The notes: generated by a model from the sequence alone, not told the origin. A DNA stretch of 64,000 nucleotides from an uncultured Lachnospiraceae bacterium (GCA_946624935.1 CAMOSN010000002.1:30786-94785), one strand, 5' to 3'; counted from the stretch's first letter, positions 1 to 64,000 are shown. Numbers and translations are program-made.

Positions 1-128
1 TTGTAAAGCTCAAGACCGCAGATTCTGCAGAACAGAGAATTGTCCTGGAACTGGGAATTGTGACATCGTGGGCATTCTTTTACACGCATGGTTTTCGGGT
101 CATATGGGATTCCATCTGTATAGTCCAT
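1..128 (-). CDS. zinc-ribbon domain protein, N-terminal fragment (gene continues past the left window edge)
   Basis: Minus-strand ATG at 128 has AGGAG about 8 nt upstream. Translation MDYTDGIPYDPKTMRVKECPRCHNSQFQDNSLFCRICGLELY shows CxxC..CxxC zinc-ribbon spacing. Absent from the ORF track because the window edge truncates it. Confidence 0.4.
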   Translation of the reverse strand, partial: MDYTDGIPYDPKTMRVKECPRCHNSQFQDNSLFCRICGLELY

Positions 129-192
129 CACAATGCTCCTTTCTTCGGAAAATGAAACATGCATCATAAGTGTGTGCCTGTTTTTTGGGGGA

Positions 193-1074
193 TCAAGTAT
201 ATAAGAAGTTCCTTTTGACCTGCGCCAGGAACCTTTCCGCGATGGGAGTAAATGTCTGATACCGGTTCCATATGATATACAGCCTTGTTTCCAGCTTTGG
301 GAAAAGCGGACGGAATGTCAGTCCACTGTCTTCCGATACGTCAACAAGATTGCGAAAGGATAATTGATAACCAAGGCCTTCCCGGACGAACATGGAGGCA
401 TTGTATGCCAGGCGGAAAGAGCCTTCAAGATGCAGCTCTTCGAAGCGGTTTCCTGCCCATTTTTTAATGTCTCCTTCCCACCCTTGTCTGGAGGTAAAGA
501 GCGGTAATCCGACCAGATCGTCAATTTTGATTACGTCCTTTTCAGCCAGGGGCGCGCTGGCAGGAAAAATCAGCCCCCAGGTGTCGCCTTCCGGGAATGC
601 TGTCCATTCATATTTTCTTTCATTGGGCGTGTCACAAATAACGGCAAAGTCCAGCAGGCCTTTGTCCAGCTTCTCTGTGACCTGCTCCGTGTCGCCACTG
701 GTGATATGATATTTAAGACCGGGATACTGCTCCTTCAGAACACGCAGCTCGCGGGCGAGATAGCGTATCTGGTAGGATTCGGCTAGACCGAAATACAGTT
801 CACCCCCTGTAATGTCATCCAGTGACAGGAATTCCTTTTCGATCTTGTCCGCCATTGTAAGAAGGTCTTCAGCCCGATCCCGCAGAAGAGCACCTTCCTG
901 CGTGAGTGTGATGCTGAAGCTGTGCCGGACAAACAGCTTTTTGCCCAGCTCATCCTCCAGAGCTTTCAGGGTTTTGGAAAGTGTCGGCTGTGTAACATGA
1001 AGGATTTCAGCCGCTCTTGTCATGTTCTCTTCTCGCGCTACCGCAAGGAAATATCGCAAGGAACGTATCTCCAC
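193..1074 (-). CDS. LysR-family transcriptional regulator
   Basis: 293-aa ORF. The N-terminal LysR HTH signature is MEIRSLRYFLAVAREENMTRAAEILHVTQPTLSKTLKALEDELGKKLF, followed by a co-inducer-binding-like C-terminal domain. Confidence 0.9.
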   Translation of the reverse strand: MEIRSLRYFLAVAREENMTRAAEILHVTQPTLSKTLKALEDELGKKLFVRHSFSITLTQEGALLRDRAEDLLTMADKIEKEFLSLDDITGGELYFGLAESYQIRYLARELRVLKEQYPGLKYHITSGDTEQVTEKLDKGLLDFAVICDTPNERKYEWTAFPEGDTWGLIFPASAPLAEKDVIKIDDLVGLPLFTSRQGWEGDIKKWAGNRFEELHLEGSFRLAYNASMFVREGLGYQLSFRNLVDVSEDSGLTFRPLFPKLETRLYIIWNRYQTFTPIAERFLAQVKRNFLYT

Positions 1075-1162
1075 AAGTCGTCTCCTTCCTGAATGAAAAA
1101 GGATCCCGGAAAATACCAGACTATATCTGCGAAAGGCAAAGAAAAATCAATTCAGAATGCCT

Positions 1163-3262
1163 TCAGGATGAGGGAAGATAAGTAAAGCCGATCATTGTAA
1201 TGTCGTCAAACTGATCTGCGCTGCCGGCAAATTGTTCAATATCCTGATATACCTCATGCAGTACCTGCGCCTGGGGAAGCGTTTGCAGAGTGTTCAATTT
1301 TTCAACCAGCCTTTGTGTGCCGTACGATTCTTCCTGCGGATTGATCGCGTCCGGTACGCCATCGGTGTAAACAAACAGTCGATCGCCGGGATTTAAATAA
1401 ACCGTGTATTCCCGAATGGACAGCTCCGGCAGGATGGCCAGTGCAGGTGAATGCTTTCTGCGCAGTAGTTCATATTTTTCGCCGGCATGCATGAGGACCG
1501 GATATTCATGTCCTGCATTCGCACACTGCATACGCCCGGTTTTCAGGTCGATCAATCCGATCCATACCGTTACAAACATCTCCGCATCATTTCCTTCACA
1601 GAGGATGTGGTTTACCTCATGCAAGATACCCGCCGGAGACTTTCCGGTACGTGCAATGTTTTCAATTGCTGTTTTGGAGCGCATCATGAACAATGAAGCG
1701 GGAATCCCTTTCCCGGACACGTCTGCAATGACCAGTGCAAGCTGGTCTGCCCCGATCAGGAAGAAATCATAAAAATCACCGCCGACCTGTCTGGCCGGGT
1801 TCATCAGGGCATAGATCTCAAAGTCGTTTCGGGGAAACGAAAACACGCGCGGAAGCGCTGATTCCTGAATGGCAGCTGCCAGTAAAAGCTCCTGCTCCAT
1901 CCGGTGCTCAGCTGCAGCTATGTATGTTTTCAGTGAATCGACGGTCTGGTTAATATCATCTGACAGCTGTGCAAATTCACGGGAATCACGAATATGTATT
2001 TTTTCGTCCAAATCACCGTCAATAATCTTCCGAAGAGAATGATTGACGGAACGCAGATGCTTACCGACAAGGGTATCCACGATCAGGGCAATCAGAATAT
2101 AGAGAATACTGAATAACAGAATGTCTGACAGACCTTCCTCGTAGAGACGGTCCTGGCGATCCTTGTAGACCAATTCCGAATAGAAGCCAACCATAAACCA
2201 GCTGTGCTCGGTCAGCGTCCCGCTGCGTATGATCAATTCTGATCCATCGAAGGCGTTGAGACTGGCATGAAATGTCTCCTTATTGGCATGGTCCTGCAGA
2301 ATGATCCGATCCGTTTCAGAAAACTGGGATACATTCTGTGGATTATCATAATAGCTGTAGAGAACCTTTCCATCGTCATTAAATGTAAAAAACAGAACAT
2401 CTTCATTTTCGCGCAGCTTCATCAGAAACTCGGAAAGGGATGTCGCGGTACGGTGATCTCTTCTAAAGGTTTTCTCGACAGCCTGAGACAGCGAAGTAAG
2501 ATCCGACGAAGCCTGCTGGTCCGAAATCCTGGTCTGGATATGATAGGACGAGTACAGATTAACCATCACGATGAGCAGGGTGACTGCCAGAAGCCATCTT
2601 TGAAAACGCACAGCAATCGGTGTTTCCTGCTTTGCAGGAATGCGAAATGCGTTTTTCAGCTTTCCGGAGAGGCCGAGTACCGCGATCATGCAGGCGCCCA
2701 TCCCAAGACCGGTGAAAATGATCATGGGAACCGCACAGGTTTTTACGACATAGTAAGCGAGGCGCATTTGATTCCGATGCGTGATCAGTACAGCATACAT
2801 ATGGAAGTCTTCCATCAGAGCACCGATCAGAAAGGTCTGCAGCAGAGGCGGATGCTTTCTGTTATACACCTTCAGATTCAGAAAAGCAGAGAGAAGACCA
2901 GCCAGTATCGTGGAAACACTGCAGGCTACACGGGTGAAGGATCCGACTCCAAAATATGCTCCGGCGATATAGCGCTCGATCCCGCCGATGAGTCCGGCTA
3001 CGACGCCGGAGAGAGGGTCAAAAAGAAGACCCGCGGCAAGCGGACCGATGTCCCGCGTATTCAGGACCATGGCATAGTAATCCACACCCACATGTGTAGA
3101 AAGAATGCAGCACAGTCCAAAAGCACCTCCGACCAAAAGGCGCAGATGAATACTGTGTTCTCTTTTGCTCCATAGCCGCCAGAGCAGCATCGTCATTACC
3201 ACATAAAACAGGACGGAAATGGATAAGCGAATGATCGTTTCGACAAGTGTCATATCCATCAT
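1163..3262 (-). CDS. membrane-bound PP2C/SpoIIE-family serine phosphatase with multi-TM sensor and HAMP-like linker
   Basis: The N-terminal half is hydrophobic with multiple TM segments. The C-terminal PP2C/SpoIIE region has GGDFYDF, VIADVSGKGIPASLFM and DGVPDA motifs. Start moved to ATG 3262 (AGGAG 9 nt upstream) from ORF-track 3358. Confidence 0.8.
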   Translation of the reverse strand: MMDMTLVETIIRLSISVLFYVVMTMLLWRLWSKREHSIHLRLLVGGAFGLCCILSTHVGVDYYAMVLNTRDIGPLAAGLLFDPLSGVVAGLIGGIERYIAGAYFGVGSFTRVACSVSTILAGLLSAFLNLKVYNRKHPPLLQTFLIGALMEDFHMYAVLITHRNQMRLAYYVVKTCAVPMIIFTGLGMGACMIAVLGLSGKLKNAFRIPAKQETPIAVRFQRWLLAVTLLIVMVNLYSSYHIQTRISDQQASSDLTSLSQAVEKTFRRDHRTATSLSEFLMKLRENEDVLFFTFNDDGKVLYSYYDNPQNVSQFSETDRIILQDHANKETFHASLNAFDGSELIIRSGTLTEHSWFMVGFYSELVYKDRQDRLYEEGLSDILLFSILYILIALIVDTLVGKHLRSVNHSLRKIIDGDLDEKIHIRDSREFAQLSDDINQTVDSLKTYIAAAEHRMEQELLLAAAIQESALPRVFSFPRNDFEIYALMNPARQVGGDFYDFFLIGADQLALVIADVSGKGIPASLFMMRSKTAIENIARTGKSPAGILHEVNHILCEGNDAEMFVTVWIGLIDLKTGRMQCANAGHEYPVLMHAGEKYELLRRKHSPALAILPELSIREYTVYLNPGDRLFVYTDGVPDAINPQEESYGTQRLVEKLNTLQTLPQAQVLHEVYQDIEQFAGSADQFDDITMIGFTYLPSS

Positions 3263-3455
3263 GAAAGGGGCTCCTTCTGCGTATTTCTTTTCTATTATAA
3301 CGCGAACCGGGAGAATGAAAAAGAGGCCATGGACAAAAACATGGAATATATTCTGCAAACATGAAATCCGTTTTTTGGGGGTTCGTTTCCCGCATCAGGT
3401 GTGATACAATAAAAAAGTTATGTCAGACATAGCATGGTTATTCCGGGGGTCGGTG

Positions 3456-4289
3456 ATGATTAAAAAACTGAAAATGACGGTTCTGACGGATAATCTTTCA
3501 GAAGAACCCCTGTCCGGTGAGTGGGGGCTTTGCATTCTGATCGATGCGGATGGAAAAAAGATTCTTCTGGATACGGGAGCCAGTGAGCTGTTTGCCGAAA
3601 ACGCCAGGCGATTAAAGATCGATCCCGCGCAGGTGGAGATCGGCGTGTTATCTCACGCACATTATGATCATGCGGACGGGCTGGATACGTTTTTTGCGTG
3701 TAATGATCATGCACCTTTTCTGGTCCGTGAAGGGAGTGGGGAAAACTGTTTTGGGATCAAGGAAGACGGTTCACTGAAATATATCGGAATCGGCAGAGGG
3801 ATCCTGGAAAGAAACAAGGATCGTATCCGGTTTGTGCGGGGCGTATGGAAGATCGCGGAAGGGATCTGGCTGGTAGGGCATCGTAAAATGGATTATTCAA
3901 AGATAGCGCTTCGGAATAACTTATATTTGATAAAAGATGGCTGCAGATGTCCGGATGATTTTGCTCATGAGCAGAGTCTTGTGATCGAAACAGAGAAAGG
4001 CCTTGTTGTTTTCAACAGCTGTTCGCATACCGGTATCAGGAACATTCTGGAGGATGTGAAGGAGCTGCTGGGCAGAGAAGATGTCACCGCGTATGCAGGC
4101 GGGCTGCATTTATATAACCTGTCGGATGATGAACTGTCCGAGTTAAGCGCAGAAATTGCTGCATCCGGAATTACAAAGCTGCTTACAGGGCACTGTACAG
4201 GAGAACATGCTTTTGATTATCTGAGAGGTGTGCTCGGAGACCGGATTGTACAGTTCCGATCCGGATTTGAGTACACATTTACAGCATGA
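3456..4289 (+). CDS. MBL-fold metallo-hydrolase
   Basis: HxHxDH motif in LSHAHYDHADGL, plus a later SCSHTG and a C-terminal TGHCTG. ATG 3456 is preferred (G-rich RBS); ORF-track start 3420 has no RBS. Confidence 0.75.
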   Translation: MIKKLKMTVLTDNLSEEPLSGEWGLCILIDADGKKILLDTGASELFAENARRLKIDPAQVEIGVLSHAHYDHADGLDTFFACNDHAPFLVREGSGENCFGIKEDGSLKYIGIGRGILERNKDRIRFVRGVWKIAEGIWLVGHRKMDYSKIALRNNLYLIKDGCRCPDDFAHEQSLVIETEKGLVVFNSCSHTGIRNILEDVKELLGREDVTAYAGGLHLYNLSDDELSELSAEIAASGITKLLTGHCTGEHAFDYLRGVLGDRIVQFRSGFEYTFTA

Positions 4290-4329
4290 TACTCAAGACG
4301 ATAACAATAGGATTCGGAGGTTTCTTAAA

Positions 4330-5451
4330 ATGGCAGATCCACAAAAAAAACAGAAGCTGCTGGTGATCAATCCAGGTTCCACCTCGACGAAGATCAGTCT
4401 GTTCGAAAACGAAAAGGTGTTGTTTGAGGAAAGCATTTTTCATGATGCACCCGAGCTTTTAAAATATGGGCATGTAAATATGCAGGTTCCGTTCCGCTAT
4501 CAGGTCATCCTGGATATGCTGAAGAAGTATGGAGAAGACCCTGCGGACATCGATGTGTTTATTGGTCGGGGCGGGAGTGCCTATTCACAGCCAAGCGGCG
4601 TGACAGAGATTGATCAGCGCCTGTATGAGGATACCGTTAATGCTGTCGGCGGAAGTGAGCATCCCGCAAAGCTTGGTGTGATGCTTGCCTATGAATTTGC
4701 AAAAGAATTCGGGAAGAATGCATATACGCTCAACCCCACGAATGTGGATGAATACTGCGATTATGCCCGGGTGACGGGCGTGAAAGGGATCTATCGTATG
4801 TCTCATTCCCATGTTCTGAATCAGAAGGCAGTTGCGCAGACGCATGCGCAGAAGCTTGGAAAACGATATGACGACTGCAATTTGATCGTGGCACATATTG
4901 ACGGCGGGATTACGGTGAACGCCCACGATCATGGGAAAATGATTGATGGAAATATGGGAGCAGATGGAGAAGGTCCCTTTACCCCAACGCGCATCGGGAG
5001 CCTGCCCATCCCACAGCTGCTCGATTATGTGGAAACACATTCCGTTCATGATGCAAGACTTTTATGTACCCGCACGGGAGGTTTCGTCAATCTGTTCGGT
5101 ACCGCAAATTCCGATGTGATCCATGAAAAGGTGGCGGAGGGTGATCCCAAGGCGGTGCTTGTGTGGAATGCGATGATCTATCAGGTCGCGAAGATGATCG
5201 GAGAGATGGCCGCTGTACTTTGCGGAAAAGTGGACGGAATATTGCTAACCGGCGGGCTGCTGCGCTTTAACGACGTGTTCGAAGGTATCAGAAAGCACTG
5301 TGAGTGGATCGCACCGATCAGTGTATATCCCGGGGAGATGGAACAGGAGGCTCTGGCCTATCCGGTGCTGCGTGCACTGCGCGGAGAGGAAAATATCCTG
5401 AAATACTCCGGGAAACCGGTGTGGGACGGCTTTCCGGGAATCGATTTATAG
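4330..5451 (+). CDS. buk: butyrate kinase
   Basis: LLVINPGSTSTKISLFENEK, GRGG, HVLNQKAVA and DGEGPFTPTR match the butyrate kinase family along the whole length (about 373 aa). ATG 4330 removes a 34-aa extension that overlaps the MBL gene. Confidence 0.9.
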   Translation: MADPQKKQKLLVINPGSTSTKISLFENEKVLFEESIFHDAPELLKYGHVNMQVPFRYQVILDMLKKYGEDPADIDVFIGRGGSAYSQPSGVTEIDQRLYEDTVNAVGGSEHPAKLGVMLAYEFAKEFGKNAYTLNPTNVDEYCDYARVTGVKGIYRMSHSHVLNQKAVAQTHAQKLGKRYDDCNLIVAHIDGGITVNAHDHGKMIDGNMGADGEGPFTPTRIGSLPIPQLLDYVETHSVHDARLLCTRTGGFVNLFGTANSDVIHEKVAEGDPKAVLVWNAMIYQVAKMIGEMAAVLCGKVDGILLTGGLLRFNDVFEGIRKHCEWIAPISVYPGEMEQEALAYPVLRALRGEENILKYSGKPVWDGFPGIDL

Positions 5452-5525
5452 GTTTCCAGGTTGTAATTGTGGATCATTGCTTCGATGATCGGTATGTTCT
5501 GGTTTGCGACAGGAGGAGATGTGTA

Positions 5526-6518
5526 ATGAGTATTCTGGAGCGAATAAAGGAAAAGGCAAAACAAAGCCGGAAGCGGATCGTTTTCCCGGAGGGGGACGAG
5601 CCGAGGACATTGCAGGCAGCTGTCATCCTGTCCTCAGAAGGGATCGCCGATCCGATCCTGCTGGGAAATGAAGCCACGATCCGCGAAGCGGCCCTGGCAG
5701 CAGATGCGGATATCACGAATATCGAGGTGATCGATCCGGAGAACAGTCCAAGCGCAGAGGCATATACAGCCAAACTGTATGAGCTTCGAAAAGCAAAGGG
5801 GATGACGATCGAAAACGCAGCCAGCCTGGTGAAGGATCCTATGTATTACGGGATCATGATGGTCAAGACGGGAGATGCCGACGGCCTGGTATCGGGCGCC
5901 GCGCATACTACAGGAGATATGCTCCGCCCTGCACTGCAGATCATCAAAACACAGCCCGGGATCGGTATCGTATCCTCCAGCATGCTGGTGGAAGTTCCCA
6001 ATCAGAACATCGGGGATCATGGACTTCTGGTCTATGCGGATTGTGTGGTCGTTCCGTGTCCGACGGCCTCGGAGCTTGCGCAGATCGCGGTTTCCGCTGC
6101 GCAGACAGCGAAGAAGCTGTGTGATATTGAGGAGCCAAGGGTAGCGCTTCTTTCCTTCTCCACGAAGGGCAGCGCACAGCATGAGCTTGTGACAAAGGTC
6201 AGGGAAGCAACGCAGATTGCACATAAGCTCTCCCCCTCCCTTCTGCTGGACGGGGAGATGCAGTTCGATGCCGCCCTGATACCGGAGATCGGAGCATCCA
6301 AAGCAAAGGGCAGTCCGGTTGCGGGCTGTGCTAATGTACTGGTATTCCCGGACCTTCAGGCAGGAAATATCGGATATAAAATCACCCAGCGCCTGGGCGG
6401 GGCAATCGCATTTGCCGTGCTGCAGGGCCTGGACAAGCCCTGCAATGATCTGTCACGGGGCTGCAGCGTAGAAGATATTGTGGCTACTGCTGCAATCACG
6501 GCAGTACAGGCACAGTAA
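5526..6518 (+). CDS. pta: phosphate acetyltransferase-type phosphotransacylase (short Pta form)
   Basis: IVFPEGDEPRTLQAA, GAAHTTGDMLRPALQIIKT, SFSTKGSA, GNIGYKI and NDLSRGC align with Bacillus/Clostridium Pta (about 330 aa). ATG 5526 is preferred over ORF-track 5304. Confidence 0.85.
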   Translation: MSILERIKEKAKQSRKRIVFPEGDEPRTLQAAVILSSEGIADPILLGNEATIREAALAADADITNIEVIDPENSPSAEAYTAKLYELRKAKGMTIENAASLVKDPMYYGIMMVKTGDADGLVSGAAHTTGDMLRPALQIIKTQPGIGIVSSSMLVEVPNQNIGDHGLLVYADCVVVPCPTASELAQIAVSAAQTAKKLCDIEEPRVALLSFSTKGSAQHELVTKVREATQIAHKLSPSLLLDGEMQFDAALIPEIGASKAKGSPVAGCANVLVFPDLQAGNIGYKITQRLGGAIAFAVLQGLDKPCNDLSRGCSVEDIVATAAITAVQAQ

Positions 6519-6887
6519 TTACTTCTCAATCTTATAATCATGATCCTCGAGCAGGACCAGTGCCTGTTCGAGATGCTCCTCTTTTACCAGAAGATAGTCC
6601 GTGTTATAGGTGCCCACTGCCATCAGCGGAATCTGGCTGTCCGCCAGGATACCGGAAATGGCAGACAGAATGCCCACCAGCGACAGATCCATTTCCCCTT
6701 CGATCCGGAAAGCTCTCCATCCATCACTTCGTGCGCAGGTTTCCTTTGGTGCATGCTTTTCGGAGCAGATTACGGAGATTTCCTCATCCGTTTTGCCGAT
6801 AAAGCAGTATTTGTCGCTCAGATCGACCAGAGAGAGGTCACGCACCTTGCAGATACAGAATTGTCTTTTCAGAACTTTGATTTTCAT
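6519..6887 (-). CDS. ACT-domain protein
   Basis: 122-aa ORF. The C-terminal half (MDLSLVGILSAISGILADSQIPLMAVGTYNTDYLLVKEEHLEQA) looks like an ACT regulatory fold. Its stop codon abuts the pta stop (taatta at 6516-6521). Confidence 0.55.
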   Translation of the reverse strand: MKIKVLKRQFCICKVRDLSLVDLSDKYCFIGKTDEEISVICSEKHAPKETCARSDGWRAFRIEGEMDLSLVGILSAISGILADSQIPLMAVGTYNTDYLLVKEEHLEQALVLLEDHDYKIEK

Positions 6888-6919
6888 ATTGTTCCTCCAT
6901 GTTTCCATTTTTTTCTGAT

Positions 6920-7669
6920 TCAGTCAAGAAATCCAATATATTCATCAAAAAGATTAAACAGCATGTCGCCGGAGCAGACCGGCAGCTCGGCCGTACTATC
7001 CGGCAGCTGCTGCCAGCAGTACAGATCCTGCGCTTTTGTCAGCACCAGAGCGGGAATCACTTCGTATGACGGTCCGAAAATAATTTCCAGATATTTTGCG
7101 TATTTTACGGCCTGCAGTTCTTCCTCAGGATCGATTGTATCCTTCATCTTAAATTCCAGTGAAAAAACCCGGTTTTCCGTAATGACCAGAACATCCGCAT
7201 AAATTCGCACATGTCTGCCCTTGCGGATCCGAAGCTCGAAACAGATTTCCCAGGAAGAAACGTCCAGTGATTCGAGATCCTTAAAGAGTGCAAGCATGAC
7301 GCTCCGTGAATCCAGAAAGGAATGCATCAGGCCTCTTTTATCATTCAGATTTCGGCCGATCGACCGGCACCCATCCTTTAATTCTTCGAGCCATGCTTCT
7401 TCCATCTGACGCTGGAAGCGCTCTACGGATGCATAATATCCGCAGAAGTTCTCCAGTCCGGTGTGGGGCCTCGCCTGCCGGATCAGACCATGCCAGCAAT
7501 CTTCCAAATCCTGGTAACACAGCTCATGGATGAACGGCGCAAGATACAACAGCCGGTTGATCTCCTTTTTTTCCACACCGAGCTTTCGGGCAATTTCCCG
7601 GGCTTTTATTCCATCATGACTGCATATAAGCGCATACATGCGGATCTGTGTTTCATTCATTACAGACAT
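6920..7669 (-). CDS. winged-helix plus PD-(D/E)xK nuclease-like protein (uncharacterised)
   Basis: N-terminal wHTH-like segment: MYALICSHDGIKAREIARKLGVEKKEINRLLY. C-terminal segment: WEICFELRI..RIYADVLVITENRVFSLEFKMK, with E..D..ExK spacing typical of restriction-endonuclease-fold domains. Start is uncertain (ATG 7669 or 7660; ORF-track 7747). Confidence 0.5.
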   Translation of the reverse strand: MSVMNETQIRMYALICSHDGIKAREIARKLGVEKKEINRLLYLAPFIHELCYQDLEDCWHGLIRQARPHTGLENFCGYYASVERFQRQMEEAWLEELKDGCRSIGRNLNDKRGLMHSFLDSRSVMLALFKDLESLDVSSWEICFELRIRKGRHVRIYADVLVITENRVFSLEFKMKDTIDPEEELQAVKYAKYLEIIFGPSYEVIPALVLTKAQDLYCWQQLPDSTAELPVCSGDMLFNLFDEYIGFLD

Positions 7670-7836
7670 ATCTTCCGATTGAATTTGTGTTTCGGGCTTC
7701 GCTTTATTATACAGAAAGATGATGGTAAAGGAAAGAGATGTTACCAAGATTGTTCAATCCGGGAACAATTCTGATCATGGTTTTTTTTGCGTCTCCCGAA
7801 TATAATGATGAAAATGATTATGATGGGGGGATTCTT

Positions 7837-10233
7837 ATGCGCTACGGGAGGTTTGACAATGCAGCCAGGGAATATGTGATCGAGCGGGTGGATCTGCCGG
7901 TTTCCTGGACGAATTATCTTGGAGTGGAAAATACCTGCGCGGTGGTGAATCATACGGCAGGAGGGTATATGTTTTACAAGTCTCCGGAATACCACCGGGT
8001 GACCCGCTTCCGCGGCAACGGCGTCCCGATGGACAGGCCGGGCCACTATGTGTATATCCGGGATGATGAAACCGGGGAGTTTTTCAGCATTTCCTGGCAG
8101 CCGGTTGGAAAACCTCTGCAGAAGGCACAATATCGGTGCCGGCATGGGCTGTCCTATACGATTTATGAGTGCGAAACGGACGGCCTTCGTGCTTCGCAAA
8201 GACTGTCTGTGCCGCTGGGGGAGGATGTGGAGCTGTGGGATGTAACGATCGAAAACGTCTCCGAGCGGCAAAAGGATATCCGGGTATTCTCCTATCTGGA
8301 GTTCTCCTTTCATCACATTTCCATCGATAATCAGAATTTTCAGATGAGCCTGTACTGCGCGGGGTCTTCATTCGCGGACGGGATCATTGAGCATGACCTG
8401 TTCTATGAGGAATTCGGGTATCAGTTCTTTACTTCGGATTTTGAGGCAGACGGATATGACTGTGTGCGGGATATCTTTCTTGGTACCTACGGGTCGGAAA
8501 GCGCCCCGGCAGCGGTGATGCGGGGAAATTGCTTCGGGTCGTCGGAGAAAGGAGGCAATCACTGCGGAAGCCTGCAGAAAAACCTGAGTCTGGCTCCGGG
8601 AGAAAAGGTACGGATGATTTTCATGCTCGGCGAGGGAGACCGGGAAGCGGGCAGAAGGATCCGTACGAAGTACCGGGATCACAGGGAAGTGGACGCATCC
8701 TATGCGCAGATGGCGGCCTTCTGGGAAGAGAAGCTTGGACGGCTGCAGATCCGCACGCCCAATGAAGCAATGAATACCATGATCAATATCTGGACGCTGT
8801 ATCAGGCAGAGATCAATGTCATGTTTTCGCGGTTTGCCTCTTTTATCGAAGTGGGCGGACGTACGGGTCTGGGGTACCGGGACACGGCACAGGATGCCAT
8901 GACGATCCCGCATTCTGCGCCGGAAGGCTGTGCCATGCGGATCAGGCAGCTGCTCAATGGACTGACCAGCGCAGGATACGGCCTTCACCTGTTTGAACCC
9001 CGATGGTTTGAACCGGAGGAGAAAGGAAAAAAGAAACCCTTCCGGTCACCGACCGTTGTGCCGGGAATCCGTAAAAATGAGATCATCCACGGAATTGAGG
9101 ACGTATGCGCGGATGACGCGCTGTGGCTTGTCCCGACGATCGTGGAATATATCCGTGAGACCGGGGACCTGTCTTTTGCAGATGAGATCATTCCCTACGC
9201 TGACCAGGGAAAAGGCACGGTGTATGAGCATATGAAGCGGATCCTGGAGTTTTCGGCGGAGCAGGTCGGAAAAAGCGGTATCTGCAAAGGGCTGCGGGCG
9301 GACTGGAATGACTGCCTCAATCTTGGCGGTGGCGAAAGTGCTATGGTTTCCTTTCTGCATTACTGGGCGCTGGGGCATTTTATCTCCCTGGCGCATTATC
9401 TGGGCAGAGAAGAGGACGCCGCGCATTTTGAACAGATGGCATCGCACGTAAGGCAGGTGTGCGACGAGCAACTCTGGGACGGACAATGGTATATCCGCGG
9501 GATTACCCGGAACGGAAAAAGAATCGGGTGCAGCTCGGATGAGGAAGGGCGGATCCATCTGGAGAGCAATGCCTGGGCTGTCCTTTCAGGCGCGGCGCCT
9601 GTTTCCAAAGGCCGGCAGGCAATGGACAGTGTGTACGGGCAGCTCTTCACTCCCTATGGGATCCGTCTGAACGCTCCGTCCTATACCAGGCCGGATGATG
9701 ATATCGGCTTTATTACGCGTGTGTATCCGGGCGTCAAGGAAAACGGATCCATCTTTTCCCATCCCAATCCCTGGGCCTGGGCAGCTGAATGTGTACTGGG
9801 CCGGGGAGACCGTGCGATGGAAATGTATAATGCGCTTTGTCCCTGTCTTCAGAATGACCGGATCGAGATCCGGCAGGCAGAGCCGTATTCCTACTGCCAG
9901 TTCATTATGGGGCCGGATCATACAGCGTATGGAAGAGCGCGGCATCCTTTTATGACCGGATCCGGAGGCTGGGCGTACTTCTCAGCGACCCGCTTTATGC
10001 TTGGGATCCGGCCGGATTTCGATGAGCTGATCGTGGACCCGTGTATCCCGGAAACGTGGGATGGATTTGAAGTGAAACGTATATGGCGGGGAGCTGTTTA
10101 TCACATCCGGGTGGAGAACCCCTGCCATGTTTCGAAGGGGGTAAAGCAGATCCGGGTGAATCAGCTCGAAACAGATCGGATCCTGGCTGCCGGGCAGGGA
10201 GAAGAAGTGTATGTGACGGTTGTGATGGGGTAA
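7837..10233 (+). CDS. GH94 disaccharide phosphorylase (cellobiose/chitobiose phosphorylase family)
   Basis: About 798 aa. The N-terminus MRYGRFDNAAREYVIERVDLPVSWTNYLG and overall length match GH94 phosphorylases. ATG 7837 was chosen; the ORF-track start 7738 adds a non-homologous extension. Confidence 0.85.
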   Translation: MRYGRFDNAAREYVIERVDLPVSWTNYLGVENTCAVVNHTAGGYMFYKSPEYHRVTRFRGNGVPMDRPGHYVYIRDDETGEFFSISWQPVGKPLQKAQYRCRHGLSYTIYECETDGLRASQRLSVPLGEDVELWDVTIENVSERQKDIRVFSYLEFSFHHISIDNQNFQMSLYCAGSSFADGIIEHDLFYEEFGYQFFTSDFEADGYDCVRDIFLGTYGSESAPAAVMRGNCFGSSEKGGNHCGSLQKNLSLAPGEKVRMIFMLGEGDREAGRRIRTKYRDHREVDASYAQMAAFWEEKLGRLQIRTPNEAMNTMINIWTLYQAEINVMFSRFASFIEVGGRTGLGYRDTAQDAMTIPHSAPEGCAMRIRQLLNGLTSAGYGLHLFEPRWFEPEEKGKKKPFRSPTVVPGIRKNEIIHGIEDVCADDALWLVPTIVEYIRETGDLSFADEIIPYADQGKGTVYEHMKRILEFSAEQVGKSGICKGLRADWNDCLNLGGGESAMVSFLHYWALGHFISLAHYLGREEDAAHFEQMASHVRQVCDEQLWDGQWYIRGITRNGKRIGCSSDEEGRIHLESNAWAVLSGAAPVSKGRQAMDSVYGQLFTPYGIRLNAPSYTRPDDDIGFITRVYPGVKENGSIFSHPNPWAWAAECVLGRGDRAMEMYNALCPCLQNDRIEIRQAEPYSYCQFIMGPDHTAYGRARHPFMTGSGGWAYFSATRFMLGIRPDFDELIVDPCIPETWDGFEVKRIWRGAVYHIRVENPCHVSKGVKQIRVNQLETDRILAAGQGEEVYVTVVMG

Positions 10234-10306
10234 AGACTGAGGAAGAGGACTCTGTCGCAATATAACAGGTTTTGATCGGTAAATCAGAAATCATGAGGGG
10301 ATGAGT

Positions 10307-12094
10307 ATGAAACGCGGGAGAAACCGTAAACTGACAGCCGGGATGGTCCGTGTGATCGTGACCTTCTGGATGATTCCCTATATTGCAGTATCGTCCATCC
10401 TGTTCGCGGTATATAACCGCTACAGCCAGCAGCAGATCGGACATACGGTGTGCGCCAGCATGGAGAATGCTGGCCTGATTCTTGCGGAGAAGATCAGTGC
10501 CGTGATCGAAATGTCGCGGCAGGCTTCCTATGACGGTGTGATCAAGAGAAGCTACGAGCAATACCGTAAGGACGGGGATGAGAGCGCGATGCACCAGGAG
10601 GTGACGGATTATCTGAACCGGACGTATAAATACAGTAAAACGATCTCCAATACGATCCTGCTGTATAATGATCCGGTGAAGATGGAATACTATACCTATA
10701 GTAATGTTGCCGGGGCAACCTATGCCAGCATTGACGAATTCCGGACCAGAACCGCGCAGGCGGTGCGGATGGCTGCGAAAGATCTCGGGACCAGCACCCG
10801 TCTGACGGACATCGATGGGCATCTGTATGTGGTGCGGAATATCGTGCGGAGCAATTATGATCCGTTTGCAACGCTTGTAATGGAAGTCAATAAGGACCGC
10901 CTTTTTGAGAGTACGGACAATGTCATCTGGAATAAGAGCGGCATCGTTGTACTGGACGGAGCCTTGCTCCGGCGGATCCCGGAGGATCTGTCCGGCGCTG
11001 CGGGGGGAATCGAAGAGACGCTGAAATCCGGTATGGCTTCTGTCGCTCTGCCTCGGGAAGGAGAAACAGCAGCCTGGTATGACCGGAAAAAGATGCAGGC
11101 GCTGTGTGCTTTGAAAATCAACGGTCAGGTGATTTTCTTTGCAAGTGAACTGGACCGGACGCAGCTGGTGGGCAGTCATGCGGTTTTTCTTGCAGTATAT
11201 ATTGTGGCGTTTCTTCTGCTGATCCCATTGCTGATCGCAACCTTTTCCTACCTGTATAAGAATATCAATCAGCCGGTAGGGGCTTTGATGAAGGGATCGG
11301 AGAAGATCCGAAATGGAGAATACGGGTACAGGCTGGAAACTTTTGATAAGAATGAAGAGATGGGCCAGCTGGTAGATACGTTCAATCTTATGTCGTGCAG
11401 TCTGGAGGAATCCTTCCGGCGGATCTATGTGGAGGAGATCGCGGAACGCGACGCGACCCTTAAAGCGCTGCAGTCACAGATCAATCCGCATTTTCTGAAC
11501 AATACACTGGAGATCATCAACTGGAAAGCCAGACTTTCCGGAAACGAGGATGTCAGTGAGATGATCGGCGCACTCAGCGTTATGATGAACGCAACGCTCA
11601 ACCGCAGCAACGAAATGTTCATTCCGCTTTCGGAGGAGCTTTCCTACGTGGATGCGTATCTTTACATTATCCACGAGCGTTTTGGAAAGAAATTCCGTTT
11701 TACAGAGGAAATAGATGAATCCCTGCTGAATGTGAAGATCCCGAGGCTGATCATCCAGCCGATCGTCGAGAATGCGGTGGAGCACGGAGGGGATGCGTAC
11801 GGAAATATTGAGGGCAGGCTGAAGGCAGAGAGAAGAGACGGGGCGCTGGTGATCACGGTGGAGAATAACGGCGTGCTTTCCCCGGAGGACCGTAGAAAGA
11901 TCGATGCGCTGCTGGAGGACGACCGGCCCGGGGAGCGCGAAGATCTTGACCGGATGAGCATCGGGATTCGCAATGTAAATCTGAGACTGCATCTGATCTA
12001 CGGGGGTGACAGCGGTCTGCGGATTGAAAATGACGGATCCGGCCATACGGTCAGTACGCTGCAGATCCGAAATGAACAAAGGGATCACAAGTAA
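10307..12094 (+). CDS. sensor histidine kinase, YesM/LytS-type
   Basis: Two TM segments flank a sensor domain. HAMP is followed by His_kinase motif LQSQINPHFLNNTLEII and a HATPase C-terminus (QPIVENAVEHG). Paired with the AraC-type response regulator at 15506. Confidence 0.85.
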   Translation: MKRGRNRKLTAGMVRVIVTFWMIPYIAVSSILFAVYNRYSQQQIGHTVCASMENAGLILAEKISAVIEMSRQASYDGVIKRSYEQYRKDGDESAMHQEVTDYLNRTYKYSKTISNTILLYNDPVKMEYYTYSNVAGATYASIDEFRTRTAQAVRMAAKDLGTSTRLTDIDGHLYVVRNIVRSNYDPFATLVMEVNKDRLFESTDNVIWNKSGIVVLDGALLRRIPEDLSGAAGGIEETLKSGMASVALPREGETAAWYDRKKMQALCALKINGQVIFFASELDRTQLVGSHAVFLAVYIVAFLLLIPLLIATFSYLYKNINQPVGALMKGSEKIRNGEYGYRLETFDKNEEMGQLVDTFNLMSCSLEESFRRIYVEEIAERDATLKALQSQINPHFLNNTLEIINWKARLSGNEDVSEMIGALSVMMNATLNRSNEMFIPLSEELSYVDAYLYIIHERFGKKFRFTEEIDESLLNVKIPRLIIQPIVENAVEHGGDAYGNIEGRLKAERRDGALVITVENNGVLSPEDRRKIDALLEDDRPGEREDLDRMSIGIRNVNLRLHLIYGGDSGLRIENDGSGHTVSTLQIRNEQRDHK

Positions 12095-12252
12095 AACAAC
12101 GCGGGACAAGAATAAGCAAGCACAGACAAAAACGTGCACAAAACAGACAATTGAAAGCAAACTCCCTGCAAGAAGGTTCATTCACTTTTTCCGTCCGGGA
12201 AGCTATCATGTAATCAGCATTGAAAACCGGGAAAACAAAGGAGGTTTCCATT

Positions 12253-13524
12253 ATGAGAAAGAATCATGTGATTACACTGGCAGGAATCATGGCAGTATCT
12301 GCCGTACTGGCAGCACCGGCCTTTGCAGAGGGAGTAACGATCAATGTTACGACAACTTATGCAGGTGAAGACAGCAACGCTCAGAATTTCAAGGACAGTG
12401 TTGCGGCATGGGAAGAGGAGAGCGGCAACAAAGTAGAAGACAGCTCTGCCACATCGGATGAGTCCTTCAAATCCCGCATCATCACGGACTTTGAGGCAGG
12501 AAGCGAGCCAGATGTACTGTTTTTCTTCAATGGCGTTGATTCCAATCAGTTCGTGGAACAGGGCAAGGTGGTTTCCATCGATGAAATTCGTGAGGTCTAT
12601 CCGGAATATGCTTCGAATATGAAGGATGAGATGCTCGGCGCTTCTCCGGTGGACGGGGTGAATTACTCTGTACCGGTCAACGGCTACTGGGAAGGTCTTT
12701 TCGTCAACAAAGACGTACTGAACGCAGCCGGGGTGGAAGTCCCCACGATCGATACAACCTGGGAGGACTTTCTGAAGGATTGTGAAGCCATCAAGGAAGC
12801 GGGTTATACGCCGATCGCTGCTTCGCTGCAGGAAATCCCGCATTACTGGTTTGAATATGCCATCTACAATTTCCAGAGCCCGCAGACACATAATACTGTG
12901 CCGGAGAGCGTTGACGACGAATACGGACAGGCCTGGGTGAACGGCCTGAACGATATCAAGGCACTCTATGAGGCAGGTTATTTCCCGGAGAATACGCTGA
13001 CGGCAACGGATGCAGAAACGTTCCAGCTGTTTACGACAGACAAGGCAGCCTTCCTGATCGACGGATCCTGGAAAATCGGCGGCATCACCGAAGCTGTGGA
13101 TGACATCGATCATTTCGCAGTCGTAAACGTTCCCGGAAAAGGCGATCGTAAGACAACCGATGAGATCGGCGGACTCTCCATGGGATATTACATCACCAGG
13201 AAAGCATGGGAGGATGAAGAGAAGAGAGACGCGGCTGTCAGTTTTGTCTCCTTCATGACCTCCGACGAAGTGGTATCCAAATTCTCGGGTGTTTCTGCTA
13301 CCGCTCTGAAAGATGGCGCTTCCCCGGACGTGAGCGAATTCAATGCACTCCAGCTCAGTGCTCTGGACTACACTGCATCCATTACCGGCATTTGCCCGGC
13401 TGTGCAGGATAATCTTTCCGCTGCAGCGCGTGAACCGATCTTTGCCGACATGGCTTCCATCGTAAAAGGAGATGTGGACGCAGCCGATGCAGTTGCAGCT
13501 GTTCTGGAAGCAAATGCAGAATAA
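12253..13524 (+). CDS. ABC sugar transporter substrate-binding lipoprotein/protein
   Basis: Signal peptide MRKNHVITLAGIMAVSAVLAAPAFA, and size and composition typical of family-1 extracellular solute-binding proteins. AGGAGG lies 9 nt upstream of ATG 12253. Confidence 0.85.
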   Translation: MRKNHVITLAGIMAVSAVLAAPAFAEGVTINVTTTYAGEDSNAQNFKDSVAAWEEESGNKVEDSSATSDESFKSRIITDFEAGSEPDVLFFFNGVDSNQFVEQGKVVSIDEIREVYPEYASNMKDEMLGASPVDGVNYSVPVNGYWEGLFVNKDVLNAAGVEVPTIDTTWEDFLKDCEAIKEAGYTPIAASLQEIPHYWFEYAIYNFQSPQTHNTVPESVDDEYGQAWVNGLNDIKALYEAGYFPENTLTATDAETFQLFTTDKAAFLIDGSWKIGGITEAVDDIDHFAVVNVPGKGDRKTTDEIGGLSMGYYITRKAWEDEEKRDAAVSFVSFMTSDEVVSKFSGVSATALKDGASPDVSEFNALQLSALDYTASITGICPAVQDNLSAAAREPIFADMASIVKGDVDAADAVAAVLEANAE

Positions 13525-13578
13525 TTGTTCATCAAAACGAGATGTGTCCCTGACAGGCATGTCCGGTTGATCATGAGA

Positions 13579-13608
13579 GGGGCTGCCGATCCGGCAGCCC
13601 TTTCATTT
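13579..13608 (+). terminator. intercistronic GC hairpin (partial terminator or mRNA stabiliser) after the binding-protein gene
   Basis: gggctgccg-atc-cggcagccc followed by tttcattt, located between the SBP gene and the first permease gene. Confidence 0.45.
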
Positions 13609-13646
13609 ACACGGAGGAAGATCATTCAGACGAAAGGAAACAGATC

Positions 13647-14540
13647 ATGGGACCTTCGATATACAAAAACAAAAAGCGGATATGGGTGTTTCTTGCGCCT
13701 GCGTTTGCCTTTATGGTTGTTTATCTGTATTACCCGTTTATACAGAATATCCTGAACAGCTTTATGCATATTAAATATATGGGTACGGCAGGCGGTGAGT
13801 GGAACAGCCCCTGGTATAAGAATTATCTGACGCTTCTGTCAGATCCCAAAATGCGCATTGCATTGAAAAACACCGGAATCACCATTGCAGCGACGATCAT
13901 TGGACAGGTGGGAATTGCACTGGTACTGTCTCTTCTGGTGAGCAATATTGAAAGGGGCTCCGGTTTTTTCCGTACCGTCTTCTTTTTTCCGATCGTGGTT
14001 TCTGCTACGGCGCTTGGCCTGCTCTTCAACCTGGTCTTTCTTTACGACAAAGGAATGGTGAACCAGTTTCTGCAGTTTGCAGGGGTATTGAACCGTGAAG
14101 CGAACCAGCTGATCGACTGGAAATCAAAGTACCCGATGTTTACAATGCTCACACCGGTCATCTGGCAGTATGTCGGGTTTTATTTTGTAATTCTGCTGAC
14201 CGGACTGGCCGGAATCCCGGAGGATCTGTATGAAGCGGCAACGATCGATGGTGCCGGCAGATGGCAGCGGGTGAGGTATATCAGCCTTCCTCTGCTGCGT
14301 GGGAGCATCAGTACGTGCGTGATCCTGGCGGTGACCGGAGCGCTGAAAGTGTTTGATCTTCCCTGGACAATGTTCGTGAACGGAATGTCAAATACCTGGC
14401 TCACAGGCACCTATATGTATTCCAAGGTTTACAGTGATGTGGACTATGCCTCTGCGATTGCGGTGGTGATCGTGGTGATCGGCGTGATTCTGTCAGCGGC
14501 AGTCAACCGGATATTCGGCAAAACAGAAGATTTCCAGTGA
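13647..14540 (+). CDS. carbohydrate ABC transporter permease (MalF/LacF-like)
   Basis: Six predicted TM segments and an EAA-loop motif LYEAATIDGAGRWQRVRYISLPLL. Confidence 0.9.
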   Translation: MGPSIYKNKKRIWVFLAPAFAFMVVYLYYPFIQNILNSFMHIKYMGTAGGEWNSPWYKNYLTLLSDPKMRIALKNTGITIAATIIGQVGIALVLSLLVSNIERGSGFFRTVFFFPIVVSATALGLLFNLVFLYDKGMVNQFLQFAGVLNREANQLIDWKSKYPMFTMLTPVIWQYVGFYFVILLTGLAGIPEDLYEAATIDGAGRWQRVRYISLPLLRGSISTCVILAVTGALKVFDLPWTMFVNGMSNTWLTGTYMYSKVYSDVDYASAIAVVIVVIGVILSAAVNRIFGKTEDFQ

Positions 14541-14553
14541 CAGGAGGGGAAAG

Positions 14554-15411
14554 ATGAAAAAGAAAAAAATCCGCTTCGGAATGATTGTGGTTTATCTGAT
14601 CCTCATCCTCTGGGCCCTGACCACGATCTTTCCGCTATGCTGGTCGGTAATGAATTCCTTTAAAAACAAGAAGGTGATTTATAATAATTCCTTTGCGCTG
14701 CCGTTTGGGGAAGCCTTCTCACTGGAAAACTACCGGAATATTTTTGCCAATTACAATATCCTCAGCGCCTACCGCAACAGTTTTATCATTTCGGGAAGCG
14801 TGGCGGCGGTGGTGATTCTCCTGGCAGGCATGGCGGCCTATATTCTGTGCCGGTATGAATTCCGGGGCAAGACCCTGCTAAACCTTCTGCTTTATGCTGG
14901 CATGATGTTCCCGATCTATTCAACCATCATTCCGGTAATGCGAATGCAGGCGAAGTGGGGGATCGTAAATTCCTCTTCGGTAGGAGCAAATCTGCTGTCC
15001 GTGATCCTTCCGCAGATCGCCGGGAATATGTCCTTTGCGATCATTGTCCTGAGAGGATATATCCGGACACTCCCGGTAGAACTGGAAGAATCGGCATTTC
15101 TGGAAGGCTGCAGCATGTTTCAGACGTATTTCCGTGTAGTATTTCCACTGTGCAAGCCTTCCATGGTTACAGTCGGGATCTTCAGCTTCCTGTGGAGTTA
15201 CAATGACCTGTTCACTCAGATGTTCTTCCTGCGGACAAAGGAGAACTGGGCCATCACGATTCTGCTCAACAATATCGCCTCCAAGGAAGGCGTCAACTAC
15301 GGTGCACTGTTTGCCTCGGTAACACTGATCGTCATTCCGGTGCTGATCGTCTATATGTTCCTGAACCGGTATATTATTCAGGGAATGACGGTTGGAGCAG
15401 TGAAGGGGTAA
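14554..15411 (+). CDS. carbohydrate ABC transporter permease (MalG/LacG-like)
   Basis: EAA-loop LEESAFLEGCSMFQTYFRVVFPL and a multi-TM profile. Confidence 0.9.
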   Translation: MKKKKIRFGMIVVYLILILWALTTIFPLCWSVMNSFKNKKVIYNNSFALPFGEAFSLENYRNIFANYNILSAYRNSFIISGSVAAVVILLAGMAAYILCRYEFRGKTLLNLLLYAGMMFPIYSTIIPVMRMQAKWGIVNSSSVGANLLSVILPQIAGNMSFAIIVLRGYIRTLPVELEESAFLEGCSMFQTYFRVVFPLCKPSMVTVGIFSFLWSYNDLFTQMFFLRTKENWAITILLNNIASKEGVNYGALFASVTLIVIPVLIVYMFLNRYIIQGMTVGAVKG

Positions 15412-15505
15412 ATGGAGAATGACCCTGAAGATACGGATACCCCGATGAGCGATCCGGTGTTATAATCTGATACAGGAATGGGGACAGGCAGCGGGGGAAA
15501 ACAAT

Positions 15506-16339
15506 ATGTATAAAGTGTTGATCGTGGACGATGAGCCGATCATCTGTGAGGGATTAAAAAGAAGTGTACGATGGGCCGGTTTCAACTGTGAGGTCGTCGG
15601 AACGGCCTCCAACGGACTGGAAGGGCTGGAACAGGTCCGGAAGCTTTCACCGGATATTCTGATCTCAGATATATCTATGAACAATATGGACGGATTGGCT
15701 ATGGTGGCAGCCATCAAATCCGAGCATCCCGAGATGGAAATCTGCCTGCTCACAGGATATCGGAATTTCGAGTATGCCCAGAGGGCAATCAAACTGGGTG
15801 TGACCAGATTTCTGCTGAAGCCCTCCAAAATGGACGAAATCGAGGAGGCAATTACTGCGATGACGGACAACTTGCGCAGCAGGGGAAACCTGGGGGCACA
15901 GATCATCGACAATCTCTGGGATATGCGTCTGGAGAAGGACCGTTATCTTTATGAGACCTTCATTGCAGGGAAACCGGAGGAGAAGGAAGGCACGGACAAC
16001 CGTGTGCGTGATTCCGAGGCAAACAGCTATGTCCTGAAAATGGCGCTGATCTATATGCTGGATCACTATACACAAAAGCTGAGTCTGGGGGATGTGGCGG
16101 AGCATTGTTATGTAAGCAGCTGGCATTTGAGCAAGCTGCTTAATCAATATACCGCGAGGGGCTTTTTTGAGATCATCAATCTGATGCGGCTCGATCAGGC
16201 AAAGGTTCTGCTGCAGGAAACCGGGAGCAAGATACAGGAGATCTCTGAAACCGTAGGCTTCCTGGATGTTGCCCATTTTTCCCGTATTTTCAAGAGCTAT
16301 GTCGGATGCTCCCCGAAGGAATACCGGGGAAGGAAATAA
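15506..16339 (+). CDS. response regulator with AraC-type HTH output (YesN-like)
   Basis: REC domain (MYKVLIVDDEPII.., DISMNNMDG, LLKPSK) plus a C-terminal AraC HTH (VAHFSRIFKSYVGCSPKEYR). Confidence 0.9.
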   Translation: MYKVLIVDDEPIICEGLKRSVRWAGFNCEVVGTASNGLEGLEQVRKLSPDILISDISMNNMDGLAMVAAIKSEHPEMEICLLTGYRNFEYAQRAIKLGVTRFLLKPSKMDEIEEAITAMTDNLRSRGNLGAQIIDNLWDMRLEKDRYLYETFIAGKPEEKEGTDNRVRDSEANSYVLKMALIYMLDHYTQKLSLGDVAEHCYVSSWHLSKLLNQYTARGFFEIINLMRLDQAKVLLQETGSKIQEISETVGFLDVAHFSRIFKSYVGCSPKEYRGRK

Positions 16340-16458
16340 AGCACAAGATGACGCTTTTCCGTTTATGGTGTATAATAATATCTGATCAGAGGATCGCACC
16401 AGAAACGTAAAGAAAACGCTTTATGAGCACGACAGAGATTGGAAAAGAGGAAAAAGAC

Positions 16459-16728
16459 ATGGCAAAGAAATCTGATACAGGTATTTCAGGCAAAAAAACG
16501 ACAGCAGTATCCAAAGAGGTGGAGCCGGATATCGTGAAGGCAGCAGAACCATCGGAGCTGTCTGTTTCCATACAGTCGGTGATGGGCGGGAGCATCAGTG
16601 TGGAAGAGATTATTGCCCGCGTGCATGCCGCGGCCCCGGATGCGACGGAGATCTATGTGAAGTCGGAAGAAAATAAGGCATATTATGTCGGAAAGAAAAA
16701 CCGGGGCTTTGTCGTTTTGTGGGAATAA
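16459..16728 (+). CDS. hypothetical small protein
   Basis: Charged, low-complexity N-terminus followed by a conserved-looking C-terminus (IYVKSEENKAYYVGKKNRGFVVLWE). Start is uncertain (16423 or 16459). Confidence 0.35.
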   Translation: MAKKSDTGISGKKTTAVSKEVEPDIVKAAEPSELSVSIQSVMGGSISVEEIIARVHAAAPDATEIYVKSEENKAYYVGKKNRGFVVLWE

Positions 16729-16739
16729 AAGCCTGCGCT

Positions 16740-17405
16740 TTATGGATGATGGACTACTGGCATTTCATTTTTATCGATCATCATTTCTGTCAGCGCCAGG
16801 GCCGCAATATCCTTTACTTCTTCTGCAGGGGTTGCAGGATTGATCCAATGATCGATCGAACCTGCCGGCAGAATGAGCGGCATTCTGTCATGAATTCTGG
16901 CAAGCTCACCGGATGGCTGCCTTGTGAGAATCGTAAAAAAGGGGAATCCGTTTTCGATTCGATATAAACCGGCCAGCCATGTAACGGTGGCTCCTTCGGG
17001 TTGAATCGTATATTTGCTGCCGATTTTCCGGGTACCGTCGGGACAGGAAAGGTGTTCCCATTCATAATACCAGGAGGCAGGGATAATGCAGCGGCGGCGC
17101 TGCCAGCATTCACGGAAGGTTGGCTTGTCTGCAGCAGTTTCAGAGCGGGCATTGATCAGGGGCTGGGAACGTTTGGTATGATCGCGCTCTGCCTGGCGGA
17201 AACCCCAGATCATCGGGAAAACGGAACGCTGTCCTTTGCTGCTTGAAGCGATCACCGGTGCGATATCCGTGGGCTTTACTTCCCCTTCGCAGACCACCGG
17301 CCGTCCCAGCTGATGGACCATTTTCCCCGCAAGGGGAGAACGCCGGGCGGCTTCAATGATGGGACGCAGCTCGGGAGACAATTCTACATAATATCTTGAG
17401 CACAT
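16740..17405 (-). CDS. SOS response-associated peptidase (SRAP/YedK family)
   Basis: Starts MCSRYY, with the catalytic Cys2 right after Met. INARSET and IHDRMPLIL motifs are present. The ORF-track TTG start (17429) actually contains the GGAG RBS for ATG 17405. Confidence 0.85.
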   Translation of the reverse strand: MCSRYYVELSPELRPIIEAARRSPLAGKMVHQLGRPVVCEGEVKPTDIAPVIASSSKGQRSVFPMIWGFRQAERDHTKRSQPLINARSETAADKPTFRECWQRRRCIIPASWYYEWEHLSCPDGTRKIGSKYTIQPEGATVTWLAGLYRIENGFPFFTILTRQPSGELARIHDRMPLILPAGSIDHWINPATPAEEVKDIAALALTEMMIDKNEMPVVHHP

Positions 17406-17452
17406 CGTAAGACATCTCCTTTCTGTCAAATGGAACCGGGGGCCTGTCCGGA

Positions 17453-18916
17453 TCAGCGCTTATGGCCGCCGATCTGGCCATTTCGCTCAATGGTTGTGGC
17501 TCCTTCCAGCAGATTGAAGCCCTTTACTATGGAACTGGCGCCATATTTTTTGCGCACTGCGAGCATCGCACTCTGGATTTGTCGTTCCTTCTCCAGTGCA
17601 CCGTAGTCGGTAAACAGATTCAGCTGAAAGGACTGATTATCGGTTATCGTACGATCGGCATTGACTCCGATTCGTCGGTACAGCAGACGATGGTCGGTTT
17701 TTTTGTCAAACTGCTCGAGAAGGGCAGCGGTAACGGCCTTTACGGAATTGGTTTTTTCCGGGAGGCGGACCGTTCCGTTACTGTGCTTCGGGTGAAGCCG
17801 CCCATAAAAATCCACCACCAGGGGGCCGTCATAACCGGGGCACTCCTCCAGTGATTTATAATCGTAGCTGACCCACCAGGTAAATACCCTGGAGATCAGA
17901 TTTTTGGAAAACAGATCGGCGCAAAGCACATCGATCATTTCCTGGAATATAATTCTTGCCTCCGCGTATTTATATGGCCGGGGAAGGACCTGTCCGTTTG
18001 AAAGACTGTGCCCTGTCGGACGGTAACGCTTGATGTCCGCCATGGTGACAGGCTCGATGCCCCAGGCATGGTCGATCAGGATCTCTGCGTCGATTCCGAA
18101 GGTTTTATAAAAAAACTCCTCGTCCCAGATGCTCCGGTTCGCGATCTCACCCATGGTAAAGAGACAGTTTTTCTGCAGACGCAGGGCTTTCCCGGGACCA
18201 AGCTGCCAGAAGTCCGTGAGAGGCGTGTGGTCCCAGAGGAGAAAGCAGTAGGACTGTTCATTGAGCTCGGCAATACGCACTCCATCCCGGTCAGCGGGTC
18301 TTTTCTTTGCAACGATATCCATGGCAACCTTGGCCAGATACAGGTTGGTGCCGATCCCGACAGTGGCTGTAATTCCGGTGGCTTTCAGGACGTCACGGAT
18401 CATGGTCATTGCCATGACATGGGCCGGATGGACCCCCTGCTCTTTTGCTTTCTCCCGATAAAAGTGGAGATAGGACGTACAGTCCAGAAAAGATTCGTCC
18501 ACGGAATATACATGGATATCCTCCGGGGCAACATAGCGCAGCAGGATCGAGTAGATCCGGGCAGATACCCGTTCGTATTCTGCCATTCGTGGAACAGCCG
18601 TGTAGTAATAGACCTTCGTATGGTGCAGCAGCTCATAGTTGCGGATCGCCTGCTTTGCCTCGAAGAGTCTTGGCCGCGAGGGGACCCCGATCGCTTTTAA
18701 AGCCGGTGAGACAGCCAGGCAGATCGTCTGATCCGAACGGGATGCATCGGCCACAAGAAGATTCGCTTTCAGTGGATCAATTCCGCGGGCAACGCATTCG
18801 ACAGAAGCATAAAAGCTTTTCATGTCAATTGCGATATAGGTTCGTTTGGCGGGCTGGTCCAAATTTGCAGGATTATTCTTTGCATCCGGAGCCTTTCCAT
18901 TTAAATCGGAACGCAT
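17453..18916 (-). CDS. Y-family (translesion) DNA polymerase
   Basis: YIAIDMKSFYASVECV and YSVDESFLD catalytic motifs, then palm/thumb/little-finger length (487 aa). GGAG lies 9 nt upstream of ATG 18916. Confidence 0.9.
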   Translation of the reverse strand: MRSDLNGKAPDAKNNPANLDQPAKRTYIAIDMKSFYASVECVARGIDPLKANLLVADASRSDQTICLAVSPALKAIGVPSRPRLFEAKQAIRNYELLHHTKVYYYTAVPRMAEYERVSARIYSILLRYVAPEDIHVYSVDESFLDCTSYLHFYREKAKEQGVHPAHVMAMTMIRDVLKATGITATVGIGTNLYLAKVAMDIVAKKRPADRDGVRIAELNEQSYCFLLWDHTPLTDFWQLGPGKALRLQKNCLFTMGEIANRSIWDEEFFYKTFGIDAEILIDHAWGIEPVTMADIKRYRPTGHSLSNGQVLPRPYKYAEARIIFQEMIDVLCADLFSKNLISRVFTWWVSYDYKSLEECPGYDGPLVVDFYGRLHPKHSNGTVRLPEKTNSVKAVTAALLEQFDKKTDHRLLYRRIGVNADRTITDNQSFQLNLFTDYGALEKERQIQSAMLAVRKKYGASSIVKGFNLLEGATTIERNGQIGGHKR

Positions 18917-19098
18917 GGCGTATCACTCCATAGTCCCATTCGAATGTCTTCCTCAAGGATTTTCTGTATTCTCCGGTATTCCCGGATCTCTTCTACAGTG
19001 GCTTTGCGTATGGACCTGGCTCCGCAATCCGGACATGCGCCAGGTGAATGCGAATACTGAAAAAGATAACGACATTTTGGGCAGGCATAGGTTTTCAT
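18901..19098 (-). CDS. small Zn-ribbon protein (65 aa), first gene of the SOS operon
   Basis: MKTYACPKCRYLFQYSHSPGACPDCGARS has CxxC-N13-CxxC spacing. AAGGAGG lies upstream of ATG 19098. The stop overlaps the polymerase start by 16 nt. Confidence 0.55.
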   Translation of the reverse strand: MKTYACPKCRYLFQYSHSPGACPDCGARSIRKATVEEIREYRRIQKILEEDIRMGLWSDTPCVPI

Positions 19099-19136
19099 AA
19101 GCAGCCTCCTTTTCATCATAAAGAGGACCAGGGAAT

Positions 19137-19150
19137 CGAACGCATGTTCG
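19137..19150. promoter_or_regulatory. LexA operator (Cheo/SOS box)
   Basis: CGAACGCATGTTCG is a perfect palindromic match to the Firmicute GAAC-N4-GTTC LexA box. It lies 39 nt upstream of the Zn-ribbon start codon and just downstream of the predicted -10. Confidence 0.7.
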
Positions 19151-19164
19151 AATGTTTTAAACAT

Positions 19165-19193
19165 ATACTACTCTGCGAAGTTCATTTTGTCAA
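19165..19193 (-). promoter_or_regulatory. sigma-A-type promoter of the Zn-ribbon/Y-pol/SRAP operon
   Basis: Minus-strand TTGACA (19193-19188), a 17-nt spacer, then TAGTAT (19170-19165). Confidence 0.5.
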
Positions 19194-19222
19194 CTGCTAT
19201 TCTCGGTTGCAGATGAAACTTC
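19177..19222. promoter_or_regulatory. imperfect inverted repeat bracketing both divergent -35 regions (candidate operator)
   Basis: GAAGTTCAT (19177-19185) and ATGAAACTTC (19213-19222) are reverse complements apart from one extra A. Confidence 0.3.
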
Positions 19223-19228
19223 TTTTTG

Positions 19229-19237
19229 TGGTATAAT
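19229..19237 (+). promoter_or_regulatory. extended -10 promoter element for the WYL gene pair
   Basis: TGGTATAAT lies 40 nt upstream of GTG 19277. The nearest -35-like TTGCAG sits at a 19-nt spacing. Confidence 0.4.
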
Positions 19238-19276
19238 AAATGCATCTTCAATCGTGACGGGGAGGAATGATCATCT

Positions 19277-20500
19277 GTGGCCTACAGCGAACTGATCAAG
19301 AATTTCAACCGGATCCGGGCTTATCTGCGCGCGTTCTATGTGCAGGGATTTCGGCATCGGGACGAATTTACGCAGAAGAGTCTTCGAAGCTATGACAACG
19401 AAAGACGCCGCGTGGAGAGCTGGCTCGGAGATTATATGTCCTTTGGTCAGGACGAAGACGGACGGCGTATCTTTCTCTCCGTGGACAGCAGGAGCATACC
19501 GGAGAATCCTCTGTACAGAGCATTTCGAACCAGGACCTTTACAGACCGGAGCATCATGCTGCATTTTCATATTCTGGATCTTTTAAAGGTGACCGGTGGT
19601 CTTTCCATCACAGGAATGATGGACGAACTGACCGATCGGCTTTCGCAATTTGAGCCCGGAGATCTCCCGGATGAATCGACCGTTCGAAAAAAACTCAGAG
19701 AGTATGGTTCTCTTGGCCTGATTCGTATGGAAAAGCAGGGGCGGGAAACGGTTTACAGGCTCAGTGAGGATCACATGGCGCTGCCTTCCTGGGTGGAAGC
19801 TGTCGCTTACTTTTCGGAGAGTGCTCCTCTGGGAGTGATCGGTTCCTTTATTCAGAACCAGCTTCCCGATCATTTTGAGAAATTCCGATTTAAGCATCAT
19901 TATATTCTAAATGCTCTGGACAGTGAGATCCTGTATGCATTATTTCAGTCAATCGGAGAAAAGCGCCTGATTACGATAACGATTCGTCGTCAGGCAATCC
20001 ATGTGCTGCCGCTGAAAATCTATATCGGCACACAGACCGGCCGGCAATATCTGCTGGCCTGGTCACCGTGGAAGAAAAGCTTCAGCTTTTACCGGGCAGA
20101 TCTGATCGATAAGGTAAAATCAGATTGCCTGCAAACCGTTCCCGAGGATCTGGCCAACCGCCTGGACGCGTTCTGCGCGCATACATGGGGTGTTTCAGGA
20201 GGGGAAAGTGAAGACAGGGAACATATCGAAATGACTGTTTTTGCAGGATCGGATGAGTGCTTTATTGTGGAAAGGCTCGAGCGTGAAAAGCGGTGCGGAA
20301 CGGTCAGCCGGGTGGATGATACCCACTGGAGGTTCAGCGCAGACGTATATGATGCGCTTGAAATGCTGCCATGGCTGCGGACATTTATCGGAAGAGTGAC
20401 ACAGCTGCAATGCAGTAATGAAGCGGTCGTGGCCCGTTTCCGGGAGGATGTAGCGGAAATGGCAATGATGTATGGAGGGGTGCGTGATGCTGTTCCATGA
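19277..20500 (+). CDS. HTH-WYL-WCX domain transcriptional regulator (PafB/PafC-like), long subunit
   Basis: wHTH-like ESTVRKKLREYGSLGLIRMEKQGRETVYRL. WYL-type core HVLPLKIYIGTQTGRQYLLAWSPWKKSFSFYRADLIDKV. C-terminal extension ends MLPWLRTFIGRVTQLQCSNEAVVARF. GTG start with GGAGGA RBS. Confidence 0.65.
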   Translation: MAYSELIKNFNRIRAYLRAFYVQGFRHRDEFTQKSLRSYDNERRRVESWLGDYMSFGQDEDGRRIFLSVDSRSIPENPLYRAFRTRTFTDRSIMLHFHILDLLKVTGGLSITGMMDELTDRLSQFEPGDLPDESTVRKKLREYGSLGLIRMEKQGRETVYRLSEDHMALPSWVEAVAYFSESAPLGVIGSFIQNQLPDHFEKFRFKHHYILNALDSEILYALFQSIGEKRLITITIRRQAIHVLPLKIYIGTQTGRQYLLAWSPWKKSFSFYRADLIDKVKSDCLQTVPEDLANRLDAFCAHTWGVSGGESEDREHIEMTVFAGSDECFIVERLEREKRCGTVSRVDDTHWRFSADVYDALEMLPWLRTFIGRVTQLQCSNEAVVARFREDVAEMAMMYGGVRDAVP

Positions 20501-21395
20501 AATGTACGGAAGTTATTTCCAAGCTGCAGATGCCATCCTGAAAGAAGCAGTGCGCGGAACGCTGACTGGAAAAGAAATGAATGTGCTTGTACAAAGGTAT
20601 GCTTTCGGAGAAAGCCTCCTTACGATTCCGGAGGGAATGGCCGGAGAAAAATGGAAGCTGCTTCACAGGGATTTCACGACGCCTCTGGAGGAGGTACCGG
20701 ATATGCCGTTGACGATCCTGGAGAAGCGCTGGATGAAAGCGCTTCTCCAGGATCCGAGGATCAGACTGTTCGAGCCGGATTTCACAGGTCTGGAGGATGT
20801 GGAACCCCTTTTCACACCGGACATGGTTGTCTATTATGACCGGTATGCGAATGGAGATGCCTATGAGGACCCCGCTTATATCCGATATTTCCGTACAATC
20901 TGTCAGGCTTTGCGGGAAAGCCGTGATCTGCGCATAGGGTTTGAGACAAAGGACAAAACACAACCAGTATTGTCCCTGACACCTTACTACCTGGAATACT
21001 CGGAAAAGGATGACCGCTTTCGGCTGATCGCCTCCGGAAATGGGAAACGCTGGCTGATTAATCTGTCACGGATCATTTTCTGTGAGATCGCCGGCGGGAG
21101 TGAACTCAGAGCGCTTCCCCCGGCATCCATAGATATGGTCACGTTCGAACTGGAGGACCGCCGCAATGCTCTGGAGCGGGTACTATTACATTTTTCCCAT
21201 CTGGAAAAGGAAACGAAGCGCCTGGATGATACACATTATCGTGTGACGCTCAAGTATGACCGGGCAGACCGTACGGAAATGGTGATCCGAATCCTGTCCT
21301 TTGGCCCGGTCATTAAGGTGATTGCGCCTGAGTTTTTTGTCGGGCTTATCCGGGAGCGGATCGAAAAGCAGCTTCGGATATCAGCACCGGAATAA
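20487..21395 (+). CDS. WYL-WCX domain protein, short subunit (no obvious N-terminal HTH)
   Basis: LSLTPYYLEYSEKDDRFRLIASGNGKRWLINLSRIIFCEI is WYL-like. The C-terminus YRVTLKYDRADRTEMVIRILSFGPVIKVIAPEFF is WCX-like. ATG 20487 overlaps the upstream stop (20498-20500). Confidence 0.6.
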   Translation: MLFHEMYGSYFQAADAILKEAVRGTLTGKEMNVLVQRYAFGESLLTIPEGMAGEKWKLLHRDFTTPLEEVPDMPLTILEKRWMKALLQDPRIRLFEPDFTGLEDVEPLFTPDMVVYYDRYANGDAYEDPAYIRYFRTICQALRESRDLRIGFETKDKTQPVLSLTPYYLEYSEKDDRFRLIASGNGKRWLINLSRIIFCEIAGGSELRALPPASIDMVTFELEDRRNALERVLLHFSHLEKETKRLDDTHYRVTLKYDRADRTEMVIRILSFGPVIKVIAPEFFVGLIRERIEKQLRISAPE

Positions 21396-21417
21396 CAATG
21401 GCAAGTGCTAAAATGGT

Positions 21418-23794
<2,377 letters not shown>

Positions 23795-23827
23795 TTTAAT
23801 CCTTTACTTGAGATTGGACAGAATGGA

Positions 23828-23866
23828 TTAACGATAATCCTATTATCAAATCTATGTTATCGATAA
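23828..23866. promoter_or_regulatory. two LacI-type operator-like sites in the divergent promoter region
   Basis: Perfect 10-bp palindrome TTATCGATAA (23857-23866) and a one-mismatch copy TTAACGATAA (23828-23837). They lie 29 bp apart, in the AT-rich region between the permease and the LacI gene. Confidence 0.35.
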
Positions 23867-24078
23867 TTTATGCAAATATCAATATAATATTATTGCTATT
23901 TTTAAAAAAATGTGCAATATAACTAAAAGAGGGATGCTTTCTTCAACCAGAATCATTGCTGCCTCAAGGAAGTAATTCTTCCAATGTTGTTTTTTGCAGT
24001 ATTTTCAGGTTATAATATTATGTATATTTGAGCAGTTTCCATGACAGGAAGAATGAGCATCGTTACGAGGAAGAAAGA

Positions 24079-25108
24079 ATGAGAGCAACTGAAGGATATT
24101 GCAAAGGAATGCGGCTGTTCCGCTAACACGGTCTCGCGGGCGCTGCGCGGTGACCGGAGGATTTCCGAGGCGGTACGTACACTCGTGAAGGAAACAGCGG
24201 ATCGTATGGGCTACATTCCGAATACAATGGCTGCATCCCTGCGATCCGGATATAGCCATATGATCGCGGTAATTGTTAATGACCTGCATAATCAGCACTA
24301 CTGTGACCTGATCAATCAGATGGACCGGGAGCTGAGACAATTAAACTACACACTGATGATCCTGTGTATGCAGCTGGAGGATGATCTGGCAGAAAAGTTG
24401 ATCCACACGGCGGTTTCTCTTGCCGTAGACGGAATCTTATATTTCCCGAGTGTCGGTCAGAGACATTATGTAGAGTATATGATTTCAAGTAAAATGCCTT
24501 TTGTTCTTCTTGACCGGCGGGTGAATGATCTTGAGGCCGATACGGTACGATGCGATGACGAAAGTGGAGGCTATCTGGCAGGGGAACACCTTATCAAACT
24601 TGGACATCGAAAATTTCTTTTTCTGTCGGGTGTGGATCTGAGCAGCTCGCAGATCGATCGTCTGAACGGCTTTATGAAAGCAGTTCGGCAATATGCACTT
24701 CCGGATGCGTGCGTACAGGTGATCCCGGGCGATGAGGTAGAGATGGCTCTGCGAAATAATAATCTTTCGAATCTGATTTTCCCGGGCGATTATACTGCAA
24801 TTGTGTGCTTCCGGGATGAGGTGGCTTATCCCGTGATGAATGCACTGCGGGATCATGGCATAACCATTCCGGAAAGTGTTTCTGTAATCAGCTTTGATAA
24901 CCTGTACGCAGAGAATCCTTCGAGGCCGCCGGTTACAAGTATTTACTGCGCCGGACACAGCATTGCCAGCCTGGGAGTAAAAATGCTGATGGAGCGGATT
25001 AAAGACCCGGCGATTACTCCTCGGAATATGATTCTTCCTGTGCAGATCTTTAATCATGGAACAACTGGTCCTGTTCATAAGGCTGACGAAAGGAGTGAAA
25101 GAAAATGA
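24079..25108 (+). pseudogene. LacI-family regulator with a 5' frameshift between its ATG/RBS and the HTH reading frame
   Basis: The HTH sequence QLKDIAKECGCSANTVSRALRGDRRISEAVRTLVKETADRMGYIPN is read from 24086, in frame with ORF 24185..25108. That frame has TGA at 24080-24082 and no ATG/GTG/TTG before 24185. The only RBS-linked ATG (24079) is in another frame and stops at 24124-24126. Confidence 0.55.
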
Positions 25109-26307
25109 ATCGAAGTGACAGGAAGTTTTTTTGTGTATTATATCTGATTGTACTGAGCATCACGATCTGCATGCCGATTTATGCGAAGGCCGGGAATCAA
25201 GAAGCGGCGCAGGCATACGGGAAAACATCCATGAATCTTTTCAGGGAGGTTGTGAAGAAATCCGATGTGAACGAGAACATCCTGATTTCTCCCGACTCAA
25301 TCATCACTGCAATGACGATCGTGGAAAATGGTGCTGCCGGAAAGACTCTGAGTGAAATGAAGCACGCTTTTGGAGACGTCAGTGTAAAGAAATACAATCA
25401 GTATCTGTCCTCTGTGCATCAGTCGCTTTCGTCATCCAAAGCAATCACCTACAAGCCGGCCAATGCCATATGGTACAACAAGGATCACATCTCCGTTCAA
25501 AAGGCATTCCGAAGAAAAGTCAAGGCATCCTTTGATGCTGAAATCTCCGGAACGAGATTTGATGCACAGGCGGCAGAGAAAATCAATCGGTGGGTAAGCA
25601 GGAAAACCAGAAAGAAGATCCGGAAAATCATTGACAGGCTGGAGCCCTCTGACAGGGCGGTTATTGTCAATGCCGTTTATTTCAAAGGTGCATGGATGGA
25701 TCCGTACGCAGGAACACACAGGAAAAAATTTACGGACGCAAAAGGGAACGCCACAACCGTAAATATGCTGGAGGGTACCGAAGACGAATACATTACTTTA
25801 AAAAGGGGGAAAGGTTTTGTAAAGTACTATTCCGGAGGAAAGACCGCGTTTCTGGGCATCCTTCCACCGAAGGGAATGTCGGTAAAGGAGTATGTGGCAG
25901 GCCTGTCAGAGAAGGACCTGATCAGCGCGTATAGAAAGCGAAAGACCGGAAATGTTATTGTAAGGACAAGAATGCCGGAGTTTACCTGTTCTTATGAGAC
26001 CTCTATGAAAAAAAGTCTGCAGAGAATGGGGATCCGCAGGGCATTTACGAATCATGCAGATTTTTCAAAAATGTCAAACGGGGATATTCATATTGATGAT
26101 GTCCTGCATAAAACCTACATAAAGCTGGATAAAAACGGAACAGAAGCTGCCGCCGTTACGGCAGTTGTCATGAAAGCGAACAGTGTCTGTCCGCAGATTG
26201 AGCCGAAGATCTACAGAGTATACCTGGACCGGCCTTTTGTTTATGCGATTATTGATACAGAAAGCGGGGCGCCCTTGTTTATGGGAGTCGTCAATCATGT
26301 TGCCTGA
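25105..26307 (+). CDS. secreted serpin-family protease inhibitor
   Basis: Signal peptide (FFCVLYLIVLSITICMPIYAKA). Serpin motifs NAVYFKGAWMDPY, hinge GTEAAAVTAVVM and C-terminal DRPFVYAIID..PLFMGVV. ATGA overlap with the LacI stop. Confidence 0.85.
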   Translation: MNRSDRKFFCVLYLIVLSITICMPIYAKAGNQEAAQAYGKTSMNLFREVVKKSDVNENILISPDSIITAMTIVENGAAGKTLSEMKHAFGDVSVKKYNQYLSSVHQSLSSSKAITYKPANAIWYNKDHISVQKAFRRKVKASFDAEISGTRFDAQAAEKINRWVSRKTRKKIRKIIDRLEPSDRAVIVNAVYFKGAWMDPYAGTHRKKFTDAKGNATTVNMLEGTEDEYITLKRGKGFVKYYSGGKTAFLGILPPKGMSVKEYVAGLSEKDLISAYRKRKTGNVIVRTRMPEFTCSYETSMKKSLQRMGIRRAFTNHADFSKMSNGDIHIDDVLHKTYIKLDKNGTEAAAVTAVVMKANSVCPQIEPKIYRVYLDRPFVYAIIDTESGAPLFMGVVNHVA

Positions 26308-26335
26308 TCTGCGCTTTTGGACAGATCAAAGCTTT

Positions 26336-27277
26336 TCAGAGATTCTGCTTTTCTGACAGGGCTTTCACGCTTGTTGCATATTCTGACGGTGACATTCCGG
26401 TAAGATTGCGGAATTGTCTGGAGAAAAACTGCACGGTGGAATATCCAAGGCGGACGGAGATCTGTGTGATTGACAGATCTGTACTGCGGATCAATGTCTT
26501 TGCCTGTTCGATTTTCAACTGATTATAATGCTCGATTACCCCATGGCCGGTTTCTCTTTTGTAAATGGAACAAAGGAGAGACCGGCTTATTAAATTGTCC
26601 TTGCAAATTTGCGAGATTTTCAGAGCATCGGAAAGATGATTGCGCAGATAAAGCTCAAGCCGGTCGAATAATTGCTTTTGACTGTTAAGCGTTGTCGTTT
26701 TCGAAATGTGCATATTTGTACCGATCATCCGACTGATCGATGCTTCATTTTTACTTCGCAGCATCAGATGCAGCAGGAAAGTGGTCAGCTCCAATACCAT
26801 CATCTGCAGCATTTCGGGGTCGGCGTCAGGCTGAAAGGTCAGTTTGGTCAGATAGGGATCATCCATACGGCAGGAAAGACATTTTCTGGCGCGTGAAACG
26901 ATGGAAGCAAGAAACGCACGCTCTTCCTCGTTTACGGAGAGAATCTTACCCCTGAAAAAATCCATGGCAGGACTTAAGCAGCGAAAGGAAAGAACAATCA
27001 GATTGGGCGTGTAGCTTCTGGCATGAACCGCATGAAATTCCATTGGTTGATGAAAGGCGATTTCATCCTTCTGCAGAAGTATTTCACGGTCACCTGCTGT
27101 GATGGATACCTTTCCTTTATCAACGAAGATAAATTCCCAGAAATTATGCTGTTCACCTGCAAAGGAAAAGTTTTTGGCGTATTCAAAATAATGGATTGAG
27201 TAAATTGTATTGATATCCAGAATAGATGGCAGGGTTGTTGGTATAAACTTGCCTGTATTATCCGCCGGTTTCTTCAT
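26336..27277 (-). CDS. AraC-family transcriptional regulator (cupin plus HTH)
   Basis: The C-terminal AraC HTH is ITQISVRLGYSTVQFFSRQFRNLTGMSPSEY. The N-terminal domain is cupin-like. ATG 27277 is preferred over 27340. Confidence 0.85.
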   Translation of the reverse strand: MKKPADNTGKFIPTTLPSILDINTIYSIHYFEYAKNFSFAGEQHNFWEFIFVDKGKVSITAGDREILLQKDEIAFHQPMEFHAVHARSYTPNLIVLSFRCLSPAMDFFRGKILSVNEEERAFLASIVSRARKCLSCRMDDPYLTKLTFQPDADPEMLQMMVLELTTFLLHLMLRSKNEASISRMIGTNMHISKTTTLNSQKQLFDRLELYLRNHLSDALKISQICKDNLISRSLLCSIYKRETGHGVIEHYNQLKIEQAKTLIRSTDLSITQISVRLGYSTVQFFSRQFRNLTGMSPSEYATSVKALSEKQNL

Positions 27278-27449
27278 GAGACCCCCATAATGCATAAAAA
27301 ATGAAACGATATCTAAGGATATCTTGGTCAATAACATCATGAAAAGAAACGATAATATAAATTATAAGAACAAAAGTATAACAATGCAAGAGAGAAAAGA
27401 GGTAAAATAAAAAATAATACGATACTATTAATGAAGGAGGGGTCCTGAA

Positions 27450-28874
27450 ATGATACAATTTGGCACTGGCGGCTGGCGGGCGATTATCGGTGACGAATAT
27501 ACGAAAGCAAATTTAAGACTCCTGGCGGCTGCCTTGGCAGAAAAGATGGTTGCAGAACATGCGACGGAGCATGGAATCGTGATCGGATACGACCGTCGAT
27601 TCCTGTCCAAGGAATCCATGCAGTGGATGGCTGAGGTGTTTGCCGCACAAAACATTAAAGCGTATCTGATCAATAAGTCCTGCCCGACTCCGTTGGCGAT
27701 GTTCTACAGCAAGGAACATGATATGCCGTATGGAATGATGGTAACTGCCAGTCACAACCCTGCTATATATAATGGTGTAAAGCTATTCACAAAAGGGGGC
27801 CGGGATGCTGATATTACTGTGACCCAGGATATTGAACGTATTGCTGCACGTATTGAGGCATCAGGAGAGCTAATCAAGTCGATTCCGTACATCGATGCCA
27901 GAGAGCAGGGACTGATTGAAGAGATCTATCCGATCGATGATTATATTGACAGTATTCTGAATGAGGTCAATACGAAAGCAATTCGGGGGGCGAGATTGAA
28001 GGTCGTTCTGGATCCGATGTATGGTGTGAGCGAAACAGCAATCAAGACGATCCTGATTACCGCCCGCTGTGAAGTGGAAACGATTCATGGGCGTCATGAT
28101 ACCCTTTTCGGAGGGCATCTGCCGGCACCCAGCGAGGAATGGATGCGGGAACTGATGACGACTGTGATAGAAGGAAACTATGACATCGGGATCGCAACGG
28201 ACGGAGACGCCGACCGCATCGGTGTAATCGATAATAATGGAAGATATTTATCTCCGAATGATCTCCTGGTTGTGCTTTACTATTACCTGGTAGAGTACAA
28301 ACACAAACACGGACCGGCTGTCCGAAATCTGTGCACCACGCATAAACTGGATCGCCTGGCAGAGATGTTCGGGGAAAAATGTTATGAAGTACCGGTTGGT
28401 TTTAAACACATTTCCTCAAAGATGCTGGAAACAAATGCATTGTTGGGCGGCGAATCCTCAGGCGGTCTGGCGGTCAGGGGGCACATTCACGGGAAAGACG
28501 GTGTCTATGTGGCGGCGCTTCTTGTAGAAATGCTGGCGGTGACCGGGAAAAAAATGTCCGAGATATTTGATGAAATTGCAGCGAAAGTCGGAAAAACGGC
28601 TTTTGTTGAGAACAATTATCGGTTCCGCCCGGAGGATCGGGAACGTTTTCTTCAAATGATTATGGAAGAAAAACAGGTACCAGAGCTACCGTTTCGAATT
28701 GAGAAGATTAGCTATATGGACGGATGTAAGGTTTTTTTTGAGAACGGGGGCTGGGTATCCATACGGTTCTCGGGAACAGAACCACTGCTCCGGGTCTTCT
28801 GTGAGATGCCTGAAAAAGAAATGGCAGATCAGGTCTGTGTACTCTATCAGGCGTTTCTCGGTTTAAAGGATTAA
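27450..28874 (+). CDS. alpha-D-phosphohexomutase family protein (phosphogluco/manno/acetylglucosamine mutase-like)
   Basis: Active-site loop TASHNPAIYNGVKLF, metal loop ATDGDADR and sugar loop GGESSGG. 474 aa. Confidence 0.85.
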   Translation: MIQFGTGGWRAIIGDEYTKANLRLLAAALAEKMVAEHATEHGIVIGYDRRFLSKESMQWMAEVFAAQNIKAYLINKSCPTPLAMFYSKEHDMPYGMMVTASHNPAIYNGVKLFTKGGRDADITVTQDIERIAARIEASGELIKSIPYIDAREQGLIEEIYPIDDYIDSILNEVNTKAIRGARLKVVLDPMYGVSETAIKTILITARCEVETIHGRHDTLFGGHLPAPSEEWMRELMTTVIEGNYDIGIATDGDADRIGVIDNNGRYLSPNDLLVVLYYYLVEYKHKHGPAVRNLCTTHKLDRLAEMFGEKCYEVPVGFKHISSKMLETNALLGGESSGGLAVRGHIHGKDGVYVAALLVEMLAVTGKKMSEIFDEIAAKVGKTAFVENNYRFRPEDRERFLQMIMEEKQVPELPFRIEKISYMDGCKVFFENGGWVSIRFSGTEPLLRVFCEMPEKEMADQVCVLYQAFLGLKD

Positions 28875-28879
28875 TTAAT

Positions 28880-29947
28880 ATGGAAGATATCACAAAGGAG
28901 TTGTTATATACTGCTGCCAGTGCATTTTCATTCGATGGACAGTGCATCGGACTATCGCAGAATACGGAAGGACATATCAACGATACAACGATCCTGACCT
29001 ATTGTGATCAGGAACAGGAAAAGCGTTATGTTCTGCAGCGGATCAATACAGGGATTCTGTACAATCCGGAAGAGCTGATGGATAATATCGTCAGGGTCAC
29101 CGCCTTTCTGAAGGAGAAGATCGCTGCTTCCGGAGGAGATCCGCAGCGCGAAACATTGACAGTGATCCCGACCAAAGACGGGAAGAATTGTTTCGCGGAT
29201 GAACAGGGAAATTACTGGAGAGCATACAATTATATAGAAAACACCATTTGCTATGATAAGCCGGACAAACCGGTATATTTTTACCGGAGCGCACTCGCCT
29301 TTGGACGATTTCAGAATCTGCTGGCGGACTTTCCTGTCGAAACGCTGCATGAAACGATCATCGGTTTTCATGATACCGGAAAGCGATTCGTACAGTTTCA
29401 ACAGGCTGTTTCGGACGATCTTGCCGGTCGAAAACATCTGGTGGAGCAGGAGATCGAGTTTTTGTTGAAGCGGGAAGCATATACGAAAAGCTTTGATGAT
29501 CGTACAGATCTTCCTGCCAGAGTTACACATAATGATACCAAGCTGAGCAATGTTCTGTTTGATCGGGAGAGTGGTGATGCGCTCTGCGTAATCGATCTGG
29601 ATACCGTGATGCCCGGGCTTTCGCTTCATGATTTCGGGGATGCGATCCGTTTCGGCGCCTGCAGCGCTGCTGAAGATGAACCGGACTTGAAGAAGGTATC
29701 TTTTGACAAAAAAATGTATGATCTCTATCGCCAGGGATATCTTGAAGCTTGTCAGGAGCAGCTTACAAAAAGAGAGATCGAACTGCTTCCGATGGGAGCA
29801 AAGGTGATTACCTATGAGCAGGCTCTGCGGTTCCTTGCAGATTATCTGAACGGGGATATCTACTATCGGACGCAGCGGCCGGAGCAGAACCTCGACCGGA
29901 CGAGAACACAATTGAAGCTGCTTGCAGATATGGAAAGAATGATCTGA
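28880..29947 (+). CDS. nahK: N-acetylhexosamine 1-kinase-like (NahK/LnpB family, APH fold)
   Basis: GHINDTT, YVLQRINTGI, WRAYNYIE, HETIIGFHDT, VTHNDTKLSNVLFD, VIDLDTVMPG, DFGDAIRFGA and RFLADYLNGDIYY run collinear with my recollection of Bifidobacterium longum NahK. 355 aa. Confidence 0.8.
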   Translation: MEDITKELLYTAASAFSFDGQCIGLSQNTEGHINDTTILTYCDQEQEKRYVLQRINTGILYNPEELMDNIVRVTAFLKEKIAASGGDPQRETLTVIPTKDGKNCFADEQGNYWRAYNYIENTICYDKPDKPVYFYRSALAFGRFQNLLADFPVETLHETIIGFHDTGKRFVQFQQAVSDDLAGRKHLVEQEIEFLLKREAYTKSFDDRTDLPARVTHNDTKLSNVLFDRESGDALCVIDLDTVMPGLSLHDFGDAIRFGACSAAEDEPDLKKVSFDKKMYDLYRQGYLEACQEQLTKREIELLPMGAKVITYEQALRFLADYLNGDIYYRTQRPEQNLDRTRTQLKLLADMERMI

Positions 29948-30013
29948 TCGTGCATCACGTCAGCATTCACAACAGGCTGACGAAAATAATATTTTTTAAA
30001 GAGGAGGGATAAC

Positions 30014-31318
30014 ATGAAAAAAAGGGTAATGGCAGTATTGATGACATCAGCAATGGTGCTCGGCTTATCCGGCTATGCAGCTGCTGAAGAAGCGGTTACA
30101 TTAAAGCTGGCAACATCTTTGTATGTTGAGTCAAATCATCAGGCGGTATTTGACAAACTCCTGGAAGCTTATAACGCACAGAATCCAAATGTAAAGGTCG
30201 AAATATACGGTGAAGGCTACGATGGATTCTGGGATGGCATCACCACGGAAATCGCCTCCGGTACAGAGGGTGATATTCTGCAGATCACTCCGTCCGAACT
30301 GAATTCGTATTATGCGCTGCGCGAGGGTGGTGCATTCGAAACGCTGGACGATTACATTGCGGCGTCCGAGATCGTATCTGAGGATGGCCAGGTCGGTCAG
30401 AATGAGTGTGTGATCGACGGACATAATGTGGCACTTTCCAACTATTCCTATGGCAGTGCGGCGATCTTCTATCGGAAATCCATTCTGGAAGAGTGCGGAA
30501 TTGATCCGGCTGCTATCGCCAATACGGATGATTTTGTAGAGGCACTTCGTGCTGCAGTGGATAAAGGGTATACCGGCATGGGCATTGTAGTCGGGTCTCA
30601 CACCTTTACCTGGTCCGAGTGGGGAAGATTCTTTGTGCGTGCAGTAAGCGGTATCTTCTTCCAGGATGAGGCCGGCCCGTATTCTGCTGACACTATCAAC
30701 TGCAATGCACAGGAAGTGGTTGATATGGCAAAATGGTGGCAGAGCCTGATTTCTGATGGTCTGGTCGTAAGCGGAACGGATAAGTCGGATGCCCGCCAGA
30801 TTTTCTGGAACGGCGAAGCCGCATTCTGCATGGATGGCCCGTGGTTTATCGGCATGACGCAGGATGCAGGAGAGGAAGTCTGGAATGATACAGGAGTTAT
30901 CTCTCTTCCGATGGTATCATATAATGGCGAAGAGTACACCCCGGCTCCGGTTAACTATCCGTATATCATGACCATCAGTTCCAATTGCGAGCATAAGGAT
31001 GAGGCATGGCAGTTCATTGAGTGGATGGCCTCTGAAGAAGCTCAGAAGATCATTGGCGAATGCGGTATGATTCCGAGTGTAAAATCCTACTCTGAAAGTG
31101 ATGAGTATATGAGTGCTTATCCGATGCAGGCGGATATGCTTCAGTATTCCAACAACTATGTACTGACCCCGAATCCGACAACACCCGCATTCTCCGAGCT
31201 GGAGTCGATTATGAACGAAGCCTGTCAGTCCATGTTTGGCGAAGACCTTGCGGATCCTCAGGAGACCCTGGACGAAGCAGCAGAAGAGATGAAGAGTGTG
31301 ATGGAGGAATGGGAGTAA
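30014..31318 (+). CDS. ABC sugar transporter substrate-binding protein
   Basis: Signal peptide MKKRVMAVLMTSAMVLGLSGYAAA and family-1 SBP size and composition. Confidence 0.85.
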   Translation: MKKRVMAVLMTSAMVLGLSGYAAAEEAVTLKLATSLYVESNHQAVFDKLLEAYNAQNPNVKVEIYGEGYDGFWDGITTEIASGTEGDILQITPSELNSYYALREGGAFETLDDYIAASEIVSEDGQVGQNECVIDGHNVALSNYSYGSAAIFYRKSILEECGIDPAAIANTDDFVEALRAAVDKGYTGMGIVVGSHTFTWSEWGRFFVRAVSGIFFQDEAGPYSADTINCNAQEVVDMAKWWQSLISDGLVVSGTDKSDARQIFWNGEAAFCMDGPWFIGMTQDAGEEVWNDTGVISLPMVSYNGEEYTPAPVNYPYIMTISSNCEHKDEAWQFIEWMASEEAQKIIGECGMIPSVKSYSESDEYMSAYPMQADMLQYSNNYVLTPNPTTPAFSELESIMNEACQSMFGEDLADPQETLDEAAEEMKSVMEEWE

Positions 31319-31382
31319 TCTTGCGTTATCATCTATAATGCATTACGTCTTCATATAATTATGATTGACAGATCATAGGGAA

Positions 31383-31414
31383 GGAGGCCGGAACCATAAC
31401 CGGTTTCGGCCTCC
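31383..31414 (+). other. 13-bp intercistronic stem-loop without U-tract (likely mRNA stabiliser or processing site)
   Basis: ggaggccggaacc / ggtttcggcctcc with one G-U pair, located between the SBP and permease genes. Confidence 0.4.
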
Positions 31415-31437
31415 AAAAGCGTGAAGGAGCTGGTCCC

Positions 31438-32340
31438 GTGAGAGACAGAAAGAAAACAAAACTCGGAAGAAATAAATACGGATATATATTCGGATGGCCT
31501 TTGATCCTGGTAATGCTTGCATTACTGATTTATCCGATTGTCAGGATTTCAGTAATGAGCTTTCAAAATTGGTACCTTCTTCGTCCTGCTAAGAACGGCG
31601 TATTTATCGGTCTGGATAATTTCAGAAAACTGTTCCACGATAAGTATTTTATCGCTTCTGTAAAGAAAACGTTAATCTATATTGTAATTACAGTGCCATT
31701 TCGCTATGTGCTGGGATATGCTACTGCAATTATGTTAAATCGAAAATTTGTCGGCAGAACCATTGCGAGGGGAATCATTGTAATCCCTTGGGCAGTACCG
31801 GAAGTCGTGACCTGTCTGATCTGGATGCTGATGATGCAGAAGGATTATGGGATCATTAATACAGAGCTGATCCGCTTTGGCCTGATTTCATCCGGAATTG
31901 GGTGGTTGACCAGTAACAAAGTGGCAATGACCTCTGCCGTTATTGTAAATATCTGGAAAGGTTTTCCTTTCGTTGCGGTAATGCTTCTTGCAGGGCTGCA
32001 GAGCGTTCCGCAGGATCTTTATGAGGCTGCCATGGTGGATGGCGCATCCGACTGGAAGCAGTTCTGGCACATAACGATTCCGCAGCTGAGACCGATTTCA
32101 GCGGTTGTATTCATGCTTCTGATCGTCTGGACGATACGTGATTATGGAATTGTGTATGTTCTGACAGGAGGCGGTCCAAGTCGGGCAACGGAGATCCTTA
32201 CCATCTACATGTATAAGGAGGCATTTAACGATTTCAATTATGGGATCGCAGCTGCCTGTGGGTTCCTTATGATGATCGTAGTCCTGATCTTTGTTGTCTT
32301 TTATCTTAAAGCGCAAAAACAGGAGGGCATGGAATTATGA
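31438..32340 (+). CDS. carbohydrate ABC transporter permease
   Basis: EAA loop LYEAAMVDGASDWKQFWHITIPQL and a multi-TM profile. GTG start is tentative. Confidence 0.85.
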   Translation: MRDRKKTKLGRNKYGYIFGWPLILVMLALLIYPIVRISVMSFQNWYLLRPAKNGVFIGLDNFRKLFHDKYFIASVKKTLIYIVITVPFRYVLGYATAIMLNRKFVGRTIARGIIVIPWAVPEVVTCLIWMLMMQKDYGIINTELIRFGLISSGIGWLTSNKVAMTSAVIVNIWKGFPFVAVMLLAGLQSVPQDLYEAAMVDGASDWKQFWHITIPQLRPISAVVFMLLIVWTIRDYGIVYVLTGGGPSRATEILTIYMYKEAFNDFNYGIAAACGFLMMIVVLIFVVFYLKAQKQEGMEL

Positions 32341-33182
32341 GGGCTAAAAAGCGCAGAAAGGATATCATTACCTACATCTGCATAACCATTATCTGCCTGT
32401 TCTGCCTGCTCCCGGTCGTCTGGATGGTATCCTGCTCATTCCGTCCTACTGGAGAAATATACAGTAAGGGTGTAACGTTGCTGCCGAAAAGTTTTACGTT
32501 GGAAGGGTATATTAAGCTTTTCACAGAAAAATCTTCAACCGTTGATTTCTGGGCATGGGTAAAGAACAGCCTGATCGTCGCATCTGCTTCCTGTATTTTT
32601 GGGTTGTTGGTAGCGTGTTTTGGCGGATATTCACTGTCCAAGTTTCGCTACCCAGGGAGAATGTCGATTGCTTATACAATCGTTGTCGCTCAGGTTATTC
32701 CGGGGACACTGCTGTTGATCCCTATGTATATTCTGATGAGCAGGCTGCAGATGGTGGACACATTTGTCGGATTAACGGTCCTGAATATTTCGTTTTCGGT
32801 TCCGTATTGTACCTGGATGATGAAGGGATACTACGACGGGATACCATTTTCCCTGAGTGAATCAGGCGCAGTTGACGGTGCAAGCCAGTGGCAGATATTC
32901 TACCGTATCGTGATGCCTCTTGCCAGGCCTGGGATTGCAGTAACAGCGTTTTTTTCATTTGTAAACTCCTGGAATGAGTATCTGTTTGCCAGTGTACTGA
33001 TGAAATCGTATCAGTTATGGACGCTGCCGGTAGGTCTTTCCAGTTTTAAGGGACAGTACACTGTTGACTATACGACTATGATGGCGGGAGGATCGTTCAT
33101 TACGATCCCGATCATTATTTTATTCCTGCTTCTGCAGAAGCATCTTGTTTCCGGAATGACAGCCGGAGCAGTAAAGTCATAA
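32337..33182 (+). CDS. carbohydrate ABC transporter permease
   Basis: EAA loop LSESGAVDGASQWQIFYRIVMPL. 4-nt overlap with the upstream permease. Confidence 0.9.
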   Translation: MRAKKRRKDIITYICITIICLFCLLPVVWMVSCSFRPTGEIYSKGVTLLPKSFTLEGYIKLFTEKSSTVDFWAWVKNSLIVASASCIFGLLVACFGGYSLSKFRYPGRMSIAYTIVVAQVIPGTLLLIPMYILMSRLQMVDTFVGLTVLNISFSVPYCTWMMKGYYDGIPFSLSESGAVDGASQWQIFYRIVMPLARPGIAVTAFFSFVNSWNEYLFASVLMKSYQLWTLPVGLSSFKGQYTVDYTTMMAGGSFITIPIIILFLLLQKHLVSGMTAGAVKS

Positions 33183-33299
33183 TGCTCTGTACAACCGGGA
33201 ATCAGAATTACCAGGCATCAGCAACCGTCCTCGTATACGAATAGACGATTGTATGAGAATAATAACATCAGAATTCTAAACCTAAGGAGGAAATGAAGA

Positions 33300-34322
33300 A
33301 TGTATCGTATTGGTATCGTAGGTGCCGGCATCAGAGGGAAAATGTATGCGCAGACGATCGAACAGGATCAGTATGCCGAGCTAGTTGCCATCAGTGATAC
33401 CTATCAGCCGACGCTTGCTCAGGCGCTGGAGCTGATCAATGATGAAAAGGTAAAAGGATTCACGGATTACAAGGAAATGATCGATACCTGCAATCTGGAT
33501 GGTATCATTGTTGCTGTACCGGATTTCCTGCATCACGACCCTGTCATTTATGCTGCGGAGCATAAGGTGAATATCCTTTGCGAGAAGCCATTCTCTACAG
33601 ATGTAAAGGAATGTGAGGAGATGCTCGCAGCAGTAGAGAAAAACAATGTGATCTGTATGGTCGCATTTGAGAATCGCTGGAACGAACCGATGGTGGCGAT
33701 GAAAAATTACATAAACAGCGGAGCACTCGGAGATATCATCAACGTAAATGCACGCCTGAATGATAAGATCCTGGTTCCGACGGATATGCTGAAATGGTCC
33801 AAGGGATCGAGCGTTGGCTGGTTCCTGTTCCCGCATCTGCTAGATCTGATTATGTGGTATAATGGAGGCAAGAAGGTAAAACAGGTTTATGCAGTCGGAA
33901 CAAAGAAGGTTCTTACAAAGATGGGGCTGGATATCTATGATTCCATGCAGGCGACCGTAACCTTCGAGGATGACACGAATGCGACATTGACTTCCAGCTG
34001 GGTGCTTCCGAACAGCATGGCCCTCACCTATGATCTCAAGATGGAAATTATTGGCGAAAAATCCACCGCCTATATCAACACACATGATCAGTGTGTCCGC
34101 ACCTACAGCGATCATGTCGAAAACCTGCACTCGATTGGAACACCGATTGACGGGATGCTGATCGGAAATTCGAATTTTATGACTCATCACTTTATTAATG
34201 TACTCAGAGGTGCAGTAAAATTGGAAGCTACTGCACAGAAAGGTGTCTACAATACAAAAGTAATTGCTGCGATTCATGAATCTGCTGCTGCAGGAGGAAA
34301 AGTGATTCGCATTGAGGAGTAA
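33300..34322 (+). CDS. Gfo/Idh/MocA-family NAD(P)-dependent oxidoreductase
   Basis: N-terminal Rossmann motif MYRIGIVGAGIRGKMY and an EKP motif (LCEKPFS). Confidence 0.85.
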   Translation: MYRIGIVGAGIRGKMYAQTIEQDQYAELVAISDTYQPTLAQALELINDEKVKGFTDYKEMIDTCNLDGIIVAVPDFLHHDPVIYAAEHKVNILCEKPFSTDVKECEEMLAAVEKNNVICMVAFENRWNEPMVAMKNYINSGALGDIINVNARLNDKILVPTDMLKWSKGSSVGWFLFPHLLDLIMWYNGGKKVKQVYAVGTKKVLTKMGLDIYDSMQATVTFEDDTNATLTSSWVLPNSMALTYDLKMEIIGEKSTAYINTHDQCVRTYSDHVENLHSIGTPIDGMLIGNSNFMTHHFINVLRGAVKLEATAQKGVYNTKVIAAIHESAAAGGKVIRIEE

Positions 34323-34363
34323 ATCTTCTTGATTTTATGAAACCGAAAGAATGAAAGTAAATA

Positions 34364-34399
34364 CGGCCCAGCACTGGCCAGTGCCGGGCTACGTTTTTT
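34364..34399 (+). terminator. rho-independent terminator after the oxidoreductase gene
   Basis: GC-rich hairpin (ggcccagcac..gtgccgggct, one mismatch) followed by TTTTTT at 34394-34399. Confidence 0.5.
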
Positions 34400-34459
34400 C
34401 TCTGTTATTATATATGTCATAAATGATTACCAATGGTGAGTTTATTTGAGAATGAGGTT

Positions 34460-35137
34460 ATGATGATAAGATCAATGGATAAGGAAAAGAGAAGATATCA
34501 GATTTCAACGGTATCTGGGGCATCTACTTTAAACAGGCTCTGGAGTAGGGATCTGGAAAAGAAAGCCGGCTACCCATCTTTTCAGATCCAACATTGGCGA
34601 GAAGAGGGAGCAGTAGGTCCAGAGACACACGGACGGGTTCTGTATATACCGAACTACGGGCTGGATGTCGCAATGTGGTGCTACGAAGAAAATCCGAGAG
34701 CCTTGTATCATAACCCAAATGATTTTGTTCATACAGACAGCTGTATGGAAGCATTTATCAATGTATTTCCACAGACGCCGTCGTATGGATATATCAGTGT
34801 GGAGATGAACCATAATGGTGCATCCCACTGCTCCTTTGGGACCGGTCGTTTTACCAGACAGTTTATTCTGCAAAGAGGCCTTGCGCATCCGGAGGTACAG
34901 GTTACCGATTTTGAAGAAGAAGGGCAAAGAGCATGGAGTGTGCATGTACTGATCAAAAAGGCTCTGCTGGAAGCTCTTTATGAACGCCCGCTCTGTCTGG
35001 AAGCAGGGCATGTGATGAAGGCAAATTTCTATAAGTGTGGTGATCATACAGACCAACCGCACTGGGGCAGCTGGTCAAAGGTGGAAAAACTGGATTTTCA
35101 TACTCCGGAAACATTTGGAGAATTGGAAATCGTCTGA
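34460..35137 (+). CDS. CBM9-like/DOMON-like carbohydrate-binding family protein (cytoplasmic, uncharacterised)
   Basis: About 225 aa with no signal peptide. The C-terminal WGSWSKVEKLDFHTPETFGELEI resembles the conserved end of CBM9_2-type proteins. Assignment is from memory of that family only. Confidence 0.4.
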   Translation: MMIRSMDKEKRRYQISTVSGASTLNRLWSRDLEKKAGYPSFQIQHWREEGAVGPETHGRVLYIPNYGLDVAMWCYEENPRALYHNPNDFVHTDSCMEAFINVFPQTPSYGYISVEMNHNGASHCSFGTGRFTRQFILQRGLAHPEVQVTDFEEEGQRAWSVHVLIKKALLEALYERPLCLEAGHVMKANFYKCGDHTDQPHWGSWSKVEKLDFHTPETFGELEIV

Positions 35138-35164
35138 TTAAATTCCGGAAGAGGATATCCATTT

Positions 35165-36184
35165 ATGAGAATTACGGATGCACATATTCATTATGACAGG
35201 AGTCTGGGGGAGAAGCGTGTTTTAAGCGCACTTGCATATGAGAATGCCGATCGGGCTGCCTTTTTATGTATCCCAAAAGGGACTGACAGCCGGATGGACT
35301 GCGTGATTGATGATGCACTCCAGTTTGCCGGGGAGGCCAGCCGATCAGGGATCACAATTGATGTGTTTGGCGGAATCGACCGTACGATCTATCAGAATGC
35401 CGGCTCAACGGAAAAGATGGCGGAAGAACTGCATGACCAGTTCTGCCGGCTGATCGATCGCGGCTGTGTTGGCATCAAAATGCTCGAAGGAAAACCAAAT
35501 ATCCGAAAGATGTGTCCGATCCCGGATTTTGACAGCAAAGCATGGGCGGATTACTGGAGGGAGGCTGAAAAACGACAGGTTCCGATCATTATGCATGTAA
35601 ATGATCCTGAATCCTTTTGGGATGCCACCAAAGTGGACGCTTTTGCAAGATCGGCAGGATGGTTTTATGATGCTTCATATGTGAATAACGAAGATCAGTA
35701 TGCGCAGATAGGGCGGGTTCTTGCAAAATACCCGAGGCTGCGGATTTTATTTCCACATTTCTACTTCATGTCGCTTCAGCTGGAGCGTCTCTCAGATATT
35801 TTTGAGCGTTATCCAAATGTATATACGGATGTAACACCCGGGACGGAGCTTATTTTGAATCTCGGCAGCAGGAAAATGCACGAGGCCGCGGTCTCCTTCT
35901 TTACCAGATATCAGGATCGGATCCTCTATGGGACAGACATCGGTGGGCGCCAGGTGATCCGGGAAAACGCTGTTTTGCTTTCCATCGAAGAAAGTCATGC
36001 CAGGGCAGATCTGGTTCGAACGTTTCTGGAAACACAGGAGGATTATCTGCAACGGGACGATGGCGCATATTTTACCGGGCGCGGAGATGTAAAGCTTATC
36101 GGACTGGGGCTTTCGAAGGACATCCTGGAAAAAATCTACCGAAAGAATTATGAGCGGTTTGTAAATCGCTGCCTCGATGCATAG
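35165..36184 (+). CDS. amidohydrolase-family metal-dependent hydrolase (TIM barrel)
   Basis: N-terminal ITDAHIHYD (HxH metal motif), later MHVND and YGTDIGG. Confidence 0.7.
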   Translation: MRITDAHIHYDRSLGEKRVLSALAYENADRAAFLCIPKGTDSRMDCVIDDALQFAGEASRSGITIDVFGGIDRTIYQNAGSTEKMAEELHDQFCRLIDRGCVGIKMLEGKPNIRKMCPIPDFDSKAWADYWREAEKRQVPIIMHVNDPESFWDATKVDAFARSAGWFYDASYVNNEDQYAQIGRVLAKYPRLRILFPHFYFMSLQLERLSDIFERYPNVYTDVTPGTELILNLGSRKMHEAAVSFFTRYQDRILYGTDIGGRQVIRENAVLLSIEESHARADLVRTFLETQEDYLQRDDGAYFTGRGDVKLIGLGLSKDILEKIYRKNYERFVNRCLDA

Positions 36185-36669
36185 ATCCTTTTTACTGTAA
36201 GGGTTGTCAGGACGATACTGATTACATCCGTGATTCCGGTGAAGACATCAAGAATCAGGATATCGTAACTGAGCCAGATGGCCAGATTGATGAAGTTATT
36301 GATCTTGACGGGAATCTCTCCCCTCATGTAATAACTGCATATGGAATACTGGACAGTTGCCAGAATTGAGAGATATCCGACAAATCCGCTTGTGTTGGTC
36401 ATCAGTCCAAAGACAAGTGCAAGAACACTGAAAAGAAAACAAAAAGCCGGTTTATATTTTCCGGTTGCCACCAGAACATTACGCAATGCATTGATCAGCA
36501 TCATAATAATACTGGGATATACCCCGAAAAAATAAGAGGCAGCAGCATATACCAGACATTGGCCAACCTGATACCAGTATGTGCGGTCCGGATCTTTCGT
36601 CCAGGAGGAGGCAAAGGTAAAGCATGCTGAGATCAGTGAAAGGATGGTTGCAATCATGTAATTGGTCAT
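36148..36669 (-). CDS. small multi-TM membrane protein (YgjV-like)
   Basis: 173 aa with about 6 hydrophobic segments. Its 3' end overlaps the convergent amidohydrolase gene by 37 bp. Confidence 0.5.
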   Translation of the reverse strand: MTNYMIATILSLISACFTFASSWTKDPDRTYWYQVGQCLVYAAASYFFGVYPSIIMMLINALRNVLVATGKYKPAFCFLFSVLALVFGLMTNTSGFVGYLSILATVQYSICSYYMRGEIPVKINNFINLAIWLSYDILILDVFTGITDVISIVLTTLTVKRIYASRQRFTNRS

Positions 36670-36819
36670 CTGGAGGATCCTCCTGGCGTCACATATAAAT
36701 CTTAATTGTGAACTGCTTCATTATAACAGAAAACAAGGCAGGAGGACATGATGACATCATAAAATAACTTTTACATTGGCGGGCGGAAGAAGATTGGAAA
36801 AATATCAGGAGGAAAGTAT

Positions 36820-38673
36820 ATGCCTGGACCGGGAAGGCCATCCGGCCATTTTGCCAGAGGATACCTGACAGAGGAAGAAAAAAAGAACCGCCCAAAGGTA
36901 ACATTTGCCCTGCTGCAGCGGATTTTTGCCTATCTGAAGCCCTACTGGAAGCAGATGGCGCTTGTTCTGATATGTATTGTTATCTCTTCAAGCTTTTCAC
37001 TGATGCCTTCGATCCTGACGGGAAAGATCATAGATGAGGGACTGATCGGCGGCAGCATGCGCCTGTTGATCCTTTATATTGTTCTGTCATTGGGCCTGAC
37101 GCTTGGATCAAATTTGATCGGAGTTGCGGAGAGCTATCTCAACACCTGGATTGCGCAGCATATCATGTATGATATGCGCAACCAAATGTTCCGGCACCTT
37201 CAGAATATGTCTCAGCGCTTTTTTACCTCCAGCAATCAGGGAGATATTATTACGCGGATGACAAGTGACATCGATGGGGTGCAGTCAGTCATTGCAAATA
37301 CCTATACCAGTATTCTTTCGAATGTGATCACCTTGAGTGTTGCATTGATTGCCATGTTTCAGAAGAACTGGATTCTGGCGCTGTGCGGCATCATCGTTAT
37401 TCCCTTGTTTGTCCTTCCGACGCGGATGGCAGGCAGGACCAGATGGGAGCTGACGCAGGAAGCCCAGGCCTGCAATGATGAGATCAACGGGATCCTGAAC
37501 GAAACGCTTTCCGTAAGTGGCCAGCTGCTGGTGAAGCTCTTCGGGAAAGAAGATTACGAATACAGCAGATATGAGCAGATGAACCGGAAAATGATCGGGT
37601 TGAACATCCGCGAGAGAATGGCAGGCCGCTGGTTTTTTGTGATTATTTCCACGTTTTCCAGTATTGGCCCCATGCTGCTGTATCTGGTTGGCGGGATCCT
37701 GATGATGCGCTATGATTCCAGCCTGACGGTTGGGGATATTACTGTTCTTGTTGCACTTTTGGGCAGAATGTACGGACCGGTTAATCAACTGCTGAACATT
37801 CAGGTGGACTGGATTCGGTCTATGGCATTGTTTACCAGAATTTTTGAATATCTGGATCTTCCCGTGGAAGTGAAGAACATTCGGTATCCTGTTTCTCCGA
37901 AAAAGTCCAGAGGTGAGGTGACCTTTGAACAGGTCTGGTTCGGGTATGAGCCGGATCGGATGATCTTGAAAAATATTAATCTGTCCCTGAAAAGTGGTCA
38001 GTGTATTGCTTTGGTAGGACCGTCCGGATCCGGAAAGAGCACGATTGTTAATCTGATTCCGCGGCTGTATGATACCTCAAAAGGAAGAGTATTGTTTGAT
38101 GGGCATGATGTGAAGAAGCTGGATCTTCATTATCTGCGATCACACGTTGGGGTTGTGACACAGGAAACATACCTGTTTAATGCTTCAATCCGGGATAACC
38201 TGTTATATGCCAGGCCGGAAGCAACTGAGCAGGAAATGATAGAATGTTGTAAAAAGGCAAATATTTATGACTTTATCAGACAGCAGCCTGAGGGATTTGA
38301 TACACTTGTCGGCAACCGGGGACTGAAACTCTCCGGCGGTGAAAAACAACGATTGTCTATCGCCAGGGTTCTACTGAAAGATCCGTCTCTCCTGATTTTT
38401 GATGAAGCAACTTCCGCTCTGGATTCGGTATCCGAAAGACTTATTCAGGATGCAATCGAGCCGCTGATCAAAAACAGAACCAGTATTCTGATTGCGCACC
38501 GCCTCTCCACAATACTGGCAGCGGATGAGATTCTTGTGGTAAAAGAAGGAGAGATTGTCGAAAGAGGAACGCATGACCAGTTGGTAAATGCGGGAGGAAC
38601 ATATCAGGAACTATATGAGACGCAGTTTACGCTTCCGGGAACGGGACAAAATGGTCAGCCTTATAAAGGATAA
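36820..38673 (+). CDS. ABC exporter, fused permease/ATPase (MsbA/type I exporter-like)
   Basis: Six-TM domain, then Walker A GPSGSGKST, signature LSGGEKQR and Walker B LLIFDEATSALD. Confidence 0.9.
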   Translation: MPGPGRPSGHFARGYLTEEEKKNRPKVTFALLQRIFAYLKPYWKQMALVLICIVISSSFSLMPSILTGKIIDEGLIGGSMRLLILYIVLSLGLTLGSNLIGVAESYLNTWIAQHIMYDMRNQMFRHLQNMSQRFFTSSNQGDIITRMTSDIDGVQSVIANTYTSILSNVITLSVALIAMFQKNWILALCGIIVIPLFVLPTRMAGRTRWELTQEAQACNDEINGILNETLSVSGQLLVKLFGKEDYEYSRYEQMNRKMIGLNIRERMAGRWFFVIISTFSSIGPMLLYLVGGILMMRYDSSLTVGDITVLVALLGRMYGPVNQLLNIQVDWIRSMALFTRIFEYLDLPVEVKNIRYPVSPKKSRGEVTFEQVWFGYEPDRMILKNINLSLKSGQCIALVGPSGSGKSTIVNLIPRLYDTSKGRVLFDGHDVKKLDLHYLRSHVGVVTQETYLFNASIRDNLLYARPEATEQEMIECCKKANIYDFIRQQPEGFDTLVGNRGLKLSGGEKQRLSIARVLLKDPSLLIFDEATSALDSVSERLIQDAIEPLIKNRTSILIAHRLSTILAADEILVVKEGEIVERGTHDQLVNAGGTYQELYETQFTLPGTGQNGQPYKG

Positions 38674-38708
38674 ACCCCCAATTCTCCGGATATACATCGA
38701 TCCTGTCC

Positions 38709-38966
38709 ATGGAAGACAGCCGGATAAAACTTTATGACCTGAAGGACGGAAAAAGCATCTGTCAGATTGAACATCCGGGCAGTATTCTTCAGATCGAGAT
38801 GCCACGTTCGGGGAATGGCAATCTTTATGTCCTGGGATATGATGAACTGACGGTATACCATGTTGAAGAAACCGCTGCAGCGGGCATTGAGGCTGCGGCT
38901 GTGCGTTCTCTCAGCCTGGAGCCTGAGAATACTGAGTATTGCGGGGGATTTGTGCTGATGGAATGA
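38709..38966 (+). CDS. hypothetical 85-aa ORF, possibly a remnant of a beta-propeller-like gene
   Basis: No RBS. The same frame stays open upstream into the end of the ABC gene. The sequence (LYDLKDGKSICQIEHPGSILQIEM..NLYVLGYDELTVYHV) looks like isolated beta-strand repeats. Confidence 0.2.
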   Translation: MEDSRIKLYDLKDGKSICQIEHPGSILQIEMPRSGNGNLYVLGYDELTVYHVEETAAAGIEAAAVRSLSLEPENTEYCGGFVLME

Positions 38967-38983
38967 AAAAAGAAAAGATAAAA

Positions 38984-39025
38984 AGGAACGCTTTCCGTAT
39001 TTATAGTGGAGAGCGTTCCTTTTTT
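38984..39025. terminator. bidirectional rho-independent terminator
   Basis: aggaacgct / agcgttcct 9-bp stem with an A-run upstream and TTTTTT downstream. It sits between the plus-strand ABC region and the minus-strand small peptide gene. Confidence 0.7.
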
Positions 39026-39070
39026 ATGGAATGCTTTTCGGTTTCCTAATAATTTTACATGCAATAATAT

Positions 39071-39145
39071 TTATGAAACATATCCCTCAAATGCAGCAGC
39101 ACCGATCACAGAAACAGCAATCATCACGAGTACGAGTGTAGACAT
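39071..39145 (-). CDS. 24-aa hydrophobic peptide (MSTLVLVMIAVSVIGAAAFEGYVS), unannotated small ORF
   Basis: ATG at 39145 with a perfect AGGAGG (39158-39153) at 7-nt spacing. Stop TAA at 39073-39071, with the bidirectional terminator about 45 nt downstream. A single predicted TM helix. Confidence 0.4.
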   Translation of the reverse strand: MSTLVLVMIAVSVIGAAAFEGYVS

Positions 39146-39413
39146 TTCAATACCTCCTTCTTTGTTCCTTCTGTTCCTTTGTTGATATCATTATATTTTG
39201 ATTTAAGTCCTAAATAAACATATATAAAGACAAATAATATAATTATATAGACATATCCGGTTGATTATAACGATTGAGTTGTTATATAATGAAAACCAGT
39301 TACCCGTATAAATTTGATTTTTGGATTTACTTTTGTCATAATATATTTATCGGAATCGTTTAAAACGCGATTTTTTGATGATAAAGAAGCAGAACAGGGG
39401 GATCACGTTCGTT

Positions 39414-41213
39414 ATGGAAGAAAGATTACCAAAAAGAAATGAAGTGCCGAAGGAGCTTACCTGGCAGCTGGAAGATATTTTTTCGGATACAGATGCCTGG
39501 GAAAAGGAAATGAACGAGGCAGCAGCGCTGGCAGAGCAGGCAGCTTCGTTTGAGGGAACGCTCGCACAGAGCGCGGAAAATCTGCTCGGGGTAATGAAAG
39601 CCTATGAAGCATGTCTGCTCAACCTGGACAGAGTATCAGGATATGCCAGTATGCGTCACGATGAAGACACCGGTAATGCACAGCACCAGGCACTGGAATT
39701 GAGAGTGCAGAGCCTCTGGGCGCAGACGATGGAAAAGCTGGCATTTCTTGAACCGGAGATTCTGGAACTTCCGGAGGACAAGCTGAATGCTTTCTTTGAG
39801 GAGCAGCCTTGCCTGAAAACATATGAAATAACGATCCGGGAAATCGTCCGAATGCGTGCACATTCCCTTTCCAAAGAAGCAGAGCAGCTTCTGGCCGGCG
39901 CGGGAGAAATGGCACAGACGCCCTCCAACGCTTTTGGCATGCTGGCAAACGCAGATCTGAAATTTCCGTCTGTAAAGGACCGTGACGGGAAGGACATACA
40001 GATCAGCAACGGGCGGTTTGTACCGCTGCAGATGTCTTCGGACCGGGAACTGCGCAAAGAAGTATTTGAAAAGTTTTATACAAGATACAGTGAATTTGCA
40101 AATACCTGGGCGGCATTGTATGACGGGCAGGTAAAAAAGCAGCTTTTCTATGCGCGTGCCAGAAAATATCCATCCGCTTTTGAAGCAGCAGTCGATGCCA
40201 ATCATGTGGATCCTGCAGTTTGCGACCGACTTTTTGAAAGCGTCCATAAAGGTATGGATAAGATGCACCGTTATGTTGCACTGCGCAAAAAGCTCCTGGG
40301 TGTTGATGAGCTTCACATGTACGATGTATATATCCCGATGGTCAGCGACTATGACCGCAAAATATCTTATGAAGAAGCAAAACAGCTGTCTTTGGAAGCA
40401 CTCTCGGTTCTGGGGGAAGAATATATTTCCGTGGTACGCAAAGCCTATGATGACCGCTGGATCGATGTAAAGGAAAATGAAGGGAAGCGTTCCGGTGCAT
40501 ATTCTTCCGGCGTTTATGATGTACATCCCTATATGCTTCTGAATTATACGGATACCCTGGATGACGTGTTCACACTGGTTCACGAGATGGGACATTCCAT
40601 GCATACCTGGTATTCCACCCACAACCAGTCCTTCCTGGATTCGCAGTACAAAATATTTGTAGCGGAGGTAGCATCAACGACCAATGAAATTCTTCTTCTG
40701 GAATATCTGCTCACGCGGGCACAGGACAAACGGGAGAAGGCATACCTGATCAATCACTATCTGGAAAGCTTTAAAGGAACCCTTTTCCGTCAGACGATGT
40801 TCGAAGAATTCGAACGTAAAACCAATGAGCTTGCACAGCAGGGCACTCCACTGACTGCACAGCTGCTGAGCGAAATCTATCTGGAGCTGAACCGGAAGTA
40901 TTTCGGGGACGAGATGGTATCGGATCCGCTGATTGCCTATGAATGGTGCAGGATTCCGCATTTTTACTACAACTTCTATGTCTATCAGTATGCGACCAGC
41001 TTTGCGGCTTCCGTTGCCATCGCCCACCGGATTCTGGAAGAGGGCGAGAAGGCAGTAAAGCCTTACCTGTCCTTCCTGAAGAGCGGATGTACCTCCGATC
41101 CGGTCAGCCTGCTTAAAATCGCCGGCGTTGATCTTTCGACCTCGCGCCCTGTCGATGAAGCACTGGAGGTGTTTGGAAAGGCAATCGATGAGATGGAGCG
41201 TCTGATCGGATAA
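39414..41213 (+). CDS. pepF: oligoendopeptidase F (M3B)
   Basis: HEMGHSMH zinc motif. The N-terminus MEERLPKRNEVPKELTWQLEDIFS is typical of PepF. About 600 aa. Confidence 0.9.
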   Translation: MEERLPKRNEVPKELTWQLEDIFSDTDAWEKEMNEAAALAEQAASFEGTLAQSAENLLGVMKAYEACLLNLDRVSGYASMRHDEDTGNAQHQALELRVQSLWAQTMEKLAFLEPEILELPEDKLNAFFEEQPCLKTYEITIREIVRMRAHSLSKEAEQLLAGAGEMAQTPSNAFGMLANADLKFPSVKDRDGKDIQISNGRFVPLQMSSDRELRKEVFEKFYTRYSEFANTWAALYDGQVKKQLFYARARKYPSAFEAAVDANHVDPAVCDRLFESVHKGMDKMHRYVALRKKLLGVDELHMYDVYIPMVSDYDRKISYEEAKQLSLEALSVLGEEYISVVRKAYDDRWIDVKENEGKRSGAYSSGVYDVHPYMLLNYTDTLDDVFTLVHEMGHSMHTWYSTHNQSFLDSQYKIFVAEVASTTNEILLLEYLLTRAQDKREKAYLINHYLESFKGTLFRQTMFEEFERKTNELAQQGTPLTAQLLSEIYLELNRKYFGDEMVSDPLIAYEWCRIPHFYYNFYVYQYATSFAASVAIAHRILEEGEKAVKPYLSFLKSGCTSDPVSLLKIAGVDLSTSRPVDEALEVFGKAIDEMERLIG

Positions 41214-41305
41214 ACGATCGATACATCATAGTTATTAAGGAAAAGAACGGGCACTTTGCCTTACGATCCGTACACAGGCGGCTTGTATAAAGCAGAAAGG
41301 GCGAT

Positions 41306-42190
41306 ATGAAGATCACTGTCAGAGAAAATCATATGGAGGAGATTGAAGAAATCCGACCCGAGTTTCCGTATACCTGTCACCATGTGGAAATGAAAAACAC
41401 GAGGGTTCCCTGGCACTGGCATGAGGAGCTGGAATTTGACCGGATTCTAACCGGAGAGGTACAATTAAAAACTGCCGGGCGTTCCATGTCCTTTCGGGCC
41501 GGGGAAGCCTATTTTACAAATGCAAATGTGCTCAGTTCTCTGGAAGGAAGCAGGGAGACTGTACTGAAATCTCATATTTTCCACCCGGTATTTCTGACGG
41601 GGCATTACCACAGTGTTTTTGAAACGAACTATCTGGACCCTGTTCTTCACAACCGAAAGATCGAAATTATTGCGATTCGTGGTGAGAGCCGGCCACAGAA
41701 GGATATTCTTAATCTATTAAAAAAAGCGGAAGCGCTGTGGGGGCAGACCGGTCAGGAAATGTGGCTTCGGAATATCTTTTCCGAAATATGGATGGCTTTG
41801 ATGGAGGAAATCCGCAGCCTGAAAGAAGAGGAACGGGCAGTGCCTTCCCGGGATCAGGAGCGGCTCTTTACGATGATCTCCTATATTCAGGAGCACGCTG
41901 CGGAAAAAGTTACACTGGAGCAGATTGCGGCAGCTGCAGCAGTCGGCACCAGAGAATGCCTGCGCTGCTTCCGAAAGGGCATTAATGAGACTCCTTTTGC
42001 CTACCTGATGGAATATCGTGTTGAAATGGCACAGCGTCTGCTCCGGCAGACCGATGTATCGGTCCTGGATATTGCAAATGAAACCGGGTTTTCCAGCAGT
42101 GCATATTTCGCGAAAATCTTTAAGCGGACCACCGGGATGACTCCTGTACAATACAGGAAACGAATGCATCTGGAAGCAACACATGAATGA
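41306..42190 (+). CDS. AraC-family transcriptional regulator
   Basis: Cupin-like N-terminus and a C-terminal HTH, VLDIANETGFSSSAYFAKIFKRTTGMTPVQYR. Confidence 0.85.
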   Translation: MKITVRENHMEEIEEIRPEFPYTCHHVEMKNTRVPWHWHEELEFDRILTGEVQLKTAGRSMSFRAGEAYFTNANVLSSLEGSRETVLKSHIFHPVFLTGHYHSVFETNYLDPVLHNRKIEIIAIRGESRPQKDILNLLKKAEALWGQTGQEMWLRNIFSEIWMALMEEIRSLKEEERAVPSRDQERLFTMISYIQEHAAEKVTLEQIAAAAAVGTRECLRCFRKGINETPFAYLMEYRVEMAQRLLRQTDVSVLDIANETGFSSSAYFAKIFKRTTGMTPVQYRKRMHLEATHE

Positions 42191-42212
42191 GCTTTGAGAG
42201 GAGAAGGCGAAT

Positions 42213-42745
42213 ATGAAAAAACGGCAACTATATGGATTGCTCATGACCGGAATGTTATCCTGTTTTTATGCTTCTGCTGGTCTTACGGCGGAAACCGAAA
42301 CTGCTGTCACCTCAGTCAATGTAGATGATTCTCAGGATAAATGGTTTACGTACCGTTACGCAGATGCCCAGGAGGCATCACAGCTGCTCCTGTCCAATCG
42401 GGATTAAATTCCTATGCGACCTTCAAAATTGACGGAAAAGATATAGACTGTGTTACCGTGTTTACTGTAACCAAACCCTTTGAAAAACCAGGAGACAACT
42501 TCTTTTACCGACAGCAGACCGGTCTTGTACCAATTGACGACCTCTCCGTCATGTACAAAGCAGAGGATGCTTCGAATTTCTATGATATATTCGGATATAA
42601 TACAGTTTATGTGATCGATCCGGAGGAAACGTTGGCGGACAACTTCAGTTATACCATCATTGAGGGATTAGATCAGGAATGGTATCAAACACCGGAAATG
42701 ATCCGGGCAATTGACAAGTTATTAATCGAACATTCGTATCTATGA
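42213..42745 (+). pseudogene. secreted hypothetical protein split by a +/-1 frameshift near 42395-42405
   Basis: ORF 42213..42407 carries the signal peptide MKKRQLYGLLMTGMLSCFYASAG. The reading continues sensibly only in another frame (42341..42745; ..LNSYATFKIDGKDIDCV..). The junction lies at a cggg run. Confidence 0.5.
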
Positions 42746-42831
42746 CAACTTCAAATGCCCAGCCTGGTAAGAGATAGGGCAGCACATTCAACAGAAGTGT
42801 GCATAAAAATATTATCATTGAACATATCAGT

Positions 42832-42862
42832 AAACCCCTGGCAATCGTTGCAGGGGTTTTTT
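42832..42862 (+). terminator. rho-independent terminator
   Basis: aaacccctg / caggggttt stem followed by a T-run (42857-42862). Confidence 0.7.
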
Positions 42863-42922
42863 ATAAACCTGGAAGGCGTTTTTTGATCTTGCTTTTGATC
42901 TTGTAATATTGTATGATTTTGT

Positions 42923-42946
42923 ATTATCATATTTAATAATGATAAT
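42923..42946. promoter_or_regulatory. inverted repeat ATTATCAT-N8-ATGATAAT upstream of the small HTH gene
   Basis: Perfect 8-bp arms in an AT-rich region. Preceded by a direct repeat, 2 x TTTTGATCTTG, at 42881-42903. Confidence 0.35.
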
Positions 42947-43029
42947 CAGTATTGTAGAGAATGCCTTTGTGTAGTATTATCAATATTAATTATAATAAAT
43001 ACTGAGAAATGTATTCGGAGATCATACAG

Positions 43030-43377
43030 ATGAAATACAAATTAATCGGAATCATGAATGATGACCCGTCTGTGATCCATGACCGGATCAATATCATTAA
43101 TCAGGCAATCGCATCCAGCGGCATTCGTCTTGAGTTGACAGACATTGATGAAGAAAGCATCCTCCTGGGAATAAATTATCCGGACGATAAAAATACGCGA
43201 AATGCCGGCAGAAAACGCAAAGCCATTTTTCCGGGGCGCGAAGTCACTGTCCGGGAGGTCCGGCAGATGATCAAAGAAAAAGGGCCTGTCCAAACCGCCG
43301 AATTTCTCGGCATTGGACAGGCAACCTTATACAGAAGACTGCGGGAATATGGAGATCATGAGGACTGGATTTTGTAA
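43030..43377 (+). CDS. small protein with resolvase-type C-terminal HTH (HTH_7-like), no recombinase catalytic domain
   Basis: NAGRKRKAIFPGREVTVREVRQMIKEKGPVQTAEFLGIGQATLYRRLRE resembles the C-terminal DNA-binding arm of serine recombinases. The N-terminal 60 aa are unrelated. ATG 43030 has a GGAGA RBS. Confidence 0.45.
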   Translation: MKYKLIGIMNDDPSVIHDRINIINQAIASSGIRLELTDIDEESILLGINYPDDKNTRNAGRKRKAIFPGREVTVREVRQMIKEKGPVQTAEFLGIGQATLYRRLREYGDHEDWIL

Positions 43378-43454
43378 ATGAAGACGTAGGGAGCCCCTGC
43401 GATCTATACGTGAAACGCGAGTTTATCAAATAGATTATCCTGTTTTTCGTTGAT

Positions 43455-44129
43455 TCACATTAGATTTGTATAATCTCTGAGTGCATTTATCAAAATGCTG
43501 CGATGGACATTTGCTCCAAGGTATTTATGTACGATCCGCAAAATCTCCTGATCAGAAATGGAATCAGACGTATATTCCGGATGAACGGTTTCCTTCAGAA
43601 TTGCAAGCGGGCTGATCGTTTCAGGCATCTTTTTATAAACGCCGTAGCCGTTAGCACGGACTGCCCGGCTGCCGGTGTTTTCAATTGCCTTTCTGGTTTT
43701 CGCCCAGGCATCCAGAATATGTTTCCGGCTGACCTGATGCTCCTGCGCATAGGAAATCAGAGAATCCGTCACTTCATGATCGCCTTGTCCCATCCTGCTA
43801 AGAGAGATAATTGTATCAATTGCAAGATGACACTCGGCTAGCGGCTGCACGTCTTCACAGCGTTCCCTGGCCGACCGTTCATAACGGCTGTATGTGTCCC
43901 CGGCGGAACGGATCTTCCAGATAGAAAGCTCAGAAATCGCATAGTGCGATGCCATATACCTTACCCATTCTGTAAAAGATCGGTGCCCGGCTTTCACCCA
44001 CAGCCGTTCCTTTTCTACTCGCTTGATCAGCTCATAGGACAGCTTCCACGACTTTCCATCAGAACGAATGATAATGGCGATCCGATTCTCGATTGTATCA
44101 AGTGAATCATCCTGAAATACAGGTACCAT
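43455..44129 (-). CDS. hypothetical protein with a plasmid/phage flavour
   Basis: 224 aa. The segment WKLSYELIKRVEKERLWVKAGHRSFTEWVRYMASHYAISELSIWKIR resembles DNA-binding modules of mobile-element proteins. GAGGGA RBS. Confidence 0.45.
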   Translation of the reverse strand: MVPVFQDDSLDTIENRIAIIIRSDGKSWKLSYELIKRVEKERLWVKAGHRSFTEWVRYMASHYAISELSIWKIRSAGDTYSRYERSARERCEDVQPLAECHLAIDTIISLSRMGQGDHEVTDSLISYAQEHQVSRKHILDAWAKTRKAIENTGSRAVRANGYGVYKKMPETISPLAILKETVHPEYTSDSISDQEILRIVHKYLGANVHRSILINALRDYTNLM

Positions 44130-44181
44130 ACTTTTCCCTCACATATTGACGAAGCCTTACCAAGTCCTTTTACTTTATCAT

Positions 44182-44204
44182 TTTACTATATCCGATATAG
44201 TAAA
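44182..44204. promoter_or_regulatory. perfect 23-bp palindromic operator within the promoter of the 43455..44129 gene
   Basis: TTTACTATATC-C-GATATAGTAAA fills the spacer between minus-strand TTGAAT (44209-44204) and TAAAAT (44185-44180). Confidence 0.5.
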
Positions 44205-44371
44205 TTCAACCTCGTTTTTTTCTGACGAATCATGGCCGCTGTATTTCCAAACACTTTATATAATAGAATGAAGGAATAAAAAGAGACCCCCTGATCCTCA
44301 TGGACCAGAAGGCCTGCCATAAACGGTCTGCAAGTATTAAACTTGAAATAGATTTGCCCGAAACTGCCGGA

Positions 44372-45469
44372 TTATTTGTTCAGGACAAGCTTTCCGAGCG
44401 CATCCGCATGGAGGATCGCATCATACATCTCACACGGCTGTACATCGCCTGCGAGGTTGTGGATGGTTTCTCCCGGTACACATGCACTCTCTGCGATCTT
44501 CATGACCTGCTCCGGTGTTGTGATACCGATCTGTTCAAGGGTCACAGGAAGACCTACCTCCAGGCAGAAATTCTGAACCTCTTCGAATTCCGCTTTCGGA
44601 GCTCCCTCCAGAATCAGCTGCACCAGGGTACCGAATGCCACACAGTCACCGTGATCGGCATGCTTGCAGCCTACCGATGTCACACCATTGTAGAAAGAAT
44701 GTGCTGCTGCACAGTTTACGTTGTCGGCGCCTACACCGGAAAGATAAACGTTCGCTTCAATGATATACTCAAGTGCCGGCGTAACTACATGATTCTTACA
44801 TGCTTCGATTGCCTGCTTGCCGTAATCTCTGAGAGTTTCATAGCACAGACGTGCAAGAGCCTGGCCTGCTCTTGTAATACCGGTACCTTCCAGGCTGGCG
44901 GATTCGGTGCGGATGGAAGCACGTCCCTCGAAGAAGGTTCCGAGCGCATCGCCCATTCCGGAAACGAGGAAGTGAACCGGAGCGTTTGCGATGATATTGC
45001 AGTCTACAATCACAGCATCCGGATTGGTCGGATAGAACAGATAACGATCAAAGCTGTGATCATCGTTATAGATTACGGAAAGTCCGGTGCAGGGAGCATC
45101 CGTAGCAGCTACGGTCGGAACGATAACGATGTGCTTTCCGGTATAATAAGCTGTTGCTTTTGCCGTATCAACTGCGCTGCCGCCGCCGACTGCTACAACA
45201 ACTTCGATATTGTCTTCCTTGACGATCTCCATCATTTTCTGAATCTCGCCATTGCTGGACACACCGCCGAAGATCTCATAGCGTCTGTAGTCCTCAAGAT
45301 CGCCGAAGCTCTTTTCGATTTTCTCATGGCATGCTTTATATCCACTGTTGGAGCATACAAACAGCCATCTCTTTCCCATATATCCCATTTCCTCATGGAA
45401 TTTATACAGCGCATCTCTGCCCTGAACATATTTCAGAGGTTCACGCATTGCACGAAGTCTTCCCATCAT
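44372..45469 (-). CDS. gldA: glycerol dehydrogenase (iron-containing ADH family)
   Basis: VAVGGGSAVDTAKA, VPTVAATDAPCTGLSVIY and LVSGMGDALGTFFE motifs. AGGAGG lies 10 nt upstream of ATG 45469. Confidence 0.9.
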   Translation of the reverse strand: MMGRLRAMREPLKYVQGRDALYKFHEEMGYMGKRWLFVCSNSGYKACHEKIEKSFGDLEDYRRYEIFGGVSSNGEIQKMMEIVKEDNIEVVVAVGGGSAVDTAKATAYYTGKHIVIVPTVAATDAPCTGLSVIYNDDHSFDRYLFYPTNPDAVIVDCNIIANAPVHFLVSGMGDALGTFFEGRASIRTESASLEGTGITRAGQALARLCYETLRDYGKQAIEACKNHVVTPALEYIIEANVYLSGVGADNVNCAAAHSFYNGVTSVGCKHADHGDCVAFGTLVQLILEGAPKAEFEEVQNFCLEVGLPVTLEQIGITTPEQVMKIAESACVPGETIHNLAGDVQPCEMYDAILHADALGKLVLNK

Positions 45470-45640
45470 AATAGTAGTCCTCCTCGTATAGATAAATCTT
45501 TAACAAACACCCGGATTATATACCTTCTGTTTTTCAATTTCAAGCCCAAAATTGTTTTTCATTCGTTCTTTTCTGGAAATCTGAAAACAAATACCGGGAA
45601 ATGAGGAGAAAAAAAATAAAAAATAATTTAGCACTCGCAC

Positions 45641-45669
45641 TTGACGAGTGCCGCTGACAGTGCTATAAC
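45641..45669 (+). promoter_or_regulatory. sigma-A-type promoter upstream of L25/ctc
   Basis: TTGACG (45641-45646), a 17-nt spacer, then TGcTATAAC (-10 at 45664-45669). This leaves a leader of about 130 nt. Confidence 0.5.
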
Positions 45670-45802
45670 AGGAACTGTCGGAAGGATCCATCCGAAATAC
45701 AATCATCAATTTCATAGTTCATTACCACTTAACAAACCTGAATTCTTATTCGCACAGAATTTTGAGGGCTGCTAAGCGTGCATGTTTTGGAGGAAAAGTC
45801 AA

Positions 45803-46405
45803 ATGAATACTTTGAAAACAGAACGCAGAGATTTAGCAGAAAAAGCAAAAAGACTCCGCAGAGAAGGATTTGTCACCGGCAATGTTTTCGGTCATCAAAT
45901 TGAAGGCTCCATTCCTGTAAAAATGAACCGTCAGGAGGTCGAAAAGCTTCTGAAGGGTCATGGTAAGGGTTCAAAGCTTACCCTGGAACTGGAAGGAAAA
46001 ACATATCCTGTCCTGATCAAGGAAATCCAGTACAACCCCATCAAAGGTCAGTTTGATGAGATCGACTTCCAGGCCCTGGTAGCAGATGAAATGATCCGCT
46101 CCGTTGCAGAAGTTCAGATCCATAATCACGATAAGCTTCGTGAAGGTGTACTGCAGCAGGAACTGACAGAAATTTCTTACAGCGCTCTTCCGGCCGACCT
46201 TGTTGAAAAGGTTCTGGTTGATGTAGAAGAACTGAGAATCGGCGACACTGTAAAGGTAGGCGATCTGGAAATTGCAAAGAATCCGAAGATCCACCTGCAC
46301 TCTGACCTGAATGCTGTGATTGTAACCGTAACAGCAGTCAAAGCACATCAGGATCAGGCTGAGGAAACAGAAGAAACAGCTGAAGCACCGACAAGTGCGG
46401 AATAA
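45803..46405 (+). CDS. ctc: 50S ribosomal protein L25/general stress protein Ctc
   Basis: MNTLKTERRDLAEKAKRLRREGFVTGNVFG.. plus an acidic C-terminal tail. GGAGGA RBS. Confidence 0.9.
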   Translation: MNTLKTERRDLAEKAKRLRREGFVTGNVFGHQIEGSIPVKMNRQEVEKLLKGHGKGSKLTLELEGKTYPVLIKEIQYNPIKGQFDEIDFQALVADEMIRSVAEVQIHNHDKLREGVLQQELTEISYSALPADLVEKVLVDVEELRIGDTVKVGDLEIAKNPKIHLHSDLNAVIVTVTAVKAHQDQAEETEETAEAPTSAE

Positions 46406-46412
46406 AAAAGGG

Positions 46413-46453
46413 ACCGGGCAGTTGACGAAATGTCGGCTGCCCGGTATTTCTTT
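46413..46453. terminator. bidirectional terminator between ctc and the convergent HAD gene
   Basis: accgggcag / ctgcccggt stem flanked by aaaaag upstream and atttcttt downstream. Confidence 0.65.
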
Positions 46454-46509
46454 GCTTCATTGCAATGCATCTACAATTATTCCCAGGGCGTTGAAGACGC
46501 GGTGTTCAC

Positions 46510-47775
46510 TCACTGTGAAGTGAAATTCGTGACGAATGAAGTCTTGGGAGAAAGGATAAACCGTCTTGTTTCTTCGATGATTCTGCGCAGATTTTCGATA
46601 TCTCTTCCGGCATTGCCTGTTTCCAGGGAATGATTTGCATCGTTGATTATATGACAGGGATGCCCCTTTTCTGCCGCGATCTGCGGTATTTTGCTGTTCG
46701 CCCTCCCGACCCAGGGATCATTTGATCCCGTAAAAACGATCGCATTCTTTGCGGGAAAACGAAATGTTTCTTCCAAAGGTGTATAAAACACGAACCGGAT
46801 ACGATCCCCCATTCCCTGATCAGCAGCTATTCTGGCTGCCACAATCGTTCCGATGCTTTTCCCTACAAAAAGGATCTCGTCATAGGAAGCCAGATCCGTA
46901 TCCGAAAGCATCTCCTCCGTCTGGGTCAGAGCGATCTGAAAGGATTCAAGCATCCGCTTGTCATCTCCCTGAATCTTGGGAGGAAAACCCTGATATGGAA
47001 GCAGCTTTGTCTCATAGCCCTGTTCCACTGCGATTTTTCTGCTGTAATACAACAATGGTTTGTCCACAGTATATCCGATCCCTGGAAAGAACACGGCCAG
47101 CTTTTTCTTTTCCCCTGGCTGTGGGAATCTCCGGTCACTTTGCTGTAACAATTCCTGGTCATTTTGCTGCGACAGTATCCTATCCAGCTTGCAGCGCAGC
47201 TCCTGCATGTCCCCATGGAACACAATCCCCTGCATCCCCGCATTATAAGCTGCTTCAATGTTCGCAGTCACGTCATCGATGAACACACACTCCGACGGGT
47301 TTACTCCGAACTTTTCGACAGCCCTCTGGTAGATTTCCGGCTGCGGCTTGATCACGCCCTCGAAGGCGCTGACGCACAGATCATCGAAATACGCACTGCC
47401 CGGTACCTTCTGCCAGTAATCCGGCACATCCACCGCTGCATTGGAGAGCAGATAGATGTGATATCCTTTTTCTTTCAAGTCCCGGACCAGTTCCGCCATT
47501 CCCTCCACCGGAAGGATATCCTCATGCCAGCGGCACACAAGGCCCTCTACGGCTCCCTGCAGCTTCGATGGCACTCTCCCGCAAACGATCTGAGCTGTCT
47601 GCGGCGGAGTCAGCGTCCCCCGGTCCTGCATGATCCATTCACGGCTCAGAAAGGTCTCCCGCACGAGCATGGTTCTCTCTTCCGGAGTGCAGTCTCTGGC
47701 ATGTCTGTTCAGAAACACTTCCCGGTCGAAACGGATCAGCACGCCGCCCATATCAAAGATAATATTTTTAATCAA
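46510..47775 (-). CDS. HAD-family hydrolase fused to an alpha/beta-hydrolase-like domain
   Basis: N-terminal HAD motif I IIFDMGGVLI and motifs LLSNA and FIDD. The C-terminal half has LFVGKSIGT (GxSxG-like) and a DANHSLE tail. Confidence 0.7.
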   Translation of the reverse strand: MIKNIIFDMGGVLIRFDREVFLNRHARDCTPEERTMLVRETFLSREWIMQDRGTLTPPQTAQIVCGRVPSKLQGAVEGLVCRWHEDILPVEGMAELVRDLKEKGYHIYLLSNAAVDVPDYWQKVPGSAYFDDLCVSAFEGVIKPQPEIYQRAVEKFGVNPSECVFIDDVTANIEAAYNAGMQGIVFHGDMQELRCKLDRILSQQNDQELLQQSDRRFPQPGEKKKLAVFFPGIGYTVDKPLLYYSRKIAVEQGYETKLLPYQGFPPKIQGDDKRMLESFQIALTQTEEMLSDTDLASYDEILFVGKSIGTIVAARIAADQGMGDRIRFVFYTPLEETFRFPAKNAIVFTGSNDPWVGRANSKIPQIAAEKGHPCHIINDANHSLETGNAGRDIENLRRIIEETRRFILSPKTSFVTNFTSQ

Positions 47776-47848
47776 AGTCCATCCTCCCGTCTGTAAACCG
47801 ATACTCTATTGTCCAATAATGATAACCCGAAAAGAGTCAAAGGGACGA

Positions 47849-48250
47849 TTACAGACTTTGCACGGTCTTCTCAATTTCCTCAACCACCATTATATCCGCC
47901 GGAAGCCAGTTCACCTGCCTCAAAGCATCGATGGGAAGCCACTTGGCCGCTTCATGCTCCAGAAGCGTCAGATGGCCTTCCTCAACGTGACACCAGAAGC
48001 AGTCCATCGACAGATGGAATTGTGGATAATCATATTCGACGGTAAGCAGGAATTCATCCACGCCGATCCGGGTCTTCAATTCTTCTTCGATTTCCCGGAT
48101 CAGCGCTTCCTGCGGCGTTTCCTCCGGCTCAACCTTGCCTCCGGGAAATTCCCACCAGTCCTTGTAGTCTCCATAGCCTCTCTGCGTGGCGAACACCTGG
48201 TCCCCATTACGGATCACAGCAGCCACGACCCTGACGATTTTTCGTTCCAT
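47849..48250 (-). CDS. NUDIX hydrolase (MutT-like)
   Basis: Nudix box WEFPGGKVEPEETPQEALIREIEEEL. ATG 48250 is preferred over 48271. Confidence 0.85.
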   Translation of the reverse strand: MERKIVRVVAAVIRNGDQVFATQRGYGDYKDWWEFPGGKVEPEETPQEALIREIEEELKTRIGVDEFLLTVEYDYPQFHLSMDCFWCHVEEGHLTLLEHEAAKWLPIDALRQVNWLPADIMVVEEIEKTVQSL

Positions 48251-48340
48251 GTTATTCTTCTCTATGCACATCCCGAATCTGTTTTCCCGGCAGCCGTTCC
48301 AGATCGTTCTTTATGTCAGGATGTTCGGTTTCATACCGGC

Positions 48341-49117
48341 TTACAGTTCTCCCAGTATCTTTCCGATACTGTCATGAAAAACCAGATCCGCCTTTCCTTC
48401 CATTTTTGTTTTTCCCTTGTTAATGATGATCAGATGCTTTCCGTGATAGGAATGCGCCAGCCCTGCAGCGGATCCTACCTCCAGAGAGGTACCGCCAATG
48501 ATCAGGCAGTCCGCAAATTGAATCAGACGGACCGCATTCTCATATGCCGGATCCGGCAGCAGCTCCCCGTACAGGGTAACATCCGGGCGAACCATTCTTC
48601 CGCACGAAGGACATTTCGGAACCGGATCACTGCTTTCAAATATAAAATCCGGCCCGTAATCTTTCCGGCAGGAAACGCAGTAACTGCGAAGCGCGCTTCC
48701 GTGGATCTCCTGCACGTTTCGGCTTCCGGCCTTCTGATGCAGGCCGTCTATGTTCTGGGTAATGACCCCTTCCAGCTTCCCGTCCTTTTCCATCTGTGCC
48801 AGCTTTATATGCGCCGCATTCGGCCGAATATTTCTGGCATCAAGATTTTTGCGGAAATAGGCAAAGAAAACCTCCGGTTCCCGGTGAAGGCACTGGTCGC
48901 TGAGTAAATACTCCGGCCGATATCCGGAAAATTTTTTATCCGTCTTCCGATACAGACCATCCCTGCTTCTGAAATCCGGGATGCCACTCTCCGTAGAAAC
49001 ACCGGCTCCGCCGAGGAACACAATGCTGGAAGATTTCGAAATGATCTCCCGGAATTGCTCGATTTTTTCTTCCTCCGGAATACTCTTCCGGAAAAACAGT
49101 TTTTTCTTCATTTTCAA
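48341..49117 (-). CDS. cobB: NAD-dependent protein deacylase (sirtuin, CobB-like)
   Basis: GAGVSTESGIPDFRS, TQNIDGLH, HG, and Zn ribbon CVSC..CPSCG. Confidence 0.9.
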   Translation of the reverse strand: MKMKKKLFFRKSIPEEEKIEQFREIISKSSSIVFLGGAGVSTESGIPDFRSRDGLYRKTDKKFSGYRPEYLLSDQCLHREPEVFFAYFRKNLDARNIRPNAAHIKLAQMEKDGKLEGVITQNIDGLHQKAGSRNVQEIHGSALRSYCVSCRKDYGPDFIFESSDPVPKCPSCGRMVRPDVTLYGELLPDPAYENAVRLIQFADCLIIGGTSLEVGSAAGLAHSYHGKHLIIINKGKTKMEGKADLVFHDSIGKILGEL

Positions 49118-49179
49118 ACAGCCAGAAGCTGCCCCTTCTTACGCCCGGACATTTGAATACTATGGTCTGATACAAACCA

Positions 49180-52100
49180 TCACTCCAGCAGATCCGTGAT
49201 CGTCTCCAGCATTTTCGGAATATCATATGGCTTTGCAAGATGCCCGTTCATACCGGATTCCAATGCAAGCTTACGGTCTTCCTCGAAGGCATTTGCTGTA
49301 ACGGCGATGATCGGAAGCTCCGCCTTTTCGCGGTCTTCCAAAGAACGGATCAGACGTGCTGCCTGATACCCGTCCATAACAGGCATCTGAATATCCATCA
49401 GGATAATATCATATGTTCCCGCGGGCGATTCATCGATCAGTCTTACGGCCTCTTCCCCATTGTTGGCAATTACAACATCCAGACCAAACTCCGTGAGAAT
49501 CGCCTGCGCAATCATCTGGTTCATTTCATTGTCTTCCGCCAGCAGAACCTTCTTACCTGTGAAATCAGCTTTCTTTTCCTCCGGTTCTTTTTCACCCGCG
49601 CCGGACTGGAAAGGTGCAGACAGCACGCTGCGAAGCTCCGACAGGAAAACAGGCTTGGAACAGAACGCTGTAACGCCCGCCTCCAGAGCTTCTTTTTCAA
49701 TATCCGACCAGTCGTATGCCGTCAGAATAATGATCGGTACACCTTCCGCGTTGATTTTCCTGATTCTACGCACCACCTCGATCCCGTTCATGTCAGGCAT
49801 CTGCCAGTCTATGATATAAGCATCGAAAGCATCTTCCTGTTCCAGGGCTTCTTTGCTGCGGATCGCAGCCTCCTTCCCGGAACTCGTCCAGTCAGATCTC
49901 ATGCCGAGTTTTCGCAGCATGGAACATATAGACAGGCAGCTGTCCGTATCGTCATCCACTACCAGTGCCCGCTGCCCCTGGAGCTCAGGCACACTTTCAC
50001 TTCCGGGCAGATTATTGCTCAGGCGGCAGGGAATGGTTACAATGAACTCCGTTCCCTTCCCTTCTTCGCTGTTGACGGAAATAGTGCCTCCCATCATATC
50101 CACGATGCTCTTGGTAATCGCCATTCCAAGACCTGTTCCCTGGATGCCGCTGACCGTACTGGTCTTCTCACGTGTGAATGCTTCAAAGATCGTCTTCTGA
50201 AATTCCCGGGTCATGCCGATACCCGTATCTTTAATGCGGAATTCAAACACAGCATGCTCGGGAATCGGAGAATTCTTTTCCGTTATACTGAAGCTGATCG
50301 TGCCGCCGTTGGGAGTAAATTTGATTGCGTTGGACAGAATGTTCAGGAACACCTGGTTCATGCGCAGTTTATCAATGATAATATTCTCGTTGACGACATT
50401 CTGTGTTTCAATATTGAGGTTCAACTGTTTGGCAGACACATTCGCATGAATAATGGTCCGCAGATCATGAATCAGGTCGGGCAGATGAACCTCCGACTCA
50501 TCCATTGTCATTTTACCGCTTTCGATCCGGCTCATATCCAGCACATCATTAATCAGTGACAGCAGATGCTGACTCGATACCGTGATCTTGCTCAGATAAT
50601 CCTGAACCTCTTCCTTGTTGTCAATATGAGATGTAGCCAGTGCCGTAAATCCGACAATCGCGTTCATAGGGGTACGAATGTCATGCGACATATTGTTCAG
50701 GAAGGTGGTCTTGGCCTTGTTGGCATGTTCTGCCGCAACCAGTGCATTTGCCAGAGCATCCCTCTGGTTACGATCCTCACGGACCGATTCTGTTACATCA
50801 CTATAATACCCGCGCAGGCTCTGTTTCCCATTTTCATCGGCCACCACGGTACCGCCAAAGCGCGTATACATCTCATGACCATCCGGATGGATCCAGAGGT
50901 TGATGCACTCGGACAGTTTTCCAGAAAGCATCTCCTCAATTCGTTTCATCACGCCCGGTCTTTCCGATTCCGGAACATGCGAATACCATGCATCATAGAT
51001 TTCTTCCTCTGACAGATCCTGTCCGGCAATTCCGAGGAGTTCCTTCATTTTGGCATTTGCACGCAGCCGGGATGCTTTCCCTTCCTCCAGTGTCATATGC
51101 CACATACCAAAGCCGGCATCGGCCATAATGCCATCCGTATCCGCCAGCTCCTGCTTACTGTATTCGAGTTCACGTTTCTGCTCTTCCTGCTCCAGCTGTT
51201 CGAGACGGACTTCTGTCGTGTCTGTTTTCAAAACAATACAGTATTCCGATTCCGGATCAACCGAATAGAAGTCAAAGCGCTTGTAAAAATGACCGTCCTC
51301 CATGTCCACTTCAATATCTACCGAATACGGCTCCTTGATTTTGAACATTTCAAATACGGTTTTCAGGTCCATCGCTTCACGGATTCTCTGCCGATACGCT
51401 TCATCTTCCGGCAGCGCGGGAATGATCTGCGTCTCCAGATATTCCCGGTAAGAGCCATGTTTGACCTTTGGGAAGATGTTTCCATGGGCAATCATACTGG
51501 CGTCACCGATGGCTACGTCGTAAATGTCACGTGCGATGTACGCCACCAGATCAAACTGCTTGGCAAGGATCTTGCCGTTAATGGTGGTAGCCAGCTTCTC
51601 CGGGTTATTCGATTCCTCCGTAATAAAGGCAACAAGATTTCCGGACATCGGATGCCGGGTGACATTGGCAGTAATCTTCACATAAAAAACGGCGTTGTTC
51701 GGAAGCCGGGAATAGAGCACCTTACTCACTGCTACTACGCCGTCCATGTAGGATTTTGTCAGTGCGCCAATACTGAATGTGGCAAGAAACAGGTCCCGTT
51801 CCTCCGCGATCGGCAGATAGGACGACCGTACTGCAAGATATTCAGAATAGGTCCTCTGACCGCCTTCAGGAATAAAATTTGAAGTGCCATTTGCTTCTTC
51901 CACGTAGTTTTCTGTCAGGTTGGCACGTACGCGCGCAAGCAGATCATCGTTGGTTTGATGAAAGCTTTCGCCCAGGCTGGTATAAACGCTCTGCAGCTGC
52001 TCCTCATACTTCTTCCAACGGGTAATATCTGCAAACGTTGCGTAAATATAGTGCTTTTTGTAATCATCAATGAATGCAAAGTGGATCGTACACCAGATCA

Positions 52101-52434
52101 GATTTCCTTTCCGGGTGATCCGGCGAATGGTAATGTCAAGTTCTCTGTCTGCGTTGACATGATTTTCCAGGATATCCCGAAGGATCGGGCGATCTTCCGG
52201 CCAGGTATTTGCAAGCAGATGATCTCCGTCCATTAGCTCCAGCGCTTCTTCCTGTGTTTCGCACTCCATCAGCGTCACAAATGACGGTGTGACATACTCG
52301 GCAGTAAGGCTGCCGTCATCATTTTGTCCAAACAGACAGGCAATGTTATTTACCTGGTATACGACCTGCAGGAAATTCTGAATTGCCTCATTTTCTTCAG
52401 AACGGTTTGCGATTGGTATGTCCCGATATTGCAT
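49180..52434 (-). CDS. hybrid sensor histidine kinase with PAS-like domains and two receiver domains
   Basis: H-box MSHDIRTPMNAI, HATPase (GTGLGMAI), and two REC domains (LVVDDD..IIDWQMPDMNG; LLAEDN..ILMDIQMPVMDG). 1084 aa. Confidence 0.9.
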   Translation of the reverse strand: MQYRDIPIANRSEENEAIQNFLQVVYQVNNIACLFGQNDDGSLTAEYVTPSFVTLMECETQEEALELMDGDHLLANTWPEDRPILRDILENHVNADRELDITIRRITRKGNLIWCTIHFAFIDDYKKHYIYATFADITRWKKYEEQLQSVYTSLGESFHQTNDDLLARVRANLTENYVEEANGTSNFIPEGGQRTYSEYLAVRSSYLPIAEERDLFLATFSIGALTKSYMDGVVAVSKVLYSRLPNNAVFYVKITANVTRHPMSGNLVAFITEESNNPEKLATTINGKILAKQFDLVAYIARDIYDVAIGDASMIAHGNIFPKVKHGSYREYLETQIIPALPEDEAYRQRIREAMDLKTVFEMFKIKEPYSVDIEVDMEDGHFYKRFDFYSVDPESEYCIVLKTDTTEVRLEQLEQEEQKRELEYSKQELADTDGIMADAGFGMWHMTLEEGKASRLRANAKMKELLGIAGQDLSEEEIYDAWYSHVPESERPGVMKRIEEMLSGKLSECINLWIHPDGHEMYTRFGGTVVADENGKQSLRGYYSDVTESVREDRNQRDALANALVAAEHANKAKTTFLNNMSHDIRTPMNAIVGFTALATSHIDNKEEVQDYLSKITVSSQHLLSLINDVLDMSRIESGKMTMDESEVHLPDLIHDLRTIIHANVSAKQLNLNIETQNVVNENIIIDKLRMNQVFLNILSNAIKFTPNGGTISFSITEKNSPIPEHAVFEFRIKDTGIGMTREFQKTIFEAFTREKTSTVSGIQGTGLGMAITKSIVDMMGGTISVNSEEGKGTEFIVTIPCRLSNNLPGSESVPELQGQRALVVDDDTDSCLSICSMLRKLGMRSDWTSSGKEAAIRSKEALEQEDAFDAYIIDWQMPDMNGIEVVRRIRKINAEGVPIIILTAYDWSDIEKEALEAGVTAFCSKPVFLSELRSVLSAPFQSGAGEKEPEEKKADFTGKKVLLAEDNEMNQMIAQAILTEFGLDVVIANNGEEAVRLIDESPAGTYDIILMDIQMPVMDGYQAARLIRSLEDREKAELPIIAVTANAFEEDRKLALESGMNGHLAKPYDIPKMLETITDLLE

Positions 52435-52469
52435 TGTTTTTGCTCCCTTCCTGTTGAGAAGAACCCCTT

Positions 52470-52982
52470 CTACTCTTCTTCCCCAAACAATAATCCTGTG
52501 ATGCCTTTTACGATCTCCTTGGTTGACTGGCTGCCAGTACCAAAACCTTCTCTGAAAACGTAATCCATTGCATCATAGAATATCGTAAGATTTTCTTTTT
52601 TAAACTCAGCTTTCAGATATTCCTCGCTTTTATTAATATTCTTACTCATTTCTGTGAAATCCTCATAACTGTCAAAAAGGAATTCATGCCATTCGGGTCC
52701 GAGGAGGTTATCCGTATACGTATTCTCGAATTCTCGAAGACCCCTGCAGACATCCAGAGGAATATCCATGTAATAATACTTTACCAGACTTCTGGTTTCA
52801 TCATGGTAAGCTCTCAACTTGGCGATGTCATCATCGCTGAGTGAATCTATGTCATCAAAGTATCTCTCATATAGAAGCATATATCTGGTATAGATACTGC
52901 GAAGGACCGTATCTAATTCTTCTTTTTTCGTAGTCTCTTCATGCAGGATTCGCTTGATTCTTTCATTACTTAATTCTATCAT
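52470..52982 (-). CDS. hypothetical protein (acidic, helical), first gene upstream of the hybrid kinase
   Basis: 170-aa ORF with no recognisable motif. 35-nt gap to the kinase gene. Confidence 0.45.
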   Translation of the reverse strand: MIELSNERIKRILHEETTKKEELDTVLRSIYTRYMLLYERYFDDIDSLSDDDIAKLRAYHDETRSLVKYYYMDIPLDVCRGLREFENTYTDNLLGPEWHEFLFDSYEDFTEMSKNINKSEEYLKAEFKKENLTIFYDAMDYVFREGFGTGSQSTKEIVKGITGLLFGEEE

Positions 52983-53137
52983 ACCTGTCCTCCTCCATCT
53001 GCTCCCATATTAAATAGATTAGCAAAAAGCCCCTGCTTTCCGCAAGTTCATAATTAATTAATTATAATAATGTGAAAGCCTGGATGAATAGTAAAATACC
53101 GGGAGCCTGGAGCGAGGTTCCCGGTATAAGCCAGCGA

Positions 53138-54871
53138 TTATTTGATGATCCTGACTTTCTTTCCGATCCCTTTCTTTTTCAGAAGCTTCGTGTAAGCCTT
53201 AAGCTTCGCTTTCGGTACCTTAATCGCAGCTTTTGCATAAATGCCTTTAAAGGTATTTGTGCCGACTGTTTTGGATGTGAGTTTGCTGCTCTTAATTACA
53301 ATTGTTTTCAGCTTCGCACATTTAAGGAACGCGTTCTTCCCGATTGTTTTGACCTTTGCGTACAATGTAATCTTTGCTAATAATTTACATCCCTGGAAGG
53401 CTCCGGCTCCGATTTTCGTCAAACCCTTCCCCCCACTTACGGTCTTCAGCTTCACGCAACCATAAAATGCATTTTTCCCGATCGACCCAACATTTTTTCC
53501 GATTGTAACAGCCGACAGCTTTTTCAGCCCCCTGCATGCCCCGGTACCAATTGCGGTTACCTTGTAGGAGGTATGGTTCGCCTTTACAGCAGCAGGTATC
53601 ACCAGCTTTGTGATGTTTCTGTTCCGGGTCCCTGTCAACGTCGCCGTTTTTTTCGACAGATTCAGTTTATATTTTCCATTCCCGGTCACCACACTCTTCA
53701 CCGTATCCGTTGACGTCGTGTTCTGTTTGGAAGGATCATCCTTTGAGGTCGTGTTCTGTTCGGAAGGATCATCCTTTTCCTGTGTGCCTTCTTCTGACTG
53801 TGCAGAGGATGGTGAAGCGCCTTCAGGCATGGCAAGCGCTCCTGCAACCACTGTCAGCGGATCGTCGACATATCCTACACTGTAGTATACAAAAGCATTC
53901 TGCGCATTTTTCAGAAATACGACCGGGAATATCACAGAATTTCCCTTATGGCCGCACGCACTGAGCCCTTCCCACATACTGTAGTCACTGTCGGTGATCT
54001 TTGTACTTACGATTCCCGGATAGCTGCTTTCCATCTGCTTTATTTCACTGGTACTCGGATTGTCAAACAGCGCCAGCAGGGTGATCACATTTTTTTCTTT
54101 CAGTTTGTTGATGTACGGCTTAATGGTATTTAAAAACATGAGGGTATTTCCGCAGGTCGTACGTCCGTAAACCATCAGAAGCTTCTTCCCATTTCCATAT
54201 CCAGCCTTAGTCAACAGCTTGCCACTGCTTGTCTCCAAAGAGAAATCCGGAGCTTCCACTCGAAGCTTCATCGCCACAGGATCCGGCAATATCTCTTCAT
54301 CCGAAAAACGCGCTTCTATCAACGCAGTACTTTCCAAATCCGGTGAATGATCCTCCAGCATGACCCGATTGCTTACCATAAAATATACATGCTGCTCGTC
54401 ACCTGACTTCGGTTTGCTGCTGTCCGGATTATCCGGATTGACCGGATCATCCCATGTCACGTCAACATGGCTCCATTTACCGTCAATTTTAACTGCGTTC
54501 CAGGTATGTGATTCTGTTCGACCATCCGATGTCACTGCGTGCCCGGTGAGCCTGACGTTTTCAATCCCCACCCGGTCGAGAAGAAGCTGATAAGCTTTAC
54601 TATAACTGTCGCAGACGCCGGTACCATACAGCAGTACGCCATCTGCTTCATAATGTGAGAAAGTCAGATCATAGAATGCATGATCGGTCAGGTAATCGTG
54701 CAGTACCAGCGCCTGATCCTTTTCACTCATACCGTCACGAATCACTTCCGATATGATCTGATCGACCTTCTGATTGACTGTCAGCGTCTCTTCTGCACCA
54801 AATACTCCTGTCATCAGCAGAATACTGAAAATGATGCATATAATATGCATACAGCGTTCTTTTCCTTTCAT
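53138..54871 (-). CDS. secreted multidomain protein: transglutaminase-like core, thioredoxin-fold (degenerate CxxC), Ser/Thr/Asp-rich linker, BspA-type leucine-rich repeats
   Basis: Signal peptide. GVCDSYSKAY..HTWNAVKIDGKWSHVDVTWDD gives the Cys-His-Asp transglutaminase core. GRTTCGNT sits in a TlpA-like segment. C-terminal repeats are of the type IGKNAFYGCVKLKTV / IGAGAFQGCKLLAKI. The ORF-track TTG start (54886) is actually the GAGGAGG RBS for ATG 54871. Confidence 0.7.
   Translation of the reverse strand: MKGKERCMHIICIIFSILLMTGVFGAEETLTVNQKVDQIISEVIRDGMSEKDQALVLHDYLTDHAFYDLTFSHYEADGVLLYGTGVCDSYSKAYQLLLDRVGIENVRLTGHAVTSDGRTESHTWNAVKIDGKWSHVDVTWDDPVNPDNPDSSKPKSGDEQHVYFMVSNRVMLEDHSPDLESTALIEARFSDEEILPDPVAMKLRVEAPDFSLETSSGKLLTKAGYGNGKKLLMVYGRTTCGNTLMFLNTIKPYINKLKEKNVITLLALFDNPSTSEIKQMESSYPGIVSTKITDSDYSMWEGLSACGHKGNSVIFPVVFLKNAQNAFVYYSVGYVDDPLTVVAGALAMPEGASPSSAQSEEGTQEKDDPSEQNTTSKDDPSKQNTTSTDTVKSVVTGNGKYKLNLSKKTATLTGTRNRNITKLVIPAAVKANHTSYKVTAIGTGACRGLKKLSAVTIGKNVGSIGKNAFYGCVKLKTVSGGKGLTKIGAGAFQGCKLLAKITLYAKVKTIGKNAFLKCAKLKTIVIKSSKLTSKTVGTNTFKGIYAKAAIKVPKAKLKAYTKLLKKKGIGKKVRIIK
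53715..53780. repeat. 2 x 33-bp tandem repeat inside the linker of the multidomain protein
   Basis: gtcgtgttctgtttggaaggatcatcctttgag / gtcgtgttctgttcggaaggatcatccttttcc, matching except at 5 positions by eye. Encodes KDDPS(E/K)QNTTS twice on the minus strand. Confidence 0.8.
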
Positions 54872-54956
54872 GATCACCCTCCTCAATAGAAAGTTCAGAG
54901 CCTGCCAGCTTCATGTTTTCTGTATGGTCTCTTTTCTATGTGTTCTATTATACCAT

Positions 54957-55220
54957 CTATCTGTCATTATAAAGCCTGAAAAATATAATCACAGCAAATA
55001 AATTTTTACACAAAAGGATGTTGGAGACCAGACCACTCAGGCGCACCGCTGCGCCGAAGACCGCTCTCGCATATTCTTTGCGCTCTGCCTGCGAAATAGC
55101 ATCCGGTTCCAGCATGCGTATGTCATCCTTTGCCGTCATAAACAGAATCGGAATCTCGTTGTTCAGGAAGGTATTATACAGATCATATGGTAATGATTTG
55201 TTTCCATTATCTGCAACTGC
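54957..55220 (-). pseudogene. fused remnant of a two-component system (receiver fragment joined to a HisKA fragment)
   Basis: The open frame reads AVADNGNKSLPYDLYNTFLNNEIPILFMTAKDDI (receiver-like), then directly RMLEPDAISQAERKEYARAVFGAAVRLSGLVSNILL (kinase dimerisation-helix-like, no H-box), then junk and a stop. Confidence 0.35.
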
Positions 55221-55298
55221 CTACCTTTTTACTGGCAAAGATACGCTGAAAGTACTATTATAAGCATAAATCCAAACGAGAGAGGAAGCAAAACAGAT

Positions 55299-56141
55299 AT
55301 GCGCAATCGAAAAAGAAGGATCATCCTTGCAGCAGCATGCATGATCCTTCTGGGAAGCACTGTGCCCACATGGTGCGCTGTATCCGGAACGTTCACTTAT
55401 GGAAGCTTCATCAGGAGCAACTTTCAGGCACCATTTTACTATGACGACGCATATTTCCTGGAGCCATCCACAAAGTACGCCGATTCCCTGGCAACCATGT
55501 CCATGTGTCTGGCCCTGTCCGCTTTTGCAAGCAAGGGGACGAACGACTACACACAAAAATCCGAGAACCTGCAGGCACTGCTTGCGCAGTGTGGCTTTGC
55601 TCTGGTAACCAAAGTGGCACCGACAATTCCCTCCGACACGTTCGGCTTTGATCGTTACGGAATCTGTATGTATCTGCCCTGTGTGCTGTATGACGGCAAG
55701 ACTTCCTTTCTGCAAAAACAGAAGAAGATGCTGGAATAATATGACCTGCTGGAAGGAACGGCAGACTATCAGCCGGAAGCATTCCAGATGAAAAAGCTCT
55801 CCGTTATGGATATTTGGAAGGGAAGCGTAGTCATCGATGATCACGATGACGCATGGACCCAGGAAACGTTCCTGGAAAGTCTGATCAGTGAGATCTCCGA
55901 GGCAGTCGGCAGCAGGGAAGAATATGTTCGGACATATCAGGAGAGTATCCGACAGATCTGCCATATCCTGCTCGGGCACAGTAATGCTGCCGTCGCTATG
56001 AATGCATTCGCATCACGCATTCAGGATCAGGCAGCCACGCTGGCAGGTTATGCCGCTTCCAGCGCGATTCTGGGGACAAAGCCTCTGGCCGATTTCCTGG
56101 AAAAGGACCTGATTCTGACAGCAGGTTTTACTGCAGACTGA
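55299..56141 (+). pseudogene. secreted lipase/esterase-like protein interrupted by one in-frame TAA (55737-55739) and apparently C-terminally short
   Basis: ORFs 55299..55739 and 55788..56141 are in the same frame with a single TAA between them. N-terminal signal peptide. YYDDAYFLEPSTKYADSLATMSMCLALSAF resembles the N-terminus of clostridial class-3 lipase-like proteins. LLGHSNAA is a possible nucleophile elbow. Confidence 0.35.
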
Positions 56142-56161
56142 TTCTCCTGTCTAATGCTGCC

Positions 56162-57166
56162 TTAAGGGACAAAAAGGAGGTCGTGGTTCACGCTTTTGTA
56201 AAACAGTTCTTTGAATTCTCCTCTGTCCCGGGTCCTCCCCAGGATCCACATGGTCTTTGCAATGACTGCTTCCAGCGTCATATCGTAGGATTCCGGAATA
56301 TGATACTCGTTTTTGACTGCGTGCCCGACCTCGTATACGGACATATCACTGCCTTCGTTCGGGACCTGAGTGGCCATGACGACAGATTTTCCTGCGGACG
56401 TCCACTTACGGATCGCCTCCCGGAAGCTTCCGTCGCCGTAATCCGGAATGCCGCCGACCCCGAAGGATTCGATGATCAGGGCATCGTACCGGTCCATCAG
56501 GGAATCGAGGATATTCCCGTCGCTCCCCGGGATCATCCTGTAAAGGAATACCTTCGAATTGATCTGGTCAGAAAAGCTTACGGGAGCGGTATCCTGACCT
56601 TTGTCGTCAATATAGAAAATGATCCTCCTGTCCTGGATCACAGCGATTGGTGGATAATTGATGCTGGAAAAAGCGTCATAGCTTTTTGTGCGCTCTTTTT
56701 TCGCCCGTGTTCCCGCGATCACCATGCCGCCAAACACAATGCAGACATCATGTGCCCGTTCATCCGACGCAAAGCGGACGCTGTCCAGAAGGTTCGTCCG
56801 GGCGTCCGTGTCCGGAATGTCGATCGGGCGCTGTGCCCCGGTAATCACAATCGGCTTTGCACTGTGCTGTACCAGATACGAGAGGGCTGCTGCCGTATAT
56901 GCCATGGTGTCGGTTCCGTGGCATATCACAAATCCGTCATATTCATCGTAATGCTCCCGGATCAGGTCCGCCAGCATAACCCACTGTTCCCCATGCACAT
57001 TCGTACTGTCCAGGCTGAACGGCTGTATCACATTGATCCTGCAGAATGCCTTTGCCTCCGGAATGTATTCCAGCAGTTCCTCGCCAGGGATCTGTGGAGA
57101 AAGCCCCTTTTCTGTGTGTCGCGAGGCGATCGTCCCACCTGTTGCGATCAGGAGTATTTTCACCAT
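56162..57166 (-). CDS. ansA: L-asparaginase, type I
   Basis: LIATGGTIAS and CHGTDTMAYTAAALS motifs. 334 aa. Confidence 0.9.
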   Translation of the reverse strand: MVKILLIATGGTIASRHTEKGLSPQIPGEELLEYIPEAKAFCRINVIQPFSLDSTNVHGEQWVMLADLIREHYDEYDGFVICHGTDTMAYTAAALSYLVQHSAKPIVITGAQRPIDIPDTDARTNLLDSVRFASDERAHDVCIVFGGMVIAGTRAKKERTKSYDAFSSINYPPIAVIQDRRIIFYIDDKGQDTAPVSFSDQINSKVFLYRMIPGSDGNILDSLMDRYDALIIESFGVGGIPDYGDGSFREAIRKWTSAGKSVVMATQVPNEGSDMSVYEVGHAVKNEYHIPESYDMTLEAVIAKTMWILGRTRDRGEFKELFYKSVNHDLLFVP

Positions 57167-57173
57167 CCGTTCA

Positions 57174-57851
57174 TCACTCCTTCATTGCTCTTTCCCGGCG
57201 CTGATCCAGAATCCACTCTGTAAAGGCTTCAAAGCCTTCCCCGGTCTTAGCGCTCACCGGGAAAATGCGCACATCCGGGTTCAGGCGCACAATCCGCTCT
57301 TTTGCAAGAGCCAGATCGAAATTGAAGTATTCAAGGGTATCGATCTTGTTGATCAGCACGACATCGCTCACCTGAAACATCAGCGGATACTTGAGGGGCT
57401 TGTCGTCCCCCTCGGGAACGCTCAGAATCATCACATTTTTATGCGCTCCTGTATCAAATTCCGCAGGACACACAAGATTGCCGATATTTTCCAAAATCAG
57501 CAGATCCAGATCCTTCGTATCATAGTGCAGCAGCGTACGGCTTACCATATCAGCGTCGATGTGGCACAGTCCGCCGTTGTGAATCTGCAAAGCCTCCACG
57601 CCGGTGCGGTCCGCAACCTTCTGGGCATCCTCTGTGGACTCGATGTCCACATCCATCACGCCGATCCGCATCCGGTCTTTCAAATGATTGATCAGAGTGA
57701 CCAGTGTTGTAGTCTTGCCGCTGCCCGGACTGGACATGAAGTTCAGAAACAGTGTCCCCTGCAGGTTCATCTGCTCCCGAATGGCCTGCGCCGTCTGCTC
57801 GTTGTCCGCGAGTACGCTCTGTTCGATTTTGATTACTTTCACTTCGCCCAT
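57174..57851 (-). CDS. hypB: HypB-family G3E metallochaperone GTPase (paralog 1)
   Basis: P-loop SSPGSGKTT, GGLCHIDA, ENIGNLVCPAEFD, SVPEGDDKPLKYP and INKID. ATG 57851 (GGAG RBS) gives 225 aa. Confidence 0.85.
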   Translation of the reverse strand: MGEVKVIKIEQSVLADNEQTAQAIREQMNLQGTLFLNFMSSPGSGKTTTLVTLINHLKDRMRIGVMDVDIESTEDAQKVADRTGVEALQIHNGGLCHIDADMVSRTLLHYDTKDLDLLILENIGNLVCPAEFDTGAHKNVMILSVPEGDDKPLKYPLMFQVSDVVLINKIDTLEYFNFDLALAKERIVRLNPDVRIFPVSAKTGEGFEAFTEWILDQRRERAMKE

Positions 57852-57941
57852 AAAATCGCTCCGTTTCTGTCCATCCACGCTTTTCGCATGTTCCGTTTTT
57901 GTCCGGTCTGCTTCCCCTGTCCCTGCAGTCAGCCGACAGTC

Positions 57942-58619
57942 TCAATTAGAACCTTTATTCCAGGTCCGCACCCGGTCCGCCAGGTACACGGCCAGTTCCT
58001 CCACGCCTTCCCCGGTCTTCGCGCTGATGTAAAAGATCCGGACGTCAGGGTTTCGCATCCGCGCCACCGTTTCCACCCGGTCCCGGTCAAAATCAAACAC
58101 CGGCAGCGTATCGATTTTATTAATGACCAGGACATCGCACTGCTCGTACATGAGCGGGTACTTGACCGGCTTGTCGTCCCCCTCCGGGACACTCAGGATC
58201 GTCATGTTGATGGCCGCGCCGGTGTCAAACTCCGCGGGACACACCAGGTTGCCGATGTTTTCCAGCACGATCAGGTCGTAATGCGCCTCCCCGAGCGAAC
58301 GAATGCCCTGCCGTGTCATGTCCGCGTCAAGATGGCACATACCTCCGGTGTGCAGCTGCACGGAAGGGATTCCTGCCTGCAGCATGGTCTTCGCGTCCAC
58401 ATCGGAATCAATGTCCGCCTCCATCACCGCCCATCTCATCTGTGCACTCAGATAAGGAGCGAGGGCAAGCAGCGTCGACGTCTTCCCACTGCCCGGACCG
58501 GACATCAGGTTGAGCAGACAGGTCCCGCCCTTCTTCAGTTCCTCCCGCAGTACCTGTGCATCCTGGTCATTATCCTCCAGAATGGATTCCTTCAATTCAA
58601 TGATTCTGACCGTATCCAA
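57942..58619 (-). CDS. hypB: HypB-family G3E metallochaperone GTPase (paralog 2)
   Basis: P-loop SGPGSGKTS, GGMCHLDA, ENIGNLVCPAEFD, SVPEGDDKPVKYP and INKID. 225 aa. Confidence 0.85.
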   Translation of the reverse strand: MDTVRIIELKESILEDNDQDAQVLREELKKGGTCLLNLMSGPGSGKTSTLLALAPYLSAQMRWAVMEADIDSDVDAKTMLQAGIPSVQLHTGGMCHLDADMTRQGIRSLGEAHYDLIVLENIGNLVCPAEFDTGAAINMTILSVPEGDDKPVKYPLMYEQCDVLVINKIDTLPVFDFDRDRVETVARMRNPDVRIFYISAKTGEGVEELAVYLADRVRTWNKGSN

Positions 58620-58647
58620 TCCGCTCTCCTCCTTTTTCTTCTCTGCT

Positions 58648-58896
58648 TTATTCTAATGCGTCCGTATCATCTTCCGTCTCGACGAGGATATTCTTCACCA
58701 CAAATTCCCTGCCACTGATGATCTTTTTATTCCTGCTTTTACACTTCGGGCATCTGCCCTCAAAACGCATCACGTTGTAAAGCGTCTGACAGTCGGTGCA
58801 AAGCCCTTCATCTGATACATACTGTTCTCCCTGCCCGTAAGCTGGCATTCTGGCCAGGCCGGTAGCTCCCCTTTTTTGAAATGAGACCATGTTCAT
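58648..58896 (-). CDS. HypA-like Zn-ribbon protein lacking the N-terminal Ni-binding (MHE) domain
   Basis: CTDCQTLYNVMRFEGRCPKCKSRNKKIISGREFVVKNILVE matches the C-terminal Zn-ribbon half of HypA. It is only 82 aa, against about 113 aa for canonical HypA as I recall it. Confidence 0.5.
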   Translation of the reverse strand: MNMVSFQKRGATGLARMPAYGQGEQYVSDEGLCTDCQTLYNVMRFEGRCPKCKSRNKKIISGREFVVKNILVETEDDTDALE

Positions 58897-58912
58897 TTAA
58901 CCCGGCCTTCTC

Positions 58913-60097
58913 TCAGATCCCGGCCAGTGCACTCTCCAGATCCTCCAAAAGGTACTTTGTTCCTTCCAGGCCGCAGTGAATACGGATAATCTGCGGTTCT
59001 CCGCCGAGGATCTTACATTCTTCTGATGACATCTTCATATGCGGCATAAAGACAAGACTCTCGAACCCGCCCCAGGACACACCGATTTTGAATATCCGAA
59101 GCGCTTCTGTCACTTTTACAGCCTGCTCTACGGTTCCGTCGATTTCAAAGCTCAATAACCCGGTATTTCCTTCCTGCTGTCTGCACATGAGCTCATACTG
59201 CGGATGGCAGGTAAGACCAGGATAATTCACTTTTTTTACCCTCTCATGTTTCTTCAGGAACTGCGCGACCGCCAGAGCTGTCTCCTGATGCTGCCTCACC
59301 CGGACCGGAAGTGTCCGCAATCCGCGTATCATCAGCCATGCTTCCATCGGTCCGACGATGCCGCCAAGCAATTCGCGCATCTGCAAAAGCTTATCAAAAA
59401 GCGTCCCGTCTCTGACTGCCAGTACGCCACCTATGACATCGCTGTGCCCGCCAATATACTTTGACGTTGTATGCATGACAATATCTGCCCCCATCTGAAG
59501 AGGCTTCTGAAAAATCGGTGTACAGAAGGTATTATCAATATAAACCAGCGCGCCATGGCGGTGCGCCAGAGCACTTACCTCCCGGATATCCTGCAGGGAA
59601 AACACAATGGAGGACGGGCTTTCCAGAATCACCAGATCGGTCTTGTCCGTGACTGCTTCTTCAAATTCCTGAAGATCCCTTCCGTCCACAAAGGTTGTCT
59701 TTACATGCATATGCTCCGCGCAGTATCCTGTCAGAAATGTACGCAGTGGTCCATATGCATTCCGTATACATACGACATGACTTTCATCCTTCACACAGGC
59801 AAGTACGGCTGTTGAAGCTGCCGCCATACCCGACGCAAATGCAGCCGCACCCGTTCCCTGCTCGAGTGCCGCAACCTTTTCCTCAAAAATACGGACGGTC
59901 GGATTTTGTACACGTCCGTAACAGTACTGATGCATATCATGCGGATCCGCACTGTAAAATGAATCCAGCGTCTCAAAAACATGCAGAGAATTCATGAATA
60001 CCGGCGGGACAACGGCATTATAGTAGTGTTCATAATCCTCCGCATGATGTGTAGTGATAAGTGAGTCATCCCTGAGATAGCTTTTCTGATCAGTCAT
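58913..60097 (-). CDS. Cys/Met-metabolism PLP-dependent enzyme (cystathionine gamma-synthase/beta-lyase/methionine gamma-lyase family)
   Basis: YGRVQNPT, DNTFCTP and the PLP-lysine motif HTTSKYIGGHSDVIGG. ATG 60097 is preferred over 60145. Confidence 0.85.
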   Translation of the reverse strand: MTDQKSYLRDDSLITTHHAEDYEHYYNAVVPPVFMNSLHVFETLDSFYSADPHDMHQYCYGRVQNPTVRIFEEKVAALEQGTGAAAFASGMAAASTAVLACVKDESHVVCIRNAYGPLRTFLTGYCAEHMHVKTTFVDGRDLQEFEEAVTDKTDLVILESPSSIVFSLQDIREVSALAHRHGALVYIDNTFCTPIFQKPLQMGADIVMHTTSKYIGGHSDVIGGVLAVRDGTLFDKLLQMRELLGGIVGPMEAWLMIRGLRTLPVRVRQHQETALAVAQFLKKHERVKKVNYPGLTCHPQYELMCRQQEGNTGLLSFEIDGTVEQAVKVTEALRIFKIGVSWGGFESLVFMPHMKMSSEECKILGGEPQIIRIHCGLEGTKYLLEDLESALAGI

Positions 60098-60311
60098 AGT
60101 CTTTCCTGTTCGTAATAATCTTTTCCAACTTTTACAGCATTCCAACTTTTTTCAACGGGTAGATGAAAAATCATCGTGGACAAGGTACCTCTACTCCGTA
60201 TATAAAAACAGAAAACAGAACAACATTCCGGGACAAAATCCCGCAATGATCACATAAATATTATATATAAAAAATCTTTAAATTCTATAATCGGAGTACA
60301 ACGTTTACATA

Positions 60312-60348
60312 CCATGCCGGTCTGCACATGACCGGCATGGATTTTTTT
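60312..60348 (+). terminator. strong intrinsic-terminator-like hairpin on the plus strand with no upstream plus-strand gene
   Basis: Perfect 11-bp stem ccatgccggtc / gaccggcatgg, a 7-nt loop, then aTTTTTTT. Confidence 0.45.
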
Positions 60349-60484
60349 CATTCTATCATCGACCAGATCGTCTGGCAATCACCACCAGCTCTCCCCCAGA
60401 CAGATCCCATTTTACAATATCTGCCGAAGAATAATAAAATACCGGGATGCCTGGTGAAAGGCTGTCCCGGTCATGCATCCGCAA

Positions 60485-61459
60485 TCACCCCTGTTCTGTA
60501 TCAGGCACTGTCGGAAATTTCCAGTTTATAAACTTCCAGAACGGCTCATTTACACGCTCTGCATAAGCCTCCATATCCCGGCTGCGCCAATCATAAAAGC
60601 CCTCACCGGCAGCCGTCCCGGTTTTTCCCGCATTAAGACGGCTCGTCATTACTTCCGGCGCATCCTTCCGGTCTGAAAGGATCGGAAACAGCAATTTACA
60701 GTTCTTTGCATCCAAATCCAGCCCTGCATAGTCCATATGCTCGAATATGCCAATCGAAGTATATCGAGGACAGAAGGAGTACTGCAGTGCCCGGTCGATA
60801 TCCTCAAAATCACAGATGCCTTCTTCTACAAGCTGCATTGCCTCCCGGAACAGCGCAAACTGCAGCCGGTTCCCGATAAACCCGGGCGTAGGCTTCTTCA
60901 GAACCACCGGTTCCCGGTCCAGGAAACGCAGGAAGGACACTGCTTCCTCCATCAATCCCTCCCTGGTCCAGGCACTGGCGCACAGTTCAAAGTACGGAAC
61001 AATATGCGCGGGATTAAACGGATGCGCGATAATCAGCCGATCCGCGATCCGACAGATCCATTCATTGTTCTCCTGCCCTGCCAGCATCATATCCGGTGTG
61101 ATCGCAGAGCTTGCCGAACAGATCATTTTTACTTTCGGGCAGGCCTTTGCGATCTGTTCAAACACGGATATCTTTACCGTTCGGTCCTCCGTCACTGCTT
61201 CCAGAAAAATACTGCACTCTGACAAATCCTCATAGTGCTCTGTCACATGCAAATAGCTCTCACAGACCGCTCTGCCCTCCGGTGTAAGGATTCCCTTTTT
61301 TACCAGAAGTGCATAATGCTCCTCAAACCGCTTCATTAAGCGTGCTTTCGCCTCTTGCGAGCGTACAAGAATATGACTTTCCAGCCCGTGTCCCGTTGTC
61401 AGTACAGCCAGAGATGAAGCGATGATCCCGCTCCCGATGATCCCGATTTTCTGATCCAT
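60485..61459 (-). CDS. 3-hydroxyacyl-CoA dehydrogenase-family NAD-binding protein
   Basis: N-terminal Rossmann motif KIGIIGSGIIASSLAV and a C-terminal 3HCDH-like domain (FIGNRLQFALFREAM). Confidence 0.8.
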   Translation of the reverse strand: MDQKIGIIGSGIIASSLAVLTTGHGLESHILVRSQEAKARLMKRFEEHYALLVKKGILTPEGRAVCESYLHVTEHYEDLSECSIFLEAVTEDRTVKISVFEQIAKACPKVKMICSASSAITPDMMLAGQENNEWICRIADRLIIAHPFNPAHIVPYFELCASAWTREGLMEEAVSFLRFLDREPVVLKKPTPGFIGNRLQFALFREAMQLVEEGICDFEDIDRALQYSFCPRYTSIGIFEHMDYAGLDLDAKNCKLLFPILSDRKDAPEVMTSRLNAGKTGTAAGEGFYDWRSRDMEAYAERVNEPFWKFINWKFPTVPDTEQG

Positions 61460-61476
61460 CCGCTTCTCCTTTCCTG

Positions 61477-62964
61477 TTACGCCACTGCACCGGAATACGC
61501 GTAAAAGCCCAGGTTCTGGATGGGCACACCGATTCTGCCGCTCAAAAGTGCTGCCCAGCCGGTGAACGCTTTTTTCAGTTCCGAATTGCTCGTCGACTGG
61601 ATAAAGCTGTCACTGGGCGTCATTTTCTGCGCTTTCACCAGTTCAAATTCCACATTATCCTCCCCCGTATAGTTGGAAGCTTCGATACGGGCCTTTGACT
61701 GGAAACCGCTGTTGGAGCTTGTGTATACGATTGTAAAGGCCGGATCGACATAAGCACTCTCCAGCACATTCACCATCATGGTCAGGCCGGTCTTGGCGGA
61801 ATCCGATGTACTGGTCATCGTAAGGGAAAGCTGATGCGCCGTCCCTGCATACAGAACCGCATAGGTGACCGTCCTTCCGGAAATCGTTTCACTGGCCTCG
61901 ATGAAATGTGCACCGCTGCCGTTTGTCTTCCCTTTCGTCTGAAGATAGGAGATTACTCTGGCATAATAATCCTTCATGTTCGGTTCATATTTTACGACCC
62001 GGACAATACAGGAGGCTGCCTTTGATCCGATCTGTGCTGTGATCCGCGCCGTACCTGCCTTCCTGGCTGTCACCTTGCCGCTGCTGCCGACCTTCGCTAC
62101 CGTCTCGTCGGAGGAAGACCAGTGTACCGTCTTATCCCCCTGCGCGTCCGCCGGACTATAGGAAGCACTCAGGGTATAAGTTTCTCCCTCGGTAAGCGTG
62201 ATGTCCGTTCTGTCTAAAGAAACCGCCTGAACCGGGTTGCTCACATTCACAGTGCAGGGATAGGTATAGGTATTCCCGACCTGTGCAATGATCCGGGTGC
62301 TTCCTACCCCAACAGCGGTCACCAATCCTTCATCTACCGTTGCAATACTCTCGTCTTCTGACCACCAGAGGGCATCCCGGACAGTCCCGTTCATCTCTAA
62401 TCTCCAGTTATTTCCTTTGAAAAGTGACAACGATTCATTGGAGATACTGGGCTGTTCGATCGTGATTGCACATTTATAAGCCTTTTTCCCGATCTTTGCC
62501 GTTACGGTTGCTTCGCCGGCTTTTTTCCCGCGAATCACGCCGGATTTACTGACGACAACAATTGTTTTATCGCTGGATTTCCATGTTACTTTCTGTGTTG
62601 TTCCCTTCACCTTCAGCTTATATTTATATCCTGCCGTAAACACTCCCGACGTCTTATTCAGCTTCGGGGTTTCCACCTTTATCTTACACTTAAAGGTCTT
62701 TTTCCCTACCTTTGCCTTGATCACAGTGGATCCCTTTGCCTTTGCCTTTACGGTTCCCTTGCTGCTGACTGCTGCGATTTTCGGCTTCGAGCTGGTCCAT
62801 TTTACCTTCTTTTTTGTCCCTTTTATCTTCAGGGTAAGCTTCTGCCCCTTGATCAGGATGGCGCTTGTCTTGTTGATTTTCGCGGCAGCGTGGGCATTTA
62901 ACCCCATCATCATCACAGCCGCCATAACGACAAGCAGCTGTATCCATTTCCGGAACTGTTTCAT
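61477..62964 (-). CDS. secreted protein with four to five Big_2 (bacterial Ig-like) repeats and an unknown C-terminal domain
   Basis: Signal peptide. Repeated units of about 80 aa follow the pattern K..KV.W.SS..KIA.VS..G.V.AK..G...I.AK.G.K...C.I.V. Confidence 0.75.
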   Translation of the reverse strand: MKQFRKWIQLLVVMAAVMMMGLNAHAAAKINKTSAILIKGQKLTLKIKGTKKKVKWTSSKPKIAAVSSKGTVKAKAKGSTVIKAKVGKKTFKCKIKVETPKLNKTSGVFTAGYKYKLKVKGTTQKVTWKSSDKTIVVVSKSGVIRGKKAGEATVTAKIGKKAYKCAITIEQPSISNESLSLFKGNNWRLEMNGTVRDALWWSEDESIATVDEGLVTAVGVGSTRIIAQVGNTYTYPCTVNVSNPVQAVSLDRTDITLTEGETYTLSASYSPADAQGDKTVHWSSSDETVAKVGSSGKVTARKAGTARITAQIGSKAASCIVRVVKYEPNMKDYYARVISYLQTKGKTNGSGAHFIEASETISGRTVTYAVLYAGTAHQLSLTMTSTSDSAKTGLTMMVNVLESAYVDPAFTIVYTSSNSGFQSKARIEASNYTGEDNVEFELVKAQKMTPSDSFIQSTSNSELKKAFTGWAALLSGRIGVPIQNLGFYAYSGAVA

Positions 62965-63008
62965 CCCTGTACCCTCCTAAAAATCTTCAAGGACGATCTC
63001 TTTAACCT

Positions 63009-63995
63009 TCATGATGTTCCAGTTAAATAGAAATCTACCCGGTCAAACGATCTGTCTGTTGTAAAGGACTGCGTCATGACACTTCCCGCCGAAATCGGGC
63101 CGCTTGCACCTTCATAAGCCTTGATCATGACATCCACCAGGGAATCATTCCTGAAGAAAAGCGCATATCCTTCTACGTTCTTTGCCGGAATACTGCCGCC
63201 ATTCGTCACCTCAAAGGATGCTCCCTGTGGCAGATCCGTCTTTTTCCAGGTCAGGTCCTTCAGTACAGACCTTGGGTACCTGCTCTGCGAGGAGGACAGC
63301 ACGGTCTCGTAATGAGCCGGTGTATCTTCCATCTCAAACGCCTCATACATCACGCTGATGCAGCCCGGCCCCAGTGCATAGAAGGAGCCTTCCGCAAATC
63401 CGGTCATATCCCCGTTCCCGTCAAAGGCTGCCGAGTTGGACCGCACATCCAGATTCTGGCTGGTATTGTTACGGATCACCAGATAATGATACTGGTACCA
63501 TTCCAGATCGTTTTCAAACGTATACTCCTTGAGCAGCTGCACATCCTGTCCGTTTTGAGGGATGTCGGCAAGGTCACTGTAATCCCAGATCCCCAGTTCA
63601 TACAAAATGGATTCTGTAATCTGCCCGTCGCTGGCAAACCCATGTGCTTTCGCGTAAGCGGCGACTGCTGCCCTCGTCCTGGCACCTGCGATCCCGTCAA
63701 CGGCGCCGCAGTCATATCCGGCCTCATTCAGGGCTGTCTGTACCTGCCGGATGATCTCCCTGCTCAAAAAGCCGGGCTCCGAAGTTTCGGCGGGTTCATT
63801 GTTCTTCTGTCCGACTGCTTCCTCCAGCATCGATTCCAATGCTCCGATCTGACTGAGCAGATCCAGATCCTCCGAGGCAGCCACAACAGCCGGTACGAAA
63901 AGAGCCAGTACCGCCGCCGCGGCAAAAACCCGGATTCCGTTCATTCTCATCATCTGTCCCTCCCTTCCCATCATCTGTCTCACAATATTCATCAT
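63009..63995 (-). CDS. secreted/anchored protein with a peptidoglycan-binding (PG_binding_1-like) domain
   Basis: Hydrophobic N-terminus. IIRQVQTALNEAGYDCGAVDGIAGARTRAAVAAYAKAHGF matches the PG-binding helix repeat. The C-terminal domain is unknown and the start codon is ambiguous. Confidence 0.55.
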   Translation of the reverse strand: MMNIVRQMMGREGQMMRMNGIRVFAAAAVLALFVPAVVAASEDLDLLSQIGALESMLEEAVGQKNNEPAETSEPGFLSREIIRQVQTALNEAGYDCGAVDGIAGARTRAAVAAYAKAHGFASDGQITESILYELGIWDYSDLADIPQNGQDVQLLKEYTFENDLEWYQYHYLVIRNNTSQNLDVRSNSAAFDGNGDMTGFAEGSFYALGPGCISVMYEAFEMEDTPAHYETVLSSSQSRYPRSVLKDLTWKKTDLPQGASFEVTNGGSIPAKNVEGYALFFRNDSLVDVMIKAYEGASGPISAGSVMTQSFTTDRSFDRVDFYLTGTS

Positions 63996-64000
63996 CTATT

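Follow-up and report, generated by a model that had tools for sequence, protein, structure and literature searches.

Two groups of genes transcribed away from each other across a short control region raise the question of whether they also share their regulation, and we examined one such locus within a 64-kb stretch of DNA (hereafter the window). All features given in a preliminary description were found at their coordinates: genes for an SRAP peptidase, a Y-family DNA polymerase and a 65-aa Zn-ribbon protein on the minus strand, and two overlapping WYL genes, here termed WYLA and WYLB, on the plus strand. The control region between the divergent groups, put at about 180 bp before, measures 178 bp (19099-19276), and the predicted promoters of the two groups stand back to back roughly 14 nt apart. 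It had been proposed that LexA and a heteromeric WYL sensor control the polymerase operon together. We instead favor, with a probability of roughly 65%, a reading in which the locus consists of two functionally independent modules that are neighbors by chance in a probably Lachnospiraceae genome, with the WYL pair being a probable RtcR-like activator of an RNA-repair operon that is unlinked or lost here.

The minus-strand genes as a plausible LexA-repressed operon

The SRAP gene (16740-17405, minus strand) encodes a 221-aa abasic-site crosslinking peptidase of the YedK/HMCES type (PF02586, E=5e-37), and a 99%-identical public contig carries the same gene call. Its N-terminus reads MCSRY, which provides the catalytic Cys2, and the INARSET (NARSE-T) and HDRMP motifs in the translation complete the Cys2, Glu and His set of the family. 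The adjoining gene (17453-18916, minus strand) encodes a 487-aa DinB/UmuC-like translesion polymerase of the Y family, with an IMS core (PF00817, E=1e-26) and a little-finger domain (IMS_C, PF11799, E=1e-7); against NCBIfam it matched Pol IV (PRK03103, 4e-47). The acidic residues of the core lie in catalytic motifs that could be read in the translation, namely IAIDMKSFYASVE, DMK..SFYASVE and SVDESFLD (VDES). The 65-aa protein with two CxxC motifs (18901-19098, minus strand) gave weak rubredoxin-like and Zn-ribbon HMM matches only. Its reading frame and the start of the polymerase gene have 16 nt in common, and ahead of it a ribosome-binding site, AAAGGAGG, was read from the sequence at 19105-19112 (minus strand). 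By this arrangement, the Zn-ribbon protein and the polymerase appear to be translationally coupled. A homologue with 49% identity lies directly upstream of a Y-family polymerase relative in another locus (L147), and some small ORF with two CxxC motifs occupies that position in 47 of 71 polymerase relatives.

Searching with the Firmicute LexA (Cheo) box pattern CGAAC-N4-GTTCG, we found one exact copy, CGAACGCATGTTCG, at 19137-19150, which was the sole match in the 64 kb even when one mismatch was allowed (estimated chance expectation for an exact box, ~0.06 per window). The predicted sigma-A promoter of the operon (19165-19193, minus strand), TTGACA(19193-19188)-17-TAGTAT(19170-19165), agrees with the consensus at 10/12 positions and is the best site within 16600-21600. 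The box follows the predicted -10 at a distance of 14 nt and covers approximately +8 to +21 of the predicted transcript; an exact Cheo box adjacent to a promoter is a feature of the Firmicute LexA regulon. The claim that three minus-strand genes stand behind a perfect Cheo box was thus confirmed by coordinates, domains and box alike, and reading the unit as a LexA-repressed translesion and abasic-site operon, of the SOS damage-tolerance type, is plausible. Sitting on the box right after the -10, LexA would prevent transcription, and DNA damage would lead to joint production of the Zn-ribbon protein, the polymerase and the SRAP peptidase, with the polymerase performing lesion bypass and SRAP covalently shielding abasic sites in ssDNA. 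This reading draws on the sequence and on what is known of LexA, the Y-family polymerases and SRAP, a family named after its SOS neighborhood.

LexA-box Y-polymerase operons with a coupled accessory ORF are known from E. coli (umuDC) and B. subtilis (yqjX-yqjW and yolD-uvrX). The operon in the window resembles these in having a LexA box at the promoter and a small accessory ORF translationally coupled upstream of the polymerase, although the accessory product here is a Zn-ribbon protein rather than UmuD or YolD. Close relatives of the polymerase, however, mostly lack a Cheo box and lie behind genes for ImmA/IrrE-like or S24 peptidases. Allowing up to one mismatch and a distance of 1.5 kb, we found a box at 3 of 73 polymerase relatives, which equals the background rate, although one of the relatives (L154) has a well-placed box, CGAACATATGTTTG. 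Since the box is not conserved at these relatives, LexA control would be peculiar to the version in the window.

WYLA and WYLB form a conserved pair

WYLA (19277-20500, plus strand; 407 aa) comprises a conserved N-terminal extension, a winged helix-turn-helix (wHTH), a WYL domain and a WCX domain, and WYLB (20487-21395, plus strand; 302 aa) comprises a conserved N-terminal domain free of an HTH, followed by WYL and WCX domains. An alternative WYLB start at 20472 would yield 307 aa and extend the overlap with WYLA from 14 to 29 nt; a GGAGG supports the start at 20487, in agreement with a public gene call of 302 aa. The putative promoter of the pair, read from the sequence as an extended -10 (TGgTATAAT; 19229-19237, plus strand), precedes the WYLA start by about 40 nt, and comparable extended -10 elements occur upstream of WYLA in related loci.

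Of the four Pfam families named in the preliminary description, IMS and SRAP were matched in the window, but the WYL scores of the window copies (16.6 and 15.1 bits) lie below the cut-off of 21.8 bits and WCX is likewise sub-threshold (WYLB, E=0.004). Among relatives, both domains were recovered: WYL (PF13280) in 14 of 28 WYLA and 13 of 27 WYLB relatives, and WCX (PF25583) in all 27 WYLB relatives. The WYL model of PADLOC matched both window proteins (1e-10 for WYLA, 1e-8 for WYLB). Sequence and profile searches of both proteins against the PDB gave only weak matches to ArsR/SmtB HTH domains, so we turned to a comparison of folds. Both AlphaFold (AF2) models matched DriD, PafBC, BrxR and CapW (Foldseek E=5e-11 to 1e-5), with DriD (5e-11) ahead of PafBC (3e-9) for WYLA and PafBC (4e-9) ahead of DriD (2e-8) for WYLB. 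For WYLA, the WCX domain was assigned by fold only, its C-terminal domain superposing on that of DriD with a TM score of 0.68 at 3.8 A. Both proteins therefore carry the WYL-like cores and WCX-like C-termini ascribed to them earlier, and belong by these domains with the HTH-WYL-WCX transcription factors, which Mueller et al. in 2019 reportedly designated class A.

That only the first protein has an obvious wHTH also held. The WYLA model shows confident wHTH (residues ~90-165) and WYL+WCX (~215-400) regions, and the former gave weak ArsR/SmtB and PaaX matches. In the WYLB model (pLDDT 77), no HTH could be found in the N-terminal residues 1-130, either in the model or by HMM searches at E<=1; residues 47-78 are of low confidence. 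In both proteins, the conserved N-terminal region was modeled with low pLDDT. An hhalign comparison of the WYLA and WYLB family alignments was not significant, as is explained by the shallowness of these alignments (>60% identity throughout).

WYLA and WYLB were adjacent in all genomes that carry the pair (80/80), and their reading frames overlap in 50 of 53 evaluable loci. The 80 genomes come from several phyla, and clustering at 50% identity leaves more than 1,200 representatives of the pair. It occurs in Lachnospiraceae, Oscillospiraceae, Christensenellaceae, Succinivibrionaceae, Flexilinea and Phascolarctobacterium. At least two natural A-B fusion proteins were verified, and five more proteins among the top 150 cluster representatives are candidates by their fusion length. 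The existence of natural fusions supports a PafBC-like complex. Most likely, judging from these genomic features, WYLA and WYLB are translationally coupled and form a PafBC-like heteromer in which WYLA supplies the single DNA-binding HTH.

The asymmetric PafBC-like layout suggested earlier thus agrees with the models and the fusions. PafBC (Mycobacterium and Arthrobacter; PDB 6SJ9, 9FND) likewise consists of two adjacent, co-transcribed WYL-WCX paralogues with known natural fusion forms, and matches the pair structurally at E=4e-9 to 1e-7, a likeness undetectable at the sequence level by HMMER against the PDB. However, PafB and PafC both carry an HTH, whereas WYLB has no recognizable one, and WYLA and WYLB each have an extra conserved N-terminal region that PafBC lacks. 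DriD (Caulobacter; PDB 8TP8, 7TZV), the best structural match of WYLA, shares its wHTH-WYL-WCX architecture and activates transcription in response to single-stranded nucleic acid, as we propose for the pair, but it is a single-gene homodimer that senses ssDNA and targets SOS-independent DNA-damage genes. The HTH-WYL(-WCX) fold is found as well in SiwR, BrxR and CapW, regulators of neighboring genes, but these too are single-gene homodimers, with DinB/YfiT-like enzymes or phage-defence systems as targets.

RNA-repair genes and a promoter element accompany the pair in related genomes

In 60 of 80 related loci, a DUF2828/DUF7788 protein, the RNA ligase RtcB and sometimes RlaP, all recognized by Pfam, were present within 8 kb of the pair. 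RtcB and/or DUF2828, and not IMS or SRAP, adjoin the three WYLA relatives of highest identity (71-73%). Many loci have the pair and RtcB/DUF2828 closely spaced on one strand, RtcB beginning 36 nt after WYLB in one of them (L162), and in Oscillospiraceae pair and partner operon are divergent. These loci also hold YrlA-like and tRNA-like RNAs. Of the 24 pairs in the consensus structure of the Y-like RNAs, 12 show compensatory changes, and a single-stranded ACAGCA box is invariant, the Y-box pattern being AAAGCRC-NN-ACAGCA ... GYGCTTTG; the match to the Rfam YrlA family was partial (E=2e-4), and at the gathering threshold Rfam returned only tRNAs in the related loci. DUF2828/DUF7788, a putative counterpart of Ro60, gave no Ro60 match in a PDB search.

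A promoter element, TCGCAAC-T7-CCGGGAA, non-palindromic and nearly invariant, was present in 71 of 80 loci (PWM score >20 bits). It sits at approximately -51 to -31, in place of a -35 region, with TAnnnT following 18 nt downstream, and 75 of 90 instances precede a Y-box RNA, a T-arm, DUF2828 or RtcB on the same strand; 622 kb of control loci held no match. The RecA-NDp promoters bound by PafBC have the same arrangement, a non-palindromic element in the -35 region beside a TAnnnT -10 (PMC6789036), and SiwR binds at the -26 region (PMC10693628). Inspection by eye of the DNA ahead of WYLA in related loci revealed no shared operator, the conserved element being at the promoter of the partner operon. 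In about 9 of 80 loci the element is missing from the vicinity, and the pair may therefore act on other targets too; around such pairs lie assorted transporter and regulator genes, among which no DNA-repair theme emerged.

None of this module was found in the window: tblastn of the 64 kb detected no RtcB, DUF2828 or RlaP, Rfam gave no match at the gathering threshold, no Y-box was seen, and the promoter element was absent, with a best PWM score of -10 bits in the shared control region.

The pair is not linked to the polymerase operon elsewhere

The dual-control proposal holds that LexA represses the Zn-ribbon/polymerase/SRAP operon from the 178-bp region and that an ssDNA-sensing WYL heteromer activates or de-represses it from there. 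The divergent layout, with ~14 nt between the promoters, is one that regulators and their targets typically adopt, and PafBC, DriD and SiwR govern DNA-damage genes that are often adjacent (PMC6789036, PMC10693628). Scattered linkage was also seen, with SRAP downstream of RtcB in one locus (L027) and a Y-family polymerase within 6 kb in two related loci. Yet a polymerase or SRAP gene lay within 8 kb of the pair in only 3 of 80 genomes, never in the divergent arrangement of the window, and the pair was near none of 80 loci of close polymerase relatives, an outcome that the preliminary description had itself named in advance as counting against its proposal. The closest relatives of the pair flank RtcB and DUF2828 instead, the element that accompanies the pair is missing from the control region, and no Cheo box was found upstream of WYLA in 78 related loci. 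Because synteny is absent in both directions, and the element and the box are absent as stated, dual control is unsupported and we consider it highly unlikely. As the adjacency is not conserved, LexA-plus-WYL control of translesion synthesis in Clostridia is not worth pursuing from this locus; the more promising lead is a PafBC-like WYL pair tied to an RtcB/Y-RNA-like module through a sharply conserved element.

The BrxR and CapW matches raise a different reading, that the pair regulates an anti-phage defence island. The PADLOC model that matches both proteins is indeed a CRISPR-associated WYL model. However, PADLOC found no defence proteins in the five genes and we rejected this reading, which is extremely improbable; the window neighbors are carbohydrate-utilization genes, and the conserved partners elsewhere are RNA-repair genes. 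A scan of viral contigs turned up one occurrence of the pair and two of the polymerase, so that a clear phage origin is unsupported and the near absence of the pair there also speaks against a defence role. The base composition at 16.7-21.4 kb carries no island signature.

A proposed RtcR-like activator of RNA repair

Across bacteria, then, the pair moves with an RNA-repair module and not with DNA-repair genes, in contrast to PafBC, which is linked to the pup-proteasome (pafA) locus and a DNA-repair regulon; no such genes were found in the window or the related loci. The module comprises YrlA-like Y RNAs, tRNA-like genes, DUF2828/DUF7788, RtcB and sometimes RlaP, all expressed from an element-bearing promoter. 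We suggest as the likeliest mechanism, through guilt by association, that a WYLA/WYLB heteromer binds TCGCAAC-T7-CCGGGAA and switches transcription on when its WYL domains take up single-stranded nucleic acid arising from damage, for example fragments of RNA or tRNA, which would make it a functional analogue of RtcR. RtcR, which regulates rtcBA or rsr-yrlBA-rtcBA in E. coli and Salmonella, is a dedicated ligand-sensing activator encoded beside an operon with Y RNAs and RtcB (PMC7790460, PMC4201824). Its architecture is unrelated to that of the pair (CARF-AAA+-HTH, sigma-54 dependent), and the partner protein in its systems is Ro60/Rsr, as opposed to DUF2828/DUF7788. We know of no description of RtcR in Firmicutes, and the searchable literature, with comparative work on RNA repair covered in part, yielded no description of a link between the pair and RtcB or Y RNAs.

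The element could be read by another factor, with the pair serving the RtcB/Y-RNA system as a working part or by binding RNA; the Sm-like WYL domains of the pair might, for example, bind the Y-like RNAs. WYL1, an accessory protein of Cas13d, binds ssRNA. Such a role would suit the short same-strand gaps between pair and RtcB/DUF2828 in many loci, the invariant ACAGCA box and the lack of an HTH in WYLB. But WYLA has a confident wHTH and its overall fold matches DNA-binding activators, the element takes the -35 position as in PafBC and SiwR promoters, the divergent pair of Oscillospiraceae is a classic regulator layout, and the window pair persists without the module. An RNA-binding component therefore seems improbable.

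As an activator, the pair would be widespread and uncharacterized, built from an HTH-bearing and an HTH-less subunit that are sometimes fused. We propose tentatively, at somewhat less than even odds, that it is the missing RtcR-equivalent of the Firmicute-type RNA-repair island, recognizing TCGCAAC-T7-CCGGGAA and responding to damaged RNA, not ssDNA, as its activating signal. Since the window lacks the element, the RNAs and RtcB alike, its copy would either act in trans on a locus assumed to lie elsewhere in the genome or be an orphan. To our knowledge, the characterized WYL regulators of known ligand (DriD, PafBC, SiwR and CapW) all sense ssDNA. For that reason, and because RNA-repair operons are DNA-damage-inducible in Salmonella (PMC9879122), a thematic link of the pair to DNA damage is possible. 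If the pair senses damaged RNA, WYL-domain signaling would extend from ssDNA to RNA damage, and Firmicute RNA repair would gain a testable system of regulator, operator and ligand. The pair is carried by abundant gut and rumen anaerobes.

An exact Cheo box precedes the Zn-ribbon, polymerase and SRAP operon

Three closely packed minus-strand genes fill 16740-19098, and the identities proposed for them in the preliminary description were borne out. The SRAP protein (16740-17405) starts MCSRY and matched Pfam SRAP (E=5e-37), the Y-family polymerase (Y-pol; 17453-18916) matched IMS (E=1e-26), IMS_C (E=1e-7) and NCBIfam Pol IV (4e-47), and a 65-aa Zn-ribbon ORF with two CxxC motifs (18901-19098) shares 16 nt with the start of the polymerase gene and is preceded on the minus strand by an RBS found by inspection (AAAGGAGG). 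The perfect Cheo box described upstream of the operon was recovered as an exact match (CGAACGCATGTTCG, 19137-19150) that is unique in the 64-kb window even with one mismatch permitted; we estimate the chance expectation at ~0.06 exact boxes per window. The box lies directly past the -10 of a predicted minus-strand promoter (TTGACA-17-TAGTAT, 19193-19165), a position in which a repressor would block transcription, and this architecture of promoter, box and RBS is convincing for an operon under putative LexA control. A second palindrome, ATGTTT-T-AAACAT (19152-19164), is situated between the minus-strand -10 hexamer and the Cheo box. The control region separating the divergent units spans 178 bp, with predicted promoters back to back. 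Since the Cheo box lies ~80 nt upstream of the predicted extended -10 of the first plus-strand gene, WYLA (TGgTATAAT, 19229-19237, plus strand), its position suits control of the minus-strand unit alone. No Cheo-like box was found within 200 nt upstream of WYLA in related loci (0/78).

Among close Y-pol relatives (loci L082-L161), 47 of 71 have a small ORF with two CxxC motifs directly upstream. These ORFs comprise at least three unrelated-looking sequence types, the window's own being seen again in L147, and suggest that beside these polymerases a Zn-ribbon accessory factor repeatedly takes the place of UmuD or YolD. SRAP lies downstream in about one third of metagenomic Y-pol loci (~29/80). 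Many Y-pol relatives are preceded by ImmA/IrrE-like or S24-peptidase genes rather than a Cheo box, and Cheo-like boxes upstream of these relatives (3/73) were not enriched over background, with one well-placed example in L154. Because such boxes occur in relatives only at background level, LexA control would be a trait of this particular copy.

WYLA and WYLB are adjacent genes for WYL-WCX proteins

The plus-strand pair consists of WYLA (19277-20500; 407 aa) and WYLB, whose reading frames overlap. The WYLB start used in the public gene call (302 aa), at 20487, has GGAGG 8 nt upstream; a further in-frame ATG is present at 20472. Both proteins had been described as WYL-WCX proteins. The window copies scored below threshold for Pfam WYL and WCX, and HMMER against the PDB gave only a weak ArsR-type HTH match, in WYLA; the assignment was instead upheld by the PADLOC WYL model (1e-10 and 1e-8 for the pair), by Pfam matches among relatives (WYL in 14/28 for WYLA; WCX in 27/27 and WYL in 13/27 for WYLB) and by fold. 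The WYLA structure model has a confident wHTH at ~90-165 and a confident WYL+WCX region at ~215-400, and matched DriD (E=5e-11; C-domain TM 0.68, 3.8 A) as well as PafBC, BrxR and CapW. The WYLB model (pLDDT 77) matched PafBC (4e-9) and DriD (2e-8). As had been noticed, an obvious wHTH is confined to WYLA: neither the model nor HMM searches revealed an HTH in the first ~130 residues of WYLB, a region that is helical or disordered. The N-terminal regions (WYLA residues 1-90, window 19277-19550; WYLB 1-130, 20487-20880) are among the most conserved parts of the proteins, yet single-chain models of both were poor (in places with pLDDT <50), and the two regions may fold against each other as an inter-subunit interface or bind a partner.

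WYLB directly follows WYLA in all 80 related loci, and the frames overlap in 50 of the 53 that could be evaluated. Among the best 150 WYLB representatives at 50% identity, at least seven are of fusion length (685-799 aa; P0294, P0321, P0334, P0337, P0350, P0353 and P0363) with WYLB in the C-terminal half, and BLASTP verified a WYLA-like N-terminal half in two (E=5e-74 and 1e-83). These single-chain proteins resemble the natural PafB-PafC fusion of Arthrobacter. Adjacency, overlapping frames and Rosetta-stone fusions provide good, indirect support for the pair acting as a heteromer. The family is large (1,244 representatives at a cut-off of E<=1e-3, of which 354 reach E<=1e-30; scoring covered >6,000 clusters at 90% identity) and is nearly missing from viral contigs. 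We found no description of such a pair in the searchable literature, of which the comparative RNA-repair part was partly covered, and the pair is apparently an interesting, uncharacterised variant of WYL regulators.

The pair and the polymerase operon are not syntenic in related genomes

The preliminary description had proposed that LexA and the WYL pair jointly control the divergent operon, and had named missing synteny in related genomes as a refuting outcome. Taking one genome per species, we collected 80 loci with WYLA relatives (48-72% identity) from Lachnospiraceae, Oscillospiraceae, Christensenellaceae, Anaerovoracaceae, Succinivibrionaceae, Flexilinea and Phascolarctobacterium. A polymerase or SRAP relative lay within 8 kb of the pair in only 3/80, none with the window's divergent arrangement, and the Zn-ribbon ORF was near the pair in 0/80. 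In the reverse survey, neither WYLA nor WYLB was found within 5 kb of polymerase relatives (70-76% identity; 0/80 metagenomic loci). Identical copies aside, the three nearest WYLA relatives (71-73%) have RtcB and/or a DUF2828 protein as neighbors rather than IMS or SRAP, and a 99%-identical public contig shows the same arrangement as the window. With synteny missing in both directions, the mechanism linking the two halves is left without support, and the window most likely holds a LexA-repressed Zn-ribbon/Y-polymerase/SRAP operon beside an unrelated PafBC-like WYL pair. One locus (L027:4393-4959) encodes an SRAP protein 43% identical to the window's, on the same strand downstream of WYLA-WYLB-RtcB; it is the only hint of an SRAP link to the pair (1/80).

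In related loci the pair neighbors RNA-repair genes, a promoter element and structured RNAs

Clustering of all ORFs from the 80 loci yielded two dominant neighbor families, a ~490-aa DUF2828+DUF7788 protein and the RNA ligase RtcB, and a third, rarer one, the RlaP nucleotidyltransferase (Pfam). DUF2828 and/or RtcB lay within 8 kb in 60/80 loci (tblastn), as same-strand genes downstream or as divergent genes upstream; several of the loci without them are short contigs (3-5 kb). This module is similar to the Salmonella rsr-yrlBA-rtcBA operon (PMC4201824, PMC7790460), except that DUF2828/DUF7788 replaces Ro60 and the WYL pair replaces RtcR. No relationship of DUF2828 to Ro60 could be demonstrated.

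Intergenic DNA of divergent loci revealed a near-invariant element (gtTCGCAACTTTTTTtCCGgGAa), followed 18 nt downstream by TAnnnT, often with TG ahead; this spacing puts the element at about -51 to -31, replacing the -35 hexamer. A similar layout is known from PafBC and SiwR promoters, at which the activator takes the position of the -35 (PMC6789036, PMC10693628). The element exceeded 20 bits in 71/80 pair-carrying loci from several phyla (e.g. L052:7600-8000, L044:7505-8000, L004:10680-10940 and L011:10190-10450), and 622 kb of control loci held no match above 15 bits. For 75 of 90 instances, DUF2828, RtcB or a structured RNA lay within 2 kb on the same strand. We consider the element a candidate operator of the WYL pair; its non-palindromic sequence suits a regulator whose DNA-binding unit is single or asymmetric.

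About half of these promoters start a transcript 5'-AAAAGCRC-NN-ACAGCAA...NN-GYGCTTTGTA, whose insert is a plain hairpin or a tRNA-like domain. In the resulting RNA family the closing stem is AAAGCRCN/NGYGCTTT and the 5' ACAGCA box is invariant (e.g. L004:10743-10860, L011:10249-10365, L037:10218-10330 and 10530-10640). A permuted type runs T-arm, closed acceptor-like hairpin, D-arm; its 17-sequence alignment gave 24 consensus pairs, 12 with compensatory changes. Rfam YrlA ("Y RNA-like") matched the core under its gathering score (30 bits, E=2e-4), and the family looks like a divergent Y-RNA class tied to DUF2828/DUF7788 rather than to Ro60. In other units the enclosed sequences are tRNA-like, and for these Rfam tRNA and ARAGORN called varied anticodons (Asp, Glu, Phe, Met, Leu, Arg and Trp). 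Such tRNA or tRNA-like genes (L004:10866-10940 and 11499-11571, L012:5289-5555, L047:10336-10410, L044:7720-7792, L053:7660-7734, L057:5935-6008, L069:7539-7610) lie inside the DUF2828/RtcB operon leader, some within the Y-like stem, and could serve as decoys or repair substrates for anticodon nucleases.

The RNA-repair module is absent from the window

In the window, tblastn found no RtcB, DUF2828 or RlaP, Rfam gave no match and the RNA 5' box was not found. The best promoter-element score was at the level of shuffled sequence (9.4-9.7 bits), and within 19050-19300 it was -10 bits. The WYLB stop codon and the end of a convergent GH51 arabinofuranosidase gene are 22 nt apart, so the pair's usual downstream genes are not there. 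Judged by its family signature, the pair probably controls an RtcB/Y-RNA-type RNA-repair module, which the window lacks. The surrounding genes encode carbohydrate transporters, a two-component system and glycosidases, and base composition gave no island signal in the region. Serpins are uncommon in bacteria; a 400-aa serpin gene (PF00079; window about 27430-28630, from L081:18155-19357) is located after a LacI-type regulator within this carbohydrate-utilisation region.

Follow-up and report, generated by a model that had tools for sequence, protein, structure and literature searches.

A tandem HypB pair behind a truncated hypA in an uncultured Lachnospiraceae bacterium: probably an evolutionary mosaic rather than a dedicated pathway

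The 64,000-nucleotide stretch of DNA analysed here (the window) belongs to an uncultured Lachnospiraceae bacterium (GCA_946624935.1, CAMOSN010000002.1:30786-94785). The initial annotation had described in it a tight minus-strand operon that mixes amino-acid catabolic enzymes with HypA/HypB-type nickel chaperones. All of the five genes were recovered by ORF calls and family scans (Table 1), and the gaps of 16, 28, 90 and 7 nt between them agreed when re-read from the sequence. No minus-strand terminator-like site was found in these gaps by a consensus scan. The promoter-like site upstream of the PLP gene matches 10 of the 12 consensus positions and is a candidate start of a five-gene transcript. 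HypB1 starts with an ATG behind the ribosome-binding site ACGGAG, and the ribosome-binding site of AnsA lies within the last codons of hypB1. Present-day co-transcription of the five genes is suggested by their close packing, by the absence of terminator-like sites and by the position of the AnsA ribosome-binding site, so that some regulatory coupling may exist.

Table 1. Genes and other features of the locus (window positions)
Feature	Position	Strand	Assignment
Cys_Met_Meta_PP PLP enzyme, 394 aa	58913-60097	minus	PF01053; Cys/Met-metabolism trans-sulfuration family
82-aa ORF, hypA 3' remnant	58648-58896	minus	partial HypA profile match
HypB2, upstream member of tandem HypB pair	57942-58619	minus	TIGR00073, G3E GTPase
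HypB1, downstream member of tandem pair, 225 aa	57174-57851	minus	TIGR00073, G3E GTPase
AnsA, type I L-asparaginase, 334 aa	56162-57166	minus	TIGR00519
Junction sequence: 16-nt gap and first ~26 codons of 82-aa ORF	58819-58912	minus	DNA alignment
Promoter-like site upstream of PLP gene	60350-60378	minus	TTGCCA-17-TAGAAT with TG extension; consensus scan

The PLP enzyme scores 388.7 bits on PF01053 and contains the PLP-lysine motif TSKYIGGHSD, and its 394-aa start agrees with the gene calls in six other assemblies. Its score is below every NCBIfam equivalog cut-off (the best is NF041088, 371 against 629 bits), and therefore no specific activity was assigned. A search of 40 relatives gave no orthologue above 37% identity. 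The nearest homologues (67–73%) are located in Hungatella/Parablautia-like contigs with different neighbours, and the gene looks like a species-specific acquisition. AnsA scores 295.4 bits on TIGR00519 (cut-off 260.5), is matched by both PF00710 and PF17763, and carries both catalytic threonine motifs, ATGGTIAS and HGTDTM. Its orthologues (64–87% identity) occur in the genomes G004, G005, G012 and G013 without HypB or the PLP gene. To our knowledge, neither of the two enzyme families needs nickel.

HypB2 and HypB1 score 214.7 and 241.5 bits on TIGR00073, respectively, against an equivalog cut-off of 121.2. HypB proteins were recognised by the P-loop GxxGxGKT, the Cys-His...Cys metal site of the G domain and the NKxD guanine-specificity motif. 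The motifs GSGKT, GG[ML]CH[LI]DA, ENIGNLVCPAEFD and NKID are found in both proteins, and their columns are invariant across 14 HypB sequences. The metal-site residues align to C106, H107 and C142 of Helicobacter pylori HypB (4LPS), and HypB1 aligns over its full length with the solved HypB structures 4LPS and 2HF8. In Archaeoglobus fulgidus and Escherichia coli, HypA is bound by hydrophobic residues at the N-terminus of HypB, which are Tyr4 and Leu6 in AfHypB (PMC3287977). Hydrophobic residues of this kind are present in the N-terminal sequences of HypB2 (MDTVRIIEL) and HypB1 (MGEVKVIKI), which are predicted to bind HypA in the same way. The orthologues of HypB2 are 73–82% identical in G016, L158, L165 and L167, and those of HypB1 are 64–81% identical across the same five lineages. 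In the tree, a star marks both the 'up' clade of HypB (at 99/98) and the 'dn' clade. The pair stands behind five different upstream neighbours. As the client gene has gone from the locus and its hypA is truncated, the whole hyp segment might be regarded as decaying debris with two non-functional hypB genes. However, neither gene is truncated, all their catalytic and metal-binding motifs are kept, and their scores are far above the TIGR00073 cut-off. Furthermore, dN/dS of HypB1 is 0.16 against G016, the polymorphic codons of the two hypB genes are 8 synonymous to 2 non-synonymous, and orthologous pairs have been retained in at least five diverged lineages. Decay of the whole segment is therefore very improbable. 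Judged by these sequence comparisons, HypB2 and HypB1 are intact, selectively maintained paralogues.

The 82-aa ORF gave a different result. The initial annotation had named it a HypA-like Zn-ribbon. The relationship with HypA held, but the ORF turned out to be a truncated hypA rather than a small protein in its own right. It covers only positions 70–110 of the 112-position HypA profile and scores 30.5 bits on TIGR00100, where the cut-off is 88.1. The part homologous to HypA (about 58660–58818) corresponds to HypA residues 68–120. Its nearest homologues are HypA proteins of 121–134 aa starting with MHE, which share 80–83% identity with it (81% over 53 residues). Both CxxC knuckles (C33, C36, C49 and C52) and the last beta-strand are retained, whereas the N-terminal domain (HypA residues 1–67) with its Met-His-Glu nickel site is missing, and no trace of these residues was found elsewhere in the assembly. 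At the DNA level, homology to hypA starts near 58818 and continues to the stop codon. For the junction in front of it, homology was detected neither to hypA nor to the corresponding junction of L158, the local-alignment scores being not above those of shuffled sequence. All of the four independent contexts of the remnant's homologues have the order IsrA-type gene (894–909 aa)-hypA-hypB.

The possibility that the ORF is a functional 'mini-HypA', composed of the Zn-ribbon and the terminal strand and kept by selection to partner or regulate the two tandem HypB proteins, was considered. In its favour, the ORF is uninterrupted, has a plausible ribosome-binding site and, in the window, carries all four cysteines. 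In L158, a second truncated hypA covering the same part precedes the orthologous HypB pair. Over a 30-codon core, the two stumps differ by 15 synonymous-only and 3 non-synonymous codons; dN is 0.07, synonymous divergence is saturated, and the stumps have not evolved faster than full-length lineages. The low dN despite saturated synonymous change implies that the truncation is recent or that the stump was selected for some time. On the other hand, C52Y removes an otherwise invariant zinc ligand in three of seven population sequences of the species. The polymorphic codons of the remnant are 2 synonymous and 3 non-synonymous, including the loss of C52, and non-synonymous polymorphism is about 8 times as dense in it as in the hypB genes. 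In the stump of L158, both cysteines of the first knuckle are gone, and the remnant is absent from G016 and from L165 and L167, the closest relatives of the HypB pair. Considering also the missing nickel site, a functional mini-HypA is unlikely, and the stump is probably non-functional. It is similar to other gene remnants that deletions or insertions leave at operon boundaries in being a 3' fragment kept in frame behind a foreign gene, with a start codon supplied by the junction and with relaxed constraint in the population (C52Y). In contrast to the usual remnants, its preservation is unusually good when compared with diverged full-length homologues, and one other lineage (L158) has a stump like it. 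In no lineage was the tandem HypB pair found to follow a full-length hypA.

The synteny check across related genomes showed that the five-gene order is restricted to seven ~99%-identical assemblies of one species and is absent from the 40 relatives examined. Outside the species, orthologues of each component (PLP gene, AnsA and HypB pair) stand among other neighbours; the association was repeated in none of three PLP, four AnsA and at least ten HypB orthologue contexts. Two explanations had been offered for the linkage. In the second, which proposed a functional operon, the G3E GTPases have acquired a metal- or sulfur-related function connected with the PLP enzyme and the asparaginase, that is, to Cys/Met and Asn turnover. 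The very close spacing, the lack of terminators and the stability of the order in the seven assemblies agree with it. In addition, a second full-length HypA of this genome is encoded on contig C8, 460 nt downstream of metQ-metN-metI-homocysteine S-methyltransferase. However, the C8-type HypA of G016 and the met genes are on opposite strands, and therefore this adjacency is not a transcriptional unit. The confinement of the association to one species, the missing PLP orthologue, the other contexts of AnsA, the hypA piece as a deletion scar and the absence of a known nickel requirement in either enzyme family all argue against such an operon, which is hardly credible. The first explanation, a distant target with a fortuitous linkage, is supported by the one-species order, the differing neighbours and the rearrangement scar in hypA. 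Most likely, the chaperones act in trans and their link with the Cys/Met and Asn enzymes is fortuitous.

The absence of hydrogenase, urease and CODH genes from the 64-kb window was corroborated by family searches. Whole-genome family searches found neither a [NiFe] large subunit nor a urease alpha subunit in the assembly, which is 86% complete, so that a hydrogenase or a missing IsrA partner may lie in unassembled DNA. HypD was not found in the genome either. A conventional hydrogenase or urease together with an unconserved gene order had been named beforehand as evidence against a special role of the locus; the order proved unconserved, whereas no such enzyme was found. No classical nickel enzyme other than CooS, the anaerobic CO dehydrogenase, was found in the genome, and the CooS matches lie only on contigs C152 and C26, both outside the window. 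CooS might be matured by the two HypBs with HypA in trans, since HypB and CooS occur together in G000, G009 and G016. However, the CooS fragment on C152 is preceded by its own CooC/MinD-like ATPase. HypB occurs without CooS in G003, G004, G014, G024 and G038, and CooS occurs without HypB in G001, G002, G006, G008, G012, G013 and G017. Moreover, HypA and HypB adjoin Cys6-domain genes, not cooS. Service to CooS is thus quite improbable.

Across 41 related genomes, the distribution of HypB tracks the Cys6 domain and not CooS: HypB is present in eight of the nine Cys6-positive genomes and in 3 of the 32 negative ones. Two of these three have a [NiFe]-LSU-like match and the third is 74% complete. 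No [NiFe] large subunit was found in the genus (18 relatives and the window's genome). Three Cys6-domain proteins are encoded by the window's genome, one on C111, one on C101/C8 and a form with a Tat signal on C24. The IsrA-type gene of C101/C8 spans two contigs and is divergent from nikB/nikC/nikA-like genes of a nik-like importer, of which nikB passes its cut-off. The cluster on C24 has the order Cys6-ferredoxin-hypA-hypB-tatA-tatC and supplies the other full-length HypA encoded outside the window. The IsrA-type proteins, that is, the presumed ancestral neighbour P0022 and the own-genome copies on C111 and C101/C8, are about 900 aa long and combine an N-domain that carries no annotation with Fer4, Fer4_20 and Pyr_redox_2. 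Six N-domain cysteines (C164, C166, C185, C238, C240 and C245) are invariant in 19 sequences and match the Cys6 site (proposed cluster V) described for IsrA, and the own-genome copies contain the CxCR and CNCxxxxC motifs. This family of IsrA-type Cys6 Fe-S flavoproteins, the likely client family, had not been considered in the initial annotation.

IsrA is a putative isoprene reductase of Acetobacterium wieringae (PMC10134865), and its family is widespread among anaerobes. The association of the Cys6 domain with HypA and HypB is already known, having been published at 73% for HypA and 56% for HypB, and nickel loading by the hypA/hypB beside IsrA-type genes is a published hypothesis (PMC10134865). 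In our analysis of 80 Cys6-domain loci from named genomes, HypA was found within 7 kb in 61, HypB in 41 and either of them in 67, which matches the published percentages. In the isr operon of A. wieringae ISORED-2 and in its 'clade 9' homologues (Kronen et al. 2023, mSystems, PMC10134865), hypA/hypB adjoin an oxidoreductase of ~900 aa in organisms that have neither [NiFe]-hydrogenase nor hypCDEF. In the IsrA homologues, the Cys6 domain of ~270 aa at the N-terminus has no annotation and is joined to [4Fe-4S] clusters and to an FAD/NAD(P)H part that resembles GltD/NfnB; a shorter paralogue combines the Cys6 domain with a ferredoxin domain (PMC10134865). The closest full-length relatives of the window's hypA remnant share the isr layout, the likeness being one of layout and motifs. 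The window differs from the isr operon in lacking the oxidoreductase gene and the 5' half of hypA, in having two tandem hypB genes instead of one, and in its flanking PLP enzyme and asparaginase. With the canonical delivery of nickel to [NiFe]-hydrogenase by HypA/HypB (E. coli, H. pylori and A. fulgidus; PMC3287977), the window's HypBs share the CH...C site, the P-loop, NKxD and the N-terminal hydrophobic residues, and both align end to end with H. pylori HypB 4LPS. Unlike that system, they are without the N-terminal CxxCGC high-affinity site, the hypA of the locus is without the nickel site, and no large subunit, HypD or urease was found in the genome.

Taken together, we consider it quite probable that the locus arose as an evolutionary mosaic rather than as a dedicated pathway, and that its HypBs now serve Cys6 proteins in trans. 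The ancestral unit would have been an operon of an IsrA-type Cys6 Fe-S flavoprotein gene, hypA and hypB. At this site, the lineage of this species would have lost the enzyme gene and ~67 codons from the start of hypA. The PLP gene now abuts the hypA stump, and the type I asparaginase gene abuts the downstream end of the hyp segment. HypB2 and HypB1 would still be GTP-dependent chaperones of a metal, presumably nickel, acting in trans with the two full-length HypA proteins from elsewhere, and their likely clients would be the three Cys6-domain proteins of the genome. We also put forward, tentatively and as a rather doubtful extension, that HypB2 pairs with HypB1 in a dedicated heterodimeric G3E metallochaperone. 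This would be a free-standing, relocatable two-gene module, independent of a HypA in cis and of an adjacent client, which matures the Cys6 (IsrA-type) enzymes of gut and rumen anaerobes in trans.

The analysis disposes of an attractive but false lead, the idea that nickel chaperones serve amino-acid catabolism, and it illustrates that a deletion scar can mimic a novel small protein. The association of hypA/hypB with the genes of IsrA-type Cys6 Fe-S flavoproteins, which many hydrogenase-less anaerobes keep, receives independent support from the co-distribution in the 41 genomes, the 80 named loci and the adjacent nik-like importer. The tandem HypB pair, being detached from any client gene, is a convenient handle on the Cys6 pathway. 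If the proposal of a HypB2/HypB1 module is true, this module would be part of a new insertion pathway for nickel (or another metal) outside hydrogenase, urease and CODH.

The five co-directional minus-strand genes of the initial annotation were borne out by ORF listing, translation, and Pfam/NCBIfam scans. Their intergenic gaps of 16, 28, 90, and 7 nt, read from the sequence, also stood. A consensus scan placed a promoter-like site upstream of the PLP gene, and a site scan found no minus-strand terminator-like site in the gaps between the five genes. Therefore, co-transcription of the five genes is plausible.

Genes of the five-gene locus, from ORF and family scans
Gene	Position	Strand
Cys_Met_Meta_PP PLP enzyme	58913-60097	-
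82-aa ORF (hypA remnant)	58648-58896	-
HypB2	57942-58619	-
HypB1	57174-57851	-
Type I asparaginase (AnsA)	56162-57166	-

The second gene had been taken for a HypA-like Zn-ribbon. The homology to HypA held, but the 82-aa ORF is a truncated hypA, with the HypA profile match restricted to positions 70-110. It starts without Met-His-Glu. Its best homologues outside its own species are HypA proteins of 121-134 aa beginning with MHEIGVLYK, and they share 75-83% identity over the C-terminal ~54 residues only. DNA homology to full-length hypA runs from near 58818 through to the stop, and the first ~26 codons together with the 16-nt gap are unrelated to hypA. The missing 5' half was not found in the assembly; the sole matches there were the two other paralogues of full length, with 23-26% identity. 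A similar 62-aa stump lies at locus L158. The junction sequences of the window and L158 scored no higher than shuffled sequence against hypA and against each other.

It is very doubtful that the stump keeps a role. The nickel site is missing from it, and Cys52, invariant across all of the HypA homologues aligned, is replaced by Tyr in three of the seven assemblies of the species, although the ORF is intact, has four cysteines, and is accompanied by GAGAAGG, which resembles a ribosome-binding site. The L158 stump spans the same portion of hypA, and the 30-codon core (FEGxCPKC...VET) of the two stumps differs at 15 synonymous-only versus 3 non-synonymous codons; yet both first-knuckle cysteines are lost at L158. 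In the dN/dS comparison between diverged orthologues, dS was saturated in most pairs, so that only dN and codon counts were usable. The stump dN does not exceed that between full-length lineages. On the other hand, non-synonymous polymorphism affects 3 of the 83 codons of the stump against 2 of 452 in the two hypB genes, and the stump is absent from three of the five lineages carrying the HypB pair. A predicted complex of the remnant with HypB2 scored 0.00 against a mark of 0.32, which gave no answer and is evidence neither way. We read the stump as a fairly recent truncation in which decay would not yet have set in. The truncation possibly coincided with the arrival of the PLP gene.

The gene order was searched in 40 relatives with DNA search and tblastn, and no second example was found. 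Elsewhere, the five-gene string occurred only in six further metagenome assemblies, which are about 99% identical in DNA and therefore belong to the same species. AnsA has orthologues with 87% identity in the related genome G004 and 64-69% in G005, G012, and G013, at loci carrying neither HypB nor the PLP gene. In G004, an ABC-transporter gene ends ahead of ansA, and the homology to the window begins precisely at the start codon of ansA. No PLP gene orthologue above 37% identity was found in the 40 relatives. The nearest homologues (67-73% identity) are listed under Hungatella and Parablautia, and their neighbours are GntR, transporter, or other genes. Because the G+C of the PLP gene region (58913-60145) is 0.45-0.50, lower than the 0.53-0.57 of the hypB genes, and no orthologue occurs in the 40 relatives, the gene is consistent with horizontal acquisition. 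Its AT-rich upstream spacer (60146-60484), 340-390 nt long, contains a hairpin resembling a plus-strand terminator at 60312-60340. At the other end of the locus, two small plus-strand ORFs beside ansA (55299-56141) are leftovers of a 744-aa Lipase_3-like gene, which is intact in assembly L039 (L039:10757-12991). The window is short of L039 by about 890 and about 490 nt, and the pair of short ORFs recurs at the corresponding place in four other assemblies (L169-L172).

Both HypB proteins score about two-fold over the TIGR00073 equivalog cut-off and contain the P-loop, the Cys-His...Cys metal site of the G-domain, and NKID. HypB1 aligns over its entire length with two solved HypB structures, 4LPS and 2HF8, and its closest named homologues are from Oscillospiraceae MAGs. 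HypB2 and HypB1 are 53% identical. Four other lineages have orthologues of both, arranged in the same order. In a maximum-likelihood tree, the upstream (HypB2-type) and downstream (HypB1-type) clades were each starred, and the single HypB of the IsrA-hypA-hypB operons was sister to the upstream clade with 90/92 support, just under the starring threshold. The upstream neighbours differ among the lineages and the downstream neighbours likewise vary. The conserved unit is the tandem pair, which thus moves about as a module.

Tandem HypB pairs and their upstream contexts
Pair	Identity to HypB2 / HypB1	Upstream	hypA remnant
Window		PLP gene and hypA stump	yes
G016	73% / 64%	own promoter region	none
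L158	73% / 66%	XRE regulator gene	62-aa stump
L165/L166	82% / 81%	flavin reductase gene	none
L167/L168	82% / 79%	acetolactate decarboxylase gene	none

All four independent contexts of the full-length hypA homologues (L037/L038, L159/L160, L161/L162, and L163) have the same layout, in which hypA is directly preceded by the gene of an 894-909-aa protein and directly followed by one hypB. Two of the four add an HTH_30 regulator upstream, together with a ferredoxin-like gene of ~325 aa. The protein upstream of hypA is composed of an unannotated ~300-aa N-terminal domain followed by Fer4, Fer4_20, and Pyr_redox_2. An exhaustive profile search collected 1,572 clusters with this N-domain, which come in two sizes, ~900 aa or ~350-490 aa, and an alignment of 19 clusters has six invariant cysteines (Cys6). 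These features match the description of IsrA, and the protein upstream of hypA, including P0022, the presumed ancestral neighbour of the window's hypA, is of the IsrA type. IsrA is a putative isoprene reductase of Acetobacterium wieringae with 901 aa, of which the first ~270 are without annotation; it was described with the Cys6 'cluster V', two pairs of [4Fe-4S] clusters, and FAD and NAD(P)H sites (PMC10134865). It has a ferredoxin paralogue with the N-domain in common at under 26% identity (PMC10134865). Among 988 IsrA homologues, HypA was within five genes in 73% and HypB in 56%, the organisms concerned lacking [NiFe]-hydrogenase and hypCDEF; IsrA was put forward as the nickel client (PMC10134865). 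A survey of named genomes (Clostridia, Collinsella, Treponema, and others) independently reproduced this association: among 80 loci with the Cys6 domain, HypA lay within 7 kb in 61, HypB in 41, and at least one of them in 67. The usual orders are hypB-isrA-hypA or isrA-hypA-hypB.

Across the window's genome (G000) and its 40 relatives, HypB was present in G000, G003, G004, G009, G014, G016, G023, G024, G027, G032, and G038, and the Cys6 domain in G000, G003, G004, G014, G016, G024, G027, G038, and G039. HypB thus occurs in eight of the nine Cys6-positive genomes. As the genomes are kin, the counts given here serve as description rather than as a statistical test. Three genomes have HypB without the domain: G023 and G032 with [NiFe] large-subunit-like matches, and G009, which is 74% complete. 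Neither the 18 relatives of the genus nor the window's own genome yielded a [NiFe] large subunit. CooS, which does not track HypB, is present in 9 of these 18 and in the window's genome.

The window lies on contig C2 of a 2.7-Mb MAG of 217 contigs that is 86% complete. A genome-wide check for nickel enzymes found no [NiFe] large subunit, urease alpha, or HypD in this assembly. The reported lack of hydrogenase, urease, and CODH genes in the 64 kb was correct, with CooS matches only on C152 and C26. The genome is not devoid of nickel biology beyond the window. A CooS fragment ends contig C152, behind a CooC/MinD-like gene, and C26 has a 230-aa ORF resembling the CooS C-terminus. This stand-alone ORF (L007:1435-2127) matches only the C-terminal third (positions 405-621), and such a ~230-aa ORF recurs in three genomes of the genus (G000, G001:C85, and G016:C156). 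Contig C24 holds a third HypB and a full-length HypA, and C8 a second full-length HypA. Searches for CbiM and NiCoT were negative, and that for LarA-N gave a weak match only. The orphan hypA on C8 (locus L064:7516-12136) is separated by 460 nt from the genes upstream of it, metQ-metN-metI-homocysteine S-methyltransferase. In G016 (L076:576-5331), the same hypA (87% identity) has the same flanking genes and sits on the opposite strand, a single-gene inversion. A link of this HypA to methionine metabolism was rejected because of its inversion relative to the met genes.

The window's genome has three genes for Cys6-domain proteins, which are the likely clients of the Hyp chaperones. The first encodes a 938-aa IsrA-type protein on C111 (locus L059:2009-6052). 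This gene is followed by a 2-hydroxyglutaryl-CoA dehydratase D-component/double-cubane-reductase-like gene (NF040772, below cut-off); the Cys6 site of IsrA has been likened to double-cubane clusters (PMC10134865). The second, likewise of the IsrA type, is interrupted by a contig break, with one piece on C101 (L061:244-5449) and the other on C8 (L060:3-1553); the pieces overlap by an identical 17 residues. Its product shares 60-71% identity with the Hyp-flanked G004 copy. The check for nik genes found nikB/nikC/nikA-like ABC genes divergently adjoining it, the NikB-like match (NF045470) scoring 379.5 bits against a cut-off of 350. The third encodes a 491-aa protein on C24 that combines a twin-arginine signal (RRDFLKG) with the Cys6 domain and a 2x[4Fe-4S] domain. 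It is followed by full-length hypA-hypB-tatA-tatC (cluster at L005:316-4927), and G016 has this cluster at 87-94% conservation. This arrangement suggests an exported, Hyp-matured Fe-S protein. Against solved structures and the ESM Atlas, the C24 protein gave only generic ferredoxin matches and unnamed clusters. The P0022-type IsrA expected beside the window's hypA is missing from the assembly, because its identity to the two full-length IsrA-type proteins of the genome is only 39-50%.

Two explanations had been offered for the locus. The proposal that the G3E GTPases work in a metal or sulfur context linked to Cys/Met and Asn turnover found no support, as the association is not repeated in relatives. 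A distant target with fortuitous linkage is supported, since the order is unique to one species and its components have other neighbours in relatives. The target of the Hyp chaperones is likely the IsrA-type Cys6 enzyme family. The metal is presumably nickel, and the HypB pair probably acts in trans. The link of this family to HypA/HypB is already published (PMC10134865). The novelty here is limited to an orphaned, truncated instance of the Hyp-IsrA system, the finding that the tandem HypB pair is conserved and relocatable, and independent support for the Hyp-Cys6 association, including a nik-like importer nearby.
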